Part shown: positions 1 through 64,000 of the stretch, one piece after another
Layout of the letters: every line of letters starts with the position of its first letter
Position numbering within the stretch: position 1 is the first letter of the stretch
Assembly: GCA_963805045.1 (NCBI GenBank)
Contig: CAWDTC010000025.1
Coordinates: forward strand, 42,372 to 106,371
Direction of reading: 5' to 3'
Length of the DNA: 64,000 nucleotides
Origin: Candidatus Aminicenantes bacterium
Lineage (GTDB): Bacteria; Acidobacteriota; Aminicenantia; Aminicenantales; Saccharicenantaceae
Notes under the pieces: generated by a model
What the model saw: the letters and a program-made list of their open reading frames with translations, nothing else
Told to the model about the DNA's origin: nothing
Databases searched by the model: none
Made by a program: the position numbers and the translations under genes

Positions 1-9
1 GGAGGCAAG

Positions 10-555
10 GTGCTTCCGGCCGGGCTGGCCAGGTCCATGCTGACGGCCGAGGCGGGCGACCGGGCGTTCGGCTTCGCCGTCGATGGCGCCGGCCAGGACG
101 TCCGCTTCCACCTCGAGGGGCGGACGTCCGGTTTCACGGCCGTCCTCGACGCCTATCCCTACAAAGGCCAGGGCGTCGCGATCCTGACCAACAGCGACAA
201 CGGCTTCCTCCTCACCGAGGAGATCCTCAGGGCCGTTTCGGCGGCCTACGAATGGCCCGACTGGAAGCCCCGGGAGCGCCCCCTCTTCCGGCTCGACCCC
301 TCGATCTACCGGCAGTACGTCGGCCGCTACGAGGTCACGCCGGATTACGCCCTCGACGTCACCACCGAGGACTATTACCTCGTCATCCGGCCGACCGGCC
401 AGGCTCCGACCAGGTTCTACGTCGAGAACCAGACCTTCTTCTTCTCCATCGACCCCTACGTGCGCATCCAGTTCGTGAGCGACGACAAGGGACGCGTGAC
501 GGGCCTCGTCCTCTGGCAGCAGGACTTCAAGCAGGAGGCGAGGAAGGTCGGCTGA
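10..555 (+). CDS. C-terminal fragment of a beta-lactamase/serine-hydrolase family protein (5' end lies outside the window)
   Basis: ORF is open at the window edge; the C-terminal region resembles class-C beta-lactamase-like hydrolases (VAILTNSDNG...); stop TGA at 553-555. Confidence 0.5.
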   Translation: MLPAGLARSMLTAEAGDRAFGFAVDGAGQDVRFHLEGRTSGFTAVLDAYPYKGQGVAILTNSDNGFLLTEEILRAVSAAYEWPDWKPRERPLFRLDPSIYRQYVGRYEVTPDYALDVTTEDYYLVIRPTGQAPTRFYVENQTFFFSIDPYVRIQFVSDDKGRVTGLVLWQQDFKQEARKVG

Positions 556-3145
556 GGCCGGCCGAGTCTTCAGGCCGGGCCGTCCGGCCCGGGCCCCTGC
601 CCCTCCCTGCTCCTGGACGAGGGACCCGCTGACCTCGAGGAAGTGCTCGACGACCTCCGGGTCGAACTGGGCCCCCGAGCAGCGGATGATCTCCTTGACC
701 GCGTAACGGTGGGACGACGCCTTGCGGTACGGCCGCTGCGAGGTGATCGAGTCGTAGGCGTCGGCTACGGCCATGATCCGGGCGCCGAGGGGGATCTCCC
801 GGCCCTTCAACCCGTCGGGATAGCCCGTGCCGTCGTAGTGCTCGTGGTGGGCCCGGACGACCTTGGCGATGTCCTTGAGCTCGATGACCGGGCGCAGGAT
901 GCTCTCGCCCCGCGCCGGGTGCTCCTTGATGAGGGCGAACTCCGCCTCCGTCAGCTTGCCCGGCTTGTTGAGGATGCTCTCCGGGACGGCGATCTTGCCG
1001 ACGTCGTGGAGGAGCGCGGCCAGCTCGAGGTCGCCCTTCTCCTTTTCGCTGAAGGCCATCCGGTCCGCGATCTTCAGCGAGAAGTCGGTCACCCGGGTCG
1101 AGTGGTGGCGGGTGTATTCGTCCTTCGCGTCGATGGCGGAGGCCAGGGACTTGACCGTGGACAGGAACAGCGAGCGCTGCTGATCGACAAGGTCGGAGGT
1201 CCGCATCTTGAGGTTCCGGTTGACCAGGGCCAGCTCGGATTCGACTGCGGCGGATCCGGAGGAGGGCCCGGATGCGGGCCTTGAGCTCGACCGAATCGAA
1301 GGGCTTGGAGATGTAGTCGTCCGCGCCGGCCTGCATGCCCTCGGCGAGCATCTCGGCGCCGGTCCGCGCGGTGACGAGGATGACGGGCATGTGCTTGAGG
1401 GCCGCGTCGGCCTTGACGGTCCGGCAGAAGGCGTGCCCGTCCATGCCGGGCATCATGACGTCGCAGAGGACGAGGTCGGGGCTCTTCTCCCGCATCAGGG
1501 CGAGCCCCTTCTCCGCCGAGGTCGCGACCTCGACGTCGAACTCGTCGCTGAGGAGCATCTTCATGAGCTTGAGGACCTCGGCGTTGTCGTCGATGGCCAG
1601 GATCAGGGCGTCGTGGGTCTTGGTAGCCTCGCCCGCCGGACCCTCGATGTCTACGTGCTCCAGGTCGACGAGCTGGAGTCGGTGGGCGTCGGCGACGATG
1701 TCCTGGACCCTCGGCTCCCCGGTGTCCGTCGTCCGCCGCTTTAGCCCGACGGGATGTTCTTCCTGGCGGCGGTCGAGGACGTCCTCCGGGAAGTGGCTCT
1801 CGCCCTTCAGCATGTCGACGATGAACCGGGAGCCCTTGCCGAGCTCGCTCTCGGCCCTGATCGCCCCACCGTGGACGCTGACGATCTCCCGGGCCAGCGA
1901 CAGCCCGATGCCCGTGCCTTCATGGGACCGCGACATCGACCCGTCGACCTGGGAGAACCGGTCGAAGATCGTTTCCAGCATGTTGGCAGGAATGCCGATC
2001 CCCGTGTCCTCGACGGCCAGGGTGACCGAACTGTCCTTGTCCTCGATGTAGACGGTGATCTTTCCCCCCTTGGGGGTGAACTTGAGGGCGTTCGAGAGGA
2101 GGTTGAGGATGACCTTCTCGAACTGGTCCGGGTCGACGACGAGCTCGACGTCGTGCGGCGGGTGCTGGAAATAGAGCTTGATCTGATTCTGGTCGGCCAG
2201 CGGCTTGACCGTCGACAGGAGGGAATTCGTGAACTCGACCAAATTTACTGGCTTGATCTTGAGCCGCATCTTCCCCTCCTCGAGCTTGGTCAGGTCGAGG
2301 AGGTTGTTGATGAGCTTGAGCAGCTTATAGCCGTTGCGCTGCATCGTCTCGAGGGTGTCCCTGAACTGGGCAGACAGCTTGCCCATCCTGTTCTCCAGGA
2401 TGGCCTTGAGAGGCGCGAGCATCAGGGTCAGGGGCGTCCGGAGCTCGTGGTTGACGTTGGCGAAGAACTGGGTCTTGAGCTCGTCGAGCGACTTGAGCTT
2501 GATGTTGGATTCCTGGAGCTTGGCCGTCGTCTCCTCGAGCTGGGTGCGGCTCCGGAGCTCGCGGCGGCGGGTGCTGTCCATCGAGTGCGACCCGACGGCG
2601 CCGACGATGATGATCGAGGTCAGGAAAAACAGGTTGTTGGTCACGAACCGCCACAGATCGAGGCTCTCGCCATTGAGGACGATGGGAGCCTGGCCGCCCG
2701 CGATCTTGAGAAAGCTCGGGACGGCATAAATGGCCCAGGTCAGGACATAAAGAAAGATGGCCTCGCGGAAGGCGAAGGGGATGACGACGATCATGCCCAT
2801 GACGATGATGTTCAAACCCTGGTAGTAGCTCGTGAGGAAACCACCCAGGATCTGGATCATGATGCCGATGCCGACGGCGTCCAGGATCACCATGGTCATG
2901 GCCAGGTTGAGAAAGCCGCGGTGGGTCTTGGTGCGTTTGGCGATGACAAGGAGCAGGAATTCCAGGGCGGCGACGGAAAAGCGGATGATGGCGAAGGTCT
3001 TGATATGCTGCGGCGTGTAGACCCAGTCCAGGAGCAGGAACGAGACGAACAGGATCATGCTGATGATGATGGCCAGCTTGACCCTGCCTTTCAGGTCGTA
3101 TTCCGTGTAAAGCCTTTCCTCGAACGGAGTGATGGTGTTAGGCAT
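527..3145 (-). CDS. Hybrid sensor histidine kinase: multi-TM sensor, HisKA/HATPase, REC receiver, C-terminal HD-GYP phosphodiesterase (frameshifted)
   Basis: ORF-track protein has an N-terminal polytopic membrane region, an H-box (ELRTPLT), HATPase (DTGIGIP...GTGIGL) and REC (ILAIDDN...DVMMPGMDG...KPF). Re-reading the minus strand at about 640-1250 in a -1 frame gives a clean HD-GYP domain (HDVGKIAVP...HHEHYDGTGYPDGL) that the listed frame replaces with Gly/Arg-rich junk. So there is a 1-nt frame break near 1250 and the 3' end is uncertain (stop at 527 or about 570). Confidence 0.7.
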   Translation of the reverse strand: MPNTITPFEERLYTEYDLKGRVKLAIIISMILFVSFLLLDWVYTPQHIKTFAIIRFSVAALEFLLLVIAKRTKTHRGFLNLAMTMVILDAVGIGIMIQILGGFLTSYYQGLNIIVMGMIVVIPFAFREAIFLYVLTWAIYAVPSFLKIAGGQAPIVLNGESLDLWRFVTNNLFFLTSIIIVGAVGSHSMDSTRRRELRSRTQLEETTAKLQESNIKLKSLDELKTQFFANVNHELRTPLTLMLAPLKAILENRMGKLSAQFRDTLETMQRNGYKLLKLINNLLDLTKLEEGKMRLKIKPVNLVEFTNSLLSTVKPLADQNQIKLYFQHPPHDVELVVDPDQFEKVILNLLSNALKFTPKGGKITVYIEDKDSSVTLAVEDTGIGIPANMLETIFDRFSQVDGSMSRSHEGTGIGLSLAREIVSVHGGAIRAESELGKGSRFIVDMLKGESHFPEDVLDRRQEEHPVGLKRRTTDTGEPRVQDIVADAHRLQLVDLEHVDIEGPAGEATKTHDALILAIDDNAEVLKLMKMLLSDEFDVEVATSAEKGLALMREKSPDLVLCDVMMPGMDGHAFCRTVKADAALKHMPVILVTARTGAEMLAEGMQAGADDYISKPFDSVELKARIRALLRIRRSRIRAGPGQPEPQDADLRPCRSAALAVPVHGQVPGLRHRREGRIHPPPLDPGDRLLAEDRGPDGLQRKGEGRPRAGRAPPRRRQDRRPGEHPQQAGQADGGGVRPHQGAPGAGREHPAPGHRAQGHRQGRPGPPRALRRHGLSRRVEGPGDPPRRPDHGRSRRLRLDHLAAAVPQGVVPPLRGQGDHPLLGGPVRPGGRRALPRGQRVPRPGAGRGRGPGRTARPEDSAGLSRPSSPPA

Positions 3146-6100
3146 GGGTGTTCCTCGCGCGAGCGACGACGACGTACCCCTGAGGGGGATCGCCGTAAGA
3201 CGGGATGATCCGCTCGATCTCCCAACCCGCTCCCTCCAGCAAGCCTTCGAGCTTCTCAGAATCGAAGAAGTCGAACGTCCCCGCCTCCTCTAGATCCACT
3301 AACGCCTGGGCGTCGTTGAGGAAGGAGCGGAGAGATTCGAGGAGAAGCGGCTTGGGCCAACTCGGCGGGAGGGCCTCCTCGGGCATGGTTTCTATCTTCT
3401 CGAGGAGCCGGGTGAATGGGCCGGAGGCGTCGGTATCGGGACGCATGCTCGACAAAACGAGCCTTCCTCCCGGCCTGATGATCCTCCTGACCTCGGCCAG
3501 GGTTTCGCCCGGATTGAAAATATAGGAGAGAACGAGGCTCATCAGGACCTTGTTGTACCAGCCCGCCCGGAGCGGGAGATGAAGGGTGCCCTCCAAGTAC
3601 CCGGGTAAGGCGAGTCTGCGGAGGGCGGGCTTCTTATTCGTCAGGCGCCGGACGTAGCGCGCGGCCAGGTTAAAATCGATGATCGTCCGGTACTCGTGGA
3701 GATCGAACTGCCTTTTCAACCATTCGTCGTACGCTGGGGAAATGGGCTCCCCCCTGAGGATTCTGTGGAGACGAGGCGAATAAGCTTTTTGGATCTTCAG
3801 GGCACTCTCTAGGGTCAGGTTCTCGATCTTGTCGGCCATCTCCTCGAAGGTCCCGACCTCGCCATCCAGAAATCGCTGGATAGGGAGGAAGCGGCTCAAC
3901 TCCATGTCGAGGCACAGGAGGTCGAGGCGGCCGGGCTCCTTGAGGGCGTCGTAACGGAAAACGAACTTCTGCCTGGCCTGCTCCATGGCATCCGGGATCA
4001 GATCGGCGACGGTGATCTGTGCGGGAAGCTCCCGGCCGCTCTCGAGGAGGTGTTCGACGAAATTGCCCGTCCCGCCGCCCAGATCGAGCAGCCGGTCCGA
4101 GGGCAGGAGCTCGAGGGCCAGGAGTTGGTCCTGCATCAGCTGCTGGTAATCGTCGGACATCGCCATGATGTCGAAGCCCAGGAGGTTGTTGTCGCCCACG
4201 AGATAGCGATGCCAGTAGGTCTGTCGGTTCTTGAGGTTCCGGGTCGGAAGCCTGTCTTTCTCGGCCCGGCGCATGGTCTCCATGTTCTTCCGGCTGGGCA
4301 GGACCGGCTGGATCATGGTCTTGTGAAGAAAACGATGGATCAGCGACGTGATCGTCCCGAACATCTGCAGGGCCTCCCTTGACGTCCGGGCATTGTGCCC
4401 GATGGGAACGGAGATCACCTCACGCGGGGCGTTGGCCTTGATGCTCATCACGTCGCGGATGAACTCGGCCCTGACCCAGTTGTCGTATTGTCCGTAGATC
4501 CAGGTTATCGGAATGTCGATATGGCGCATGTCCTCGCGGGCCTGCTCGAGCGTGGCCACGGAGTTCGCGACCCCGTCTCCGACATAGAAGTCGACATTGA
4601 CGAGGTTGCCCAGGACCGGCATGACGCCCAGTTTGATGCCGAGCTGGTAATGCTCCAGGAAATCCAAGCCGCAATTGATCCGGACCATGAGGTCGCGGAA
4701 TTCCGGCGTGCCCATGCAGGCGATCCAGTACTGGATGCGATGATGGTTCGCCTCGTCCCTGAGGACGATCCGAGCGTCCAGCGCCGAAAAAGAAAACGTC
4801 AGGAGGATGACCGAGCTGGCCCGGAGTTTGGGATTCAGGTCAAGCCAGTCCAGGATGGCGACGACGTCCGCGGCGCTCTGGGTGAAATTCGTATTGAGCA
4901 TCTCATATGGCGGCTCCGATGCCTCGGCGTCCTTGTGGCTTTCCCCCTTCTTGCGGATGCCGTCAAAACGGATGACCGCCAAGGGCTTTCCCAGACGGCG
5001 GAAGTTCTCGGTCAGGGTCAGGGCCAGCCCGAACAGAGTCTCCTTGGTCTTCCCGAAGGCCGGCGGGACGATGACAACCGGGACGGGCCTGTCGTCCAAG
5101 GGGAGCGATGAATTCAGAAGCCCGACGATCTCCTCACCCTGCCGGGTCTCGACCCGGAACACCTCCGGGGGCTTGAGAACCGGTTGGCCCGCTTCTGTCG
5201 CGGCAGGTCGGGTCGCCTGTCTCCCGGACGGTTCGTCGGGATGGAGCCCGTAATCAAGCTCGGGAGTCTGGACGGACTGAATGCTCATCCGGCCGATGCC
5301 GAATTGAACACCGTACTTCGCGGTGTAAAGGACTCCTTCTCCGGCCCGGGAAACGTAGCGGACTTCGCCACTCTCTTTCCAGAGGACCTGGTCGCCGTCC
5401 ATAATGGACACGGTGTCGAGGGGCGTCCCCTTCAGCAGGACCTGTGCGTGGGAGTCGGCGATGAAGCTGACCCCACCCGGACTGATGTCGGTGATGCGGC
5501 CGGTGATGCTGTTGTTGAAGGGCTCGGGGAGGGGGATCTCGACCCGGAGGTTGCCGTACGGACTGAGCCGCTTTTCGGTCCGCTTTTCCGAATAGAACAT
5601 GACCCGTGGGTAAAGGCAGGTCAGGTTCCGGCCATCCGGCGCGATTCGAGAGATCATCGTCTCGAAATTGTAAGTGGCGTAGCCGATCTGGAAGGAGACA
5701 AAGATGAGATCGGACGTCTTGAACCGGACGTTCAGGTCTTCCCCGGCGAAGACGCACGTCGACTGAGGCCGGACATCGCCGAACCTGAGGATCTCCGGGT
5801 TCCGGGATTGGGCCTGGACGACTGCGACCTCCGTCCCATTGCGCATGGCCTCGCGGATGAGGGACTCGATCTTGAAGGCGTCCGAGAACAGGACCATGTC
5901 CTCGGTCTTGAGGAACGGATACCGCGATTTGAGCCCGGAAAGGTCGCGGACCGTGACGTAATCCGAGAGGAAGTGAAGGAGAGAGCGGCGGCTCTCGTCA
6001 TCGATGGCCTTGAACTCGACGCCGACGCCTCCCTGGTCGACGTCGTGCCGGACAATCCGGCCCGTGACGGCATAATGGCGGCCATCGGGGAGGGTGATGT

Positions 6101-6674
6101 CGAGGGGCAGCGAGGCGCCTTCCGGAAAGAAGGACATGGTCCGGAGGAGCATCCCATTCTCGCTGAGGTTGACGACATGGGCTTCGTCGCTCCCGCCGGC
6201 CTCGATGCGGACATCCGGCAGCCCGTTGAGATCGACGCGCATCGAGGTCCGCTTCTCGCGCGACTTTTGGGCGATGAGGAAGCCGACCTTACGCCTGACT
6301 TCAGCGGGATCCTCGGGCTTTTCACAGATGGCATCGATCCGGCCGTAGCTGCCGAGTTCCGCGGCCGTGCCGTTCAGGGGGGAGTCCGCGAGGAGGACCT
6401 TGACGATTGAGTCCGATTTCCCGAGCATCTCATTGAGGAAACGGAAGAGCTCGGTGCCTTTCATCCGCGGGAGGTCTTCGTTGACGACGAGGGCGTCGAC
6501 CTCGGGGAGGGCCTTGATCAGCTTGATGGCTTCGATGCCGCTCGTCGCGGTGTGGACGGTATACTGTTCACGGAAAACCCGCTGGAGCTTTTCGAGGTAG
6601 CCCAGGTCGTCGTCGACGAGGAGAACAACGGGTTTTCCCGGACGTGCCTGTGTGCCTGCATCCGTCTGACTCAT
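3138..6674 (-). CDS. 1178-aa multidomain signalling protein: atypical REC - PilZ - PilZ - alpha/beta-hydrolase-like - class I SAM-dependent methyltransferase
   Basis: N-terminus is CheY-like (VVLLVDDD ... KP) but has Asn where the phospho-Asp is expected (ALVVNEDLPRMKG). Two PilZ signatures (RTSMR...NLSENG and DISPGG). A central alpha/beta-hydrolase-like segment with a nucleophile-elbow-like TFSFS, later GDG and GHN. C-terminal MTase motif I LLDLGGGTGNF and a post-I IIRPGGRLV. The stop overlaps the start of the downstream HK gene by 8 nt. RBS AAAGAGG is upstream of the ATG at 6674. Confidence 0.75.
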   Translation of the reverse strand: MSQTDAGTQARPGKPVVLLVDDDLGYLEKLQRVFREQYTVHTATSGIEAIKLIKALPEVDALVVNEDLPRMKGTELFRFLNEMLGKSDSIVKVLLADSPLNGTAAELGSYGRIDAICEKPEDPAEVRRKVGFLIAQKSREKRTSMRVDLNGLPDVRIEAGGSDEAHVVNLSENGMLLRTMSFFPEGASLPLDITLPDGRHYAVTGRIVRHDVDQGGVGVEFKAIDDESRRSLLHFLSDYVTVRDLSGLKSRYPFLKTEDMVLFSDAFKIESLIREAMRNGTEVAVVQAQSRNPEILRFGDVRPQSTCVFAGEDLNVRFKTSDLIFVSFQIGYATYNFETMISRIAPDGRNLTCLYPRVMFYSEKRTEKRLSPYGNLRVEIPLPEPFNNSITGRITDISPGGVSFIADSHAQVLLKGTPLDTVSIMDGDQVLWKESGEVRYVSRAGEGVLYTAKYGVQFGIGRMSIQSVQTPELDYGLHPDEPSGRQATRPAATEAGQPVLKPPEVFRVETRQGEEIVGLLNSSLPLDDRPVPVVIVPPAFGKTKETLFGLALTLTENFRRLGKPLAVIRFDGIRKKGESHKDAEASEPPYEMLNTNFTQSAADVVAILDWLDLNPKLRASSVILLTFSFSALDARIVLRDEANHHRIQYWIACMGTPEFRDLMVRINCGLDFLEHYQLGIKLGVMPVLGNLVNVDFYVGDGVANSVATLEQAREDMRHIDIPITWIYGQYDNWVRAEFIRDVMSIKANAPREVISVPIGHNARTSREALQMFGTITSLIHRFLHKTMIQPVLPSRKNMETMRRAEKDRLPTRNLKNRQTYWHRYLVGDNNLLGFDIMAMSDDYQQLMQDQLLALELLPSDRLLDLGGGTGNFVEHLLESGRELPAQITVADLIPDAMEQARQKFVFRYDALKEPGRLDLLCLDMELSRFLPIQRFLDGEVGTFEEMADKIENLTLESALKIQKAYSPRLHRILRGEPISPAYDEWLKRQFDLHEYRTIIDFNLAARYVRRLTNKKPALRRLALPGYLEGTLHLPLRAGWYNKVLMSLVLSYIFNPGETLAEVRRIIRPGGRLVLSSMRPDTDASGPFTRLLEKIETMPEEALPPSWPKPLLLESLRSFLNDAQALVDLEEAGTFDFFDSEKLEGLLEGAGWEIERIIPSYGDPPQGYVVVARARNTHA

Positions 6675-6856
6675 CGACCTCTTTTATCCAAGGCGTAGTC
6701 TGTCGTGTAACCCATTTAGTCGGGCGAGGACGGGGACGCTTGAAATCATCGGCGTGGTCGACATCCGGCATGGATCTGGGCTCTGAGCGCATGGCACTCC
6801 CCGCCAGCCCAAATAGGGACACCCATATTTATGTATATCCACAATAATCCACACAA

Positions 6857-6886
6857 AATGTAGTAGATTCCGCGCCCGACTGTCAA
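6857..6886 (-). promoter_or_regulatory. Candidate sigma70 promoter (TTGACA-18-TACATT) for the REC-PilZ-MTase/HK operon, with a roughly 175-nt leader
   Basis: Minus-strand reading gives TTGACA (6886-6881), an 18-nt spacer and TACATT (6862-6857), in the AT-richer gap between the esterase stop and the 6674 start. Confidence 0.3.
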
Positions 6887-6909
6887 GGAATAGTTCGGGG
6901 GAAGCCGGC

Positions 6910-7821
6910 CTAGCGGCGGAAGCTCTCGCCGATGAAGGCCAGCCCATCGACGATGCCCGACCGCCAGTAGCTCCAGGTATGGCTGCCGTCGCGGACCCGG
7001 AACTCATGAGGGATCTTGCGGTCGGTGAGGAGGAGGTGCAGGGCGCAGTTCCCCCGGATCAGGAAGTCCTTGTCGCCGCAGTCGAGATAGAGCCGGACCT
7101 TCTTCAGCGATTCCTCGGGCAGGGTCTTGGCGAGCTCGAGCGGGCTGTATTGACGGAAATGCGGCGTCAGGCGGGCCTTTTCCGAGAGGCCGGCGCCGAA
7201 GACGGGGCCGAGGACCTTGTCCCACATGTCCTGCTTCATGGCCAGGACGTCGTCGTCCGTCCAGACCGCGGCGCTGAAGGCGGCGGCTGCCGCGAAGAGC
7301 TCGGGATGGCGCATAGCGTAGACGAGCGTCCCCCAGCCGCCCATGGACAGGCCCGCCACGCCCCGGAACTCCCGGTCGGGGCGGGTCCGGAAGGTCGCGT
7401 CGATGTGGGGGATGAACTCCTTGACGAACATGTCCTCCCAGCGGACCTTGTTCTGATGATCGTTCACGTACCAGGCGACCCCGCCGTCGGGCATGACGAT
7501 GATCATCGGCGGGAGGACGCGGTCGGCGATGGCCCGGTCCGCGGCCGGGCCGATCTCGCCGAACTGGACCCAGCCCGATTCGTCGTCCGTGTAGCCGTGG
7601 AGCAGGTACACGACCGGGTAGCGGCGGGTCGAGGCGGCGTAGTCCGGCGGCAGGTAGACGGCGTAGGCGACGTCGCGGCCGAGGACGGCGCTCGCCATGT
7701 GGAGCCCCTCCCGGACCTGGGCCCGGGCGGGCGCCGCGAGCGTGAAGAGCAGCAGCCCCGCGGCGAGGACGACGGCCGCCGCGGCCGTCATTTTCAGGAA
7801 GGCCCTTCTTGTCGATGTCAT
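6910..7821 (-). CDS. Tat-signal secreted esterase (putative-esterase / S-formylglutathione-hydrolase-like family)
   Basis: Start is the internal Met of the longer ORF: MTSTRRAFLKMTAAA... has a twin-arginine motif (RRAFLK) and an ...ARA cleavage region. Esterase motifs follow (HGYTDDE, GLSMGGWG). The ATG at 7821 overlaps the upstream gene's stop (ATGA). Confidence 0.8.
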   Translation of the reverse strand: MTSTRRAFLKMTAAAAVVLAAGLLLFTLAAPARAQVREGLHMASAVLGRDVAYAVYLPPDYAASTRRYPVVYLLHGYTDDESGWVQFGEIGPAADRAIADRVLPPMIIVMPDGGVAWYVNDHQNKVRWEDMFVKEFIPHIDATFRTRPDREFRGVAGLSMGGWGTLVYAMRHPELFAAAAAFSAAVWTDDDVLAMKQDMWDKVLGPVFGAGLSEKARLTPHFRQYSPLELAKTLPEESLKKVRLYLDCGDKDFLIRGNCALHLLLTDRKIPHEFRVRDGSHTWSYWRSGIVDGLAFIGESFRR

Positions 7822-8513
7822 GTCCCGCTCCTTCCGGGCTTCGCGGATTTCCTGTAGGTCAGGGAGATCCCGCCGCTCGAGGCCGTGTCGACGACGGTCT
7901 CGAGGTCCGGCCGGCTCCGTGCGTATTCGAGGAAGTCCTTGATGCCCTGCATGAAGCCCAGGCTGACGACGTTGTGGACGGCGAAACAGCCGCCGGCGGC
8001 GAGCTTCGGCAGGAGGGCCTTGAAGTAGTTCAGGGTCCAGTTCTTGTCGGCGTCGATGAAGACGAAGTCGAACGGGCCGGGCAGCTCCTGGACGAGCTCG
8101 TGGGCGTCGGCCAGGCGGGCGTCGATCCGGTCGTCGAGGCCCGAGGCCTTGAAGTTCTGCACGGCCCGGAGGTGGCGGAACTCGTCGATCTCGACGGTCA
8201 CGAGCGACCCGCCGGTCTTGCTCAGGGCCCAGGCCTGCCAGATGCCCGAGCGCCCGGTGGAGGTGCCGATCTCCAGGGCCCGGGTGTAGCGATGCTTGAG
8301 GATAAGGTCGTAGAGAAAGCGGCCGTCCGCCTCGGTCACGTTCTCCTCGCGCCACTGGTCCTTTTGGGAGTCGAGGAAGCTCCGGACCCGGGCGTCGAGG
8401 GCCGCGGCGTCGGCGGCCTGCGGGGACTGCCGCGGCGGGGCGGGGTTCGCGATGCAGAGGACGGGGAGGGCGAGAAGAAGGGTCCGGAGGGCGGCCGTCG
8501 TCCTGGCTGTCAT
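7818..8513 (-). CDS. Class I SAM-dependent O-methyltransferase (caffeoyl-CoA/catechol OMT family 3) with an N-terminal signal/anchor
   Basis: LEIGTSTGRS, FDFVFIDADK and GGCFAVHNV motifs; N-terminus is hydrophobic (LLLALPVLCIA); 4-nt overlap with the esterase start. Confidence 0.8.
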   Translation of the reverse strand: MTARTTAALRTLLLALPVLCIANPAPPRQSPQAADAAALDARVRSFLDSQKDQWREENVTEADGRFLYDLILKHRYTRALEIGTSTGRSGIWQAWALSKTGGSLVTVEIDEFRHLRAVQNFKASGLDDRIDARLADAHELVQELPGPFDFVFIDADKNWTLNYFKALLPKLAAGGCFAVHNVVSLGFMQGIKDFLEYARSRPDLETVVDTASSGGISLTYRKSAKPGRSGT

Positions 8514-8582
8514 GTGTTCCTGCTTCGGCCGGGTGGGGTGGGCGAACGGTTCGAGAGAGCCGTCGTCCCCCGCGTCCCTCCC

Positions 8583-8611
8583 AATATACGGGAGCGCTCC
8601 GGGGAAGTCAA
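8583..8611 (-). promoter_or_regulatory. Candidate sigma70 promoter TTGACT-17-TATATT for the O-methyltransferase/esterase operon
   Basis: Minus strand: TTGACT (8611-8606), 17-nt spacer, TATATT (8588-8583), about 70 nt upstream of the ATG at 8513 and just downstream of the terminator-like hairpin that follows the TPR gene. Confidence 0.45.
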
Positions 8612-8688
8612 ACCGGGACGGAAGGCGGGCGGACAGGCTCTAAGTACGCAGGGCGTCCTTTACGGATGGCCTGTTCGGCGCAGGGAAA

Positions 8689-8722
8689 GGAGGGACAGCC
8701 CCGCCGACGGGACTGCCCCTCT
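8689..8722 (-). terminator. GC-rich imperfect hairpin (GGAGGGACAGCCCC...GGGACTGCCCCTC) directly after the TPR gene stop
   Basis: Inverted repeat that starts 8 nt downstream (minus strand) of the stop at 8730-8732; related to the GGGAC-N-GTCCC palindrome family; no clear U-tract. Confidence 0.3.
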
Positions 8723-8729
8723 TGTCTTC

Positions 8730-10307
8730 TTATTTCTTCGCGACGGCGTCCTTGATGTCCTTGACAAGCTTCTTGTACTTCTCGGTCGAGAATTCCTTGT
8801 GCGTCGCGGCCCAGGTGTCGACGAACTCGACCGCCTTCTCCGCGTAGGGCAAGGCCTCCTGATACTTCTTCAGCTTGTACAGAATATTGGCGAGCGTGTA
8901 ATTGTTGAAATAATCCGAGGTGAGCTCGACGGCCTTCCTGGCGGCCTCGGACGCGCTCTCGAGGTTCATCCCCGCTTGCTTCTCGCCCTGCCTGCTCCAG
9001 AAGGAAGCGTAGCTCGCGAGGACGGACTGGTCGGTCCCGTTCTTTTTGATGAACTCCGGCCCGTAGGCGGCCAGCGCCTTGTCGGGTTTCTTGAGCTTCA
9101 AGTAGATGCCGGCCGCGGTCTGAAGCGTGTACCACTGTTCGGGCGGGGCTATCTTGACGGCCAGGTCGGCCGCGGCCTCGACGCTCTCGAGGTTCTTTCC
9201 CTGCTCCAGCCAGAAATTCGCGTAGCCGGTCAGGGCGTAGACCGAGTTCGAGACGTAGCTGTCGAGGAAGTCCTTGCCGTATTCCTCGTCGGCCTTGGCC
9301 GCGTCGCCCTTGAGGAGGTAGAGCTGGGCCAGGTTTTGGGCGTACTCCGGGTTGGGCGGGTATCCCTGGATCTCCTTGACCTTCTCGGCCAGCTCGAGGC
9401 CTTTGTCGACGGGCCCCTTGTCCTTGACGATCTTGTCGACGTAGGAGTTGAGCACGGAGGCGTCGTTCGGGTACTTGGCGATGTAGGTCTCGTAGAACTT
9501 CGTCGCCTCGGCTTTGGTCGCCTCGTCCCCCGCGGCGTAGTACTGGTAATAACTCCCGAGCATGGCGTAGGCCTGCTTGAGCGAGGGGGCTCTGAGGGTG
9601 CTTGGCGATGAAGGCCTTCATCGGCGCCGCATCGGGCTTCCGGCTGAAGACAGTCGACTGGGCCAGCTCGAATTCGGCGGCCTCGGTGTAGGGAACGGTC
9701 GCCTTGATATATTCGAAGGTGTAGTTCCCGGCCTTTCCCTCGGGGTCGAGGGCGATGACTTTCTTGTAGAGCTCCTGCGATCTCGCCGTCAGGTCCTCCT
9801 TGTACCGGCTGCCGCACTTCTGGGCGAGCTTGAAGAGGACCTCGACGTTCGTCGGCTCCTTGGCGTAGCGGGCGTTCAGGGCCAAGAAAGTGTCTTCACC
9901 GGCAGGGCTTTCTTGAGCTTCTCCATGGTGCTTGTCGGCCGGCGGGCCGTAGCCGACGATCCAGTCGACCTCGTTGCCGTCCTTGTCGACGAGGAGATCG
10001 GTCGGCGTGGCATTGACATGCCGAACTTCTCGTAGATCGCGTCCCCGATCTTGTCGCCGCGGCTGGCGCGGTAGACGATGAAGTTGTTGTTGAGGAAATC
10101 GGCGTACTTGGGATTGTTGTAGAACTGCTGGACCAGCAGTTTACAGCCCCCTCAGCCACTCGAGTAGAAATCGATGAGGATGAGCTTGTTGTTCTTTTTC
10201 GCCTGGGCCAGCGCCTCGTCGAAGGGGCCGCTCAGGACCCGGGCCGTTTGGGCCGAGGCGAGCGAGGCGAGGAGGAGCAGGCCGGCGATCGGACTGAGTT
10301 TCTTCAT
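8730..10307 (-). CDS. Secreted thioredoxin-like (CxxC) / TPR-repeat protein, interrupted by frame breaks and one in-frame stop
   Basis: RBS GGAGG, then ATG at 10307 and a signal peptide (MKKLSPIAGLLLLASLASAQ). A thioredoxin-like block LILIDFYSS(G*G)GCK follows, where the expected WCGxC motif carries a stop. TPR-like repeats continue across ORFs 9896-10159, 8608-9885 and 8730-9563 in different frames. Confidence 0.6.
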
Positions 10308-11438
10308 GCGGGCCTCCTTGTCCTTCCGGACGGGCTCTCCGGGCCATCATACAATGAAAGGAAATGCCGTTGCAACCCAAAAACGATCCCGGGCGCAACG
10401 GAGCGCGACGGGGAAGCCCTCAACCTCAGTATCCCGTCCCCGTCCGTCCGGACCTTGCCCTTGAAGACCCGGTAGGCATAGATCGTGTACCAGACGACGA
10501 GCGGCATGCCGACCAGGGCGATGACGAGCATGACCTTGAGGGTCAGGGCGCTCGACGAGGCGTTGGTGATGGTCAGGCTCAGCGCCGGGTCCGTGGCCCG
10601 GACGAGATGGGGATAATGGACCGCACCGACGGTCCCCCATAGGCTCAGGAAGAAGGTCGAGGAAAAGAGGAAGGCCCGGCCGTCCTTCCCCTTCTTCAGC
10701 GCGGCCAGGATGAGGCCGAGCGAGGCCCAACCCAGCACGGCGAAGATCCAGGCCGGGACCCTCTTTACGGCGCCGGGGAGATAGGCCCAGACGGCGAGGT
10801 ACGAAACGAAGAAGGCGCCCATGGCCACGGCGACAAGGGCCTTGGCCGCCTTGCGGGTCCTCTCCTGGAGCTCGCCTTCCGTCTTGAGCGCGGCCCATGT
10901 CGCGCCGTGGAGGAGGAAGGCGGCCAGGCCGAGGAGCCCGAAGACGAGGGGCAGCGGCCGGAGCAGGGTGAAGAAGCTCGCCCGCGTACTCCATGCGCGC
11001 ATCGAGGGGCACGCCGCCGACGACGTTGCCGAGGGCGACGCCGAAGAGGAGCGCCGGCAGGAAGCTCGCGCCGACGAAGACCGCCTCCCAGAATTTCCTC
11101 CGCGGCGTGTCGTGGGCCCGGAACTCGAGCGAGACGGCCCGGAGGATGAGGGAGAAGAGGACGAGCATCAGGGCCAGGTAGAAGCCGCTGAAGACCGTGG
11201 CGTAGGCGTGCGGGAAGGCCGCGAAGAGGGCCCCGCCGCCGGTCAGGAGCCAGACCTCGTTCCCGTCCCAGACGGGGCCGATCGACCGGACGAGCGCCGT
11301 CTTCTCGCCCTCGTTCCTGGCCAGGAACGGCAGGAGGACGCCGACGCCGAGGTCGAAGCCGTCGAGGACCGAGTACCCGGCGAGGAGGACGCCGACGAGG
11401 ACGAACCAGATGTTGCGGAGAAGGTCCCAGGCGCCCAT
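10304..11438 (-). CDS. cydB: Cytochrome bd ubiquinol oxidase subunit II (frameshifted)
   Basis: N-terminus MGAWDLLRNIWFVLVGVLLAGYSVLDGFDLGVG (RBS AAGGAGG) in ORF 10347-12071; C-terminal part ...WYTIYAYRVFKGKV in ORF 10304-11002. One frame break lies at about 10900-11000. Confidence 0.75.
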
Positions 11439-12822
11439 CACAGCCCTCCTTGCGGTGAACCATGGGGGACAGTCCCCCCGGGAGGGGACTGTCCCTCTCT
11501 TTCTTCCGGGGGAGCGTCCGGACCCTGCCGGACCAGCCGGAGGATGACGGAGACGCCGGCCGCCGCGATGAGCGCGTAGACCGCGGCGAAGAGGACGAGC
11601 GAGAACAGGATCTGCCCCGCGGGCACGACGACGGAGACGGCGTCCGCCGTCCTGAGGACGCGGAAGACCGCCCAGGGCTGGCGGCCGACCTCGGCCGCGA
11701 ACCAGCCGAACTCGTTGGCGAGGTAGGGGAGAGGCACGGCCAGGACGAGGAGCCGGAGGTACCAGCGCGGGACGGCCTTCCCCTTCCGGGCGAGGAAGGC
11801 CGCGCCCGGGACGGCCATCACGATGAACAGCAGGCCGAGGAGGATCATCAGGTGGTATCCGGCGAAGGGCAGGAGGACGGGCGGCCGCTCGTTCTTGGGG
11901 AACTCCGAGAGCCCCCGGACCTCGGTGCCCGTGTCGAAACCGACGAGGAAGCTGAGAAGGCCTGGGATGCGGAACGGCGAGACGCGTCGTCTCGGCCTTC
12001 TCGTCGGGGATGCCGAAGACCGTGAACGGCGCCCCGGTCCGGGTCCGCCACAGGGCCTCGAAGGCGGCCATCTTCTCCGGCTGGGTCCGCGCGACCTGGA
12101 CCGAGTGGGCGTGGCCCGAGCCGAGCTGGAGGACCGACGCCGGCGACGAACACGGCCAGGGCCGTTCTCAGGAGGAGCCCGGCCTTGTTCCCGCGCCCTG
12201 TCCTTGAGGAGGAGCCAGGCGGCGATGGCCGCCGCGACGAGCGAGCCCGTGATCCAGCCGCCGAGGACGGTGTGGACGAAGCGGACGACGGTCGACGGGT
12301 TGAGGGCGGCCCGGCCGAAGTCCGTCAGGCAGGGCCCGGCCCGCCTCCATCCGGAAGCCCGCCGGCGTCTGCATCCAGGAGTTGGCGATGATGATCCAGA
12401 CCCCGGAGAGGTGGGAGGCGAAGAAGACGAGGAAGGCCGAGACCCAGTACATCTTCGGCGAGACGCGGCGCCGCCCGAAGACGAGGATGCCCAGGAAGAC
12501 GGATTCGAGGAAGAAGGAGAAGACGCCTTCGGCCGCGAGCGGCGCGCCGAAGATGTCGCCGACCGTCCGCGCATAGGCCGACCAGTTGTTGCCGAAGGCG
12601 AACTCGAGGGCGATCCCGGTGGCGACGCCCATGACGAAGACGACGCCCAGGATCCTGACGAGGAAGCTCGAGACGTCCCGGGCCAGTTCGTCCTTCTTCC
12701 GGAGAGAGCGGGATTCCAGGATGAGGATGACGAGCGTCAGGCCGAAGGTCGTCGGCGGGAAAGAGGAAGTGGAAACCGGCGGTCAGGCCGAACTGTAGCC
12801 GGGCCAGAAAGACCGGGTCCAT
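11438..12822 (-). CDS. cydA: Cytochrome bd ubiquinol oxidase subunit I (multiple frame breaks)
   Basis: N-terminus MDPVFLARLQFGLTAGFHFLFP (RBS AAGGAGG, ATG at 12822). Q-loop region GIALEFAFGNNWSAYARTVGDIFGAPLAAEG is in ORF 12168-12632. C-terminus is in ORF 11438-12574. The stop TGA overlaps the cydB ATG (ATGA). Confidence 0.75.
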
Positions 12823-12963
12823 GGGGCCCTCCTTCGCGCCGGCGGCCGGGATCAAGGGGGCCAGCCCCCGGGGGACCGACCTCTCCTGATTCCCCTTCCG
12901 GACGGCGAGGGAAATATAGACGAGGCCGCGCTCCGAATCAAGAGGGACGGTCCCCGCCCCGCG

Positions 12964-12991
12964 TTGCCCGACCCGACCGCTATGATAAAAT
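12964..12991 (+). promoter_or_regulatory. Candidate sigma70 promoter TTGCCC-16-TAAAAT for the CDF transporter gene
   Basis: Located in the divergent cydA/CDF intergenic region, about 30 nt upstream of the ATG at 13020. Confidence 0.3.
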
Positions 12992-13019
12992 AACAAACCT
13001 ACCGAGGTCGAAACCCCTC

Positions 13020-14450
13020 ATGCCCGAACGCCCGCCGCTCGAGGACGGCCTGTCCGTCAAGGAAAAGACGTCCGCCGCGGCGAACTCCGTCTTCGCCGCC
13101 CTCGCCCTGACCGGCATGAAGCCGCGGTCGGCCTCCTCTCCGGCTCTCTCGGCCTCCTGGCCGAAGCGGCCCACTCCGGCCTGGACCTCGTCGCCGCCGT
13201 CATCACCCTCCTCGCCGTCCGGGTCTCGGACCGCCCGGCCGACGAGGACCATCCCTACGGCCACGGCAAGGTCGAGAACTTCTCCGCCCTCGTCGAGACG
13301 CTCCTTCTCTTCGTCACGTGCGGCTGGATCCTCTACGAGGCCGTCCGCCGGCTCTTCTTCCGCGCCGTCGCGGTCACGCCCAGCGTGTGGGCCTTCCTCG
13401 TCGTCGTCGCGTCCATCGTCGTGAACATCTCGCGCTCCCGGATGCTCGGACCGCGCGGCGCGCCGGCACCGGAGCCAGGCCCTGGAGGCGGACGCCCTCC
13501 ACTTCTCGACCGACGTCTGGAGCTCGGCCGTCGTCCTCGCCGGGCTGGGCCTCGTCTGGCTCGGCCAGCACGCCCTGCCCGGCTATGGGCGCGTCCTCGA
13601 GAAGGCCGACGCCGCGGCCGCCATCGGCGTCGCCCTGATCATCCTCCTCGTCAGCTTCAAGCTGGGCAAGCGGACGGTCGACGTCCTCCTCGACTCGGCC
13701 CCGGACGGCCTTGCGGAGAGGATCGCCGAGGCGACGGCCGGGGTCGAGGGCGTCCTGCGGGCTGGCCAGGTCAGGGTCCGGCGCTCGGGCGCCCGGGTCT
13801 TCGTCGACATGAACGTCGAGGTCGACCGGAACCTCAGCTTCGAGCGGACCCATGCCATCGCCGACGCGGTCGAGGCCCGCGTCCGGTCCGTCACGCCCGG
13901 CGCCGACGTCGTCGTCCACACCGACCCGCGGGAGAGCGAGCGCGAGTCGATTGCCCGCCGCGTCCGGGCCGTGGCCGACCGCAACCTCGTCCCCGTCCAC
14001 AACATCAGCGTCCGCGAGGACGGGGGAGCCCTCTGTGTCGACCTCCACCTCGAAGTGGACGACCATCTCCTCCTCCACCAGGCCCACGAGCTGGCCAGCC
14101 GCATCGAGCAGGACCTCAAGGCCGACATCCCGGCCATCAAGAGCGTCAACACGCACATCGAGTCCCGGGGCACGGGTGTCGGCAGCGGCGTCGACGTGAC
14201 GGCCCAGGAGCCGGAGGTCGTCGCGACGGTCCGGCGGGTTGCCGACGCCGTCGTCGGCCGGCCCTGCTGTCACGACGTCATGGTCAGGCGGCAGGGCGGC
14301 CGGCTTTCCGTCTCGCTCCACTGCAGTTTCGACGCGGACCTGCCGGTCATCGAGGCCCACCGGATCTCGTCGCGGATCGAGGAGGCCCTGAAGGAGGAGG
14401 TCCCGGCCGTCGATTCCGTCCTGGTCCACACGGAGCCCGAGGGCCGTTGA
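13020..14450 (+). CDS. Cation diffusion facilitator (CDF) family metal efflux transporter with tandem C-terminal cytoplasmic domains (frameshifted)
   Basis: TM region (SAAANSVFAALALTG...HSGLDLVAAVITLLAV...DEDHPYGHGKVE) is recoverable across three frames in 13020-13800. ORF 13809-14450 encodes two cation-efflux C-terminal-domain repeats. Confidence 0.7.
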
Positions 14451-14484
14451 CCGGCCCTATGGTCCGGCCGGCAAGGGAGGGACG

Positions 14485-14970
14485 ATGACGAGCGACAGGA
14501 CGCCGATGACGCCGGCCGTGCGCGTCCTCAAGGACGCCGGCGTGGCCTTCAGCGAACATCCCTACCGTTACGTCGAGCGCGGCGGGACGGCGATCTTCGC
14601 CGCGGAGTCGGGCGTCGACGAGCATGCGGTCATCAAGACCCTCGTCATGGAGGACGACACGAAGCGGCCCTTCGTCGTCCTCATGCACGGCGACCGGGAG
14701 GTCTCGACCAGGGAAATGGCCCGCGTCCTGGGGGTCAAGACGGTCCGTCCGTGCGCGCCCGGGACGGCCCAGCGTCATTCGGGCTACATGGTCGGCGGCA
14801 CGTCGCCCTTCGGCCTGCGCAAGCCCATGCCGGTCTACGTCGAGGAGACGATTCTCGCTCTGCCGAAGATCTACATCAACGGGGGAAAGCGCGGCTTCCT
14901 CGTCGGCCTCGACCCGAAGGACCTGGCCCGTGTCCTCGGGCCGACCCCCGTCCGCGTCGCCACTGTTTAG
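14485..14970 (+). CDS. ybaK: Cys-tRNA(Pro)/Cys-tRNA(Cys) deacylase YbaK
   Basis: Intact 161-aa ORF typical of the YbaK/EbsC family (VLMHGDREVSTREMARVLG...GGTSPFG). Confidence 0.85.
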   Translation: MTSDRTPMTPAVRVLKDAGVAFSEHPYRYVERGGTAIFAAESGVDEHAVIKTLVMEDDTKRPFVVLMHGDREVSTREMARVLGVKTVRPCAPGTAQRHSGYMVGGTSPFGLRKPMPVYVEETILALPKIYINGGKRGFLVGLDPKDLARVLGPTPVRVATV

Positions 14971-14977
14971 AATCACG

Positions 14978-15210
14978 GAGGGACTGTCCCCGGCAGCGCC
15001 TGGGGGAGACTGAACCGCACATGACCTTCCGTCCAATCCCCGGGGCCGCTCAGGCTCTTAGGGTGGCGACGAGACCGTCCGAAAGCCCCCGTTTGGAGGG
15101 GGACCCGGCGGGATTTCCGACGGGGGAACCGGGACAGGTTCCCGGGGGCCGGGGGATAAGGACGGCCTTGGCGCCACCGCACCTGCTGACGCGGGGGACA
15201 GGACCTCTCC
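14978..15210. repeat. Copy 1 of a two-copy structured intergenic element (GGGAC-T-GTCCC palindrome, 27-nt module, hairpin-rich core of about 130 nt)
   Basis: Core 15057-15185 aligns with 45766-45907 (shared CCGTTTGGARGGGGACCCG, GGGGGAACCGGGACAGGTTCCCGGGG, CCGGGGGATAAGRACGGCCTTG and closing stem GTGGCGAC/GTCGCCAC with compensatory changes). Lies between the convergent ybaK and kdpD-N genes. Confidence 0.5.
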
Positions 15211-15221
15211 GACCGGGTTGG

Positions 15222-16913
15222 TCACCGCGCCGCTTCGCTGTCTTCCCAATCGCGGATCGTCCGTATGGCCTCCTCCGGGGTCCGGACCGACCTCAGGACC
15301 TGCATGAGTTGCCTGTTCTGGGCGGCCCGGCTGGCCAGGCCCAGCAGCTGGACCTGGGTCCCGGGGGTCTCGGCCGGGGACAGGAGGAGAAAGACGATCT
15401 CGATGGGCTTGTCCGTGGCCACGTCGATGACGCCCTCCTTCGTCAGCCCGAGGACGACGACCGGTTCCTTCAGTCCCTCCACCCGGACGTGGGGGAAGGC
15501 GACGCCCTCGTTGAAGAACGTCGAGCCCTGCGCCTCCCGCGCCATGATGGCCGCGAACAGGGCTTCGGCGTCCCCGCCGCCGGCCTCCGGTCCGACGGTC
15601 GCGGCCAGGGCGCACAGCACGCCTTCCCTCTCTGCGGCCGTCTCCCAGATGACGACCCGTGGGGAGGACAGCCACCGGCTGAGCCGGGGACGGTCCGCCG
15701 GCGCGGCGCCGGCGCCTCCGGCCGCAGCGACCCCCGCCGTTTCCTGCTCGGGGATCTCGGGCCGGGGCCGGACGGACTCCGGCAGGTCCTCGCACGTGTC
15801 GAGGACGATGACGGTGATCCCCCGGGCGTTCCTGATGAGAGCGTCGATGACGTTCCTGTTCCGGCCGAGCCGCTTCCAGAACGGCTTGGGCTGGGCCCGG
15901 CCGACGACGATGTGGCCGACCCGGTATTCCCGGGCGAAACGGAGGAGCGTGTCGGCGATGTCCTCCCCCTTGTAGGTGAAGACCATCGCCCCGAGCTGCT
16001 TGGCCAGGGTCAGGGAGTCCGAGAGATGGCGCTGGACTTCGGCGTCGATGACCGTGGCTTCCTCCGACGGCGTCTGGACATAGACGGCGTACCAGTTCCG
16101 GTTGAGCCTCCCCGCCAGCCGCGAGCCGTAGCGCAGGAGCTTCTCGCTGTTCGGGCCGTGCGAGCTCAGGCAGACCATGACCTGGTCGGACGAAGCGCCG
16201 GCCTCCGCCCCCTGCGCCTCCCGCCGCCGCAGGTCGATCTGCGAGGCCAGCTCCCGCAGGGTCAGCTCGCGGAGCTTCTCCAGGTTGGAGGGGGTGAAGA
16301 AATTGGCCAGGGCGGTCTCGATGCGTTCGGTCGGGTAGATCTTGCCGTCCTCCAGGCGCTGCCGCAGGTCCTCCGTGGCCAGGTCGACGTCGACGATCTC
16401 GTCGGCCTCGGCCAGGATCGAGTCGGGGATGCGCTCGCGGACCTTGACCCCGACGGCGTTCTCGACGATGTTGTAGAGGCTCTCGAGATGCTGGACGTTG
16501 AGCGTGGTGATGACGTGGATGCCGGCCGCCAGGATGTCCTGGACGTCCTCGTAGCGCTTGGCGTTCCGGCTGCCGGGGACGTTCGTGTGGGCCAGCTCGT
16601 CGATGAGGGCGACCTGGGGCTTGCGGGCCAGGATGGCGTCCACGTCCATCTCCTCGACGGCGATGCCGTGGTATTCCTGGGTGCGCCGCGGCACGACCTC
16701 GAGGCCCTGGGCGAGCCGGGCGATGTCCGCCCGGCCGTGCGTCTCGAGGAGGCCGATGACGACGTCGATGCCCTCGGCCTTGAGCCGGTGGCCCTCCTGG
16801 AGCATCTGGTAGGTCTTGCCGACGCCCGCGGAATAGCCGAGGTAGACCTTGAGCCGGCCCCGCTGGGCGCTGCGGATCATGCGGAGGAAGGCGTCGGCCT
16901 TATCGTCCGGCAC
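15222..16913 (-). CDS. Kinase-less KdpD sensor module: KdpD N-terminal domain + Usp domain fused to a PTS EIIA(Ntr)-like (EIIA type 2) domain
   Basis: KdpD-N signature LKVYLGYSAGVGKTYQML...ALIDELAHTN. A Usp-OKCHK-like region follows (VMVCLSSHGPNSEKLL...IVVG), then a Gly/Ala linker and an EIIA-2 fold with an active-site-like His (GVAFPHVR...IVFLLLSP). No HisKA/HATPase is present. Confidence 0.8.
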   Translation of the reverse strand: MPDDKADAFLRMIRSAQRGRLKVYLGYSAGVGKTYQMLQEGHRLKAEGIDVVIGLLETHGRADIARLAQGLEVVPRRTQEYHGIAVEEMDVDAILARKPQVALIDELAHTNVPGSRNAKRYEDVQDILAAGIHVITTLNVQHLESLYNIVENAVGVKVRERIPDSILAEADEIVDVDLATEDLRQRLEDGKIYPTERIETALANFFTPSNLEKLRELTLRELASQIDLRRREAQGAEAGASSDQVMVCLSSHGPNSEKLLRYGSRLAGRLNRNWYAVYVQTPSEEATVIDAEVQRHLSDSLTLAKQLGAMVFTYKGEDIADTLLRFAREYRVGHIVVGRAQPKPFWKRLGRNRNVIDALIRNARGITVIVLDTCEDLPESVRPRPEIPEQETAGVAAAGGAGAAPADRPRLSRWLSSPRVVIWETAAEREGVLCALAATVGPEAGGGDAEALFAAIMAREAQGSTFFNEGVAFPHVRVEGLKEPVVVLGLTKEGVIDVATDKPIEIVFLLLSPAETPGTQVQLLGLASRAAQNRQLMQVLRSVRTPEEAIRTIRDWEDSEAAR

Positions 16914-17493
16914 GGGGGACTCCGTCGAGCGCGAGGTTCAATTCAGGACGTTGACGCGGGGCTCGCCGAGGATGCCCAACGTCCGGCCCTCGGTCGTGGC
17001 CGCGACGAAGGCGAGGACATCCGACTCGGTCAGGCCGCGGGCCCGGGCGACGCGGCCGGCCTGGAGCCGGGCGTTCTCGGGGGAGATGTGGGGGTCGAGC
17101 CCGCTCCCCGAGGCGGTCACGGCGTCGGCCGGCACGGGCGTCCCCGGCGCGAGGCCGTTCTCCGCCCGGTATTCGGCGACCCGGCGCCGCACGGTCTCGA
17201 TCAGCTCCTTCGACAGCGGCCCGAGGTTTGACCCGCCGGAGGCCGTGGCGTCGTAGCCCTTCCCGGCCGCCGACGGACGCGGATGGAAATACCCCGGCCC
17301 GGCGAACCGCTGGCCGATGAGGTCCGAGCCGACGACGGCGCCGCTCCTCGCGACGAGCGAGCCGTTGGCCTCTGGCCGGGAAGAAGGCCTGAGCCAGGAC
17401 CCACGAGGCCAGCGGATAGAGGCCGCACAGAAGGACGGCCAGGGCGGCCACGGCCAGGAAGGACCGCCGGAGTTCCTCGAGCCAGCTCTTCAT
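16900..17493 (-). CDS. kdpC: K+-transporting ATPase subunit C (frameshifted)
   Basis: N-terminus [32 protein letters not shown] (ATG at 17493); C-terminus ...[13 protein letters not shown]...EPRVNVL/ELNLALD is split between ORFs 16938-17192 and 16900-17493. Confidence 0.75.
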
Positions 17494-17514
17494 CTCCGCG
17501 TTCCTTTCCCCATG

Positions 17515-19541
<2,027 letters not shown>

Positions 19542-19553
19542 CGTGCGACTCCC

Positions 19554-21408
19554 TTAGAACAGGACTCCCGAACCGGTCATCAGGAAGTGCTCGACGATCG
19601 GGCCGAGGGCCAGGGCGGGAAGGAACGTCAGGGCGCCGACGATGAGGACGGTCCCGACGAGGATGATGACGAACATCGGCCCGCTCACCGGGAAGCTCGC
19701 CTCGCCCGCCGGGACGAGCTTCTTCCGCGCCAGGCTCCCGGCCAGGGCCAGGACCGGCACGATCATGACGAAACGGCCGAAGAGCATGGCCAGGGCCAGG
19801 GTGACGTTGTACCAGGCGTGTTGCCGTTCAGCCCGGCGAAGGCGCTGCCGTTGTTGCCCGTGGCCGAGGAGAAGGCGTAGAGGATCTCGCTCAGGCCGTG
19901 GGGGCCGGCGTTGCCGAGGCCGGCCAGGCCCCAGCGGCTCGACCGACGGCCCAGGCGGCGAAGCCGAGGATGGAGAAGATGAGGATGAGGACGGCCAGGA
20001 CGGAGACCTTGACGTCGTAGGCCTCGATCTTCTTGCCGAGGTACTCGGGCGTCCGCCCGACCATCAGGCCGGTCAGGAAGACGGCCAGGACGACGAAGAC
20101 GAGCATCCCGTAGAGGCCCGAGCCGACGCCGCCGAAGACGACCTCGCCGAGCTGGATGTTGACGAGCGGGACGAGCCCGCCGAGCGGCGTGAACGAGTCG
20201 TGCATGGCGTTGACCGCGCCGCAGGAGGCGTCCGTCGTGACGGTGGCGAAGAGGGCGGAGTCGAAGACGCCGAAGCGGACCTCCTTGCCCTCCATGTTGC
20301 CGCCGCGCGGGTCGACGCCGAGGGCCTGCGAGCCGGGGATTGCCGGCGCTCTCGGCCCTCCAGCAGACGAGGACCGCGGCCAGGAAGAGGATGGCCATGG
20401 CCGTCCAGACGGCCCAGCCGTGCTTCTGGTTCTTGACCTTGCGGCCGAGGTAATAGGTGAGGCCGCTCGGGATGAGGAAGATCGAGAGCATCTGGATGAA
20501 GTTCGAGAGCGGCGTCGGGTTCTCGTAGGGATGGGCGGCGTTGGCGTTGAAGAAGCCGCCGCCGTTCGTGCCGAGCATCTTGATGGCCACCTGCGAGGCC
20601 GCCGGGCCCTGGGGGAGGGTCTGGGTCGTCCGGCCGCGTCCTTCCCGGGACCGGCCGTCGCCTCCGCGGTCGCCGCCCGGACGTAAGGCTTGAAGTTCTG
20701 GATGACGCCCTGGGACGATCAGGAAGAGCGGAGAAGACGAGCGAGAGCGGGAGCAGGAGGTAGAGGTTGACGCGGACGAGGTCGACCCAGAAGTTCCCGA
20801 TGGTCTTGGCCGAATGCCGGGCGATGCCCGCGGACCAGGGCCGCGGCGACGGCGATGCCGGCGGCGGCCGAGACGAAGTTGTGGAAGACGAGCCCGACCA
20901 TCTGCGAGAAATAGGACAGGGTCGATTCCCCGGCATAGTTCTGCCAGTTCGTGTTCGTGGTGAAGCTCGCCGCCGTGTTGAAGGCGAGGTCGGGGCGCGA
21001 CGCGGCCCGAACTCTGGGGGTTCAGGGGCAGGAGGTGCTGGAGGCGGAGGACGGCGTAGGTGAAGAGGAGCCCGACCAGGCTGAAGACGAGGAGGGAGAG
21101 GGTGTATTGCTGCCAGTCCTGCTCCTTCTTCCGGGTCGACGCCGAGGAGCCGGTAGAGGAGGCGCTCGACGGGCTTGAGCCGGCCGGTCCAGCCAGGTCC
21201 TGCCCTCGGGCTCGAGGACGCGGACGAGGTAGAGGCCGACCGGCTTCGTGAGGAGGAAGAGGACGCCGAGGAAGAGCGCGAGCTGGAGTCCAGCCGGAAG
21301 ATGTCCATCGCGATCATCGCCTCTCAAAACTTCTCCGGCCGGAGGACGCTCGAGCAAGAGATAGCCGATGAGCAGGAGCCCGACGATGAGCCCGATGATG
21401 TCGATCAT
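19554..21408 (-). CDS. kdpA: K+-transporting ATPase subunit A (several frame breaks)
   Basis: N-terminus [19 protein letters not shown] (ATG at 21408). Internal segments are in ORFs 20073-21317, 19891-20295 and 19763-20590; C-terminus in 19554-19787. Confidence 0.85.
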
Positions 21409-21410
21409 GG

Positions 21411-21495
21411 TCAGAGCCTCTCGCAGGCCCGGGCATACAGGGCGCAGAGCCCGAAGAAGACGCACGGCGATGAGCACGAAGAAGACGTCGCTCAT
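21411..21495 (-). CDS. kdpF: KdpF-like small membrane peptide (about 28 aa, one frame break)
   Basis: [12 protein letters not shown] then ATG at 21495. Peptide MSDVFFVLIAV...FFGLCALYARACERL read with a 1-nt shift. Its TGA lies immediately before the kdpA ATG. Its ATG overlaps the upstream HK stop (ATGA). Confidence 0.5.
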
Positions 21496-23349
21496 GACGC
21501 GGCTCCTCCTCGGCGCACCGCGTCGGCCCTCCTCAGCGTGAAGGAGAACGTCGCGCCCTGTCCCTCCCGGCTCTCGACGCCGACCGTTGCCGCCGTGGGC
21601 CTCGACGATCTCCTTGACGATGGCCAGCCCGAGCCCCGCGCCCCGGTCTCCGGCTCCTGCCCGGGAACGCGGAAGAACGGCTCGAAGATCCTGGCGAGGT
21701 ACTTCGCGGGGATGCCGGCGCCCGTATCGGCGACCGAGAAGCGGACCGACGTCCTCCTCTTCCTTGGCGCGACACGGTGATCCGCCCGCCGGGCGGCGTG
21801 TGCTTGAGGGCGTTCGAGAGCAGGTTGCCGAAGACGTGGCTGATCGGGTCGGTCGGCCAGGACCTCGGGCAGGTCTGCCGCGCACGTCGACGGCCAGCGT
21901 CACGCCCTGGTCCTGGGCCGCCCGGCGGAAGGGCTCGAGGGCGTCCATGACCAGCGTCTGCGGGCGAGATCGGCCTGGAAGTCCATGCTGGCCTTCCCCG
22001 ATTCCATGCGGCTGATGTCGAGGAGGTTGTTGAGGATGTCGTGGAGCCGGTCGCTGTCCTCCCGGGCCGCGACCAGGAGCTCGGCCTGCTTCTCGGTCAG
22101 GGCGCCGACCTTCTCCTCGAGAAGGAGGTGGATGGCCATGCGGATGGAGGTCAGGGGGGTCTTCAGCTGGTGGGAAACGGTCCGGATGACACTCCGCTTG
22201 ATCTCGTCCTGCTGCCGGAGCTGGGTGACGTCCTGGAGGACGAGGATGACGCCGGTCGGCTGCCGCTCGGCGTCCAGGATGGGGACGGCCTCCGGGCGGA
22301 AGAAGCGCTCCTCCCCGTCCACGAATGCTGGATGACCTTCTGCCGTTCGCGGGGCGGAACGGGCCGGCCCTCGCTGAGGGCCTCGTTGTAGAGATCGACG
22401 TCCAGTCCGAACGGCAGGTCGCGGATGGCGGACGCCCGGCCTCAGGCCGAAGACGGTCCTGGCCGGCTCCGTCGACGACCTCCACCTTTCCCTCGAGGTC
22501 GACGACGGCGACGGCGTCGGGCAGCTGTCGAAGGCCTGCTGTGTCGCCCGCTGGATGCGGAGGAGCTTGGCCTGGTCGGTCCGCCGGAACTCCCGCAGGC
22601 TGGCGGCCATGGCGTTGAACGCCTCGGCCAGGTGGCCGATCTCGTCGTGGGAATCGCTCGGGACGACGAGGTCGAGGTTGCCGCGCCGGATCTCGTCGGC
22701 GGACCGGATCAGGCGTTCGGATCGGGCCGGAGGATCCAGCGTCCGGGCGAAGACGATGAAGCGAGCGGCGACGAGCGTCCCCAGGCCGAGAAGGACGATA
22801 CATCTGCCGCCGGGCCGCGGCGGCGCTCTGCGCGGGCCCGGTCGTTGGCGTCGCTCATGTTCTGCTGGTTCATCTGGAGGATGTCGTCGGCCGTGGCCTT
22901 GATCTGCCCGAAGAGCGGGAGAAGGGCATGTGAAGTAGGCGTCCCGGCGGACGTCCGGCGGCCTGCGCCGGGTCGCTTGACCTTCTCCAGGGCCGCTGCG
23001 TACCGGCCGTAAAGATCCTTGAGCGCGCGGCCTTCTCGCCCTCGCCCGGCACGGTGATGTTGTTCAGCTCGACCTGGAGGGCCTTTTCGAAGACGCCTTC
23101 GTTCTTCAGGATGAGCTCCTCCCCCTGACGGGAGTCGCCGAGGAGGGTAAAGAGCAGGCCGCTGTCGATGCGCTCCAGGGCCTCCTTCATCTGCTGGCAG
23201 GCGATGACGCTCCGGTAGTTCTCGCGGAGGATGACGTCGATGGACTCGCCGAGCCGCGAGAGGTGGAGGATGCTCTGGCCGCCGATGACGAGGATGATGA
23301 CGAGCAGCCCGCCGAAGCCCAGGGAGATCTTCTGACGGAGTCCGAGCAT
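21492..23349 (-). CDS. Membrane sensor histidine kinase (non-KdpD type; periplasmic sensor domain, HisKA, HATPase), frameshifted
   Basis: RBS GGAAGGAGAGG then ATG at 23349: MLGLRQKISLGFGGLLVIILVIGG... (ORF 22870-23349). HisKA VSHQLKTPLTSIRMAIHLL (ORF 21900-22610). HATPase ...GLGLAIVKEIVEAHGG in a third frame; stop at 21492. Confidence 0.75.
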
Positions 23350-23373
23350 TGCCTCTCCTTCCGGCCTTCATAA

Positions 23374-23389
23374 TGCAAGAGCCATGCCA
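23374..23389 (-). promoter_or_regulatory. Sigma-54 (-24/-12) promoter CTGGCATGGCTCTTGCAT immediately upstream of the HK-kdpFABC operon
   Basis: Minus strand reads TGGCAT-N5-TTGCA. The GG-to-GC spacing is exactly as in the consensus TGGCAC-N5-TTGCA. The predicted start site falls at the RBS, about 14 nt before the ATG. Confidence 0.55.
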
Positions 23390-23481
23390 GAGTTGCGTGT
23401 CTTCATAAACTATTGAAAATGAATGTGTTGCATTTCGCCTGGCAAAGCGCGGCTTGCATTCGTCAAGGTGGACGGCGAATT

Positions 23482-23503
23482 GGCCATTGAAAAATGCAAT
23501 GCG
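23482..23503. promoter_or_regulatory. Candidate enhancer/UAS inverted repeat GGCCATTGAAAAATGCAATGCG, about 105 nt upstream of the sigma-54 -24 element
   Basis: Arms GCATTG/CAATGC. A near-identical motif (17/22) occurs at the same distance from a second sigma-54-like promoter at 27521-27542. Further TTGCAT repeats lie at 23427 and 23454. Confidence 0.4.
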
Positions 23504-23544
23504 ACCTGGAGGATCTTCGATCGGAGGCGACAGAGGCGCTTCAG

Positions 23545-24914
23545 CTAAAGGCCGTACTTCTTACGCCGCCGCCAGAGGGTGGCCTGGTCGATGCCGAGCA
23601 CGTCCGCCGCCTCCTGGAGGGAGTCGCGTCCTCGCCAGGACGCGCCGGATGTGCTGCTCCTCGATCTTGTCCAGGCTCACGCGGTCGCCGAGCCGGACCT
23701 CGGCGCCGCCGGGAACGACTCCCGCCGGCAGGCATTCGATGCCGACGCGGTCGTCGCGGCAGAGGATGGCGGCGCGCTCGACAGCGTTGCTCAGTTCGCG
23801 GACATTGCCCGGCCAGGCGTAGCCGGCCAGGGCGCGAAGGGCCTCGTCCGTGAAGCCCAGGTACGAGCGGTGGTTATTGCGGGCGTGAAAGGCCAGCAGC
23901 CGTTCCGCGAGCCCGGCAATGTCGCCCGGCCGCTCGCGGAGGGGAGGGATCTCGATCGGGATGACGTTCAGACGGTAATAAAGGTCCTCCCGGAAGCGGC
24001 CGTGCTTGACGGCGTCCTCGAGGCTCGTGTTCGTGGCCGCGATCAGCCGCACGTCCGCCTTCCGCGTGACCGTGTCGCCGACGCGCTCGTATTCCCGGTC
24101 CTGGACGAAGCGCAGGAGCTTCGGCTGGAGGGCGAGGGGCAGGTCGCCGATCTCGTCCAGGAAGAGCGTCCCGCCGTCGCTCGCGGCGATCCGGCCGGGG
24201 TTGTCGCGGACGGCGCCGGTGAAGGCGCCCTTGACGTGGCCGAAGAGCTCGCTTTCGAGCAGCTCCGGCGAGAAAGAGGGGCAGGAGATCAGGCTGAACG
24301 GCTTCCCCGCCCGGGGGCTCCAGGAATGGATGGCCCGCGCCAGGACCGTTTTGCCCGTGCCGCTCTCGCCGCGAAGGAGGAGCGTCGCCTCGGATGCCGC
24401 GGCCTGGCGGGCCAGGGCCGCCGCCCTCTGCATGGCCGGGTTCGAACTCGAAAAATCGACCTCCGGACGCTGGCGGCCCAGGTCCTCCTGTAGGGCGGCG
24501 ACCTTCTGCTCGAGCGTCCGGACCTCGAAGACCTTCCGGACGGCCAGGTTGATCTGGGCCGGCGTGAACGGCTTGGGGATGTAATCGGTCGCTCCCCGCC
24601 GCATGGCCTCGACGGCCGTATCGATGGAGGCGTAGGCGGTGATGACGATGATCTTGAGCCAGGGCGTCGCCGCGAGGAGGGGCGGGATGAGGTCGAGGCC
24701 GTCGTCGGTGCCCAGCCGGAGGTCGACGAAGGCCAGGTCGAAGGAACGGCGTGCGGCCTCGGCCAGGGCGTCCTGGAAATTGCTGACCGCCGATGACCTT
24801 GTGGCCTTCCGTCTCGAGACAGAGGGCCAGCGTCTTGCGGATGTTGAGCTCGTCGTCCACGACCAGGACATGGAGGGACGGGCTCACGGCCGGGATGCTC
24901 TTTTCGGGCCCCAT
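23545..24914 (-). CDS. Sigma-54-dependent (NtrC-family) response regulator: REC - AAA+ sigma54-activation domain (GAFTGA) - Fis-type HTH; frame breaks near both ends
   Basis: N-terminus MGPEKSIPAVSPSLHVLVVDDE (ATG at 24914). AAA+ with GESGTGKT and GAFTGA. C-terminal HTH ...EAADVLGIDQATLWRRRKKYGL* read in a shifted frame (stop at 23545). Confidence 0.8.
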
Positions 24915-24937
24915 GGGACGATCCGCTTCGGGCCCCA

Positions 24938-24966
24938 AGCATAGCGGACATCCGGGGGAAAAGCAA
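24938..24966 (-). promoter_or_regulatory. Candidate sigma70 promoter TTGCTT-17-TATGCT for the response-regulator gene
   Basis: Minus strand: TTGCTT (24966-24961), 17-nt spacer, TATGCT (24943-24938), about 25 nt upstream of the ATG at 24914. Confidence 0.35.
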
Positions 24967-25105
24967 CACGCAGCCAAGCGATGGACGGGGCATGTCCTCC
25001 CACGGCAGACAGGGCCTTCCTCGGGCTGGAAGGTTCCCATTTGCCGTGTTTCGGACTACAATAAGGGTGTCAAAGTCAGGACATGGGTAATCCCCCGGAG
25101 GCGTC

Positions 25106-25879
25106 ATGACACTCAAGAAGAAACTGACTTTGGGCCTGGGGTTCTTGTTCCTCATCATATTCTTTTTGGGGATTTTCTGCTCCTACCATATCGGCAGCCT
25201 CTCGCAGGACGCCGAGAACATCCTGAAAGACAATTACAAATCACTCGTCTACTCCAGGAACATGATCTCGGCCCTCGAGGACATGCGGACGGCCGTCAGC
25301 AGCATTATTTTCAACGTGCCCGAAGCTAAGGAGACATCAGACTACTACCTGAAGCTCTTTGAAGCCGGCCGGATCGAATTCGAAGCCAATCTCAAGTCCG
25401 AGAACGGCAACATCACCGAGATCCATGAAAGCGATTACGTGGCCGCGGTCAACCGGGATTATGTTCTGTACGCAAGCCTCTGCCAGCGCCTCGTCAAGGG
25501 GGAGGGCGGCCGCGCGCTCTATTTCAATGAATACCAACCCGCCTTTGAAAAACTCAGGCACGCCATCATCAGCATCAACGACGTTAACATGCAGGCCGTC
25601 GAGCGGAAAAATCAGATCGCAAAGCAGGATTCGGCCAGGACCATCAGCCTTATGGCCGGCATCGGGGCCTTTTGCCTGCTCCTGGCGTTCGGCTATTTTT
25701 GGTACTTCCCGGTTTACATCTCCAACTCGATCAGCTATCTTGCGGACAGGATGAAGACGCTCCTGAAGAAGTCCAACATCGTCCTCGATATCAGGACGGA
25801 CGACGAAGCCTTCATCGTCTTGCAGGGCATCAACCTGCTTGAGAACAAGCTGGACGTCAAAGACAATGGACAGGCCTAG
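25106..25879 (+). CDS. Orphan membrane-anchored sensor-domain protein (two TM segments, no output domain); paralog of the HK sensor domain
   Basis: MTLKKKLTLGLGFLFLIIFFLGIF...ENILKDNYKSLVYSRNMISALEDM aligns with the HK N-terminus ...DVILRENYRSVIACQQMKEALERI. A second TM is near the C-terminus. RBS GGAGG. The gene is visibly lower in GC than its flanks. Confidence 0.6.
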   Translation: MTLKKKLTLGLGFLFLIIFFLGIFCSYHIGSLSQDAENILKDNYKSLVYSRNMISALEDMRTAVSSIIFNVPEAKETSDYYLKLFEAGRIEFEANLKSENGNITEIHESDYVAAVNRDYVLYASLCQRLVKGEGGRALYFNEYQPAFEKLRHAIISINDVNMQAVERKNQIAKQDSARTISLMAGIGAFCLLLAFGYFWYFPVYISNSISYLADRMKTLLKKSNIVLDIRTDDEAFIVLQGINLLENKLDVKDNGQA

Positions 25880-25896
25880 AGGCCTGCGGATGGATT

Positions 25897-27201
25897 CTAA
25901 AAGGTGAAGAGGGCGTCCACGCTGAATGTCAACTGATCTTGATGGCCGCCGTCGAAGGCCGCGCGGTCAGAGTGGTCGTAGCGAACTTCAGGCCGGAACA
26001 GCACATGCGAGAGGATATGGTCTTTTGGGAACGGCTTGATCGCCATGCCCATGGTTGCCTCACGGTAGTCGGCGCTGACGGGCGCACCGGTGGAAAAGCC
26101 ATTGGCGGCGTCTTTGTACCACTCCAGCCGGGTGTTCAGTGTGAAGTGCGTATCGATCGCGAAGCTTACGTAGCCAGCCACGCCACCCCACTGCTTAACA
26201 CCGTCCGGTAAGCCCGGGATGTGCGGCGCGACGACGTAGTCAACGCCCAAGCCGAGGCTGAATTTGTCAGTGACCTTGTGGGTCATAACCAAGTCCAAGG
26301 CGGTCCACCAGTCGCTGTTGTCGCCCGGAGGCAGATTCGTTCCGACGCCCGCCGGGAACTCCGGGCCTTCCGTCATCACGAAAATGACGGAAGTCTTGTC
26401 GCTGGGCGTATAGATCACGCGGCCCAAGAAGTCCAGGGAATCGTTAGCGTCGCGCGTCGACTGGTTCCAGCCGCGCGTGAAGCCGGCGTCAAACGTCCAC
26501 TGGCGGTTAAGCACGACGGTGGCTAATACGCCCGTCTGCGTGCCAGACTCGGCATAGAGAAACTGATAACTGTAAGAATAAAGTGCCCTGGCCGGATCAC
26601 CGAAAGCCCCGTAGATGTTAGCGCTGAACTGCTCGAAACCGGCCAGCTCGATCCATTTGCCCACGCGGAGTCGAAGCGGCAAGCCCGGGAGGGTCACGTC
26701 CACATAAGCTTGGAGAAGGTCCCATTGATTGCGCCCGGTCTGCGTATCCATCATGCCGTTCGAGTGGATGAACGCCGCATCTGCGCCATAGATGCCTTCC
26801 CCGTGGAAACCCACGTTAAATGCCTTCTTGGTCGGATCGACCGTGCGCTCGATATTCAAACTGATCTTGTCAAGGATGACCGTGTTCTTGAAATTGTTAT
26901 ATCCGATGTAGGTCGGGCCGGGACTGTCAGGCGCGGAGAGGTCGTAAAAGTAACCGCCTTGAGCATAGCCGTAGATGTTGATCCTGGCCTTGTTCAAAGG
27001 CCCAGCTATTCCCCCCTCGGCCAAAGCCGTCATCAGCGGCCCCGGTGTCGGCACGGTCGTGGTCGGCGGACTTGCTTCCTGGATCTTTTCCTTGTCCGAT
27101 GTCGCTGCCGGTGCATTTTGGCCGGCGCGCAATGGGATATTGATCCAAGCGGCAAGGAGCGCACAGCTGACTGCGGCAATCCCGAATTTAACGACTTTCA
27201 T
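25897..27201 (-). CDS. Outer-membrane beta-barrel protein (porin-like), with a signal peptide
   Basis: RBS AAGGTGA then ATG at 27201: MKVVKFGIAAVSCALLAAWINIPLRAG. Alternating amphipathic strands; C-terminal ...SVDALFTF (terminal Phe). Confidence 0.6.
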   Translation of the reverse strand: MKVVKFGIAAVSCALLAAWINIPLRAGQNAPAATSDKEKIQEASPPTTTVPTPGPLMTALAEGGIAGPLNKARINIYGYAQGGYFYDLSAPDSPGPTYIGYNNFKNTVILDKISLNIERTVDPTKKAFNVGFHGEGIYGADAAFIHSNGMMDTQTGRNQWDLLQAYVDVTLPGLPLRLRVGKWIELAGFEQFSANIYGAFGDPARALYSYSYQFLYAESGTQTGVLATVVLNRQWTFDAGFTRGWNQSTRDANDSLDFLGRVIYTPSDKTSVIFVMTEGPEFPAGVGTNLPPGDNSDWWTALDLVMTHKVTDKFSLGLGVDYVVAPHIPGLPDGVKQWGGVAGYVSFAIDTHFTLNTRLEWYKDAANGFSTGAPVSADYREATMGMAIKPFPKDHILSHVLFRPEVRYDHSDRAAFDGGHQDQLTFSVDALFTF

Positions 27202-27413
27202 GGGTGTCACCTTGGTTAAAGGATGTGCGATCTCTTCCGGATTCGGTTGCGACGGTCGAGCGACTATCATCAATCCGCTGCACGATTTGCGAGAACTGAC
27301 GGTCGAGGATATGCACGACTGTATTTCCTATGGGACGGCTGGCTTTCTGGATGTTTGTTTTTGATTTCATGGATTTAAGGGGGCTTGGCGTTTTTTTCCG
27401 AGAGACCGGATAG

Positions 27414-27431
27414 TGCAAGATATATACCAAC
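27414..27431 (-). promoter_or_regulatory. Sigma-54-like promoter GTTGGTATATATCTTGCA (TGGTAT-N5-TTGCA) about 210 nt upstream of the OMP gene
   Basis: Exact GG-N10-GC spacing; a TGGTAT -24 variant is known from nif promoters; shares an upstream motif with the kdp sigma-54 promoter. Confidence 0.35.
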
Positions 27432-27520
27432 AGATCTTTACTGTATCTGATTAAAAATAAATGAGTTTTTCGAAGTTCGAGTTCCGGGCCTGGTTGCACT
27501 AATCAATTAAGGTCGCGAAT

Positions 27521-27542
27521 GGGCATTGAGAAATGCAACGGC
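27521..27542. promoter_or_regulatory. Second copy of the candidate UAS motif GGGCATTGAGAAATGCAACGGC, about 104 nt upstream of the -24 element
   Basis: 17/22 identity with 23482-23503, and the same distance to its promoter. Confidence 0.35.
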
Positions 27543-27594
27543 GGCGGCCTTCATCGCCGCCACGAGCTTACTTATTAAGCTTGTTTCGTTCGAA

Positions 27595-28392
27595 TTAGAC
27601 CGTAAGCTCGCCGCGGAGGAAGGTCACGGCCCGGCCGGCGATGCGGACCCGGTCGTCGTCGAGGCGGACGCGAAGGACGCCGCCTCGCGCCGAGGCCTGG
27701 AAGGCGGTCATCGAGGCCTTGCCCAGGCGCCGCGCCCAGTACGGCGTGAGGACGCAGTGCGACGAGCCCGTCACCGGGTCCTCGTCGACGCCGACGGCCG
27801 GGGCGAAGAAGCGCGAGATGAAATCGAATCGTGGGTCGCCCGACCGGCTGGTGACGATGACGCCGCGCGCCGGGAGGGTCCTGAGCGTCGCGATGTCGGG
27901 ATCGAGCGTTCGGACGGCCGCCTCGTCGGCGACCTCGACCAGGGCGTCCTCGGCGCTCAGGCCGATGAACGAGGGCTTGACGCCCAGGGCGCCGACGAGG
28001 GCGTCGGCCCAGTCCGGCACCCCCGGTTGGACGGGACGCGCCGGGAAGTTGAGCTCGATCCATTCGCCGTCGCGGCGGGCCGTGAGCAGTCCGCTCAGCG
28101 TCTGGAAGCGCGCCTCCCGGCCGGCGGCCAGGATCCCCTCTTCCCAGAGGATGTGGGCCGTGGCCAGGGTCGCGTGGCCGCACAGCTTGACCTCGACCTT
28201 GGGCGTGAACCAGCGCAGCCGGAAGCCGTCCCCCTCGGCCAGGGGGAAGGCCGTCTCGGCCAGGTTCATCTCGGCGGCGACGTCCTGCATCCAGGGGGCC
28301 TCGGCCGGGCCCTTGAGCAGGCAGACCCCGGCCGGGTTGCCCTTGAACGGCTCCGCCGCGAACGCGTCGACCTGGAAAATCGGGATGCCCAT
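27595..28392 (-). CDS. PhzF-family phenazine-biosynthesis-like isomerase
   Basis: MGIPIFQVDAFAAEPFKGNPAGVCLL...; RBS GGAGGA lies 5 nt before the internal ATG at 28392, so that start is preferred over the ATG at 28407. Confidence 0.8.
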   Translation of the reverse strand: MGIPIFQVDAFAAEPFKGNPAGVCLLKGPAEAPWMQDVAAEMNLAETAFPLAEGDGFRLRWFTPKVEVKLCGHATLATAHILWEEGILAAGREARFQTLSGLLTARRDGEWIELNFPARPVQPGVPDWADALVGALGVKPSFIGLSAEDALVEVADEAAVRTLDPDIATLRTLPARGVIVTSRSGDPRFDFISRFFAPAVGVDEDPVTGSSHCVLTPYWARRLGKASMTAFQASARGGVLRVRLDDDRVRIAGRAVTFLRGELTV

Positions 28393-28551
28393 GGTTTCCT
28401 CCGTCATTCGTCCCCGGCCGAGGAAAGAGCCGCCTCAATCATGGCGAGCCAAGCGAACCGTCGATGGACTTTCGTCCTCTCCTCCCTTCTTCTGACCGTC
28501 CCCGTGGGCTCCGTGTTCATCGGCGACTTCCCCTGAGACTGGAAGAAGGGC

Positions 28552-31506
28552 CTACTTCTTCGGTTCTTCGGCCTTCTTTTCTTCCGGCTTCCTGTAGAGC
28601 GCGTTGACGTCGCGCTTGCCGCGCTCGAGGTACGGGACGCCCTTGTCCATCCACTCCGGCCGCGGCTTTCCGAGCAGGTAGTGGTCGAAGAACTCGTCCA
28701 TGTGGACCGTCCAGTACTTCTGGTTCTCGCGCTCCCGCAGGCCGTGCTTCTCGCCGTTGAAGTCGAACATGTAGGCTTCCTTGCCCAGGTGGCGCATGGC
28801 CGAGAAGAACTCGATCCCCTGGTACCAGGGCACGGCATCGTCCTCGTCGTTGTGGATGGTGAGGTAGGGCGTCTTGACCCGCTCGACCCAGAAGACGGGC
28901 GAGTTCTCGATGAACTGGAGGGCCCGCGTCCAGAGCGGCGCGCCGATCCGGCTCTGCGTCTTCTCGTACTGGAAGGCCCGGGACATGCCCGTGCCCCAGC
29001 GGATGCCGCCGTAGGCGCTGGTCATGTTGGAGACCGAGGCGCCCGCCTCGACGGCGGCGAACATGTCCGTCTGGGTGATCATGTAGGTGATCTCGTAGCC
29101 GCCCCAGCTGTGGCCCTGGATGCCGATCCGCTTCGGGTCGATGAAGCCCATGCCCAGCGACCTTCTCCACGGCCGGGATGACGCACTTGAGGGCGCTCGA
29201 GCCCGGGTAGCCGACCTCGTAGACGATGTCGGGCATGAGGATGACGTAGCCGTTGCTGACGTAGCGCGTGAAGTTGATGTTCGTGCCGGGCGAAGGCGCG
29301 TAATAGCGGTTGAGCCCCTCGGCCATGGTCTCGTAGATGTAGACCATGAGCGGGTACTTCTTCGCCGGGTCGAAATCGTCGGGCTTGATGAGCACGGCCG
29401 GGAGGGTGACGCCGTCGGCGTTGAGGTAATCGATGCGCTCGGCCCTCCCCCAGCTGTACTCGGCCTGCTGCGGGTTGGCGTCGCTCACCTTGCGCGCCGC
29501 GGCGAAGTCGCCGTCGCTCACCCACAGGTTCGGGAACTCCTCGAAGGTCTGCCAGCGTGAAGGCGTAGACGTCCGCGTTCTTGGCCTTGCGGAGGCCGCC
29601 GAACTGCTTGTCGAGCATGACGACCTTCACGGGGTCGCCGGGCGTCGCCAGGTTCGCCCGGTAGGCGCCCGAGGCCCGGGTGACGTCGTTCGTCGCGAGC
29701 AGGATGACGGGCTCCTTGGCCGGCACGGTCTTTCGCTCGGGGTCGAGGCCGATGTAGCGGAAGACGACCTTGTCGCGCCGGCCGACGCCGTTCGTGACCA
29801 TGCGGGCCTTCGACCCGTCGGGCAGGACCTCCCAGATGTCGTAACGGTCGTAGATGAGGACCGAGGCGTCGCCGTCCGTCCAGCCGCCCGTGCCGTAGGG
29901 GCCGGGCTCGCCGGGCGTGTCCTAGGTCTCGTCGACGAGGCTGACGCCGAGCTTGGCCGTCAGGTTGAACGTCTTGCCGTCCAGGACGCGGTAGGCGTAG
30001 TAGTTTCGGTCGGCGTCGTTGAACCAGAGCAGGTACTTCCCGCCGGGCGAGATCGAGCGCGCCGTAGGGGCTCTTCTCGAGGACCTTCTTGCGCGAGCCG
30101 TCGGCCAGGCTGACGAGGTAGTTGTCCTCGTAGCTCCGGTCCCAGGAAACGAGCTGGCGGTAGGGGACATCGGAAGACGCCAAGGGCGAGCTTGGCGTCC
30201 TCCGAGAGCGTGACTTCCGGCATGTCGTCCGTGGCCAGCTGCACGAACTTCTTTTCCTTGGGTCCGAAGTGGACGACGCACATCAGGCTGCGCTTCTTGT
30301 CCTCTTCGGCCCGGACCTTCTGCATCGGCTGGAGGTAGGGGTCTTTCCAGCTCCAGATATCGACCTTGACCGGCTCGGGCGCGTCCTTCGGCTCGGGCTT
30401 GGGCGCCGGCGCGATGCCGAAGAAGAGCCGGCCGCCGTCCTTGGAGAAGACGAGCTTGCCGTTCTCGCTCACGGCCATCCCGGCGGGGAAGGTCTTCCAC
30501 GCGCCAGGCGCGAGCTCGACCGCCCCGCCAGCCCCGGCAGCGGCGGCTGGCTTGATCGCCGCCGGGGCCCAGTAATAGAGCTTCGAGGCGGACTTGTCGG
30601 CCTTATAATCATCGCGGTCGCTGGTGAAGGCGAGCTGCGCTCCCTTCTCGTCGAAGGCGAAGCCCTTGTAGTTCCCGAGCCCTTTGAGCAGCGCGACCGT
30701 CTTCCCCGTGGCCGTCTCCCGGGCGAAAGCGCCGTCGTTCTCCGGCGTCTTCGAGGAGACGCCATAGGCCAGCCAGGCGCCGTTCTTCGGCCAGGCGTAC
30801 TCGACGACCTCGGCGATCCGCGTCTCCTTGCCCGCGGCGAGCTCCCGGACGACGAGGTCCGTGCCGGGCTCCTTCTTTTTCTCCTCTTTCTTCTTTTCTT
30901 CGCGGCCCCTTCCTTCTTCGGCTCGCCGGGCTTCGGCTCGGGCTTCTCGGCTTCGGGCTCTTTCTTGACTTCCTCTTTCTTCGCCTCGTCCTTCTTCTCC
31001 TCGTCTTTCTTGGCGGGCGGCTCCATCAGGTAGGCCACGGCGATCCCCGATTCCTCGGGCACCTTGAAGCTCTTGACCCGCTCGACCGTCGTGACGTCGC
31101 CCGTGGCCAGGTCCATGATGCCCAGTCCGGCCTTGGGCTGCTCCTCGGGCTTCTTCTTGTCCTTCTTCGCCTTGTCCACCTCCGCCTTTAGCGGCGCGAC
31201 GGTGAAGACGACGAACTTGCCGTCGACGGTGATCGTCGGTTGCTTGCCGCGCGGCGACCGGTACTCCTTGTTCGTTTTCAGGTTGAGGGCGACGAGCTCG
31301 CCGTCGCCGTCCTGCGGGACAAGGGCGTAGACGAGCCATTGCCCGTCGCGGGAGAGCTGGGTGCCCTGGATCGAGCGCCAGCCGTCGTAGGCGTCGTAGG
31401 AGAGGGGTTTCTTCGCGGCGAGTCCGTGGCCCGCCGAGGCGGCGAGGGCGAGGACGCAAAGACCGATGACGAGAACGGACGGAATTCGGGCGAGACGACG
31501 GGACAT
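28552..31506 (-). CDS. Secreted S9 family peptidase (beta-propeller + prolyl-oligopeptidase catalytic domain), multiple frame breaks
   Basis: RBS GGAGGAAAA then ATG at 31506 and a signal peptide (MSRRLARIPSVLVIGLCVLALAASA). Lys/Glu/Pro-rich low-complexity insert. Catalytic domain GHSWGG ... in ORF 28552-29151. The pieces are spread over at least 5 frames. Confidence 0.75.
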
Positions 31507-31560
31507 GGGGTTTTCCTCCGGCGAGAATCGGTGAAGGCCTGCGGCCATGAGGTGTTGAAT

Positions 31561-31588
31561 ATTATAGGAGAAGCCGGTGCGCGGTCAA
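31561..31588 (-). promoter_or_regulatory. Candidate sigma70 promoter TTGACC-16-TATAAT for the S9 peptidase gene
   Basis: Minus strand: TTGACC (31588-31583), 16-nt spacer, TATAAT (31566-31561), about 55 nt upstream of the ATG at 31506. Confidence 0.45.
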
Positions 31589-31598
31589 CCGGCGCGAG

Positions 31599-32776
31599 CT
31601 ACCGCAGGAGAACGAGCAGGGCGTCGCTTACAGGCCGCTCGCCCGAGGCGTCGGAGGGCGAGTTCACGACCCGGCCCTTGACGACCATCGTCGTCGACCC
31701 GCCGCCGTCGAGGTTGACGGCTTCAACACAACCGAACTCGATCATCAGGGCCTCGAGCTCCGAGATCGTCATCCCGACGCTGATCAGAGGTTGGCGTCCG
31801 TCGACAGTCACCAGGACCAGAGTCCCGTCCAATCGGATGCCGGCGGCCGTCCGCGGGTGCCGTTTCATGGAGAACCCCTGGTCATAGGCCCCGGCGTCGG
31901 CGGCCGCCGCGGGCTTCCCGTCACGGACGAGGACCGGCCCACCCCCGATGATGAAGTCCGGCGTGAAGTTCGGCTCAGGGCTCGTGACGGCCGCGGTCTT
32001 GAGCGCGGCCCTTCGTCCGGCCCGGATATGCTCGCGCACCCATTGACCTGCCGCGCCCGAGGCCGAGAGCACGTACCCGCCCTCCGGGATCGCCGCGCTG
32101 CCCTCTCCCTCGCGGACCGCCGTGACCATGCCGTCGACGACGACGGCCTCGACCCCGCCCGGCCCGGTGAGCGTCGTCCGGTGGAACTCGGGGGTGAAGA
32201 GGATGAGCTCATCCGCCTCGCGGGGACGGTTGACGCCGTCGACCGTTCTCGTCGCTCCGTCGTCGGTCGTGACCTCCGCCCGGAAGTCTACGCCAACGAC
32301 GGCCGCCCGAACCGCACCGCTGGCGTTCACGATGGCCAGCCCGGGGCGCTTCCGCGACGGCTCGCTGAGCACCCGGCCCGAAACCTCGAGCAGCCCGGCC
32401 GGCTCCCCCCGATAGATCCCGGCCGTGCGGAAATAGCCGCCGTTCACCGCCGCCAGGGCTCCATGCCGAGCCGCGATCGAGCTCACCGGCTCGGTGCCGA
32501 CGCCTTCGTCCATGGCCCGGCCGAGTTCCAGCCTGACCCGCGACGGGTCGAGGACGAGGGCGTGGACCGTCCAACGGTCCGCCCCAAGCTTGTCCGAGAA
32601 GTCGCCGCGCTTGAGGGCGATATGTTCGACGCCCGGGCGCACGGTCTCGACGGTCCGCATCTCCGGCGGTTTTTCGGCGGGCTGCGGGGCTTGGGCCGAA
32701 CGAGCAAGCAGGGAGCGCGAAGACCGAGGAGGGGCGGAGCGAAAAAGAGAGCGAATCGCGGGCGCGAGCGTTTCAT
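31599..32776 (-). CDS. Secreted phosphodiester glycosidase family protein (NAGPA/DUF2233-like), one frame break near the N-terminus
   Basis: RBS GAGGGGGA then ATG at 32776 and a signal peptide (MKRSRPRFALFFAPPLLGLRAPCLL). Body in ORF 31599-32660 with a ...EAVNLDGGGSTTMVV motif. Confidence 0.7.
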
Positions 32777-32882
32777 CTCATCCCCCTCGAAGCCCTCCGC
32801 TCGGCGGCGCCGCCCATGCCTCACCTCCGGCCGGGCGCCTTCGGCGCGCCCCTCGACCGATGGGCCGCTGTCGCTCCCGGCC

Positions 32883-34706
<1,824 letters not shown>

Positions 34707-34880
34707 CCCCTTATTCACGGATCCATCCGGCGTCTCGCTCCAGGCGCGATGATCGTTAGGGAACTATATTTAATTGAGCCTAAAAAGTAAATCCCCGATT
34801 CTGAAAGAACTCGGGCTTTCCCCGGGAGGCACGTGATGCAGGATTGCCTAGGCTCGGCGGATGATGCTAGGCGGCTGCAG

Positions 34881-37633
34881 TCAGTCGTCCTCGGCATCGT
34901 CCGCGAGCGTCACGGCCCAGGCCGGGTAGGGGACCGCCGGGCCTCTTGACGGCGCGCCAGAGGATGCGGTTGAGGGCGTCCTCGGGGCAGGCGTCGGCCC
35001 TGCGGAGGTCGAAGCGCGCGGAACGGATCGCGTCCCGGCGGAGCGCGGCGTCGGCGATCGTTTTCGCCGGCGGGTTCATCGTGTCGAGGGGGACGTTGTT
35101 GGCCACGGCCTCGAACGGCCGGAAGTCCGGGCGTGTCGGTGAAGCAGTCGAACATGGGCGTCGCCGCGGCGTCGAACTGGTTCATCGGCGGCAGGCCGAG
35201 GATCTGCTCGATCGTCCGGAGCAGGCTCGTCGTGTTGTACTGCGTGCCGACGACCGCGCCGCGCTTCGTGTAGGGGCTGACGCAGTAGGCCGTCGTCCGG
35301 TAGCCGCTGACGTGGTCCCAGCCGTTCTGCGGGTCGTCCTCGATGCCGAAGATGACCGTCTCCTTCCAGAACCGGCTGTGGCTGAGGGCCTCGACGATCC
35401 GGCCGAAGGCGAGGTCGTTGTCGGCGGCCAAGGCCGCCGGCGTCGGCATGCCCTCGCTTCGTCCCGCTGGTGTGGTCGTCGGGCAGGCAGATGAGGACGA
35501 GCTGGGGCATGCGGCCCGTCGCGCTCCCAGGCCGCGAGCTGCTTCGACGATGTAGCCGCGCCCGCCAGACGTCCGGGACGTCCAGGTTCCAGCCGAGCGT
35601 GTCCGTGGGCGAGAACGGGCGCGATCGTCTCGATCGCCGGGGACGCTGCCGATGACGACCTCGCCCCGGCCGTGGAGGTATTCGTCCCAGTAGTCTTGCC
35701 ACGACGGGTCGCCCTTCCGGCGTCGGGTCCTTCCAGCCGCAGTCGTGCATGGTGAACTCGCCGAAGTTCCACATGGAGACGCCGTGCCGGAGGGCGTTGT
35801 CCCAGATGAAGCCGCTCGGGGCGTAGGCCAGGGCGTCGACTTCGTCCGGGCCCATGCCGTCGGGATAGCTCCGCGGCCAGCCGGCGAACGATTTCTCGAG
35901 GTAATCCGTGCCGAAGGCCGTCGTGGACCACTGGTGGCCGTCGGCGCTGAGGATGCCGCTGCAGTAGGTGTTGTCGAGGAGGGCGAACTCCCGGACCATC
36001 TTGTGCTGGTTGGGCGTCACGCGCTCGCCGAAGAGGACGAGCGACGGGTCGCCGTTGCCTGCCGCGACGTCGCCCAGGACCTGGTCGTAGGTCCGGTTCT
36101 CCTTGATGACGTAGACGACGTGCTTGAAGACGCTGGGCTCGCCGATCCGCTCGGGGACGGGCCGCGGCGGCTGGCCGCGGCCGCGGCTGGCGCAGGCGCC
36201 GCGGCGATCCGGTCGCGGTGATAATTCTCGTAGACCGCGGCCGTCAGCCGCTTGAGGTCGCGCGGCTTCGGGGACGGGGATGAGGGACACGCGAGCCGTG
36301 GTACTGGTGGGAATTGAAGCCCGTGCCCGCCCGTCGACTTGTCGACGCTTCGGCTCGACCGGCGAGGCCCTTGATGTTGGCCACGACGAGCGCGTTCCGC
36401 CGCGCGTCGAAGACGACCGCGCCCGGGAACCAGCCGGCCGGGATGAGGCCCGAGGAACTTCGACGGCGCGCCGGCCGGCTTGAAGTCGATGACGGCGACG
36501 GCGTTCTGGGTGCCGTTGGCGACGTAGAGCGTCCGGCCGTCCGGGGCGAAGGCCAGGGCGTTCGGGCGAGGCGCCGAAGAGGTCGGCCGGGCTCGCCTTG
36601 ACCCAGATCGTCTCGACGACCGCGTCGGTCGCGGTGTCGATGACGCTCAGGTTGTCGCTCGGCGGCGTTGGCGCAGACGAGGTACCGGCCGTCGGGCGAG
36701 AGGGCCAGGGCCGAGGAGTGGAGGTGGACGACGATGTCCTCGGCCGCGGCGCCGCCGGTCGAGGTCGATGACGCTGACCGAGCCCTCGCAGGCGATGCGC
36801 GTCGCGGCGTCGACCCTGACCTCGGTGCCGCGGCCGGCCGGGCCGGTGAGGTCGCCCGGCCCGGGCCGGCGGCCGCCCCAGTTGCTGACGTAGGCCTTGC
36901 TTCCGACCAGGACGACGTCGTAGGGGGCGACGCCCGACGTCGAAGGTCCGGAAGACGACGCCCGTCTCGGCGTCGAGCTCGAGCAGGCGGTTGGAGAGGT
37001 TGCCGCAGACGTAGAGCCTGCGGCCGTCGGCTGAGAAGGCCAGCCCGGCCGGGATCTCCTCGTCCCGGCGCGGGCGCGTCGGCCGCGGGCAGCGGGAGCG
37101 AGCGCCGCGGGCTGACGCCGCCGTCGAGCGTCGACGTCGAAGACCTTGATGCTGCCGTTGACGTTGCTGAGGTAGAGGCGGCGGCCGTCGGGCGAGAAGA
37201 CGAGCCCGGTGTAGCTCAGCTGGCCCTTGGTGTCCGGCTCGAGGATGTTCGGCGAGGCGGCCTCGGGGGCGCCTTCCGCGGGGCCTTCGGCCGGCAGCCC
37301 GACCCTCTGGAGGACGACGCCCGCCGCCGGGTCGATGATGACGAGCTCGCTCGTCTTTCCGGAAACGGCCAGCAGGCGGCCGTCCGGGGAGAGGGCGAGG
37401 GCCTGGGGACGGAGCCCGGGCAGCGGCACTTCATGTCCGGCCGGCGTCACGACCTGGTTCACGGGCACGGCCGTCCGGCCCGGCCCGGCTGGCCCGACCG
37501 GCCCGGTGTCCGGCGCCTCGCGGCCGCCGCAGGCGGTCCATCCCGCGGCAAGGAGGAGGATGGCCAGGACGGCCGGCCCGAAGGAGCTCGCTCCGCCGCG
37601 CTCAGCGGGCCTTCGGCTGCATCCCACTCTCAT
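34881..37633 (-). CDS. Bifunctional lipoprotein: YncE-type beta-propeller fused to a phosphoesterase (PLC/AcpA) family domain; frameshifted
   Basis: N-terminal lipobox/propeller (LSPDGRLLAVS, YLSNVNGSIKVFD, AFSADGRRLYV...). C-terminal phosphoesterase motif YVIKENRTYDQVLGD in ORF 35076-36290 and ...FGIEDDPQNGWDHVSGYRT in 34910-35449. The listed start overlaps the upstream lipoprotein gene by 32 nt, so the real start may be internal. Confidence 0.65.
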
Positions 37634-38894
37634 CCACCTTCGGCAGGACCATCGTTCGGACCGTGGCCGCGATCTTCTCGAAGCGGACGTCGCGGACGTT
37701 CTTCATGGCGACCGTCCGGGCCTGGGCGTCGGTCTGGACGGCGAGGAACGATTCGAAGCCCGTGCCGATCCCCGACCGCGATTCGAGCGCCCAGAAGCCG
37801 TTGTCGGCCAGGGCCTTCTCGACGGCGGCGAACTCGTCGTCGCCGACCCGGAAGTCCTTGTCGACGACCTCGCCGGCCCGGGATCTCTTGTGGAAGGCCC
37901 CGGTCCGGTTCATCCGCAGCTCGATCATGACCTGCCATTCCTCCGCGCCGACAGGCCCGTAGCCGTAGCGGAGGAAGACCTGGTCGGTCCGGCGCTCGAG
38001 GTCCTTCTGGGCATCCGTCTTGCCGAGCTCCTGCGGGTCGGACTGGACGTCGGCCCCGACGAGAACGTCGGAGTCCACGTAGAAGAAGCGGTAGGTCCAG
38101 CCGAAGTCCCCGGTGCCCTCGAGGTCGCAGACGATGGCCTGGTGCCCGGCCACGGTCGCCGCCGCGCCGCCGTTCTTGGCGCAGTCCGACCAGTCGCCGA
38201 GGAAATCCGTGGTCAGGCCCGAGGCGATCCGGGTCTTCTGGTCTTCGGTCAGCCGGGCGTACTGGAACTCGACCTGCTCGACGACCCGGCCGCCCCGGAC
38301 CTTCCGGTAGACCGACGAGCCCAGGGCGCTGTCGGCGGTCGGCTCGGTCTCCTCGGCCAGGCGCCACTCGGGCGGCAGGGAGGCGGGGACGGGCTTGAGG
38401 ACTCCGTGCACGTCGACGACCGGGGCGCTCGCGGCCACGGTCATGGCCTCGGTCTTCGTCGGGTGCCAGCGGTCGTTTTGAGGCAGAAGGTCCCAGAAAT
38501 TGTCCGTCCAGAGGACGGACCCGCCCCCTTCGACGGCGAGCTTCCAGTCGGGACGGGCCAGGGGGACGATGAACGTGTCGCCGGGCTCGAGCCGGGAGGC
38601 GTCGCGGCCGTCGGCGGTGAACCTGAGGGTCGGGACGTCGAAGCTCGAGGTCGGCGTCAGGACGCGGAGGCCGGCCTTGGCCGCGTCCGGGAGGGTGACC
38701 CTCTCGACGCGGACGACGGCGTCATAGTAGCGGGAGGCCGGGTCCTGGCGGAGCTCGAGGACCGTGCAGGCGAGCTCGGGCTTTGCCTTGGCGTGCGAGC
38801 AGCCGGCGAGGCCGGCGAGCGCGACGGCGAGGGCCGCGCCCGCGAAAACGGGCAGGCTCTCTTTCCCGGGGCGCGGGGAACCGATGGTGCGCAT
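37602..38894 (-). CDS. Hypothetical lipoprotein (430 aa)
   Basis: RBS AAGGAGAAG then ATG at 38894; lipobox LAGC at residues 28-31; no recognisable domain. Confidence 0.55.
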   Translation of the reverse strand: MRTIGSPRPGKESLPVFAGAALAVALAGLAGCSHAKAKPELACTVLELRQDPASRYYDAVVRVERVTLPDAAKAGLRVLTPTSSFDVPTLRFTADGRDASRLEPGDTFIVPLARPDWKLAVEGGGSVLWTDNFWDLLPQNDRWHPTKTEAMTVAASAPVVDVHGVLKPVPASLPPEWRLAEETEPTADSALGSSVYRKVRGGRVVEQVEFQYARLTEDQKTRIASGLTTDFLGDWSDCAKNGGAAATVAGHQAIVCDLEGTGDFGWTYRFFYVDSDVLVGADVQSDPQELGKTDAQKDLERRTDQVFLRYGYGPVGAEEWQVMIELRMNRTGAFHKRSRAGEVVDKDFRVGDDEFAAVEKALADNGFWALESRSGIGTGFESFLAVQTDAQARTVAMKNVRDVRFEKIAATVRTMVLPKVDESGMQPKAR

Positions 38895-39085
38895 GGTCTT
38901 CTCCTTGACCCGATGGCCGTGGAGGCGGCTCCTAGGATTATCACAGCCCTTTCCCCGCGGTCAAACGCCGCGCGGCCGCGTCCGCGGGGGTCGCGGCGGG
39001 GCACGCCTCCCGGCGATCATCTATTGGACGCCGGGGGCGGGATTTTCTTCTGTCCCTCGGCCGGCCTTCATGAACATTCGCGCGC

Positions 39086-39114
39086 TTGATGAGCCTTCGC
39101 GCGGGTGATAAGAT
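39086..39114 (+). promoter_or_regulatory. Candidate sigma70 promoter TTGATG-17-TAAGAT for the small Cys-rich ORF
   Basis: Upstream of a 40-nt leader that contains the palindrome CGGGATCCCG and the RBS GGGAGGAG. Confidence 0.35.
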
Positions 39115-39153
39115 GGATTCTCGGGATCCCGTTCCGGGAAGGGAGGAGTCGAG

Positions 39154-39357
39154 ATGAGCGACGTGACATATCATTGCTCGGTCTGCCAGAGGGAGATCAC
39201 GGTCGAGAAGGGCGCGGCGGTTCCCGTCTGCTGCGGCCGGGAGATGGGCCCGCTGCCGTTCTGCACGACGGCCCCCCACCCCGAGATGGCCCGCAATTAC
39301 GACGAAGACGAGCCCTGCGACCCCGGGACGCTGCCCCGCAAGCCCAAGGCGAAGTAA
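39154..39357 (+). CDS. Small (67 aa) cysteine-rich, zinc-ribbon-like protein
   Basis: MSDVTYHCSVCQREITVEKGAAVPVCCGREM...: a CxxC plus CC pair with a strong RBS (GGGAGGAG, 6 nt before the ATG). It overlaps the 3' end of the convergent gene 39297-40302 by about 60 nt. Confidence 0.5.
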   Translation: MSDVTYHCSVCQREITVEKGAAVPVCCGREMGPLPFCTTAPHPEMARNYDEDEPCDPGTLPRKPKAK

Positions 39358-40302
39358 GACCCGCCGGTCTTCCCGAACGCCTCGCGGCAGCGCGCCGCCG
39401 CGGCCTCGGAGAGCGCCTCGCAGCTCGGGCGGTCGGGCGATTCGAGGACGACGACAAGGCAGGGCCCGACGGAACGGGACGCGGCGAACTCGCCGTTCTC
39501 GAGCCTCTCCGTCACGGCGCCTCCGCGCTCGTCGACCCTGCCCTTGAAAAAGACCCGGCTGAAGGCGAGCCAGGCGCGGCGGGCGTCGGCCGCCGAACGG
39601 TAGCGGCAGACGAGGAGCATGGACTCGCCCCGCGCCTCCCGGTAACGGCCGAGGGCGGCCTCGGTCCCGTCGTTCAGGCCGAGGGCGTTCTCGTCGACGA
39701 GATAGTACTGGCTGTCGAGGGACGACTGCCTGTGGAAGTAGCGGACGCTCCGGGGCACCAGGCGCTCCGGGGGCAGGACGCCGATGAGCGCCGGCCGGGC
39801 GCCGGCCGCCGGGATGGCGGCGGCGATGGCGCGTCCGAGGTCCGTGAGAAGCCCCCGCGTCCCGGCCGTCTCCCTCTCGGCCCGGAGCCTGACGAAGTAT
39901 TCGCCCTTCCAGAACCTGAGGAGACCGGCGCCCGAGCGCGCCTCGTTCCCGACCGAGGCCTCGTCTCCCCTGGGGTCGTCGGCGAAAACGCCGAAAGCGT
40001 CGGACGCGGTCGTCATGTCGTAGACCTCGGCGGCGACCGACGCGCCGGCCGCGCTCCTGTAGTCCCGGACGAGAAGGCGCCGGAAACCGTAAGCGAGGTA
40101 GAGGTCGACGCCCTTGCCGAGATAGCCGGCGGCCGTCTCGCGGGTGAAGACGCGGTCCGGGCCCGCGGCCTTGCACCCGGCCGCCTGGCCGGGAAGCGCC
40201 ACGGCGAGGTCGTCGGCGGCGCGGGCGGGGACGCTCCGGGGAGCGGCCGAGAGCAGAGGGAAGGCGATGATGCATAGGAGGCAGCGGGCGACGGTTCTCA
40301 TG
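39297..40302 (-). CDS. Hypothetical secreted protein (about 335 aa)
   Basis: ATG at 40302 then MRTVARCLLCIIAFPLLSAAPRSVPARAADD (signal peptide). It is internal to the long antisense ORF 39297-41150, whose upstream part is a spurious antisense reading of pitA. Confidence 0.5.
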
Positions 40303-40357
40303 ACGCCCCGAATGTAACGGAAAGAGCGGCGGGAGTCAATCGCCCCGGCGGCGACCG

Positions 40358-41367
<1,010 letters not shown>

Positions 41368-41372
41368 GCGGC

Positions 41373-41999
41373 TCAGCTGGTCTTGACGATGATGCCCTCG
41401 ATGATGTTGGCCACGTCCTCGCAGCGGTCGGCGGCGATCTCCAGCCGGCCGTAGATCTCCTTGAGCTTGATGAGGTCCTTGAGCTGCTCGACCTTCTCCG
41501 TCTTCTCGAAGAGGTCGGCGATGGCCTCCCGGCAGACGACGTCGGCCTCGTACTCGAGGATGTTGATCTGCTTGCAGAAGGCGTCGACGCGGCCCAGGGA
41601 CTCGAAGTTCTCGATGGCCTCGGAGATCTGGTGGACGGCCTGGCTGATGATGTCGACGAGCTTCTTCATCTCGGGCGTCGGCCGCGGGACCTTGAAGTAG
41701 TTCATCCGGCTGGCCACCCCCTCGACGCAGTCCAGGACGTCGTCGAGGCCGCTGGCCAGGCCGTGGATGTCCTCGCGGTCGATGGGGGTGATGAAGGTCT
41801 CCCGGAGCTTGACGAAGATGTCGTGGGTGATCATGTCCCCCTGGTGCTCGATGTCCTTGATGTGCTGGTATTTCCTCTCGACGTCCTCGTAGTTCTCGAC
41901 GAGCTCCTGGAGGGCCTGGACGCCGAGCTTGAGGTTGGCCGCGTCCTGGCGGAAGAGGGCGAAGAACTTCTGGTCGCGCGGGAAGAAGTGGAATTTCAT
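41373..41999 (-). CDS. DUF47 (PhoU-like) phosphate-transport accessory protein
   Basis: Intact 208-aa ORF; typical of the TIGR00153/DUF47 partner found next to pit genes. Confidence 0.85.
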   Translation of the reverse strand: MKFHFFPRDQKFFALFRQDAANLKLGVQALQELVENYEDVERKYQHIKDIEHQGDMITHDIFVKLRETFITPIDREDIHGLASGLDDVLDCVEGVASRMNYFKVPRPTPEMKKLVDIISQAVHQISEAIENFESLGRVDAFCKQINILEYEADVVCREAIADLFEKTEKVEQLKDLIKLKEIYGRLEIAADRCEDVANIIEGIIVKTS

Positions 42000-42083
42000 G
42001 GGCGGGTCCTTCGCGCTGGAATATAGCCGACGGCTGCGGACTTGTCAAATGGCGGCGCCGGGACCGGTCCGGGCCCGGACCGC

Positions 42084-43361
42084 TCAGAGCTTGAGGATGA
42101 CCTTGGCCCGCGTCAGCAGGGTCGTAAGAAGGAGGACGAGCGCCGTCATGGCCGCGGCGTTGAGCATGCCGGGGAGCCCTCCCTTGTCCGCGAAGGGCCA
42201 GAAGACCCGCCAGAGATTGAAGGGGAGGAGGGCGCCGAGGAGGACGAGGACGTTGCCGATCTGTTCCGGCAGGAGGTAGGCGGCGAGCGGGTTCCGGCCG
42301 GCCGGGACGAGGAACGAGGCGGCCCGCCGGAGTCCGGCGACGTCGAGGACGAGGTAGAAGAGGAGGAACGCCAGGCAGCATATCCCGGCGGTGGCCAGCG
42401 TCCAGGACTCGGTCCCGGCGATCTTGCTGAAACCGTGGAGCGGCCGGAGGAGATAGCCCGAGATGGTCAGGAGAAGGCCGAGCACGGCCAGGAACCGGAC
42501 GCGGTCGCGCGGACGCGACACGTCCGAGCCGGGGAGGAAGATCGTCCCCGCGAGCATCCCGGCCGTGACGATGGCCGTGTGGGAGCCGAAGATGCTTCCG
42601 ACGCCGTGGCCCAGGAACGTGTTGACCGGGCCGAGGAAGTCGAGGGCGCCGTGGCGACCGCCGATGTAGAGGGCCGTCATGACGCCGATCGCGCCGGCCA
42701 GGACCGTCCGGTTCCCCTTCGAGAAGAGGAAGACGAGGGAGCCCGCGAGGTAGGTCCAGCCGATCATGCCCAGGATGCCCCACCAGGAATGCTGGAGCCA
42801 GGTCACCGCGCCGTCCTCGCCCTTGCCGCGGAAAACGGCGACGAGGACGATGAGCGCCACGGCCGCGGCGATCTTGAGGACGAGGCGGCGGCGCCTCGAG
42901 CGCGGGCCGGCCGTCTTCGGCACGGCGGCCCAAAGGACGAACACCGCCGCGAGGACGAGGAAGCTCCAGAGGGCGTGCCCGAGGCCCGTGTCGGCGGCGG
43001 AGAAGCGCTCGCCGTTGACCTCGATGACGCCGAGAAAGAGCAGGGCCAAGGTCCGAAGGAGGATGTGGCCGAGGAGGCGGGGGAGAGGCTCGCCGGCCTC
43101 GCGCCGCTTGGTCAGGGCCAGCGGGATGGCCACGCCGACCATGAACAGGAAGCCCGGAAAGACCGTGTCCGTCAGCGTGAACGTGTCCATGGTCGCGGGC
43201 GCGTGCCGGAGGATGAAGGGGATGCCGGACATGGCCGCGATGTAATTGACGAAGACCATGGTCAGGATGTCGAAGCCGCGGAAGGCGTCGAGCGCGGCCA
43301 AGCGCTCGCGGGCCGGCGGGTCCTTCGGCGGGGGAGAGGCCGGGACGGGCATTTCTTTCAT
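42084..43361 (-). CDS. Polytopic membrane acyltransferase-like protein (DUF5009/DUF1624, HGSNAT-like)
   Basis: Intact 425-aa ORF; LAALDAFRGFDILTMVFVNY motif and about 11 TM segments. Confidence 0.75.
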   Translation of the reverse strand: MKEMPVPASPPPKDPPARERLAALDAFRGFDILTMVFVNYIAAMSGIPFILRHAPATMDTFTLTDTVFPGFLFMVGVAIPLALTKRREAGEPLPRLLGHILLRTLALLFLGVIEVNGERFSAADTGLGHALWSFLVLAAVFVLWAAVPKTAGPRSRRRRLVLKIAAAVALIVLVAVFRGKGEDGAVTWLQHSWWGILGMIGWTYLAGSLVFLFSKGNRTVLAGAIGVMTALYIGGRHGALDFLGPVNTFLGHGVGSIFGSHTAIVTAGMLAGTIFLPGSDVSRPRDRVRFLAVLGLLLTISGYLLRPLHGFSKIAGTESWTLATAGICCLAFLLFYLVLDVAGLRRAASFLVPAGRNPLAAYLLPEQIGNVLVLLGALLPFNLWRVFWPFADKGGLPGMLNAAAMTALVLLLTTLLTRAKVILKL

Positions 43362-43370
43362 CGTTCGCTC

Positions 43371-44234
43371 CTAGAGGGTCGCGAGGACGCCGCGGACATA
43401 ACCGACCGATTCGGCCAGCCCCGCGAGAGGGTCCTTGCCGTCCTTCTCGTACTCGAAGGACGCCGTGCCCCGGTAGCCGAGCTTGAGCAGGGTGCGGAGG
43501 AAGCGGGGGAGGTCGAGGACCCCGCGGCCGGCCTCGACCGGGCCGCCGTCCGCCGAGGCCGCGGTCACGTCCTTGAGGTGCACGTCGAGGAGGCGCGCCC
43601 CGCAGGCCTCGGCCGCCTCGGACGGCTCGACTCCCGCCCGCAGGGAATGGCCGATGTCGAGGCAGAGGCCGACGCGCGCGTCCAGCCCCCCGATCCGTTC
43701 GAGGACCGAGGCCGGCGTCGGGTAGAGCGGGTCGCCCGGACCGTGGTTGTGGACGGCGAGCTTGAGGCCGGTCTCGCGGACCTTTTTCTCGACGAGGGGG
43801 AGCAGCCCATGGTCGGGCACGCCGATGATGACCTCCATCCCGCCGGCCTGGGCGTAGGCGAAGGCCCGCTCGACCTCGGCCGGCGTCTTCATGTAGACGA
43901 CGCCGCAGCCGTAGGGAACGACCCCGGCCCCGCGGACCTTCGCTACGGCGGCGGCGATCTCCGCGTCGCTGGCCGTGAGCGGGAGGTGGACGTCCTTGAG
44001 CGAGATCCGGGCGAGTCCGACCCGCCGGGCCATGGACAGTGTCTCGTCGAGGCCGAATTCGCGGCACGTGTACGAGGCTAGGCCGAGCGCGAACGGCACG
44101 CGCCGCGCCGGCCCCGCCGTGCGCGCGTCGCCCTCGCGGCCGAAGAGCCGGCCCGCGGCCGGAGTCGCGGCCAGGGCGGCCGCTCCGGCGAGAGCGCCCT
44201 TGAAGAAGTTCCGTCTCGAAGAGCGGTTGTCCAT
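43371..44234 (-). CDS. Tat-signal sugar phosphate isomerase/epimerase (xylose-isomerase-like TIM barrel)
   Basis: Intact ORF; N-terminal SRRNFFKGALAGAAALAA twin-arginine signal; TIM-barrel motifs. Confidence 0.85.
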   Translation of the reverse strand: MDNRSSRRNFFKGALAGAAALAATPAAGRLFGREGDARTAGPARRVPFALGLASYTCREFGLDETLSMARRVGLARISLKDVHLPLTASDAEIAAAVAKVRGAGVVPYGCGVVYMKTPAEVERAFAYAQAGGMEVIIGVPDHGLLPLVEKKVRETGLKLAVHNHGPGDPLYPTPASVLERIGGLDARVGLCLDIGHSLRAGVEPSEAAEACGARLLDVHLKDVTAASADGGPVEAGRGVLDLPRFLRTLLKLGYRGTASFEYEKDGKDPLAGLAESVGYVRGVLATL

Positions 44235-44249
44235 CGTCGTCTCTCTCCT

Positions 44250-45599
44250 CTAGGCCCGGGGCAGCTCCCACGGGCTCCGGTAGGCGCGGCCGACGAGGCG
44301 CTGGGCTTCGGCGTCGCCCGGGATCTCTTCCTTCTCCGCGTCCCAGGCGATACGGCGTCCGAGCCGGTATGAGATATTGGCCAGGTGGCTTGGGATGATG
44401 GAGAGATGGCCCGTCTCGACGTCGGCGGCCGGCTTCTCCCTCGATTTGACGCACGCGACGAAGTTCCGGACGTGGGCGAAATGGAAGTCCTCGGACGAGG
44501 CGCGTCGCGGCCTCCCCGTCATGCGGAAGACCCGGCCGGGCTGGGCGAAAGCGTCCGTCTCCGGGACGACCTCGTAGCCGCCGCGGTCGACGACGAGGAC
44601 GCCGTTCTGGCCGTGGAACTCGACGCCGTGCTCGCGCTGCCAGGGGCCGAGGCCGCAGCCGATCATGTGCTCCCAGAGGAGGGAATGGTCCTTGAACTCG
44701 ACCAGGGCCTTGGCCGTGTCCGGCGTTTCGTTGATATCGTCCGGATAGGCGAGTTTGCCGCCGGCGGCCGACGCCCCGAGCGGGGCCCCGCCCAGGGCCC
44801 AGAGGGCGACATCGATCATGTGCGCCCCCCAGTCGACTTGGAGACCGCCCGAGTAGTCCCAGAACCAGCGGAAATTGTGGTGGAAACGCATCGGGTTGAA
44901 CGGGCGGGCCGCCGCCGGCCCGAGCCAGAAGTCGTAGTCGACGTAGTCCGGCGCCTTGCGGTCGGCCGGTCTCCCGATCGAGCCCTTCCAGTCGAGGCAG
45001 GCCCATGCCCGGACGAAGCGAAGCCGGCCGAGCTCCCCCGAGCGGACGATGTCGACGGCCTCCCGGAAGTGCTCGGCGCTCCGCTGCTGGGTGCCGACCT
45101 GGACGACGCGGCCGTAGCGGCGCGCGGCCCGGACCATGGCCCGGCCCTCGGCGATCGAGGTCGCCAGCGGCTTCTCGACATAGACGTCCTTGCCCGCCTG
45201 GCAGGCCAGGACCGTGGCCAGGGCGTGCCAGTGGTCCGGGGTCGCCACGACGACGGCCTGGACGTCCTTGCGGTCGAGGATGCGCCGGAAATCGCGAAAC
45301 GTGTCGGGCTTGCGGCCGCGATCGTCGGCGACACTCTGGGCCGTTTCGTTGAGCCGGTGGTCGTCGACGTCGGCCAGGGCCGCACACTCGACCTCCGGCA
45401 GGCGGAGCAGGGCGCCGAGGTCGCCCCGGCCCTGGTCCCCGCAGCCGATGAGGGCGACCGTGACCCGGTCGCTGGCGCCGACCTTGGGCGCGGCCTCCTG
45501 GCCCGCGGCTGCCGGCGTCGCGGCCGCGGCCGCCAGGACCGCGGCGCCCGCCGCCTTGGCCGTGCCTCCCACGAACTCCCGTCGGCTGATCGTCTTCAT
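44250..45599 (-). CDS. Tat-signal Gfo/Idh/MocA family NAD(P)-dependent oxidoreductase
   Basis: Intact ORF; SRREFVGGTAKAAGAAVLAAAA Tat signal; Rossmann GxGxxG (IGCGDQG); EKP motif. Confidence 0.85.
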   Translation of the reverse strand: MKTISRREFVGGTAKAAGAAVLAAAAATPAAAGQEAAPKVGASDRVTVALIGCGDQGRGDLGALLRLPEVECAALADVDDHRLNETAQSVADDRGRKPDTFRDFRRILDRKDVQAVVVATPDHWHALATVLACQAGKDVYVEKPLATSIAEGRAMVRAARRYGRVVQVGTQQRSAEHFREAVDIVRSGELGRLRFVRAWACLDWKGSIGRPADRKAPDYVDYDFWLGPAAARPFNPMRFHHNFRWFWDYSGGLQVDWGAHMIDVALWALGGAPLGASAAGGKLAYPDDINETPDTAKALVEFKDHSLLWEHMIGCGLGPWQREHGVEFHGQNGVLVVDRGGYEVVPETDAFAQPGRVFRMTGRPRRASSEDFHFAHVRNFVACVKSREKPAADVETGHLSIIPSHLANISYRLGRRIAWDAEKEEIPGDAEAQRLVGRAYRSPWELPRA

Positions 45600-45667
45600 C
45601 GGCGTCCCTCTCGTCCGGCGTTCGATGACCTTACTATACGGATTTTCGCCCGCCGCATAAAGAGAAA

Positions 45668-45940
45668 AGAGGGACCGTCCCCTGCGGGGACGGTCCCTCT
45701 TGATCCAATGTCGGACGGGAGGAGAGCCGGAGGCCGAAGGGGAATGGCCGGAACGTCATGTGCGGCTTAGCGCAAGTGGCGACAAGGCCGCTCGAAAGAC
45801 CCCGTTTGGAAGGGGACCCGTCCCGTTCCGCCACGGAACGGGACGGGGGAACCGGGACAGGTTCCCGGGGCCGGGGGATAAGAACGGCCTTGTCGCCACT
45901 TCACCTGGACCCGCGCTAGGGCGGGAACGCTCGACCTCTT
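45668..45940. repeat. Copy 2 of the two-copy structured element, with a perfect 15-bp-stem palindrome at 45668-45700
   Basis: Stem AGAGGGACCGTCCCC / GGGGACGGTCCCTCT with loop TGC. The 27-nt module 45739-45765 is the reverse complement of 15015-15041. Core 45766-45907 aligns with 15057-15185. Confidence 0.5.
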
Positions 45941-45950
45941 GACCCGATGG

Positions 45951-45979
45951 TTGAACATCGCCGCGGAGTGCGCTAATAT
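45951..45979 (+). promoter_or_regulatory. Candidate sigma70 promoter TTGAAC-17-TAATAT for the NYN/LOTUS gene
   Basis: Followed by a 40-nt leader with a GGGGAGAAACCCC hairpin and a weak RBS before the ATG at 46021. Confidence 0.45.
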
Positions 45980-46020
45980 GAGGGGAGAAACCCCGAAGGC
46001 ACGGACGAAAGGACAGAACC

Positions 46021-46881
46021 ATGGTCGAGAACTTCATCGGCGAGAAGACGCGCAAGGTGGCCCTGCTCATCGACGGCGACAACGCCCAGCCGTCCCTCAT
46101 CCACCAGATCCTGACCGAGGCCGGCAAGTACGGCCTGGTGACCATCCGCCGCATCTACGGCGACTGGACGACGACGAGCATGGGCGGCTGGAAAGCGGCC
46201 CTCCACGACAGCGCCATCCAGCCCATCCAGCAGTTCCGCTACACGATCGGCAAGAACGCCACCGACAGCGCCATGATCATCGACGCCATGGACATCCTCC
46301 ACGACCACTTCGTCGACGGCTTCTGCATCGTTTCGAGCGACAGCGACTACACGCGCCTGGCGACGCGGATCCGGGAGGCCGGGTTCTTCGTCATGGGCAT
46401 CGGCAAGCGCTCGACGCCCAAGGCCTTCGTCAACGGCTGCAACGTCTTCATCTACACGGAGAACCTGGTGCCGCGGGAGCGGGAGACACGGCGGCGCGAC
46501 CGGGGCGGGGCGGCGAGGAAGGGCGGCGGCAAGGACGCCGGCAAGGACAGCGGGAAAGAGGCGCGGGAGGCGCGGGAGGCGCGCGAGGACCAGGAGGAGC
46601 GCGAGGAGAAGGGCCGAAAGTTCGACCCCGTGCCGCTCCTGCGGGCCGCCTTCGACATGGCCGTCCACGAGGACGGCTGGGCCAACCTGGGCGAGCTCGG
46701 CTTCTACCTCCGCCAGCTCGACCCCGGCTTCGACCCCCGCACGTACGGCTTCAAGCAGCTTTCCCAGCTCATCAAGAGCCAGCCCGCCCTGTTCGAGGTC
46801 CGGGCGCGCGACGAGGAGGGCGGCGGCTCGGCCGTCTACGCCCGGCTCAGGGAGGGCCGCGACGAGCCCGAGAAGGCCTAG
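46021..46881 (+). CDS. NYN-domain (LabA-like) nuclease with a C-terminal OST-HTH/LOTUS domain
   Basis: Intact 286-aa ORF; VALLIDGDNAQ...SSDSDYTRL core; Arg/Lys/Glu-rich linker; C-terminal LOTUS-like region (WANLGELGFYLRQL). Confidence 0.85.
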   Translation: MVENFIGEKTRKVALLIDGDNAQPSLIHQILTEAGKYGLVTIRRIYGDWTTTSMGGWKAALHDSAIQPIQQFRYTIGKNATDSAMIIDAMDILHDHFVDGFCIVSSDSDYTRLATRIREAGFFVMGIGKRSTPKAFVNGCNVFIYTENLVPRERETRRRDRGGAARKGGGKDAGKDSGKEAREAREAREDQEEREEKGRKFDPVPLLRAAFDMAVHEDGWANLGELGFYLRQLDPGFDPRTYGFKQLSQLIKSQPALFEVRARDEEGGGSAVYARLREGRDEPEKA

Positions 46882-48990
46882 AGCTTGACCCTGTAGCTGA
46901 GGACGAACGCCACCTTCATCCTCGCCCCGAAGTCCGGGTCCGAGGCGGCCCCGGCCCGGAGCGGGAAGAGGACCTTCAGTCCGAAATCGAGCTTCTCCAG
47001 CCAACCCGTCAGGTTATAGACGAGCGGCATCTCAAGCCCCGTCGTCAGGAAGGCCCGGCGGAGGTCCGTCCGCCCGGCCCAGTATTCGAAGCCGATCAGC
47101 CGTAGGGTCACGATGTTCGCCCGCGGCAGGTGGCACTCCAGCGTGAGCGGGGAGACCTCGACCGTCGCCGCCGCGGTCCGCGCCTCCGTGGCGTTCGCGG
47201 ACAGGTTGGTGCGGACGACGCCGAGGCTCACCGAGGGCCGCCAGTTGACGAAGTCCAGGAAGCGGTTGAATTTCTGCGCACTCCAGGCGCCCGGGCTGAA
47301 CTCGAGCGCGGCGCCGCCCGTGCCCGGCGCCCCGCCGTAGGACGCCGTCAGGGCCAGCTGCGGCTCCCATTTTTTCCCCGGCATGTCCTTCGGGTCGATG
47401 AAGCGCGGCGTGACGTCCTCGACCCGCCCGCCGCGGACGTGGACGAGGAGATAGTGGTGGCCGAAGCGGGCCGTGGCGTCCCGCACCTCGATGGACCTCC
47501 CGGCCGCCGGCCCGGTTTCGTTCTTGAGTTTCTCGTTGTAGAGGCTCTCCCGGAGCTTGATCGTTTTGTAGGTGATCGGACCCGCCTTGAAAGGCCCGCC
47601 CCCGCCGCCGGAGATCGTCCAGCGGAGGGAATGGTCCGGCTGCCCCGGCGCCCTCGCGACGATGGTGAAGTTCTCGTACCGGTGGACGCAGGCGCTGAAG
47701 AAGACGGGCGCGTCCGAAAAGAGGATCTCGTCCATGAGCGTCGGGTCGCCCTTCTCCTGCGGCGCCTGGGGCAGGCCGAGGCCGAGCCAGGAATTGTATT
47801 CGATCCCCAGGCTGTACGGGTTCCGGGCCGTATTGAAGAACGAGTGATGCATCATCGGGACGAGGGTCTCGCCGCGCTCCCGGGCGTAGGCCATGACGGC
47901 CTCGGCGAACGCTTCCTGGCCGTTGTAGGGGCTGAGGCTGTAGAGGTTCAGCCGGTGCTGGTCCTTCTTCGCCGGATAGATGGCCTGCTTGAGCCCGGCG
48001 AAGACCGGATAGTGCCAGCCGCGCGACATGGAGTCGAGGACGAGGTAGACGACGCCGCCCGTCTCGAACGCATAGCAGATCATGTTGTCGGAATTCAGGA
48101 CGGGAAGGGTGCCGTAGCCGGCGTTCCGGAAGACGAGGCGCCAGCTTCGCGGCCAGCCGGGCGCGGGCGGGCTCGAATTCCGCCGCGTCGAGGGACGGGC
48201 GGTCGTAGAGCTTGAGACGGTAGCGGCCGTCGTCGCCGAGACGATAGCTCTCCTCCAGGACGCCGCGGTCGGCCGGGTCCGAGAGCTTGCCGAGCACGGC
48301 GCGGAACGTCTCCGCCGCGAGGTCGGACGGGACGGGATAGAGGATGCGAGGGTCGGCGATCCACTCGTCCCAGCCGAAGAACCTCTTGAAATTGGCGATG
48401 CCGAGGGGGGAGTCGAAGAGGTCCTTGTAGCGGTCCTGGGGATGGAACCGGAAACTCAGGATCTCGTGATTGCCGAGGGCCGGGAAGATCGGCTTGTCCC
48501 GGACCAGGGCGGCGATGTTGGGATAGGACCGGCCGTCCGGGTCGCGGCCGGAGAAGGCCCGGGCCAGGGCCTCCCACTGCCTCCGGCCGGTCCCTTCCTC
48601 GACCATGTCGCCGAGGAGGATGACGAACCGGATCCGGTCGTAATAGCGCTTCCCGGTCTTCGGGTCGACGTCCTTCTCGATGTCCCCGGCGATGGCCTCG
48701 AAGACGTCGTGGCTCAGATTGCGGGGGCTGTTCTGGATGTCCCCGATGAGGACGAAATAGTAGTCGTCGAGCGCGCCGGGCGACGAGGCGCGGTCGAGGA
48801 AGCCGCGGACGCGCTCGAGGTTCCCGTCCCGGAACCGCGCCGCCTCGGCGGCGGCCGGCTCCCGGGGCGGCTCGCCCGGCCCGGCGGCGCGCGCCGCGGG
48901 CGCGAGGGCCAGCACTGCCGACAGGGCGACGACGAATGCGCCGAGGCCCGTCCTGAGGGAGTCGTTCTTTCGCGGCACGATGCCAACCAT
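46878..48990 (-). CDS. Secreted calcineurin-like metallophosphoesterase with a C-terminal beta-rich extension (one frame break near 48080)
   Basis: Signal peptide MVGIVPRKNDSL...LALAPAARAAG. GDxxD/GNHE motifs (VLIGDIQN, LLGDMVEEG, ALGNHEI) in ORF 47032-48990; C-terminal 400 aa in ORF 46878-48083. Confidence 0.7.
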
Positions 48991-49083
48991 TATACTCCGC
49001 CCGGTTTTCCGGCCGAAGTCGCGGGGCCGGCCGCGGGGGCTCCGGCCGTCCTCGGCGGGCCGTGAGGGTGCGTTCCGTCACCC

Positions 49084-49113
49084 TTGTCACTCCGGACGGA
49101 TTTTCCATATAAT
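49084..49113 (+). promoter_or_regulatory. Candidate sigma70 promoter TTGTCA-18-TATAAT for the alpha-galactosidase gene
   Basis: About 22 nt upstream of the RBS AGGAGG and the ATG at 49135. Confidence 0.5.
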
Positions 49114-49134
49114 CGGGGCCTCTAGGAGGCACAG

Positions 49135-50340
49135 ATGAAAACACATCGCAAGGCATCGATTGCCGCGGCCGCGGCGCTTCTGGCCGCGGCCCTCTTTTTC
49201 GGCCCGGGCACGCCGCCATCCGGGCCCTGCCGAACGGCCTGGCCCTGACCCCGCCCATGGGCTGGAACAGCTGGAACAAGTTCGGCTGCAACGTCAGCGA
49301 GAAGGCCGTCCGGGCCGCCGCCGACGCGATGGTCGCGAGCGGCATGCGCGACGCCGGCTACCAGTACGTCGTCATCGACGACTGCTGGCAGGTCGACCGC
49401 GACGCCAAGGGGAACATCATCGCCGACGCCAAAGCGCTTCCCCTCGGGCATCAAGGCCCTGGCCGACTACGTCCACTCCAAGGGCCTGAAGTTCGGCATC
49501 TACTCCGACGCCGGGACGAAGACCTGCGCCGGGCCGTCCCGGGAGCTGGGGCTACGAGTTCCAGGACGCCCGGCAGTACGCCGAGTGGGGCGTCGACTAC
49601 CTGAAGTACGACTGGTGCAACAACGGCGGCCAGAATTCCGCGGCCGCCTATTCCCGGATGCGCGACGCCCTGAGGGCCAGCGGCCGGCCGATCGTCTTCA
49701 GCATCTGCGAGTGGGGCAGCACCAAGCCCTGGCCCTGGGCCCAGGCCATCGGCAACCTGTGGCGCACGACCGGCGACATCCAGGACATCTGGGAGGTGCA
49801 AGAAGGAGCGACGGCGGGCTCGGCGTCGTCCAGATCCTCGACCTGCAGGTCGGGCTCGAGGCCTACGCCGGGCCCGGCCACTGGAACGACCCCGACATGC
49901 TCGAGGTCGGCAACGGCGGCATGACCGACAGCCGAGTACCGGGCCCACTTCAGCTTCTGGTGCCTGCTCGCGGCGCCGCTCATGGCCGGCAACGACCTCC
50001 GCGCATGACGCCCGCGATCGCGCGAGATCCTGACCAACCACGAGGTCATCGCCGTCGACCAGGACCCGCTCGGCAAGCAGGGGCGCAAGGTCCGCGACGA
50101 CGGCGACCTCGAGGTCTGGGCCAAGGCCGCTCGCCGACGGGAGCCGGGCGGTCATCCTCTTCAACCGGAGCGCGAAGCCGGCCGCCGTACCGCGTCAGCT
50201 GGACCGAGCTCGGCTACCCGAAGACGCTCGAGGCCAAGGTCCGCGACCTCTGGAAGCACAAGGACATGGGGGCGTTCAAGGGGGGCTTCCAGGCGACGGT
50301 CGCCCCGCACGGCGTCGTCATGGTCCGGATCACTCCCTGA
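49135..50340 (+). CDS. Secreted alpha-galactosidase (GH27), multiple frame breaks
   Basis: RBS AGGAGG then ATG at 49135 and a signal peptide. GH27 motifs [47 protein letters not shown] and the LEVGNGGMT region, spread across 4 frames. Confidence 0.8.
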
Positions 50341-50363
50341 GCCCGGGGCACGTGGACGGGGGT

Positions 50364-50387
50364 GCCGCCCGTCATTCGACGGGCGGC
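50364..50387 (+). terminator. Perfect 10-bp GC hairpin (GCCGCCCGTC attc GACGGGCGGC) 24 nt after the alpha-galactosidase stop
   Basis: Stem-loop seen in the sequence; no U-tract, which is common in GC-rich genomes. Confidence 0.35.
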
Positions 50388-50474
50388 GCGCGGGTCCGGG
50401 CCTCGGCAATACCTTCAGGGTTGCCCCCGGTCCTGCGCCGGTGGTAGACTGAAGGCCGACAAGGAGGGGATAAC

Positions 50475-50740
50475 ATGAGCGCTTGGAAAAAGTACGCCGC
50501 GGAATACGAGGCCCAGCCTTTCCGCCCATTCCGCTTGCACTTGGCTGATGGCCGGGAACTACAGGTGCTTTCTCGAGAGTTTCTTGGCGTTCTCCCCAGC
50601 GGCGCACGATCTTCATTTATCATCCGGACGAGTCGTTTGACATTGTTGACTTGCTCCTGGTCACGGACTTGGAGTTCGGCGTTCCGCCTGGAATGCGGGG
50701 TAAGCGGCGGCGTTCCCGCGGGTAGCCGACGGCCCTTGCG
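50475..50740 (+). CDS. Small hypothetical protein (about 85-90 aa after correcting one frame break)
   Basis: Strong RBS AAGGAGG 7 nt before the ATG. MSAWKKYAAEYEAQPFRPFRLHLADGRELQVLSREFLGV... then a frame break; the ORF-track tail is the antisense strand of an FG-GAP remnant. Confidence 0.35.
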
Positions 50741-50744
50741 GAAT

Positions 50745-50862
50745 CACCTTCCCGGCTGGCTGAGAAAGCGGAACGTCCCCTTCTTATTGCTGACGATCAC
50801 GTCAGGGATGCCGTCGCCGTTGAAATCGCCGACAAACGTGAGGAGGTTGTCGGAATACTGCG
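50745..50862 (-). pseudogene. Start-less remnant of an FG-GAP/VCBS-repeat protein
   Basis: Reads [39 protein letters not shown] immediately after the gap stop, with no start codon. Confidence 0.3.
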
Positions 50863-50863
50863 G

Positions 50864-51973
<1,110 letters not shown>

Positions 51974-52135
51974 TTAAGTCAAGCCGGCTGCCGCTCTGCG
52001 GCAGCCCGGAATTCAGGATTATACCGGCCGCGGACCCGCCGACAACGGGGGGACTTCCGCACGATCGCCTGCGGTTTCGCGCCCCCTACTCCAGTTGCTC
52101 CCGGCCTGTATTGTGGTAGAATAGTCCACGATGCG

Positions 52136-52702
52136 ATGGAGGATCGTGCCGTGAGCGTGGGAACTGTAACTCTGGTCACTGCCGACGAGCTTGGGCGGAT
52201 GCCCAACAGCCGCGCCTGCGAGTTGGTTGAAGGAGTGATAAAGAGAATGTCGCCAGCCGGTTGGAAGCACGGAGAGGTTAGCGCAGACTTTGTGAGGCGA
52301 TTGGCCCAACACGTGAAGGACCACGACTTGGGCAAGATGTTTTCCACGGAGACCGGCTTTACCATTGCCCGCGACCCCGACACGGTCCGGGCCCCGGACG
52401 CGGCGTTCATCCGCAAGGATCACCTTCCGGCCACGCCGCCGGAGGAGGCCTTCTGGCCCGGCCCGCCCGACTTGGCCGTCGAGGTGGTCTCGCCCGGCGA
52501 CACCACGGGGGAAATCGACGACAAGGTGAAGGCCTGGCTGGACGCCGGCTCGGCGATGGTGTGGGTCGTCAATCCCAAGTGGCGGAGCGTGACGGTCTAC
52601 CGCTCGGCAGCCGACATCAAGACCCTGACGGAAAACGACGAGCTGAGCGGCCAGGACGTGCTGCCGGGGTTCCGCTGCCGGCTGCGCGAGATCTTCGTGT
52701 AA
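52136..52702 (+). CDS. Uma2-family (DUF820) putative endonuclease
   Basis: MEDRAVSVGTVTLVTADELGRMPNSRACELVEGVI...PDAAFIRKDH...DLAVEVVSPGD is typical of Uma2. The ORF-track N-terminal extension is an antisense reading of gap. Confidence 0.75.
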   Translation: MEDRAVSVGTVTLVTADELGRMPNSRACELVEGVIKRMSPAGWKHGEVSADFVRRLAQHVKDHDLGKMFSTETGFTIARDPDTVRAPDAAFIRKDHLPATPPEEAFWPGPPDLAVEVVSPGDTTGEIDDKVKAWLDAGSAMVWVVNPKWRSVTVYRSAADIKTLTENDELSGQDVLPGFRCRLREIFV

Positions 52703-52720
52703 CGAGCATGTCTGCCGCGC

Positions 52721-53584
52721 TCAGCGATGCCGCGGCTCTACTTGGCGGCCGGTTCGGGCAGGCCCTCGTCCGGCTTGGGATGGCGGCGGCTTGGCTTCCG
52801 GCTTGGCCGCCTTCTTCTTGGGGCCGGTCAACGGTTCGGCCAATTCGATCTTCACTTCGCTGGCCAGGGCGACCGGTCCCGGCCGGTTCGGCGGCGTCAT
52901 TCCCTTGACCGAGACCTTGTCCCCATTGCGGACAAGGTTCAAGTCGGTCAGGTCGACGCTGATCTTCGGCTCGTCGGCCAACTCGAACTGGACGGTGGTG
53001 CGGCCGGCGCGGACCGAGAGTTTGCCGCCGCGGCCGACGATCAGTCCGCCGAGGATGCGGTAGGTGCCTGCGGCGGGGCCTTTGCCGCCGGCCGCCGCGG
53101 CGTGTTTGGCGTGTTTGCCGTCGGCGGCCCCGGCGTTGCCGCCCAACTCGCCTCCCTGGCCGCCGGAATCGCCCTGGCCGTCGCCGCGCCGCCGGCCGGG
53201 AAGAGCCCCAACTTTCTCCTTGCCGGGCGTGGTGACGGTCAGCTCGGCGACTTTCCCTTGCGCCACGCCGTGATTGTCGATCTCCGCCTGGAACTCCACC
53301 ACCAGTCCGGCGGTCCGAGCGGAGAAAGTCGGCCGAGGCCGTGCCGGTCACGTGGACGCGTGGCGCTGGCGGAACGGCGATTTGCCAGCTTTGATTCTTG
53401 TCGTCCAGCAGCAGGATGACGCCCCGCCCGACGCCCTCGAACAGTGCCCTGCACGGTCGACCGGTTTCGCTTGCGGGGCTGGTTGCCGGCCGGGTCCGCG
53501 GGGCATCATCTGCGCCGCGCAGCGCGCGCCGCCAAGCCCGAGCCGCCAACGCGCCGCGGCCAAGGAGAGGAAGCGGAACAACAT
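52721..53584 (-). CDS. Secreted protein with a repeated beta-rich domain of about 55 aa and a Lys/Pro/Ala-rich tail (paralog of the next gene; frameshifted)
   Basis: RBS AAGGAG then ATG at 53584 and a signal-like MLFRFLSLAAARWRLGLGGA. C-terminal KISVDLTDLNLVRNGDKVSVKG...IELAEPLTGPKKKAAKPEAKPPP. Confidence 0.45.
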
Positions 53585-53590
53585 GGCACG

Positions 53591-54839
53591 CTACTCCTTC
53601 TTCTCCGGTTTCTTCTCCGGCTGCTTTTCCGGTTTCGGCCAGCGAGTAATAACGCGCCGCGCCGGTCTCATCCACAAAGAACATGACGTTGCCGTAGAAC
53701 CAGAGCTGCCAGGCGAGCTGCGTCTTCTGGCCGTCGGGGCCCTCGCTGATGAGGTGGGGAATGGCGATATGGTCGGGCTGACCGAACTTGTCCACGATGT
53801 CCTTGGTCGGCTCGGGCCGGCAGGGGGTGAACTCCAGGGCGGCTGCCGTCCTTGGTAGCTCACTTTCATGCCGTGCTTGCCCACCAATTCGGCCGGGGGC
53901 AATTGCAGAAATTGCACGAGTTGCTGGGCCTTGTCCGGCTTGCCGGCCGGCGGGTTGGCCGCCCCGCCGGGCTGGGCCGTCTCCGCGGGCGACTTGGCCG
54001 TCTCTTCGCCCGGCTTGTCGGCGGGCCGCTTGGCGACCGGGTGCCTGCGCCTTCTTGGCCGACCCGGTCAACGGCGCCGCCAGGTCGATGCGGACCTCCA
54101 GGGCCTGGATCGTGCTCCCGCCGGCGCCGAACTGATTGCCGATCACTTCAATCGCGTCGCCGACCCTGGCAAGGGAGTAGTCGTTCAGATCGACGGCGAC
54201 CTTGGGGTTCTCGGCCAACTCGACCAGCAGCTTGCGCCTGGAAGTGCTGGGTGAGGACGTTGACCGTCATCTTTCCCGCCCGATTGCTGAGGATGCGGCC
54301 GTGGATCTCGAGTTTCTCGCGCGGCCTTTTTCCCCTTGCCCGCGCCCGGCAGGTCGCACCGGGCAGTCCGCCGCCGGACTCCGGCGCGCGCGGCGCGCCG
54401 CCGGTCCCGCCCCGGGGATGGGCATGGGTCCGTCCGTGTGCTCGCGGGGGGGAATGGTGCCGGGGGCGGGGGTCCGCGGGTCGGGAGGCGTCACTCCCAG
54501 TGTCCGATCCGGCGTCTGCCCCGGCGTAAACACCGTCAGCGCCCCGACCTTCTCCTGCACGTGCCCGCTTTATCCACCGTGCCGATGAAACGCACGTAGA
54601 CGCCCGGCACGAGGATGTCCGGATCGGCCATGCCCAGAAGCCGCGTCTCCGTCTTGGGAGTCATCCCCAACGTGCAGCTCTGCCCGGAGGAGGTCGTCAG
54701 CAGGATCTTTCCCTGCCCGATTGCGGTGATGCTCCCCCGGATGCCGATCCGCAAAGGCTTGGGGCCAGGCCTGCTGGGCCTGGAGCGACGGCAAAGCGGC
54801 CAACACCAGACACACGGCGAAGAGACTGCGGCAAGTCAC
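53591..54839 (-). CDS. Secreted protein with about three copies of the same roughly 55-aa domain and a PEKQPEKKPEKKE tail (frameshifted)
   Basis: Signal peptide MTCRSLFAVCLVLAALPSLQAQQ at 54839. Domain copies ITAIGQGKILLTTSSGQS..., VAVDLNDYSLARVGDAIEVIGNQ...IDLAAPLTGSAKKAQAP and others across 4 frames. Confidence 0.45.
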
Positions 54840-54981
54840 GGTGCCACTCCCATGATAGGATTGCGGGAGGAAAGAGAGTACAGTCCGCCCCCCTTAGGAT
54901 ACCCCCAAACGTTGTGTTTGACCAGTGATCCTGTAAAATAGATGCCTCCCCAACAGTGTAATTCTACAATTCCCCAGAACG

Positions 54982-55782
54982 ATGAATCCAGAAGATCCAC
55001 AAATCACGGTCCCGCAATTCACCGCCATGAAGTCCGCCGGGCGGAAGATCACGATGCTGACGGCCTACGACTATGCCCTGGCCGGGCTAGTCGATACGAC
55101 CGGCATCGAGGGGATTCTGGTCGGCGACAGCCTCTCGATGGTGGTCCAAGGTCACGCCACCACGCTGCCGGTCACCCTGGAGGAAATGGTCTATCATGCC
55201 GAGATGGTGGGCCGGGCGGTGCGGCACGCCCTGGTGGTCGTCGACATGCCCTTCCCCAGCTTCCACCTCGGCGTGTACAAGGCCATCGAGAACGCCGGCC
55301 GCATCCTCAAGGAGACCCGCTGCCAGGCGGTGAAGCTCGAAGGCGGCAGCGAGCAGGCCGAGGTGATCGCCGGGCTGGTCTCGGCGGGCATCCCGGTGAT
55401 GGCCCATTGCGGGCTGCGCCGCAGAGCATCCACCAGCTCGGCGGCTACCGCGTGCAGCGCGACGAGCGGCAACTGCTGGCCGACGCCCAGGCCGCCGAGC
55501 ACTCCGGCGCGTTCGCCATCGTCCTGGAGTGCATTCCCGCCGAGACGGCCGCCCGGATCACCGCCGCGGTGAAGATTCCCACCATCGGCATCGGCGCCGG
55601 GGCGGGCTGCGACGGGCAGATCCTCGTCCTCCACGATCTGCTCGGGCCTGAGCCCCGGCCACACGCCCCGGCACGTCAAGGCGTACGCCGATCTGAGCAA
55701 GACCATTATCGACGCCGTCACCCGCTACCGCGACGAAGTCCGCGAGGGGAAGTTTCCGGGAGAGGAACACGCATTTTCGTAA
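54982..55782 (+). CDS. panB: 3-methyl-2-oxobutanoate hydroxymethyltransferase (ketopantoate hydroxymethyltransferase), one frame break near 55410
   Basis: [24 protein letters not shown] and KLEGG motifs. C-terminal half (...[10 protein letters not shown]...[15 protein letters not shown]) in a shifted frame; stop at 55780-55782. Confidence 0.85.
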
Positions 55783-55797
55783 CACCGGGGTGATGGG

Positions 55798-56265
55798 ATG
55801 GAGAGCGCGATGATGCCAATGTTGATTGCCTGGCCTCTTCCGAATCTCAAGCCCGAGGCCGACTGGAGCGAATCCGACCGCGAGATGGTCGATTTCATGC
55901 GAACCGCCTACGCCGAGGGTTATCGGCCCCGGATTCAGGAAGGCGACGGGGCGATTGCGGCCGGGGAACTCACGGGGCGGTCTGTGTTTCTGATTTGTCG
56001 CGGCCGAAACGGCTGGGAACCCCTGCTTGGCGACGGGGAACACACGGTTCGCCTCGGTCCAAGTTTTGGGCTCGAGGACTATGCGTGCGTATGCGTCCGG
56101 CCGCCGTTCCGCGCTGCTCGGCATCTCGCGTTGGAGTGGTTGCGCGGCCGGCCGTTTGCAGAGTTATTGTCGGACTTCGAGTTCGTCGGGGGACGGCCCG
56201 CGGGCATCATCCTGCGGTCCACCACAGCCGCCTCGTCTGCGACCGTGGCGGGCTGTCGCGAGTGA
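55798..56265 (+). CDS. Hypothetical protein (155 aa)
   Basis: Intact ORF; no recognisable domain. Confidence 0.45.
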   Translation: MESAMMPMLIAWPLPNLKPEADWSESDREMVDFMRTAYAEGYRPRIQEGDGAIAAGELTGRSVFLICRGRNGWEPLLGDGEHTVRLGPSFGLEDYACVCVRPPFRAARHLALEWLRGRPFAELLSDFEFVGGRPAGIILRSTTAASSATVAGCRE

Positions 56266-56273
56266 CGATTCCG

Positions 56274-56826
56274 TAGTGGCCAATCCCGGCGCCTCTGCCG
56301 GGGCGAGCCCGGCGGGGGCGATACGATTCCCACCTCCGCCCCTAGTGGTCAATCCTGCTTTCCGCCGGGACAAGCCCGGCGGGGGCGAAACGATTCCCAC
56401 CGGCACCTGTAGTAGCCAATCCTGCTTTCCGCCGGGACAAGCCCGGCGGGGAGCAATCTTGCTCTTGGCAGCGCTGGGAAGCGCCTGCCACGCGCCCCCG
56501 CCGGGCCTGCCCCGGCGGAGCGAAGGATTGGCCGACTACGGCCCATTTCCACCAGTCTGTTCCTCGCCCCCGCCGGGCCTGCCCCGGCGGAGCGAAGGAT
56601 TGGCCCACTACGGCCCATTTCCACCAGTTTCTTCGCCCCCGCCGGGCCTGCCCCGGCGGAGCGAAGGATTGGCCCACTACGGCCCATTTCCACCAGTTGT
56701 CCCGCCCCCGCCGGGCCTGCCCCGGCGGAGCGAAGGATTGGCCCACTACGGCCCATTTCCACTCAGTTGTCGGCTCCCCCCGCCGGGCCTGCCCCGGCGG
56801 AGCGAGGATTGGCCCACTACGCGTGC
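56274..56826. repeat. Array of about 70-bp hairpin-containing repeats: 3 diverged units in one orientation, then 5 units (period 69-72 bp) in the opposite orientation; REP/BIME-like
   Basis: Unit CGCCCCCGCCGGGCCTGCCCCGGCGGAGCGAAGGATTGGCCCACTACGGCCCATTTCCACCAGTT, with an 8-bp palindrome CCGCCGGG/CCCGGCGG. It fills the whole interval between the hypothetical gene and the transposase stop. Confidence 0.7.
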
Positions 56827-57190
56827 GGAATCGCCCCTAGATCGTATTCCCCGAACGTGCCAACATAGTATCCGAACTTAAAGACCCATTTCATCCCTTC
56901 GCGATACGCCAGGTTGTTCAGGAAGCGAACCGCGATCTCACCGGGCGAGTGGTCGGGCCGGCCGCCCAGCGCCAGATGAAGGTGATCGGAGAGGATCCCG
57001 ACGCGCGACAGCAGATAGCCGTGCTTTTCGCTCGACGGCGAGAATGTCGCCTTGGCGGGCCGCGATCCGCTCTTCCGAGAAATCCCGGAAGCGTTCGGCG
57101 CGGACCAGCACAATGTGCAGGTTGTACCAGTAAAGGGCGTGGTCGCCCTGCCGCGGCTGGGCGAGGTCAACCTGCGCGCGGCACACCTGA
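56817..57190 (-). CDS. IS200/IS605-like Y1 (HUH) transposase, copy 2 (frameshifted)
   Basis: HUH motif ...HGYLLSRVGILSDHLHLAL and tyrosine motif WVFKFGYYVGTFGEYDL in ORF 56817-57170. N-terminal YNLHIVLVRAERFRDFSEERIAAR is in the other frame. The stop lies inside the first repeat unit. Confidence 0.55.
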
Positions 57191-57204
57191 TGCGGCTCGA
57201 AAAC

Positions 57205-57666
57205 CGCTTGTGCCCTGGAATCGGCCATCGGGTGGTGTCCCGTTTGGCGGTGAACGTAGTTCTCCACGTGCTCGCGCTTGGCCGAGCCGATGGTGCGCAG
57301 AAATAATTCCGCTGGAAGGCTTTGGGTTGCTGCTTCCCGAACGAGGTATTGAAGCCGTCCCTTGACCGAGCGGACCAGCGCGTGCGGCGACACGGGCGGC
57401 TTCGTGCTCAACAGCAATTGGCTTGTGCCCGGCTCCGAAAACCGATGGTTCAACACCCGCACACCGTCCGGCTCGGTCGCTTGCTTCAAGGCATCGAGCC
57501 AACCGTCGCCGACCGGCGGATCCCGCCAGAAGACCGAGAGGCTCCAGTTGAGTTGGTAGGCTGGGCAGCAGTTGTCCAGAGTGTAAATGGCGGCCGGAGC
57601 GGGCATGTCTTCGGTTTTCGATAAGAACTCGGCCATGAAGTTTCCCCAAAGCCAATTGCCTTCCAT
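57205..57666 (-). CDS. IS200/IS605-like Y1 (HUH) transposase, copy 1 (degenerate or frameshifted)
   Basis: YQLNWSLSVFWR, a (D)H.HLLLS-like SQLLLSTKPPVSPHALVRSVKGR, FLRTIGSAKREHVENYVHRQTGHH: the TnpA domain order is preserved, but the HUH His pair and catalytic Tyr are not intact in this frame. Confidence 0.45.
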
Positions 57667-57782
57667 TCTACACGGTGTGTGTGATCGTGCCAGAAGTCCC
57701 TTAACCCAGCGTGATCATTGCTAAGCCGCCTTGTGGCCTGGCCCTTGACAGACCGCGGCGGATACCCTGAAATAGGGCCATT

Positions 57783-58867
57783 ATGCGAGAACTCCACGAC
57801 GGCCGCGAAGACGGCCTGCAACCGCTGGAATCGCTGGACGTCCGCCGGGCGAGCCGGCTTTGCCGACCTGCTCCGCCGCATGGCCCGCACCGCCTTCGGC
57901 GGCCGCGAGTTGGGCGAGGCCTTGGAGGTGCTCTCGGCCATGGCCGCCGACCCCGATTGCACCATCGTGGTCACGGTTTCCGGGGCCATGACCGTCGCCC
58001 AGATGGGCCGCGTGCTGTGCGAAATGATCGAGGAAGGGCTGGCCCACCTGGTCGTCAGCACCGGCGCGATCATGGCCCACGGACTCTCCGCGGCCACCGG
58101 CGGGGTCCACTACAAGCACGACCCGAGCATCCCCGACCAGCGCCTCTACGAGTGGGGCTACAACCGGGTCTACGACACCGTGGAGATGGAGGCGAACCTG
58201 CTCCGCGGGCAGGACTTGATCGCCCAGGTCATCGGCGGCTGGGACCGCTCGAGGCCGATGTGCTCGTGGGAGTTGAACCGGGAGATCGGCCGGCGGCTTT
58301 CCGAGCAGGGGCAGATGCCCAGCATCCTCGGCTGCGCCTACCAGCGCGGGGTGCCGGTCTACGTGCCGGCCTTCACCGACTCGGACATCGGCCTGAGCGT
58401 GTCGAAGGCGGTGCTGGGGCGGGAAAGCCCGCCGGGCGGGGAAAAGGACCTGGCGGCGTTCTTCGCGCCGGTCCCCTCGTACAATCCGTTCCTCGATCTG
58501 CACGACTACGCCCGGCGGGTCATTTCGGCCAAGCGGCTGGGGATATTCACCGTCGGCGGGGGCGTGCCGCGGAACTGGGCCCAACAGATCGGCCCGCTGG
58601 CCGACATCCTGAACATGCGGCCGGGCGTGGAGCTGCCCTCGCCGCGGTTCCAATACGCCGTCCGCCTCTGCCCCGAGCCCGTCCACTGGGGCGGACTGAG
58701 CGGCTGCACCTACAGCGAAGGCGTCTCCTGGGGCAAGTTCCTCAGCCGCCAACAGGGGGGCCGCTTCGCCGAGGTCCACTGCGACGCCACCATCGCCTGG
58801 CCGCTGCTGGTAAGGGCGTGGATCGAAGAGAACGGAGCAGCGGAAAAAGAGGCCGACCGGCGAATAG
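57783..58867 (+). CDS. Deoxyhypusine-synthase-like (DHS family) protein; frame breaks near both ends
   Basis: ...DCTIVVTVSGAMTVAQMG...VVSTGAIMAHG...LRGQD... typical of DHS-like proteins. The listed ORFs have no stop here; a stop in a shifted frame at about 58865 is assumed. Confidence 0.7.
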
Positions 58868-58876
58868 ACTTGCTTG

Positions 58877-58897
58877 TTATACAACAAACTTGTATAA
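58877..58897 (+). promoter_or_regulatory. AT-rich palindrome TTATACAA-caaac-TTGTATAA overlapping a TATAAT box 4 nt before the toxin ATG (candidate TA operator/promoter)
   Basis: Perfect 8-bp arms in otherwise about 70% GC DNA; possible -35 TTGCTT at 58871-58876. Confidence 0.4.
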
Positions 58898-58902
58898 TAG
58901 TA

Positions 58903-59226
58903 ATGAAGCCGCTCGGATTCATCGGGCTCCAGCCGGATCGACCTCCGCAACTTCCCGGACGAGGCCCGCCGAGCGGCCGGGTTTCAACTCCGCGAAGTTC
59001 AACGCGGACTGGAGCCGTCCGATTGGAGGCCGATGAAGGCCGTCGGTCCCGGCGCGAGGGAGATCCGCATCCACGTGTCGGGCGAGTGGCGGGTAATCTA
59101 CGTGGCCGAGTTCCGCTGACGCGGTGTACGTGCTGCATTCGTTTCAGAAGAAGAGCCGAAAGACCGGCGCGCACGACATCGAGGTGGCCCGCCAACGGTA
59201 CAAGCGAGATCGGAGAACGGCCATGA
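58903..59226 (+). CDS. Type II toxin, RelE/ParE superfamily (HigB-like), one frame break near the N-terminus
   Basis: MKPLGFIG... then (shifted) ...LRNFPDEARRAAGFQLREVQRGLEPSDWRPMKAVGPGAREIRIHVSGEWRVIYVAEF...AVYVLHSFQKKSRKTGAHDIEVARQRYKR. A 1-nt shift near the end gives a TGA that overlaps the antitoxin ATG. Confidence 0.7.
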   Translation: MKPLGFIGLQPDRPPQLPGRGPPSGRVSTPRSSTRTGAVRLEADEGRRSRREGDPHPRVGRVAGNLRGRVPLTRCTCCIRFRRRAERPARTTSRWPANGTSEIGERP

Positions 59227-59507
59227 GAGAGAAAATCATCGAATCCTGCGGCAACGTGTTCGTCGATCTGGGCTTCCCTCCGGAGGAGGCCGCAATCCTG
59301 CAAATGCGGGCCGACCTGATGATCGATCTGCGGAAATTGATCAAGGCCAAGAGGCTCACTCAGGTCAAGGCCGCCAAGCTCCTCGGCATCAGCCAGCCCA
59401 GGGTGTCGGACTTGATCCAGGGAAAATGGGAGCGGTTCAGCCTGGAGATGCTGATCACGCTGGCCACTAGGGCGGGCATCCGCGTCCGCATCGAGACGGC
59501 GGCATAG
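59223..59507 (+). CDS. HigA-like antitoxin with an XRE-type helix-turn-helix
   Basis: MREKIIESCGNVFVDLGFPPEEAAILQMRADLMIDLRKLIKAKRLTQVKAAKLLGISQPRVSDLIQGKWERFSLEMLITLATRAGIRVRIE. Confidence 0.75.
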   Translation: MREKIIESCGNVFVDLGFPPEEAAILQMRADLMIDLRKLIKAKRLTQVKAAKLLGISQPRVSDLIQGKWERFSLEMLITLATRAGIRVRIETAA

Positions 59508-59555
59508 ACCTTGGCGAAGGAGGACGGAGGAGGATTTCCGGCATCAAGCGTCGCC

Positions 59556-60679
59556 ATGATGGAAAACGTCTTACCCCGAAAACCTCCGTCCGTGGCCCCA
59601 CCCAGTTCCTCGGCCTTCCGTCGCCCGGCTTGGAAAACGCCGACGCGCTCCTGCTGCCGCTGCCGGTCGAGAAAACCGTGTGCTATGGCCGCGGCACGGC
59701 CGGCGGGCCGCGGGCGATCATCGCGGCCAGCCCCCAGATCGAGACCTTCGACGAAGAGACGCTGGTGGAGTTCGCCCAGTCGCCGCGACTCCATACCCTG
59801 CCGCCGCTGCCGGCCGAGGGCGAGATCGAGGACTGCCTGGCGGCGATCGAGGATTACGTCCGGTCGTTGCCGGAGAAGTTCCTGCTGGCCCTCGGCGGGG
59901 AGCATACCGTGACCTACGGCGTGGTCGCCGGGCTGGTCGCGCCCACAAAGCCGCGACCGGCGGTCGCGCCCAGCTGGCAGCAACTGCCGCGCCAACCGGT
60001 TCAACTGCCACCCCAACGCGACGATCTGGCCGGCGTGACGGTGGTGCAGATCGACGCCCACGCCGATCTGGCGGACCGGTTGCACGGCCGGCGTTGGTCG
60101 CACGGCACGGTGATGCGGCGGCTCTGGGAGCGGGGCTGCCGGCTCCTTCAGATCGGCGTCCGCAGCCTCAGCCGGGAGGAATATCGAACTGGCCTCCGCC
60201 GGGCCGCGGATCACCACCTACTACGCCCATCGCCTGGAGGAGCAGTGGGCCGAAATCCTGGAGACGCTCCGCGGCCTGGAAGGGAAAGTCTACCTGACGC
60301 ATCGACGTGGACGGTCTGGATCCGTCGATCATTCCCAGCACGGGCACGCCGCTGCCCGGCGGGCTCGGCGTGGCGGCAGATGATGGAGATCATCCGCGTG
60401 CTCTGCACGGAGTCCCGCGGCCGGCTGATCGGGGCCGACATTGTCGAGTTCGTCCCCTCGCCGGTCCCGCCCGGCTGCGATCCGACGGTCGCCCGGCTGG
60501 CGACGAAGCTGCTGGCGTGGTGGTGGAAGGGGCACGGTGCCGTCGCCGGCCGCTCTCTGTCGCAGGGAGAGTGGCTTACGCTGGTACGAAGATTGCGCTT
60601 CGGACAGCCTCTTCGAGCGTTGGGCGGCGTTGACCGCATCCGAGGACGGCCTTGCACGGGGAAGATTAGCCGATACTGA
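59556..60679 (+). CDS. Agmatinase/arginase-family ureohydrolase (several frame breaks)
   Basis: ALGGEHTVTYGVV, VVQIDAHADL and IDVDGLDPSIIPSTGTPLPGGL motifs spread across ORFs 59630-60679 and 59680-60297; the 3' end is uncertain. Confidence 0.7.
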
Positions 60680-60784
60680 TGTCGCCCATATTGCATTCTG
60701 AAGTGATATTCATTATGATTGAAGGAGCATTTCAGGGGAGCTATACGTGCGTCTGAGCAAAGCAAGAAAAGCTGCGTCACGGCC

Positions 60785-61362
60785 ATGATGCGGGACACGA
60801 TCTTCGAGGCCGCCAGTTCGGTGTTCGACCAGCACGGCGCCAACGGGCTGACGATGGACCGGGTGGCATCGACGATGGGGATGGCGGCCGGAAGATCTGT
60901 ACAACTACTTCCGGGACAAGAACGGCGCTGCTTCGCAAGTTCTTCTACGCTCGATTGGTGGAGCCGTTCTTCCAACCGATCGAGGAGATAGCCAAGTCGG
61001 AGTTGTCCGCGGGCGCCGAGAAATTGGAGAAGATTGCCCGCGCGGCCCGGGAACACGGCGTCAAGTGCAAGGGCCTCATCCGGTTCTTCCGGGAAACGCC
61101 TCAACGCGCCGAGATACAAAGAGACACTCGTCCGCGCTTCTTGCGGATTCTTACCGCGGTTTTCGAGCAGGGCATCGGGGAGGGTTCGTTCCGGGCGGAC
61201 AATCCCGCGCCTCATGGGCCGCATGTTTCAAGGCTGTTTGTCGGAGATCTTCGAAGATGCAGTTGGCCGGCGCATCGGACGAGGAGGTCAACGGAGTACG
61301 TCGCAATGCTGGTCGACGCGGCTGGCAATGGGTTTCCCATTCTTGCGCGAGAAGAGTCCTGA
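60785..61362 (+). CDS. TetR/AcrR-family transcriptional regulator (frame break near 60900)
   Basis: N-terminal HTH ...RDTIFEAASSVFDQHGANGLTMDRVASTMGMA; C-terminal part in ORF 60955-61362. The start is uncertain (ATG 60785 or GTG 60747). Confidence 0.6.
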
Positions 61363-61879
61363 GCCGCCGAGCACGCCCGATAGCGGCCAGAGGGGAGACG
61401 CAGGATTGTCGCTACGGGCATAGAGATGTCCAAGCCGCGCGGGGGCAGGAGAGGAGGCGGTTTTGTCGGTACGGCGAATCGTGTTGTTGGTTTGCTTGCT
61501 GGTTGCAGCGGATATCGGTCTGCTCGTGCCGGTCTGCCTACTGGCTCGGGTGGAGGCTCCCGCTGGCAGAGGCGTTGCTCTCGGCAGTGGCCGGCCGTGC
61601 TGGTGATCGGCTACTATGAGTGGCGATGGTCAACCCTGGTCGCACGACTATCTCACAGCGGAGGTGCCGGGGGTGCACGGCGAATCGTTGTGTCGAGAAG
61701 ATCCTGCCTGCTAGTCGCCGGCGCATCTCCTGATTTTGCCGGGTTTTTTGAGCACCGCGGTTGGTCTTGTCCTGCTACTGCCGTGGGTCCGCCGCCTGAT
61801 CGCGAAGCCAGCGGCACAACCGGGTGTGAAAGGAAAAGACGGGGGGGCCGAAACGGGCGACCCGGCCGCGTGACGGCTT

Positions 61880-62851
61880 TCAGAGCATCAGCAGGGCGAC
61901 GCCGGCCACCGCCAGCACGGCGCCGCCGACGGCCCGCAGGCCGATCCGCTCGTGATAGACGAGGATGCTCAGCGGCAGGATCAGGACCGGCATGGTGGCG
62001 GTGATGGTGGTCACCACGCCGGCGGAGGAATGTTCCAGGGCGACCATAATCAGCACGGCCCCGGCGAACGGCCCGACGATCGAGCCGACCGTCAGCGCGG
62101 TCATCGCGCGGCGGGTCGCGGAGCGCGGCGAGCATGGCCGGCCAGCGGCGCCAGGCGGTGATCAGGATGACGTAGCCCGGCAAGGCGGCCAGGACGCGGA
62201 TCAGCGTGGCCCCCGCCGCGTCGGGATAGGTCCGCATCACGTCCCTGGAAAAGACCATTCCCGATGGCGCTGGTGGCGGCGGCGAACAGCGCCAGGGCGA
62301 CTCCCCGCCGGTGGGCGGCGGAAAAGTGGGTCCCGCTTGCCGAGCCGGACTTTGCGGTCTGTGCCGCCTAGAGCGGTCCCGCTCGGCAAGCGGGACCTAC
62401 TTCTTCGCCCAGGTCGGGCCGTTCGAGCACGACCCAGGCCACGCCGGCCAAGGTGATTCCCATCGCCACCCAACCCCGCAGGGTCAAGACGTCGCCGATC
62501 AGCAGCGAGACCAGGGCCGTAATCGGCGGGGTCAAGGAGAAGACCAGCAGCACCCGCCGCGGCCCGATCAACAACATGGCCTTGAACAGACAGACGTCGC
62601 AGAGGAAGAAGCCCAGAAAGCCGGAGATTCCCAGCAGGAGCCAGGTCCGCGGGCTGGCGTCGGTCGGCAGCCACCGCCCGCCGGCCAGCGGCGCGTAGGC
62701 CATCAGCAGCCCGCAGGCAATCACCAGGCGGAGAAAGCTGACGGCCAGCGAGCCGGTGCGTTTTCCGGCCGCGGTCAAGAAGAGCGACGGAGAGCGTCCA
62801 CAGGATCGCGGTCCCCAGCGCCGCCAATTCGCCGACGTTCGAGTCAGGCCA

Positions 62852-62852
<1 letters not shown>
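61880..62852 (-). CDS. EamA/DMT-family transporter (10-TM), frameshifted
   Basis: Two EamA halves in ORFs 62368-62778 and 61653-62258 / 61880-62104. The ATG at 62850-62852 overlaps the purH stop (TAATG). Confidence 0.7.

Positions 62853-64000
<1,148 letters not shown>

Follow-up and report, generated by a model that had tools for sequence, protein, structure and literature searches.

The 64,000-nucleotide stretch of DNA analysed here (the window) carries a gene for a 257-amino-acid membrane protein that belongs to a conserved, uncharacterised family of sensors without an output domain. Members of this family are encoded next to K+-uptake genes in at least five bacterial phyla. A full-text search of the literature found no description of such a standalone sensor family, and its tie to K+ uptake is a new result.

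Why might a sensor of this kind matter? Silberberg et al. (2024; PMC11018627) regard the K+ coupling of KdpFABC in systems with a short, kinase-less KdpD as a conundrum, to which they propose c-di-AMP as one answer. In several anaerobic phyla, genes for short KdpDs and for KimA now prove to have a conserved, unannotated membrane sensor encoded directly beside them, a candidate for the missing input in the regulation of the potassium pump. The predicted ligand pocket of the sensor is common to a large family of kdp-dedicated kinases, for which the label "KinB" now in use is wrong. Should the link prove functional, it would define a K+-related four-helix-bundle (4HB) sensor signature and a natural HAMP receptor that signals in trans without a fused output, and the annotation of hundreds of proteins would be corrected.

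Architecture of the standalone sensor

The preliminary description of this DNA placed a 257-residue reading frame here and denied it a transmitter, and it was right on both counts. The frame is present and intact with an ATG start (Table 1), its stop codon lies 7 residues past the second HAMP helix, and Pfam detects neither HisKA nor HATPase_c. The absence of both domains rules out a sensor histidine kinase, the identity implied by the label "NtrC-family kinase KinB" under which some sources list family members.

Table 1. Features of the sensor gene, its product and the surrounding locus (window coordinates)
Feature	Position	Strand	Basis
Coding sequence, output-less sensor, 257 aa (TM1, four-helix bundle, TM2, HAMP)	25106..25879	+	ORF, Pfam, BLASTP, hhalign, AF2, Foldseek
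TM1, about residues 7-27, LTLGLGFLFLIIFFLGIFCSY	25124..25186	+	Read from sequence; inside AF2 helix 3-69; highly conserved
Periplasmic four-helix-bundle sensor domain, about residues 28-180	25187..25645	+	Invariant columns, sub-threshold Pfam, Foldseek
TM2, about residues 181-201, aromatic-rich LAFGYFWYF	25646..25708	+	Read from sequence; part of AF2 helix 135-222; near-invariant in core family
Divergent HAMP, residues 202-250	25709..25855	+	hhalign to kinase HAMP; model helices 202-222 and 234-255
Conserved upstream block: sigma-70-like promoter TTCCCA-17-TACAAT (25034-25062), 5'UTR, RBS GGAGG	25020..25105	+	Promoter scan
BBP2 (OmpL-like) beta-barrel porin, convergent with sensor gene	25897..27273	-	Pfam PF07642, E 3e-48
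Sigma-54-type promoter TGGTATATATCTTGCA, 5' of porin	27414..27429	-	Matches TGGYAY-N5-TTGCW
NtrC-family sigma-54 response regulator (receiver, AAA+, lid), divergent from sensor gene	23561..24871	-	Pfam, NCBIfam
Sigma-54-type promoter TGGCATGGCTCTTGCA, directly 5' of kinase-kdp operon	23374..23389	-	Motif match
Sensor histidine kinase (4HB, HAMP, PAS, HisKA, HATPase_c) with paralogous sensor	21522..23349	-	tblastn with intact L066 orthologue; domains from intact L016 orthologue
kdpA (19554-21317), kdpB (17518-19541), kdpC (16900-17493)	16900..21317	-	All with assembly frameshifts
Short soluble KdpD: KdpD_N (atypical serine-kinase domain), Usp, PTS_EIIA_2	15222..16913	-	Pfam KdpD E 1.6e-92, PTS_EIIA_2 E 3.9e-16

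In the AF2 model (pLDDT 84.4) helices run from residues 3-69, 79-100, 108-130, 135-222 and 234-255, and these predicted helices correspond to TM1, a four-helix bundle, TM2 and a HAMP domain. The model and Foldseek point to four antiparallel helices between two TM helices, akin to the solved 4HB sensors. The best Foldseek matches are the sensor domains of Tsr, Tar, QseE, KinB, Adeh_2942 and NarQ, with TM-scores of 0.6-0.81 on the target and weak E-values (0.01-0.3). The 4HB domains of Tar/Tsr, NarX/NarQ, KinB and QseE have the same predicted fold and topology, and their identity to the sensor is 9-16%. In those proteins the bundle, as far as is known, is invariably joined to a transmitter or to a chemoreceptor signalling domain. 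Against PF12729 (4HB_MCP_1) the window protein scores 22.4 bits, below the 27-bit gathering threshold (E 1e-4, residues 1-75 only), and 20 of 27 family members match this profile at E < 0.01 (best 3.1e-7).

The bundle contains a set of invariant polar residues (K41, D42, N43; E99, N102, T104, E105, E108; N161, A164, K168; alignment A5), and the signature (K)DN-Y ... N-I-T-E-x-x-E ... N-M-x-A-x-x-R-K is invariant in 27 diverse standalone members. The nitrate site of NarX/NarQ is found in the membrane-proximal third of the bundle. Judged from the helix positions of the model, the conserved residues of the sensor would occupy the same third, all at a comparable height above the membrane.

Two model helices follow TM2 in the arrangement of a HAMP domain, with an initial proline and an acidic DE motif preceding the second. 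P202 and D233-E234 are invariant in alignment A5, and N243 is conserved. PF00672 (HAMP) gives no match to the window protein at E <= 1; it is found in 6 of 27 more distant family members, with a best E of 5.3e-13. A profile search of the PDB returned no sequence relative, the best match (E 0.11) being spurious.

Relationship to the input module of the kdp kinase

The likeness to the N-terminus of the neighbouring kdp kinase, claimed earlier from inspection, is borne out by alignment. In BLASTP the protein is 29% identical over 114 amino acids to the corresponding kinase segment on the minus strand (22870-23349; E 3e-11). When the standalone-family alignment (A1) is compared by hhalign with an alignment of five intact kinase N-termini (A4), the two match with 98.8% probability (E 9.5e-17) across 237 columns, which span TM1, the periplasmic domain, TM2 and HAMP. 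The kinase's own HAMP is Pfam-positive (E 1.9e-15 in the intact L016 orthologue) and aligns with the HAMP region of the sensor, whereas the HAMP of the core-clade sensors has diverged and is no longer detectable with Pfam. These alignments support the reading of the window protein as a transmitter-less paralogue of the two-TM sensor module of the kdp kinase.

The kdp-linked kinases are NtrC-family proteins with the order 4HB-HAMP-PAS-HisKA-HATPase ("KinB" by KO-based annotation). They share with the standalone sensors the TM1-4HB-TM2-HAMP module, the pocket residues and a neighbourhood of kdpFABC and short KdpD. Residues N43, N102, T104, E105, E108, N161 and K168 are retained in 37-41 of 41 kinase representatives, and the predicted pocket (D42-N43, N102-T104-E105-E108, N161-K168) is common to the sensor and this large kdp-dedicated kinase family. 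All four kinases sampled from the family of ~600-amino-acid proteins lie in RR54/HK/kdpFABC/short-KdpD loci.

However, the standalone sensors differ from these kinases in several ways. They end after HAMP, without PAS, HisKA or HATPase_c, and they form a separate clade whose sensor modules are 24-31% identical to those of the kinases. The standalone gene has its own sigma-70-type promoter, whereas that of the kinases is of the sigma-54 type. In addition, no standalone gene was found within 9 kb in any of the four sampled kinase loci, and the sensor is therefore not an obligatory partner.

A widespread family beside K+-uptake genes

The gene was at first called an orphan copy, but it is far from alone. 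At least 688 homologues exist, and the best 120 of these 688 are all standalone proteins of 254-304 amino acids. Among 1.84 billion representatives, the standalone clade comprises about 30 clusters at 50% identity that match strongly (E <= 1e-30). Purifying selection acts on the family (dN/dS 0.15-0.33), and its tree tracks the phyla, with the window copy nested within Aminicenantes. The sister of the window copy comes from an Aminicenantales MAG with the same gene order. In another species (locus L003, 85% protein identity) the regulator, the sensor gene and the porin have the same layout and the same GC dip. The sensor keeps 50-60% identity from Planctomycetota to Aminicenantes, which is about that of KdpA (55-59%) and more than that of KdpC (46-52%) or KdpD_N (~40%) from the same loci.

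The link with K+ uptake is evident from gene neighbourhoods. A kdpA, kdpB, kdpC or KdpD_N gene lies within 8 kb in 42 of 79 related loci, against fewer than one by chance in our own rough estimate; the loci are phylogenetically clustered (11 are near-identical Sedimentisphaerales loci, for example), and the independent events number far fewer than 42. At least five layouts occur: kdpABC-gene-kdpD, kdpABC-shortKdpD-gene, kdpD(C-half)-kdpE-gene-kdpABC, the gene divergent from RR-HK-kdp, and gene-kimA. At least 22 loci have a KdpD_N gene immediately before or after the sensor gene in the same orientation, and in four loci the two genes overlap by 4 nt at stop and start. In nine loci the sensor gene adjoins a gene for a KimA homologue (PDB 6s3k, E 4.6e-69). 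The linkage spans at least five phyla, occurs on branches of every depth in the tree and involves two unrelated K+ transporters.

No K+ gene accompanies the sensor gene in 33 of the 79 loci, including nearly all of those from Spirochaetota. Among the 89 proteins that flank these 33 loci, Pfam finds scattered signalling domains and no recurrence except for enolase in four Sedimentisphaerales loci, and Trk, Ktr and Kup were not found. A 313-amino-acid 4HB-like protein encoded after Kup in L084 was considered as a Kup-linked member and rejected, being unrelated to the family (BLASTP E 74).

Promoters and neighbouring genes

The sensor gene lies between the sigma-54 regulator and the porin in a stretch of lower GC, as was originally reported. 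Its upstream block (GCCCGGAAGATTCCCATTTGCTGCGAATCGGACTACAAT...GGAGGCATC-ATG) is kept 5' of the gene in nine Aminicenantes sequences, the window and eight loci, with unrelated surrounding genes. A sigma-54 promoter for the sensor gene was ruled out, because the GG-to-GC spacing in this block is wrong. The motif TGGYAY-N5-TTGCW has just two matches in the 64 kb, and these are the promoters of the kinase operon and the porin. A matching porin promoter site (TGGCATGAATCTTGCG) occurs at the equivalent position in L003, where the porin also neighbours the sensor gene, and an equivalent sigma-54 site precedes the orthologous kinases in L017, L052 and L057. The true start of the porin is probably the ATG at 27201 (MKVVKFG). 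The short KdpD of the window has no TM, GAF or kinase core. Rfam at gathering thresholds detected no riboswitch or known RNA in the window or in nine related loci. In this assembly the kinase gene is interrupted by two frameshifts, and the N-terminal part of the regulator reads out of frame.

Proposed role and alternative explanations

From these data we infer a ligand, a partner and a direction of regulation. The sensor would be a functional, vertically inherited protein without output, a paralogue of the input module of kdp-dedicated, sigma-54-coupled kinases that has kept the predicted ligand-pocket residues. Its cue is most likely the same extracytoplasmic one to which the kinase responds, K+ or a closely related cation signal. 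Because the sensor has no transmitter, the signal would be relayed by protein contact, passing via TM2 and HAMP to some component of the K+-uptake machinery. The leading candidate for this partner is the KdpD N-terminal serine-kinase protein; a serine kinase resides in its KdpD_N domain and inhibits the KdpFABC pump (PMC11018627). Alternatively, the partner might be the transporters themselves, KdpFABC and KimA. In the window, transcription of kdpFABC, and probably of the porin, would be governed by the kinase and the sigma-54 regulator. The standalone sensor has a conserved sigma-70-type promoter of its own and would act in a second branch of control, at the post-translational level. We give this model as a whole, in which a sensor of extracytoplasmic cues without an output of its own acts on K+-uptake control by protein-protein contact, slightly better than even chances. 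The 33 loci without a K+ gene weigh against it, as do the kinase loci in which no standalone gene lies nearby.

A more specific proposal is tentative and has, in our view, a modest chance of being correct. The family could be the missing membrane K+ sensor of kinase-less short KdpD systems. The pocket would read external K+, and HAMP would dock onto and switch the KdpD_N serine kinase, which phosphorylates and shuts off KdpFABC; KimA might be gated as well. If so, the target of a 4HB/HAMP receptor would be a separate protein, an atypical serine kinase or a transporter, reached in trans, and not a fused transmitter.

What if the protein acts on the adjacent kinase instead? It was suggested early on that it might be a co-sensor or a decoy. 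In the first case it would heterodimerise with the kinase via bundle, TM and HAMP, as a dominant-negative or tuning subunit, and in the second it would sequester the shared ligand. A co-sensor is plausible in so far as the homology runs along the entire dimerisation-competent module, the pocket residues are in common and both genes occupy one locus in the window, L003, L007, L016 and L017. As a general mechanism, however, neither a heterodimer with this kinase nor a decoy for it holds up. The 8 kb on either side of the sensor gene contain no such kinase in Planctomycetota, in Bacteroidota or in the KimA-linked loci, the four sampled kinase loci have no standalone gene within 9 kb, and identity between sensor and kinase is only 24-29%. 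Moreover, conservation of KdpA strength that includes TM2 and HAMP better suits a specific partner surface than a passive decoy. Action on the adjacent kinase is, we think, unlikely.

To a direct regulatory subunit of K+ importers, one that contacts KdpFABC and/or KimA within the membrane and gates transport by external conditions without a kinase, we assign the same low probability. This would account for the two-gene units of sensor gene and kimA with no adjacent signalling gene (L022, L024, L081), for the siting of the gene between kdpC and kdpD, and for the near-invariance of TM2. Nevertheless, it fits the evidence no differently from a model with KdpD_N as the partner, and KdpD_N genes provide the tightest and commonest adjacency, including both gene orders and the stop/start overlaps. 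HAMP domains are also known for signal relay and not for transporter binding. Less probable still is a general sensor of the envelope or of solutes, with no relation to K+ and with the kdp linkage left over from the shared ancestry of a few operons. The 33 loci without nearby K+ genes are consistent with this, as are some Spirochaetota copies that adjoin soluble PAS kinases (e.g., L075). However, shared ancestry of a few operons sits poorly with a linkage that recurs in rearranged layouts, across phyla and at all depths of the tree, and that extends to two unrelated transporters. In addition, the kinases that share the pocket were dedicated to kdp in all contexts examined.

Comparison with other output-less and accessory proteins

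The prototype of a membrane protein that ends in HAMP and has no output domain is Af1503 of Archaeoglobus fulgidus (PMC3585426). The standalone sensor resembles it in being membrane-anchored and HAMP-terminated with no cytoplasmic output, but there is no detectable sequence similarity, as the PDB profile search gave no HAMP entry at E <= 10. No function or genomic association is known for Af1503. In contrast, the standalone family has a defined 4HB sensor, a conserved predicted pocket and an association with K+ loci.

KdpD variants that lack the histidine-kinase core (KdpD_N-Usp and KdpD_N-Usp-TM-GAF) act solely as serine kinases, with KdpB as their target (PMC11018627). They belong to the same modular, split kdp regulatory toolkit and are encoded beside the sensor in the 22 or more loci described above. 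However, the sensor has an unrelated fold and a different membrane topology, and it lacks any nucleotide-binding or catalytic domain. Some sensor kinases are modulated by small accessory proteins of the membrane, such as MzrA (EnvZ), SafA (PhoQ) and YycH/YycI (WalK). These make contact in or near the membrane without phosphotransfer, which is similar to the mode proposed for the sensor. Unlike the sensor, they are not known to be paralogues of a sensor module or to combine a ligand-binding bundle with HAMP.

Base composition and the question of recent acquisition

A GC profile confirms that the dip is real, with values of 0.52-0.61 over ~24.9-27.6 kb against 0.66-0.74 on either side. GC is 0.53 in the sensor gene and 0.58 in the porin, and the window mean is 0.67. 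The lower GC thus stands, but the different codon usage that was said to accompany it is only modest. GC3 is 0.79 in the sensor gene and 0.73 in the porin, compared with a window mean of 0.864 (sd 0.079), which places both genes ~1-2 sd under the mean, here and in L003, an offset that is explained only in part. Codon positions 1 and 2 account for about three quarters of the GC deficit of the sensor gene. F, Y, M, I, N and K make up 35.8% of the protein, versus 15-17% in its neighbours, and most of the dip is explained by this. The gene is lower in GC than its flanks in all 79 related loci, whereas its GC3 follows that of the host. The dip therefore reflects mainly the composition of the protein, whose high F/Y/M/I/N/K content lowers GC as a by-product.

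The dip and the somewhat low GC3 would be expected of a recently acquired fragment, as the preliminary description suggested, or more broadly of an HGT islet or the decaying pseudogene remnant of a kinase. This idea is already contradicted and we regard it as very improbable. The gene order and the dip recur in a different species (L003), the window copy falls inside the Aminicenantes clade, dN/dS is low and length is uniform among the best 120 of the 688 homologues. Hallmarks of mobility are absent as well: there are no tRNAs anywhere in the 64-kb window, only short, chance-level repeats flank 24.4-28.0 kb, and no mobility genes mark the segment. Across the related loci compared, downstream conservation ends just past the stop codon, and there are therefore no cassette ends. 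Finally, the pattern of gene GC and GC3 across the 79 loci also argues against acquisition, and it illustrates that a GC dip can arise largely from amino-acid composition.

Linkage of the Sensor Gene to Potassium Uptake

The family of standalone sensors represented by the 257-residue protein of the window (Table below) is tied to potassium uptake, the principal new finding here. Eighty genomic loci were retrieved, with each species represented by a single genome. The sensor gene has kdp genes within 8 kb in 42 of 79 loci (tblastn with kdpA, kdpB, kdpC and KdpD_N seeds, the last being the N-terminal serine-kinase domain of KdpD). A rough estimate that assumes a kdp operon of ~7 kb with 8 kb flanks and a genome of a few Mb gives less than one locus for a random gene. 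Full-text literature searches returned no description of the sensor family or of its kdp association.

The linkage takes several forms. The layout is kdpABC-gene-kdpD in Planctomycetota, Bacteroidota and locus L080, kdpABC-shortKdpD-gene in Aminicenantes and Desulfobacterota, and kdpD(C-half)-kdpE-gene-kdpABC in L025 and L028. The gene is divergent from response regulator-histidine kinase-kdpABC-shortKdpD in the window, L007, L016 and L017, and from kdpABC-kdpD in L071. It directly adjoins a co-oriented KdpD_N gene, on either side, in at least 22 loci, and in L048, L052, L056 and L057 the two share a 4-nt stop/start overlap. Almost all of these adjoining KdpDs are without the histidine-kinase core, being either KdpD_N-Usp(-EIIA) proteins of about 380-565 aa or KdpD_N-Usp-DUF4118-GAF proteins of 656-659 aa. 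Next to the sensor gene, nine loci have a gene homologous to that of KimA, a K+/H+ symporter (PDB 6s3k, E 4.6e-69), and in L053 and L061 the sensor gene is flanked by both kdp and kimA. The other 33 loci, which include nearly all of the Spirochaetota, have no K+ genes and no recurrent neighbours.

In the window, the minus strand read from the sensor gene carries the regulator, the sensor kinase, kdpA/kdpB/kdpC and the short KdpD. Frameshifts crowd the GC-rich genes (16900-23349; also, for example, 10.3-12.6 kb and 28.5-31.5 kb); the sensor and porin genes, lower in GC, are free of them. Since the orthologues of the kinase, kdpA, kdpB and kdpC in other loci are intact, the frameshifts are most likely uncorrected long-read indel errors of assembly and not marks of pseudogenes.

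Features of the window around the sensor gene
Feature	Positions	Strand	Remarks
Short KdpD (KdpD_N + Usp + PTS_EIIA_2)	15222-16913	-	soluble, 563 aa
kdpA, kdpB, kdpC	16900-21317	-	about 7, 4 and 1 frameshifts respectively
Sensor kinase	21522-23349	-	2 frameshifts
Sigma-54-type promoter match	23374-23389	-	directly upstream of kinase-kdp operon
NtrC-type sigma-54 response regulator	23561-24871	-	divergent from sensor gene
Conserved upstream block GCCCGGAAGATTCCCATTTGCTGCGAATCGGACTACAAT...GGAGGCATC	25020-25105		about 85 nt, holds sensor-gene promoter
Sensor gene	25106-25879	+	intact, 257 aa
BBP2/OmpL-like porin	25897-27273	-	downstream of sensor gene, convergent; Pfam E 3e-48
Sigma-54-type promoter match TGGTATATATCTTGCA	27414-27429	-	upstream of porin; conserved in L003 (about 3140-3155)

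The EIIA extension of the short KdpD, which is PTS type-2 and PtsN-like, is present in 16 related loci. Free PtsN of E. coli is reported to bind KdpD. The KdpD_N-Usp-EIIA fusion thus looks like a Rosetta-stone form of that interaction.

Architecture and Relationship to the kdp Kinase

The preliminary description took the protein for a copy of the kdp kinase's sensor domain, and the homology is real. BLASTP aligns the two over 114 aa at 29% identity (E 3e-11). The preliminary description had listed a lack of significant profile-profile similarity as counting towards refutation, but that comparison is also significant: hhalign of a 23-member family profile against five intact kinase N-termini gives a probability of 98.8% (E 9.5e-17) over 237 columns spanning TM1, the periplasmic domain, TM2 and the HAMP domain. 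An AlphaFold2 model (27-sequence alignment, pLDDT 84.4) has helices at residues 3-69, 79-100, 108-130, 135-222 and 234-255, which are predicted to form TM1, a four-helix bundle (4HB), TM2 and HAMP before the chain ends. A Foldseek search of the PDB ranks the Tsr, Tar, QseE, KinB, Adeh_2942 and NarQ sensor domains highest, with target-normalised TM-scores of up to 0.81 and the weak E-values usual for helical bundles. Pfam returns only a sub-threshold 4HB_MCP_1 match, and no HAMP, HisKA or HATPase_c; NCBIfam returns no match.

The protein is an output-less 4HB-HAMP sensor, specifically tied to K+ uptake loci, whose partner and ligand are putative. It is not a histidine kinase, and the JGI label "KinB" on some members is carried over from the shared N-terminus. 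The protein has the architecture of a Tar/NarX-type input module. Af1503, the HAMP prototype, is described (PMC3585426) as a membrane protein that does not signal and has no output domain; the sensor protein likewise lacks an output, although there is no detectable sequence similarity between the two.

Twenty-seven standalone members, down to 28% identity, share invariant periplasmic residues in helix 1 (K41-D42-N43), the helix 2-3 turn (E99, N102, T104, E105, E108) and helix 4 (N161, A164, K168), in addition to P202 and D233-E234 in HAMP. Judging from the predicted helix boundaries, the three periplasmic groups would sit roughly level with one another in the third of the bundle nearest the membrane. 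Among 41 kinase representatives (560-660 aa, clustered at 50% identity), N43, E105, E108 and N161 are kept in all, N102 and T104 in 40, K168 in 37 and D42 in 35. We infer that this acidic, Asn-rich putative pocket would suit a cation, K+ being the obvious candidate.

In Aminicenantes and Desulfobacterota loci the kinase gene immediately precedes kdpA, and a sigma-54 promoter stands before it wherever scanned (the window, L017, L052 and L057). Four further kinases picked only for their long contigs (P0302, P0373, P0297 and P0287, in L084-L087) are all in loci with a sigma-54 response regulator, histidine kinase, kdpFABC and short KdpD. The 4HB kinase family is thus kdp-dedicated in every context examined. 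Several sources label 4HB-HAMP-PAS kinases of roughly 600 aa "KinB"; these appear to be a KdpD-independent, sigma-54-coupled family of kdp sensor kinases. In L086 and L087 the middle part of KdpD (Usp-DUF4118-GAF) is also encoded as a separate protein. Just upstream of the kinase-RR-kdpFABC locus of L084 (5777-8694) is a Kup (K_trans) gene followed by one for a helical protein of 313 aa with a single TM and a faint 4HB_MCP_1 match, which was rejected as a family member (BLASTP E 74).

Spread, Descent and Base Composition

The protein had been called an orphan copy, a view that does not survive a word-indexed search: it yields 688 homologues, of which the best 120, at 71-100% identity, all fall within 254-304 aa. 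Scanning 1.84 billion representatives exhaustively with HMMER gave 923 matches. The strong ones (E <= 1e-30) form about 30 clusters at 50% identity, and when full-length are mostly standalone proteins of 245-275 aa. From E about 1e-28 downwards the matches belong to the kinase family, proteins of about 600-620 aa covering residues 1-250 at 26-31% identity. Across the recovered loci, identity with the window protein is 62-85% in Aminicenantes, 53-60% in Sedimentisphaerales/Phycisphaerales, 51-61% in Syntrophales and other Desulfobacterota, 45-61% in Spirochaetota and 38-44% in Bacteroidota/Ignavibacteria/FCB. Sedimentisphaerales (L032, L040, L045, L049, L022, L024) have a second paralogous clade that is not kdp-linked and lies upstream of enolase in four loci and of kimA in two. 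Between Planctomycetota and Aminicenantes the sensor is 50-60% identical, comparable to KdpA from the same loci (55-59%), below KdpB (about 66%) and above KdpC (46-52%) and KdpD_N (about 40%). The protein evolves unusually slowly for a sensor domain.

Is the gene nevertheless a recently acquired fragment, as was also proposed? The lower GC noted alongside is genuine, at 0.52-0.61 from ~24.9 to 27.6 kb against 0.66-0.74 on both flanks. However, the neighbour-joining tree tracks phyla and places the window copy deep within the Aminicenantes clade, as sister to that of L003, an Aminicenantales MAG with the identical order of regulator, sensor gene, porin, PhzF-like and S9-peptidase genes. dN/dS is 0.15-0.33 against ten Aminicenantes orthologues, and the segment is free of tRNAs and mobility genes and is flanked by no significant repeat. 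Together these observations reject recent acquisition. The sensor gene has a GC of 0.53 (GC1 0.49, GC2 0.31, GC3 0.79), and plausible window genes average GC3 0.864 (sd 0.079) and GC2 0.50; therefore about three quarters of the deficit lies in codon positions 1 and 2. F/Y/M/I/N/K make up 35.8% of the protein, against 15-17% in its neighbours. Sensor-gene GC is below flank GC in 79 of 79 related loci, usually by 5-15 points, and GC3 follows the host, ranging from 0.20 (genome GC 33%) to 0.89 (genome GC 67%). The porin gene, with a GC3 of 0.73, and two intergenic promoter regions, at GC 0.63 and 0.46, make up the rest of the islet. Since sensor gene and porin both have a GC3 of 0.72 in L003, against 0.82-0.91 in neighbours, the modest synonymous deficit is shared and old. 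It may stem either from codon usage peculiar to the gene or from an ancient transfer that has since partly ameliorated.

Predicted Regulation

TGGYAY-N5-TTGCW has only two matches in the 64 kb. Because one precedes the porin and the other the kinase-kdp operon, porin and operon may share one K+-limitation regulon. The kdp operon of five other Aminicenantes loci (e.g., L006, 8866-9699) ends with a different, Pfam-less outer-membrane protein. The sensor-gene promoter, in contrast, is sigma-70-like (TTCCCA-17-TACAAT). The sensor gene thus has the look of a self-contained and probably constitutive unit, in contrast to the pump and porin, which look inducible via sigma-54. The upstream block is kept in the window and in eight Aminicenantes loci with unrelated surroundings (upstream regions of L003-L016, alignment A6), travelling with the gene between these contexts. 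A small palindrome within it, GGAAGATTCC, overlapping the -35 element, is a possible operator.

Possible Roles of the Standalone Sensor

A co-sensor or a decoy of the neighbouring kinase, both suggested in the preliminary description, is possible locally. Neither can hold in general, because the family occurs without a nearby kinase in several phyla. The co-sensor reading is retained in altered form. Nor is the sensor an obligatory partner of the kinase, kdp or short KdpD: such loci exist without it, and many copies are unlinked to K+ genes.

At high K+ the pump is shut by KdpD_N, an atypical serine kinase with KdpB as its substrate, and many species carry KdpDs without the histidine-kinase core (Silberberg et al., 2024, PMC11018627). 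How short KdpD/Usp proteins sense K+ has been called a conundrum, with c-di-AMP proposed for Deinococcus (PMC11018627). The simplest model consistent with the data is that the kdp-type four-helix-bundle sensor comes in two forms. The kinase-fused form would drive sigma-54-dependent transcription, and the standalone 4HB-HAMP form would supply membrane input in trans to a post-translational branch, the target being perhaps the short KdpD or the transporters themselves.

Some loci of Spirochaetota and Smithella that lack K+ genes (L075, 5348-8759; L073; L060) encode large soluble PAS-domain (hybrid) kinases near the sensor gene or immediately before it (19 nt apart in L075), a hint that the standalone sensor may also act as a separable membrane input to other soluble kinases.

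Follow-up and report, generated by a model that had tools for sequence, protein, structure and literature searches.

A putative sigma-54 enhancer and promoter shared by a BBP2 porin gene and the adjacent kdp system in an uncultured Aminicenantes bacterium

General porins are commonly assumed to let potassium pass the outer membrane passively and, to our knowledge, Kdp regulons have been described as pump genes alone. In the 64,000-nucleotide stretch of Candidatus Aminicenantes DNA that we analysed (the window), a gene for an outer-membrane porin and a neighbouring kdp operon lie behind similar upstream sequences, which raises the question of whether channel and pump could answer to the same activator. 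On the evidence of the sequence we believe so: region 27414-27542 is, with a probability of about 0.8, a classical enhancer-dependent sigma-54 promoter of the porin gene that has its operator in common with the kdp system next to it and would be served by the regulator encoded at 24914-23545. The features on the porin side, in the order of transcription, are as follows.

28407->27595, minus strand: PhzF-like gene (Pfam PhzC-PhzF, 1.2e-63; stop codon TAA at 27597-27595)
27541..27563, minus strand: terminator-like hairpin 3' of the PhzF-like gene, GTGGCGGCG...CGCCGCC, abutting enhancer site 1 (terminator scan)
27526..27538, minus strand: putative porin enhancer (UAS) site 1, TTGCATTTCTCAA, the core of the 22-mer discussed below, kept in all porin promoters of relatives
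27494..27506, minus strand: putative site 2 of the porin enhancer, TTGATTAGTGCAA, which repeats site 1 in inverted orientation
27443..27470, minus strand: conserved AT-rich block in the enhancer-promoter interval, AAAAACTCATTTATTTTTAATCAGATAC, a candidate bending or IHF-type site
27429..27414, minus strand: putative sigma-54 type -24/-12 promoter of the porin, TGGTATATATCTTGCA (TGGTAT-N5-TTGCA), with GG and GC in sigma-54 register
27202..27403, minus strand: predicted 5' leader of the porin mRNA, about 202 nt
25897..27201, minus strand: porin gene, 434 aa, Pfam BBP2/OmpL-like (PF07642), with signal peptide, Pro/Thr-rich linker and beta-barrel
25870..25887, minus strand: terminator-like hairpin just past the porin stop codon (terminator scan)

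The first-pass annotation of this DNA had placed TGGTAT-N5-TTGCA upstream of the outer-membrane protein gene, and the sequence is indeed found at 27429->27414 on the minus strand. From it the porin transcript is predicted to start at about 27403 and to reach the ATG at 27201, which is preceded by the Shine-Dalgarno sequence AAGGTGA. We found no sigma-70-like promoter on the porin strand between 27202 and 27574. Because a terminator-like hairpin follows right after its stop codon, the porin gene looks monocistronic. The open reading frame that ends at 27575 in the ORF list is in a different frame from the PhzF-like gene.

The same annotation had drawn attention to a 22-mer, GGGCATTGAGAAATGCAACGGC (27521-27542), which occurs once in the window, and had matched it to a motif upstream of kdp. 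The match stands; the 22-mer as the unit does not, since it consists of the first 13-mer with its flanks and makes up half of a palindromic 45-bp enhancer, TTGCAWTTNTCAA-N19/20-TTGANAAWTGCAA. The two porin sites are centred at about -129 (site 1) and -97 (site 2) from the predicted start, 32 bp apart with a spacer of 19 nt. Each 13-mer holds a TTG-N7-CAA dyad whose arms are one helical turn apart, and it would therefore suit a dimer of Fis-type HTH domains. We also considered a GCATT-N4-AATGC palindrome inside the 22-mer; its AATGC arm is not conserved in relatives, where the conserved unit is TTGCAWTTNTCAA.

The counterpart of this region lies downstream of an activator gene, which itself sits between the two window promoters.

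23545..24914, minus strand: gene for an NtrC-family response regulator/sigma-54 activator (REC, AAA+ with GAFTGA, Fis-type HTH), with two frameshifts
23454..23499, minus strand: putative enhancer of the sensor kinase (HK)-kdp operon, site 1 TTGCATTTTTCAA (23499-23487) and site 2 TTGACGAATGCAA (23466-23454)
23374..23389, minus strand: putative sigma-54 type -24/-12 promoter of the sensor kinase-kdpFABC operon, TGGCATGGCTCTTGCA (TGGCAT-N5-TTGCA)
15222..23349, minus strand: HK-kdpFABC-kdpD' operon, comprising sensor kinase, kdpF, kdpA, kdpB, kdpC and a KdpD-like/EIIA fusion
23349->~21490, minus strand: sensor kinase (4HB/HAMP/PAS/HisKA/HATPase), the first gene after the kdp-side promoter
21408->21324 and 17500->17016, minus strand: kdpF and kdpC, with kdpA and kdpB between them
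16913->15222, minus strand: KdpD-like non-kinase K+ sensor (KdpD-type domain PF02702) fused to a PtsN-like EIIA domain

What had been called the kdp promoter does have kdpFABC in its operon, but the gene directly downstream is that of the sensor kinase. The kdp-side counterpart of the 22-mer, GGCCATTGAAAAATGCAATGCG (23482-23503), is identical at 17 of 22 positions, and its centre lies 105 nt from the GG of the -24 element compared to 104 nt at the porin, just as the first-pass annotation had it. Its estimate that both motifs lie about 40-50 nt past the preceding stop codon was also close: we measured 52 nt from the PhzF-like gene to the porin motif, and 41 nt from the stop of the activator gene in its HTH frame (TAG, 23547-23545) to the kdp-side motif. 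The kdp sites are centred at about -130 and -97, 33 bp apart with a 20-nt spacer, and the distance from the start of site 1 to the TGG is 109 nt at the porin and 110 nt at the sensor kinase-kdpFABC operon. A possible third half-site, AATGCAA at 23436-23427, was set aside as it is absent from other HK-kdp promoters.

Both window promoters carry GG at -24 and GC at -12 in the fixed sigma-54 register. A loose sigma-54 pattern matched six times in the window against 1.27 expected, and only the two enhancer-linked matches of these six lie in AT-rich intergenic DNA. We then defined a composite element as an inverted pair of 13-mers with at most two mismatches per 13-mer and a spacer of 16–23 nt. It occurs twice in the 64-kb window, at the porin and HK-kdp promoters only; it was found in none of 200 dinucleotide shuffles of the window and in none of 100 x 64 kb of synthetic sequence of intergenic composition. 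Repeated dyad sites some 80-150 bp upstream, held at a fixed distance and conserved together with their target genes, are consistent with a UAS.

The candidate activator has the receiver, the AAA+ domain with GAFTGA and the Fis-type HTH expected of an NtrC-family bEBP, although the HTH_8 match is weak and was seen on the L004 orthologue. Its Pfam matches are Sigma54_activat (1.2e-64), Response_reg (9.8e-17) and AAA_lid_14 (1.2e-19); GAFTGA is encoded at 24229-24212, the Walker A motif GESGTGKT at 24370-24347, and the C-terminus reads LWRRRKKYGL*. All matches to NCBIfam models (AtoC, NtrC and others) fall under the equivalog cut-offs, so that the protein is none of these named regulators.

To see whether the arrangement extends beyond this genome we turned to relatives chosen without reference to the motif. 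A genome scan with the porin alignment yielded 68 loci, picked by porin homology, and in the 1.14 Mb made up of these loci and the window the composite element occurs at 13 promoters only, all with TGG-N9-TGC 107-110 nt past the start of site 1. It precedes the porin in the window and in L005, L006, L007, L008, L013, L020 and L025; HK-kdp in the window, L007, L013 and L025; and kdpFABC in L071. The gene order around it varies. In the window a promoter precedes the porin, which is followed by a small 4HB gene in convergent orientation, then by the activator gene and a second promoter before HK-kdp; in L013 and L025 the order is activator gene, promoter, porin, promoter, HK-kdpFABC-kdpD'; in L020 a single promoter precedes porin-HK-kdp; and in L071 and L138 likewise one promoter of this kind precedes kdpFABC-porin. 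About 30 of the 68 loci have homologues of kdpA or kdpB no more than 10 kb from the porin; the MAGs that contain these kdp-linked loci belong to Aminicenantes, Verrucomicrobiota, Omnitrophota, Thermodesulfobacteriota, Binatia and Acidobacteriota. A shared kdp operator together with a conserved association with kdp would make the porin a likely member of the Kdp regulon.

In the six genomes with the window's gene order, conservation runs from site 1 through the promoter into the first ~25 transcribed nucleotides. The more distant promoters keep four features only: the two sites, the AT-rich block and the -24/-12 element. Within the block, TTTATT.TTAATCAG.TA is invariant in six close relatives and the block is AT-rich and partly conserved across 61 promoters, which makes it a candidate site of IHF binding or bending. 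In L013 and L025 the activator gene is what precedes the enhancer and no such hairpin occurs, so the hairpin that abuts site 1 in the window lies outside the enhancer. L130 shares with the window the PhzF context, the enhancer, the promoter and the beginning of the leader, and there these elements would drive a different, divergent BBP2 porin.

We also scanned metagenomes, blind to gene content, for exact matches to TTGCAWWNNTCAA-N18-20-TTGANNWWTGCAA and obtained at least 80 loci. In 52 of the 80 loci listed, one flank of the palindrome and not the other carries TGG-N9-TGC at a distance of 58-70 nt. Where the downstream genes of these 52 could be named they were mostly a sensor kinase followed by kdpFABC-kdpD', and otherwise kdpFABC directly (7 loci, with L138 running into the porin) or the porin; L134 is the sole one that resembles a chance match. 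Among the remaining 28 listed loci, nine are at HK or kdp genes, L120 has a porin-type site that ends at a contig edge, and about 16 are unrelated, mostly on AT-rich contigs. Pooling gave 61 non-identical promoters with the consensus TGGCAY-N5-TTGCW; the spacer is 19 nt in 48 of them, and the distance from site 1 to TGG is 105-110 nt in 59. Since the metagenome loci were chosen by the pattern, the positions fixed in it are conserved by construction and conservation statistics at those positions are circular; independent support is provided by spacing, promoter and gene content, and by the loci selected through porin homology. The earlier proposal of a shared activator whose regulon includes the porin is thus supported by the conserved enhancer, promoter and spacing, by the gene-blind scan, by porin genes that lie within kdp units and by the NtrC-type gene beside the promoters.

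The architecture has familiar counterparts. The NtrC enhancer of E. coli glnAp2 is made up of two dimer sites spaced by about three turns, some 100-140 bp from the -24/-12 element on its upstream side; an AAA+ oligomer assembles from them and, by looping of the DNA, touches sigma-54 polymerase. The window enhancer similarly has two sites three turns apart upstream of -24/-12, whereas its recognition sequence, signal and regulon differ; in contrast to glnAp2, the AT-rich block hints that a protein helps to bend the DNA, as happens at sigma-54 promoters that depend on IHF. In E. coli the KdpD/KdpE two-component system induces the high-affinity K+ pump kdpFABC, KdpE being an OmpR-family regulator that acts at a sigma-70 promoter, and we know of no porin under KdpE control. 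The window system shares with it the K+ pump as output and a KdpD-type sensor domain (PF02702); unlike it, the window has a sigma-54 activator and carries the KdpD N-terminal domain on a non-kinase protein. E. coli PtsN (EIIA-Ntr) stimulates KdpD, and in the window an EIIA-Ntr-type domain may likewise be linked to K+ sensing by a KdpD-like protein, but here both parts are fused in one predicted polypeptide (16913->15222).

The closest published parallel is DVU3334 of D. vulgaris Hildenborough, a sigma-54-dependent response regulator of kdpFABC (Rajeev et al. 2011, Genome Biol 12:R99, PMC3333781), which by DAP-chip and EMSA data binds CGTTACATTTTGTAACG at -149 from its own kdp operon (PMC3333781). 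Compared with the window sequence CGTTGCATTTCTCAATG, this site matches at 12 of 17 positions. Like the window activator, DVU3334 is an NtrC-family protein encoded with kdpFABC, and in both organisms the KdpD function is divided between two proteins, a sensor and a kinase; our comparison of the two regulators is based on site sequence and gene context, and by analogy with DVU3334 the window regulator would bind in front of the kdp operon next to its gene. In D. vulgaris the reported site is a single 17-bp palindrome, whereas the window has two inverted 13-mers 32-33 bp apart. Two loci with more distant relatives of the activator (L046 and L048) have TTGCA-N3-TGCAA-type sites, intermediate to the DVU3334-type and window forms. 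No porin target was reported in D. vulgaris (PMC3333781), in contrast to the window, where the porin is a candidate target. The window kinase with its 4HB/HAMP/PAS input domains and the KdpD-like sensor fused to EIIA are also unlike D. vulgaris.

Because the porin gene carries the two-part site and the sigma-54 promoter of the kdp operon, the outer-membrane channel and the inner-membrane K+ pump are probably switched on together. We propose that the membrane kinase senses K+ limitation, probably with the KdpD-like sensor/EIIA fusion protein, and phosphorylates the NtrC-family regulator. The regulator (24914-23545) would then oligomerise on the paired 13-bp sites (consensus TTGCAWTTNTCAA), three helical turns apart, and bending at the AT-rich block would loop it to sigma-54 polymerase at the -24/-12 element. 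ATP hydrolysis by the regulator would remodel the closed complex and open the promoter, and the outcome would be co-induction of the Kdp pump in the inner membrane and the BBP2 porin in the outer membrane. Directly visible in the sequences are the elements with their geometry, non-random occurrence and conservation, as well as the linkage of the porin to kdp; binding by this activator, dependence on sigma-54, the inducing signal and the substrate of the porin we infer.

One alternative is that the porin enhancer and promoter are a relic of a rearranged unit, either activator gene-promoter-porin-promoter-HK-kdp or kdpFABC-porin, and that regulated expression of the porin has been lost in this genome. 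The variation in gene order between lineages would fit such a history, as would an insertion of ~110 nt in the leader that is unique to the window genome. Position 8 of porin site 2 is moreover G in the window and A in the five aligned close relatives, a change unique to the window, and together with a -24 element that reads TGGTAT instead of TGGCAC this suggests that the window promoter may be weaker. Many genes of the system are also frameshifted here (activator, HK, kdpF, kdpA, kdpB and kdpC), and should these frameshifts be genuine and not errors of assembly, the system would be in decay here. They look, however, like long-read assembly noise, since many genes are hit and L004 and L007, of similar assembly, are equally fragmented; clean orthologous operons are found in L013, L025 and many metagenome loci. 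The porin gene, like the KdpD-EIIA gene, is intact and its Shine-Dalgarno sequence is conserved, and the sites, AT-rich block and -24/-12 element have been kept in the six genomes of the same gene order while the leader diverges freely. We therefore consider a relic unlikely and favour a working porin promoter under the kdp-linked activator.

The porin matches BBP2 at 2.5e-48 and 165.5 bits (cut-off 26.2), and its AF2 model, of moderate confidence (pLDDT 72.6, pTM 0.71), is a porin-type barrel for which the best PDB matches by Foldseek are DcaP, Omp38, OmpT and OmpF (E 5e-12 to 1e-9); the porin sequence itself gave no match to solved structures or NCBIfam models. A profile score above the gathering threshold, the signal peptide and the modelled fold place it among the BBP2 porins. 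Its homologues number in the hundreds at 66-86% identity, the nearest named ones being from Candidatus Aminicenantales MAGs. The barrel is net acidic (39 D+E against 27 K+R), and the 87 residues invariant across 75 homologues include 18 acidic and 9 basic ones, which is compatible with a preference for cations but proves nothing. Taking gene linkage and the net-acidic barrel as the basis, we think the porin is most likely an outer-membrane route for K+, and perhaps for NH4+.

A second alternative is that a different sigma-54 activator with a similar site, for example one of the nitrogen NtrC type, acts here, with the porin responding mainly to ammonium and not to potassium. In about 25 of the 68 loci the porin family lies beside genes for an ammonium transporter, type III glutamine synthetase and NAD synthetase, and in Verrucomicrobia loci beside both kdp and amt. 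In Kuenenia stuttgartiensis the BBP2 porin KSMBR1_3177 is strongly induced under ammonium limitation, and the authors suggest that it increases cation influx (PMC7438415). That protein resembles the window porin at the Pfam level, as a member of PF07642 induced by limitation of a small monovalent cation (NH4+); it comes from another organism, concerns another cation and has no regulator or promoter described. Against a separate activator, the porin element matches the HK-kdp element beside the activator gene in sequence, spacer and promoter distance, and none of the metagenome matches listed lies at an amt or gln gene. TGCACC-N5-GGTGCA, the classical NtrC site, is different too. A nitrogen-type activator is in our view quite unlikely, and the kdp-linked regulator remains our preferred candidate for control of the porin.

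The length of the leader invites a third explanation, in which regulation acts mainly through a riboswitch, an attenuator or a small upstream ORF, the upstream motif being incidental. The earlier annotation had called a 210-nt leader unusually long and suggested predicting its fold. The length is borne out (about 202 nt predicted), and the leader does contain an ATG-initiated ORF of 60 codons from 27369. It is not, however, a conserved feature: the distance from TGG to ATG is 228 nt in the window and 73-125 nt in relatives, and the six genomes that share the window's arrangement of genes diverge in sequence past the first ~25 nt, with many indels. Folding revealed no significant structure, the leader being less stable than its shuffles (z +1.57), and Rfam returned nothing at gathering thresholds or even at E<=5, so that we dropped a riboswitch or structured leader as a candidate. 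The ORF lacks a Shine-Dalgarno sequence and is missing in relatives, and it was rejected as well. We also looked for a repeat or mobile element as the origin of the extra ~110 nt; neither the window nor 150 loci contain a second copy. The leader is indeed long, but without a Rfam match, a stable fold, or conserved length and sequence it gives no evidence of a regulatory RNA, and control through the leader seems very improbable beside control from the upstream enhancer.

Finally, a chance likeness of the two upstream regions in AT-rich intergenic DNA can be regarded as refuted: single 13-mers with at most two mismatches are indeed common, on average 22 in every 64 kb of sequence with intergenic composition, but the paired inverted arrangement was absent from every shuffle and recurs at a fixed distance to -24/-12, before orthologous genes, in dozens of genomes.

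The mechanism proposed here is a textbook one and sigma-54/NtrC-type control of kdp has already been published, so we regard the finding as incremental and not as a conceptual advance; the new parts are the operator and the probable inclusion of the porin in the regulon, in a peat lineage that has not been cultured. In the literature on a porin in a Kdp regulon or operon, or linked to Amt, we found only the Kuenenia transcriptome remark and a note on SAR11 OmpU. Our results suggest that uncultured wetland bacteria of a widespread group, Aminicenantes and others, place a specific porin and the K+ pump under a single sigma-54 activator. A broader reading, which we offer tentatively and at somewhat less than even odds, is that this BBP2 porin is a dedicated outer-membrane channel for K+/NH4+, co-induced with Kdp (with Amt in other lineages) and horizontally spread. 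If this is true, outer-membrane permeability to K+ would be a regulated, limiting step in ion-poor peat and wetland habitats, and horizontal transfer would have carried the porin gene into at least six phyla, in which it keeps 63-86% identity. The porin is a concrete and testable candidate for a cation-specific outer-membrane channel, and the operator TTGCAWTTNTCAA-N19-TTGANAAWTGCAA may be used to annotate Kdp regulons in metagenomes.

At L130, one of the related loci, the PhzF context, the enhancer, the TGGTATATATCTTGC promoter and the start of the leader all match the window, and the gene behind this promoter is a different, divergent BBP2 porin (Pfam, 1.2e-14) that gave no match to the window-type porin as tblastn query.

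L130 851-1321 and downstream, minus strand: porin locus.

We also examined the HK-kdp promoter of the window, where two further elements were found.

23427-23436, minus strand: extra half-site GAAATGCAAC.
23403-23418, minus strand: candidate IHF-type site TTTTCAATAGTTTATG, one mismatch to the IHF consensus WATCAANNNNTTR.

The half-site is not conserved in other genomes. Blocks of the form TTTCAATA..TTA, similar to TTTTCAATAGTTTATG, are found in L020, L071 and L007. Two related loci carry variant sites of the TTGCA-N3-TGCAA type (e.g. TTGCAAAATGCAA), which are closer to the palindrome of Desulfovibrio vulgaris DVU3334.

L046 9891-9934: variant site.
L048 9640-9665 and 11160-11200: variant sites.

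The activators at these loci are only 62-66% identical, and the variant sites suggest that operator and activator co-evolved. Within the window, TGG-N8-TTGCW has four further matches, all in GC-rich surroundings and none with an enhancer-like element nearby; these are probably chance occurrences inside coding regions.

59979-59994, minus strand; 60069-60084, plus strand; 61564-61579, plus strand; 63534-63549, minus strand: further matches.

Weak tblastn matches (28-33% identity) point to a second, unrelated histidine kinase/response regulator pair at 1280-2500 on the minus strand.

The final gene of the kdp operon encodes the KdpD N-terminal K+-sensor domain (PF02702, 1.6e-92), without the kinase part, joined in the same protein to a PtsN-like PTS EIIA domain (PF00359, 3.9e-16).

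15222-16913, minus strand: KdpD-EIIA fusion gene.
L013 11346-13040 and L071 1840-3543: KdpD-EIIA fusion genes at other loci.

The PtsN and KdpD of E. coli are two separate proteins that have been reported to interact, whereas in the predicted sigma-54-controlled system of the window the corresponding domains form one polypeptide. This gene and the porin gene are unbroken, unlike the activator, sensor kinase, kdpF, kdpA, kdpB and kdpC genes (17000-24914, minus strand), each of which contains at least one frameshift. These frameshifts may reflect real pseudogenisation, but they look like homopolymer errors of long-read sequencing, as L004/L007, which come from a similar assembly, show the same fragmentation. 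Between the porin and activator genes lies an ORF convergent to the former and divergent from the latter.

25106-25879, plus strand: 257-aa ORF, weak 4HB_MCP_1 match (1e-4).

L001/L005 also carry this ORF; L004/L007 lack it, and there the porin is followed immediately by the activator gene.

The porin itself, at about position 10001 in most of loci L005-L072, occurs in MAGs assigned to Aminicenantes, Verrucomicrobiota, Omnitrophota, Thermodesulfobacteriota, Binatia, Phycisphaerales and Acidobacteriota; peat, fens and wetlands are the source of almost every one. Identity across these MAGs is 63-86%, unusually high between phyla for an outer-membrane protein, which suggests horizontal transfer. 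Three porin contigs (L018, L053 and L060) carry the MAG labels Methanothrix, Methanoperedens and Enterobacteriaceae; in the public records these contigs have almost certainly been misbinned.

Genes for the ammonium transporter Amt adjoin the porin in about 25 of 68 loci, often accompanied by type III glutamine synthetase and NAD synthetase.

L011, L017, L024, L029, L030, L033, L038, L047, L049, L052, L054-L057, L065, L066, L069: porin with amt, first group.
L026-L028, L034-L036, L068: porin with both kdp and amt.

In Verrucomicrobia loci the gene order is kdpA-kdpB-...-amt-porin. This proximity to amt, and in the Verrucomicrobia loci to kdp as well, suggests that the BBP2 porin family has a K+/NH4+ role.

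Follow-up and report, generated by a model that had tools for sequence, protein, structure and literature searches.

The stretch of DNA analysed here (64 kb; hereafter, the window) contains an array of short hairpin repeats that runs directly into a coding sequence of the Y1/HUH transposase type, and it raises the question of whether repeats and enzyme belong to one system and, if so, to which. REP/RAYT systems belong to the most abundant repeat systems of bacterial chromosomes and also to the least understood, including in the way a Y1 enzyme copies REPs. A preliminary description likened the locus to a RAYT plus REP arrangement with two tandem transposase genes, the first of them degenerate. 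The results presented below retain its core idea, a Y1/HUH gene with cognate hairpins, but replace the two genes with one and place the signature of the enzyme nearer IS200 class 1.

A search with the pattern CCGCCGGG-N5-CCCGGCGG, allowing at most one mismatch, returned eight matches at 56295-56800, against 0.06 expected by chance. TRF and a repeat search resolved two blocks of opposite orientation, one of three units with a period of 67 (approximately 56273-56454) and one of five units with a period of 69-72 (56493-56821). An nhmmer profile of the 47-nt unit recovered exactly these eight array units and no REP outside them in the 64-kb window, upholding the earlier count of five direct and three inverse palindromic units. 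The minus-strand block comprises inv1 (56273-56320; nhmmer E=4e-10; pattern match with one mismatch), inv2 (56342-56387; E=9.6e-15) and inv3 (56409-56454; E=1.6e-13), the latter two also recovered by pattern and repeat search; the most diverged unit, inv1, reads CTGCCGGG/CCCGGCGG. The plus-strand block comprises dir1 (56493-56539; E=3.9e-13; also found by TRF, pattern and repeat search), dir2 (56565-56611), dir3 (56634-56680), dir4 (56703-56749) and dir5 (56776-56820), the last four identified with nhmmer. The hairpin-to-CTAC direction of inv1 lies on the minus strand, which is equivalent to GTAG-to-hairpin on the plus strand, and that of dir1 lies on the plus strand, equivalent to GTAG-to-hairpin on the gene strand. 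Between the opposed blocks lies a 38-nt spacer (56455-56492, without assigned strand) that contains a small palindrome, GGCAGCGCTGGGAAGCGCCTGCC, and takes part in base pairing when the whole array is folded. The closest relative, L090, has an equivalent spacer of roughly 40 nt.

Each REP unit spans approximately 47 nt. Its hairpin combines an 8-bp GC stem and a loop of 5 nt with an outer stem of 3 bp (CGC/GCG), to which is joined a conserved tail, GGATTGGCC(C)ACTAC, that is single-stranded and whose end complements the GTAG head. The units end in CTAC/CTAG, and the conserved head, of the GT[AG]G type, is not adjacent to the foot of the hairpin, from which 12-16 nt separate it. Folded as single-stranded DNA, dir2 forms the 8-bp stem with its 5-nt loop and the outer 3-bp CGC/GCG stem (z=-2.6 on one strand and -3.9 on the other). 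Within any one array, the units are near-identical, and they form near-complete repeats. In 72 distinct units taken from several genomes, pairing within the hairpin reaches 96.6%; 5 of its 11 pairs show both-sided changes, and the observed covariation score was reached by none of 500 shuffles. One stem position alternates between C-G (60) and T-A (107), with 7 mismatches and 4 wobble pairs. The 47-nt unit is kept across genomes whose enzymes share only 63-69% identity. A terminator scan revealed no T-tailed hairpins in the array, on which ground a cluster of intrinsic terminators was rejected, and an Rfam search of 55500-58500 at relaxed thresholds gave no match in the array and one chance-level match outside it.

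Comparison with homologues indicates that the two transposase ORFs next to the array (56938-57666 and 56817-57170) are a single minus-strand gene split by a 1-nt insertion. Mapped against L090, the assembled sequence carries a +1 indel at approximately 57031-57045, which splits the ORF, and a compensating pair at 57302 (-1) and 57331 (+1); one indel pair replaces a conserved PKAFRRNY segment in the assembled window gene. The repaired gene (56817-57606, minus strand) encodes a 262-aa two-domain Y1/HUH protein of the TnpA_Y1 superfamily, with a start that is likely at 57606 rather than 57666, and in tblastn this protein gave two HSPs of 99-100% identity. Its homologues (more than 1000 matches; 248 clusters at 50% identity with E<=1e-30) are intact single proteins of approximately 262 aa that span both parts. 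Searched separately against Pfam, the assembled ORFs yield one sub-threshold match and no match, respectively, because of the frameshift. The repaired window protein scores 34.4 bits against Y1_Tnp (PF01797; cut-off 23), so that the profile check proposed for the transposase assignment comes out positive, and the homologues P0002 and P0014 score 42 and 52 bits. Since the neighbouring panB contains 1-nt indels at a similar density, and the window differs from L090 by some 35 small indels over 3.5 kb, the indels in the gene are probably assembly errors. Were all three real, this copy of the gene would be dead, leaving the function of the family unaffected. Where no indel intervenes, the protein and its L090 counterpart share 83% identity, and all catalytic residues are intact, with their codons verified. 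The gene ends in a TAG codon (56817-56819, minus strand) that lies within the terminal CTAC/GTAG of dir5 (CTAC at 56817-56820), as the preliminary description had noted for the transposase stop codon.

The repaired protein folds, by prediction, into two Y1 domains between which the catalytic motifs are divided. Domain 1 (aa 1-128; 57223-57606, minus strand) matches the C-terminal half both of Y1_Tnp and of the TnpA chains in PDB. It has lost the HUH motif, with SQLLLST at the corresponding position, and carries the helix ENYVHRQTGHH, in which Y117 (57256-57258) and Q121 (57244-57246) form the pattern Y117-x3-Q121-x2-HH. Domain 2 (aa ~150-262; 56820-57158, minus strand) matches the N-terminal half both of Y1_Tnp and of these TnpA chains. 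It contains the HUH residues D207 (56985-56987), H208 (56982-56984) and H210 (56976-56978) and ends in GYYVGTFGEYDLGAIPHA with no Tyr helix. All of these codons were verified. The DHLHLAL and GYYVGTFG motifs reported earlier are therefore present, in a protein whose N-terminal part lacks HUH. As to the supposedly degenerate first copy, the loss of HUH stands, but simple degeneracy does not, since this part alone carries the invariant Tyr-Gln helix. Among 113 sequences, Y117, D207, H208 and H210 are invariant and Q121 nearly so, and none has an HUH motif in domain 1 or a Tyr helix in domain 2. The family follows the consensus E-x-Y-V-x-x-Q-x-x-H-H and has F, not W, before the beta4 strand. Y254, in the tail of domain 2, also shows near-invariance and might act as a nucleophile in place of Y117 or in addition to it.

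Alignments divide the protein in the same manner. On the Pfam Y1_Tnp profile, domain 1 covers positions 54-121 and domain 2 positions 3-72. The PDB profile search matched IS200-type TnpA chains only, with domain 2 aligning over residues 4-80, the half with HUH, and domain 1 over residues 69-131, which hold the Y...Q helix. The AF2 model (pLDDT 95, pTM 0.91) presents two beta-alpha-beta-beta-alpha-beta domains, for which the best Foldseek matches in PDB are the IS200, ISDra2 and IS608 TnpA structures, with TM 0.6-0.71 per domain. Direct comparison of the two domains with hhalign was not significant (E=0.14), with the alignment in register at the HUH position; an internal duplication would thus be suggested by the shared fold of the model, not by sequence. 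We infer from this arrangement that the enzyme is a pseudo-dimer within a single chain and has one composite active site, where Y117 and H208/H210 would meet in space. A literature search for fused or tandem Y1/HUH transposase-like proteins, of incomplete coverage and hence compatible with an earlier description, found none, and the fused double-domain design is apparently undescribed.

The association between this enzyme and its repeats extends well beyond the window. At ten homologue loci (L090, L001/L086, L002, L018, L046, L039+L015, L113, L114, L115 and, in a composite version, L116), the gene lies between tandem arrays of this GTAG-tagged hairpin unit that are inverted relative to each other and have a modal period of 67-68 nt, and at L090, L001, L002, L113, L114 and L115 the stop codon likewise falls inside the first GTAG. 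The one-sided expansion reported for the window is accurate for that copy, where units occur only 3' of the gene, five and then three inverted, with none upstream; it does not extend to L090 and nine other loci, where units occur on either side of the gene. Over the gene and its left flank, the window shows synteny with L090 at approximately 85% nucleotide identity, and this synteny breaks within 1-2 nt of the head of the upstream unit of L090. As read from the alignment, this points to vertical inheritance of the gene and to loss of the upstream unit in the window.

The preliminary description had also left a choice between a dispersed repeat and a local array. Related genomes support dispersal, even though no further unit occurs in the 64 kb of the window: three related MAGs contain at least 99 units in 46 blocks, at least 43 in 15 and at least 29 in 8, all of them lower bounds given that only pattern-matching genome blocks were taken in. 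The arrays occupy gaps between called genes. Dozens of dispersed inverted doublets are present in related planctomycete genomes (38 were identified). The closest relative, L090, has doublets at two other loci. A metagenome scan with the window-specific unit returned one element only, from another organism.

Together, these results make it probable that the locus is REPtron-like, that is, a vertically inherited chromosomal gene for a composite-site Y1/HUH endonuclease situated beside its cognate REP arrays. In such a system, domain 1 would provide the nucleophilic Tyr and the Gln metal ligand, and domain 2 both His residues of the HUH motif. The composite site would correspond to one of the two sites that the TnpA dimer of IS200/IS605 assembles in trans, an arrangement reportedly established by Ronning in 2005 and Barabas in 2008. 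By analogy with E. coli TnpA_REP and IS608 TnpA, the enzyme may bind REP hairpins extruded on single-stranded DNA and cleave and rejoin near the GTAG/CTAC head. Such cleavage and rejoining could copy or recombine REP units, generating tandem arrays of ~68-nt period near the gene and inverted doublets elsewhere. We infer catalytic activity, cleavage position and mode of array growth from these relatives: TnpA_IS200 acts as a dimer with a third metal ligand some four residues after the catalytic Tyr (PMC6006769), and E. coli TnpA_REP requires GTAG and cuts between C and T, including at a site overlapping CTAC (PMC3333891).

A broader proposal, to which we would give an even chance, is that the planctomycete proteins constitute a natural asymmetric single-chain TnpA dimer, originating by duplication and fusion of a subclass-1.2-like domain followed by a complementary loss that spared one trans-type active site, in which the dead half would have been retained to hold a second hairpin. 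Such an enzyme would co-evolve with the conserved 47-nt GTAG-tailed REP, laid down as ~68-nt arrays on both sides of the gene, whose stop codon would fall within the first repeat head, and as inward-facing doublets, and the family, with at least 248 clusters at 50% identity, would form a separate, undescribed branch of domesticated Y1 endonucleases.

Other explanations would account for parts of these data. The gene might be a decayed relic, that is, a pseudogene next to an inert array that is kept or expanded by slippage or unequal crossing-over and has at most a structural role between convergent genes, whether as the 3' end of an mRNA or as a site of protein binding. The array does lie between convergent ORFs, the assembled gene does contain three frame-disrupting indels, an upstream unit has been lost at the synteny break, and near-identical units within arrays are also expected from concerted evolution. 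However, panB and the comparison with L090 point to assembly error as the source of the indels, the catalytic residues are all intact in a protein that retains 83% identity outside the indels, the array lacks the T-runs of terminators, and the conservation of the layout throughout the family argues for function; we consider a relic unlikely. Marginally less likely still is an autonomous insertion sequence of the IS200/IS605 type, in which the gene and its flanking hairpins would move as a unit by single-strand peel-and-paste. IS200/IS605 transposases are the best matches in both sequence and fold, the Y---Q motif is of the class 1 type, the repeat heads bracket the gene tightly, and P0014 exceeds the cut-off of the NCBIfam IS200 equivalog NF033573 (62.6 versus 55). 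Against this stand the scores of the window protein (47.9) and P0002 (51.2), both below that cut-off of 55, and the vertical descent suggested by synteny with L090. Two gene copies do occur in one genome (CAVZZZ), yet they are diverged, each ~64% identical to the query, rather than near-identical. Moreover, the flanking hairpins are mutually inverted and organized in arrays, instead of forming one LE and one RE in the same orientation, tnpB is absent from every locus with gene calls, and the protein combines two domains and a single catalytic set in 262 aa, unlike the 150-aa subunit of a homodimer.

The remaining readings have very little probability. That two separate tandem transposase genes are present, one active and one degenerate, would fit the two overlapping ORFs of the assembly and their weak or missing Pfam matches. 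It is already refuted by more than 100 homologues that are single ~262-aa proteins across both parts; a 1-nt insertion suffices to create the ORF split, and conservation is complementary between the halves. It is comparably far-fetched to regard the array as a protein-coding repeat, a CRISPR-like array or a structured RNA gene. A 284-aa open frame (PPPGLPRRSEGL) does span the array, and the periodicity is regular. Since the 67-68-nt periods of related arrays are not divisible by 3 and break any frame, this ORF is only a reading of the array, as the preliminary description had held; in addition, the repeats are near-complete with no unique spacers, the blocks are inverted copies of each other and Rfam yields no match.

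If the REPtron-like reading with its composite-site enzyme is correct, a fused protein with a single Tyr and a single HUH, in different domains, would identify the trans-assembled site of the TnpA dimer as the functional unit. It would also raise the question of whether a single site combined with a dead, hairpin-binding half would nick and rejoin or recombine DNA, as opposed to carrying out full two-ended transposition. The system offers concrete substrates for addressing these issues, such as inverted arrays of constant pitch, a stop codon in a repeat head and stems with compensatory substitutions as the protein diverges, and it would extend well-defined REPtrons to Planctomycetota. A previous survey of Y1 proteins discarded those that were 'too long' as fusions (PMC6006769), and our results suggest that hundreds of clusters, all of one family, escaped surveys of this kind. 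As HUH tags, compact single-chain HUH enzymes that recognize a long and specific ssDNA sequence would also be of practical interest.

The pairing of repeats with an enzyme is itself known from REP/RAYT systems, and the fused enzyme is apparently the new part. In the REPtron of E. coli, the RAYT protein TnpA_REP (PDB 4ER8) is paired with REP/BIME (Nunvar 2010; Ton-Hoang 2012, PMC3333891; Quentin 2018, PMC6006769). The present family resembles it in having a chromosomal Y1/HUH gene, probably of low copy number, that at ten homologue loci lies between inverted GTAG-tagged hairpin repeats, in the dispersal of these repeats through related genomes, frequently in inverted pairs and at times clustered in tandem, and in having one active site per polypeptide, which here would be a composite one. 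It differs in that the window protein has two domains, with HUH and Tyr in different ones. In addition, a conserved tail of 12-16 nt lies between the GTAG and the hairpin of each unit, and the flanking repeats run head-to-tail with a ~68-nt period rather than as the alternating pairs of BIMEs. Set against the classical RAYTs of class 2 (PMC6006769, Table 1), the window family has Y---Q--HH and lacks both YIxxNP, with its Asn third ligand, and W[QE]. PDB 4ER8 was not matched in the sequence profile search, nor was it among the 50 best Foldseek matches. By sequence signature, the window protein is nearer IS200 class 1 than class 2.

The homodimeric TnpA proteins of IS200/IS605 elements (IS608, 2A6M/2VJV; ISDra2, 2XM3; Sulfolobus, 2EC2/2F4F) share with the window protein the fold of each domain (TM 0.6-0.71), the HUH motif and the Y-x3-Q spacing, as well as the contribution of Tyr and HUH from different domains, as in trans sites. 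In the window protein, however, the subunits are fused and asymmetric. Class 1.1 IS TnpA proteins of ~150 aa each have their own HUH and Tyr and form homodimers, so that two catalytic sets face the single one of the 262-aa chain. Unlike IS200/IS605 elements, the locus lacks tnpB as well as subterminal LE/RE hairpins that share one orientation, and nothing suggests a multi-copy IS. Subclass 1.2 of TnpA_Y1, from Cyanobacteria and Bacteroidetes (PMC6006769), shows the Y---Q--HH signature of domain 1, low copy number and non-IS-like behaviour. Its members are single-domain proteins of 148 aa, each with an HUH and a W motif of its own, for which no REPs are reported (PMC6006769), whereas the window family is two-domain and REP-associated. 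Class 3, from Planctomycetes, Acidobacteria and Proteobacteria (PMC6006769), shares the phylum, has a Y motif of the Q type and is arranged in a REPtron-like manner. Membership of this class was rejected on length, motifs and repeat foot, its proteins being single-domain chains of 178 aa with NHVH and Y----Q and its repeats having a CnGA foot instead of GTAG (PMC6006769).

Among repeat families, those tagged with GTAG include reported cases from the PVC superphylum, and tandem reiteration of units is known (Di Nocera 2013, PMC3733652). The doublets found here are comparable to those of REPINs (Bertels and Rainey 2011) and GTAG families, being dispersed inverted REP pairs able to form long hairpins. 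They differ in that the doublets in this system have their heads facing inward around a central palindrome of ~110 nt, and in one genome they possess additional outer inverted repeats.

The palindrome CCGCCGGG-N5-CCCGGCGG (at most one mismatch) occurs eight times in the 64 kb window, always within the interval 56273-56820, against 0.06 occurrences expected from shuffles, establishing that the repeat array claimed in the preliminary description is real. Tandem Repeats Finder and a repeat search resolved the eight units, of about 47 nt each, into two blocks of opposite orientation, one with three units at a period of 67 (56273-56454) and one with five units at a period of 69-72 (56493-56821), separated by a 38-nt spacer that carries a small palindrome of its own. 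The same eight units, and no others, were recovered across the window by an nhmmer profile built on units from several genomes. Folded as single-stranded DNA, each unit forms a GC stem of 8 bp capped by a 5-nt loop, together with an outer 3-bp CGC/GCG stem, and for the array as a whole folding is much more stable than for shuffled sequences (z = -13). The conserved unit tail, GGATTGGCC(C)ACTAC, ends in CTAC, so that the opposite strand of the unit starts with GTAG, the classical REP head. A 155-aa plus-strand ORF without Pfam match (55798-56265) stops 8 nt short of the first REP unit; its position is kept in L090, the locus of the closest relative, but it is missing from the other homologue loci and so probably lies outside the REP system.

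Three-frame translation of the adjoining region (56817-57606) revealed one minus-strand reading frame with a shift near 57031-57045. The two transposase genes previously proposed here are thus a single split frame, and full-length members among its more than 1000 homologues, many of which carry the JGI automatic name RayT, consist of one chain of about 262 aa spanning both halves, their start corresponding to the Met at 57604-57606. The merged protein passes the Pfam Y1_Tnp cut-off (34.4 bits, cut-off 23) and scores below that of the NCBIfam IS200 equivalog (47.9, cut-off 55). At 50% identity, an exhaustive profile search returned 1130 clusters with E<=1e-3, the number falling to 248 at E<=1e-30.

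Alignment of the window gene with the L090 locus, whose protein is 83% identical, identified three 1-nt indels, at 57031 (+1), 57302 (-1) and 57331 (+1). The latter two compensate each other, leaving 10-11 codons out of frame (57290-57345), such that QSLPAELFL stands where the family has a conserved PKAFRRNY/PKAFQRNYF, which the +1 frame still encodes. Real pseudogenisation of the window gene is a possible explanation for these changes, but assembly error is the simpler reading, because 1-nt indels are similarly dense in the neighbouring housekeeping gene panB (54982-55793), where those at 55419 and 55644 divide the coding sequence between two frames. Against L090, the stretch 52746-56270 shows about 35 small indels over 3.5 kb, most of it coding. 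The window probably derives from an uncorrected long-read assembly, and frameshifts anywhere in it are therefore not evidence of pseudogenes without read support. An apparent toxin-antitoxin pair, identified by eye at 58900-59510 and merged or frameshifted as assembled, comprises a HigB/RelE-like fragment (..VIYVAEF.. / VYVLHSFQKKSRKT) and, after it, a protein with an XRE-type HTH (KAKRLTQVKAAKLLGISQPRVSDL).

Family alignments of 25 and 113 members revealed complementary conservation between the two halves of the protein. Domain 1 (aa 1-128) presents S-Q-F-L-V-S-T at the HUH position and harbors an invariant Y117 and a nearly invariant Q121 in E-x-Y-V-x-x-Q-x-x-H-H, whereas domain 2 (aa about 150-262) contains an invariant D207-H208-x-H210 and ends in ...GYYVGTFGEYDLGA, without a Tyr helix. 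Pfam Y1_Tnp matches are split accordingly, with domain 1 mapping to positions 54-121 (the C-terminal half) and domain 2 to positions 3-72 (the N-terminal half), and a profile search against PDB sequences (Sulfolobus, ISDra2 and IS608 transposases) reproduced this split, with domain 2 covering residues 4-80 and domain 1 covering residues 69-131, a stretch that includes ...KKYIEEQ. An AlphaFold2 model of P0002, an intact full-length homologue (pLDDT 95, pTM 0.91), contains two complete beta-alpha-beta-beta-alpha-beta domains, which rules out circular permutation, and an extra helix after domain 1 only. The best Foldseek matches in the PDB are IS200/IS605 TnpA chains (TM 0.6-0.71 per domain). At the sequence level, hhalign detects no significant similarity between the domains any more (E=0.14), with the alignment in register at the HUH position. 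In IS608-type dimers, the HUH motif and the Tyr helix that make up each active site come from different subunits. TnpA_IS200 functions as a dimer, with the third metal ligand about 4 residues past the Tyr (PMC6006769), and on this basis we infer that the family is a covalent pseudo-dimer keeping one composite active site. A nearly invariant G-E-Y-D-L-G motif at the C-terminal end of domain 2 includes Y254 (window 56844-56846; family alignment A2), which could have a structural role or act as a second nucleophile beside the one HUH site.

At every homologue locus read (L001/L086, L002/L003, L090, L018, L046 and L039+L015, and the four more distant loci L113 to L116, at 50-53% identity), the gene is bracketed by inverted units, which is the REPtron arrangement (PMC6006769, PMC3333891). 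Upstream units run from hairpin to CTAC and end 0-35 nt ahead of the ATG, while downstream units run from GTAG to hairpin, and the stop codon is the TAG inside the first downstream GTAG, except for a TAA in L018. As a rule the units are arranged head to tail, in arrays that reach 15 copies and repeat every 64-75 nt (mode 67-68), and in which the inter-unit spacers of about 21 nt are near-identical within one array and unrelated between arrays (window, L005, L015, L018, L039, L046, L049, L083, L086, L103, L113, L114 and L115). This constant pitch of about 68 nt could reflect either a mechanistic ruler or the shared ancestry of a 68-nt unit, the spacers drifting while homogenisation keeps each array uniform. 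At L018 4400-5240, MFD01633.bin.2.50 carries a second, diverged copy of the gene, preceded by about 10 units, many of which have an extra stem base (CCCGGACGGGGG); the stop codon of this copy lies within a GTAA head, and a dispersed-type doublet directly adjoins the array.

The window departs from this layout solely in the absence of the upstream unit. Homology with L090 extends from 52746 to 57623, ending within 1-2 nt of the GTAG of the L090 upstream unit, and past this point (L090 4599-4601) the two genomes are unrelated in sequence, pointing to a rearrangement whose breakpoint fell at the repeat head, the type of site that E. coli TnpA_REP cleaves. Downstream, both loci share an arrangement of units, 40-nt spacer and inverted units, with copy numbers of 5+3 in the window and 1+2 in L090.

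A single scan of GTDB species representatives, a set outside which the source genome falls, with a degenerate core pattern yielded 108 blocks of 8 kb, almost throughout from planctomycete MAGs. Profile counts, which are lower bounds, gave at least 99 units in 46 blocks of MFD01689.bin.2.11, 43 in 15 of a Pirellulales MAG, 29 in 8 of MFD01633.bin.2.50, 14 in 3 of a Thermoguttaceae MAG and 9 in 3 of the window's closest relative. In all 38 inverted doublets the two heads face each other across a central palindrome of about 110 nt; the closest relative carries doublets at two loci distant from the gene, and some tandem arrays (L083, L049, L005 and L103) are remote from every copy of the gene. A metagenome scan returned one element only, from another organism. 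We infer that REP units are also dispersed in the source genome itself. The dispersed elements of MFD01689.bin.2.11 (L004, L011, L036, L052, L057, L061, L067, L091, L100, L104, L108 and L111) are palindromes of about 290 nt, built from inverted repeats at the outside (CTTGCGGTYTGTCGATTTAGTC), a pair of REP units facing inward and a long hairpin at the centre, the arms of which vary from copy to copy by compensatory changes, such as TTTCCGCCGCCCGG/CCGGGCGGCGGAAA versus TTTCGGCCACCCGG/CCGGGTGGCCGAAA. The MAG B1Sed10_208R1, labelled Lentisphaerae, presents the same hairpin and doublet layout with another tail (GATTGCAAAT...) and without the CTAC head (L006, L010, L012, L031, L044, L093 and others); the blocks fetched contain neither full-length profile matches nor gene copies, and these repeats may be a sister family with a different enzyme.

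The one stem pair at which the scan pattern accepted either base was T-A in 107 cases, C-G in 60, C-A in 7 and T-G in 4. Among 72 distinct units, 96.6% of cells are paired; changes on both sides are seen at 5 of 11 pairs, two of which belong to the outer three, and the observed pairing score was approached by none of the shuffles or slid registers. Stems at distant loci keep the same framework (CCACCGGC/GCCGGTGG and CCACGGGG/CCCCGTGG). Judged by this covariation, the hairpin structure is selected, and the pattern would fit co-evolution between hairpin and protein.

E. coli TnpA_REP binds single-stranded REPs, requires GTAG, cuts C|T dinucleotides at sites of which one overlaps CTAC, and can recombine such sites, an activity proposed as the source of BIME amplification (PMC3333891). 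By analogy, the family protein would bind extruded REP hairpins, recognise the conserved unit tail, and carry out cleavage and rejoining near C|TAC. The inactive domain may serve to bind another hairpin, an arrangement that would match the inverted doublets.

The PVC superphylum was already known to contain GTAG-tagged repeats (PMC3733652). The classification of Quentin et al. 2018 lists no two-domain subclass in its Table 1 and sets unusually long proteins aside as fusions (PMC6006769), and no description of a fused Y1 pseudo-dimer was found in the literature searched, the coverage of which was incomplete. In that classification, the subclass 1.2 signature Y---Q--HH equals the Y motif of domain 1, whereas the planctomycete class 3 (178 aa, NHVH, Y----Q, CnGA foot) differs from the family, which also lacks both the YIxxNP and W[QE] motifs of classical RAYTs. 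The REP/RAYT interpretation put forward for this locus is essentially right, given the GTAG-headed hairpins, the Y1 gene and its bracketing by inverted units at homologue loci: the system would work like a REPtron, with a gene product that is apparently an undescribed fused Y1 endonuclease variant with a split catalytic set.
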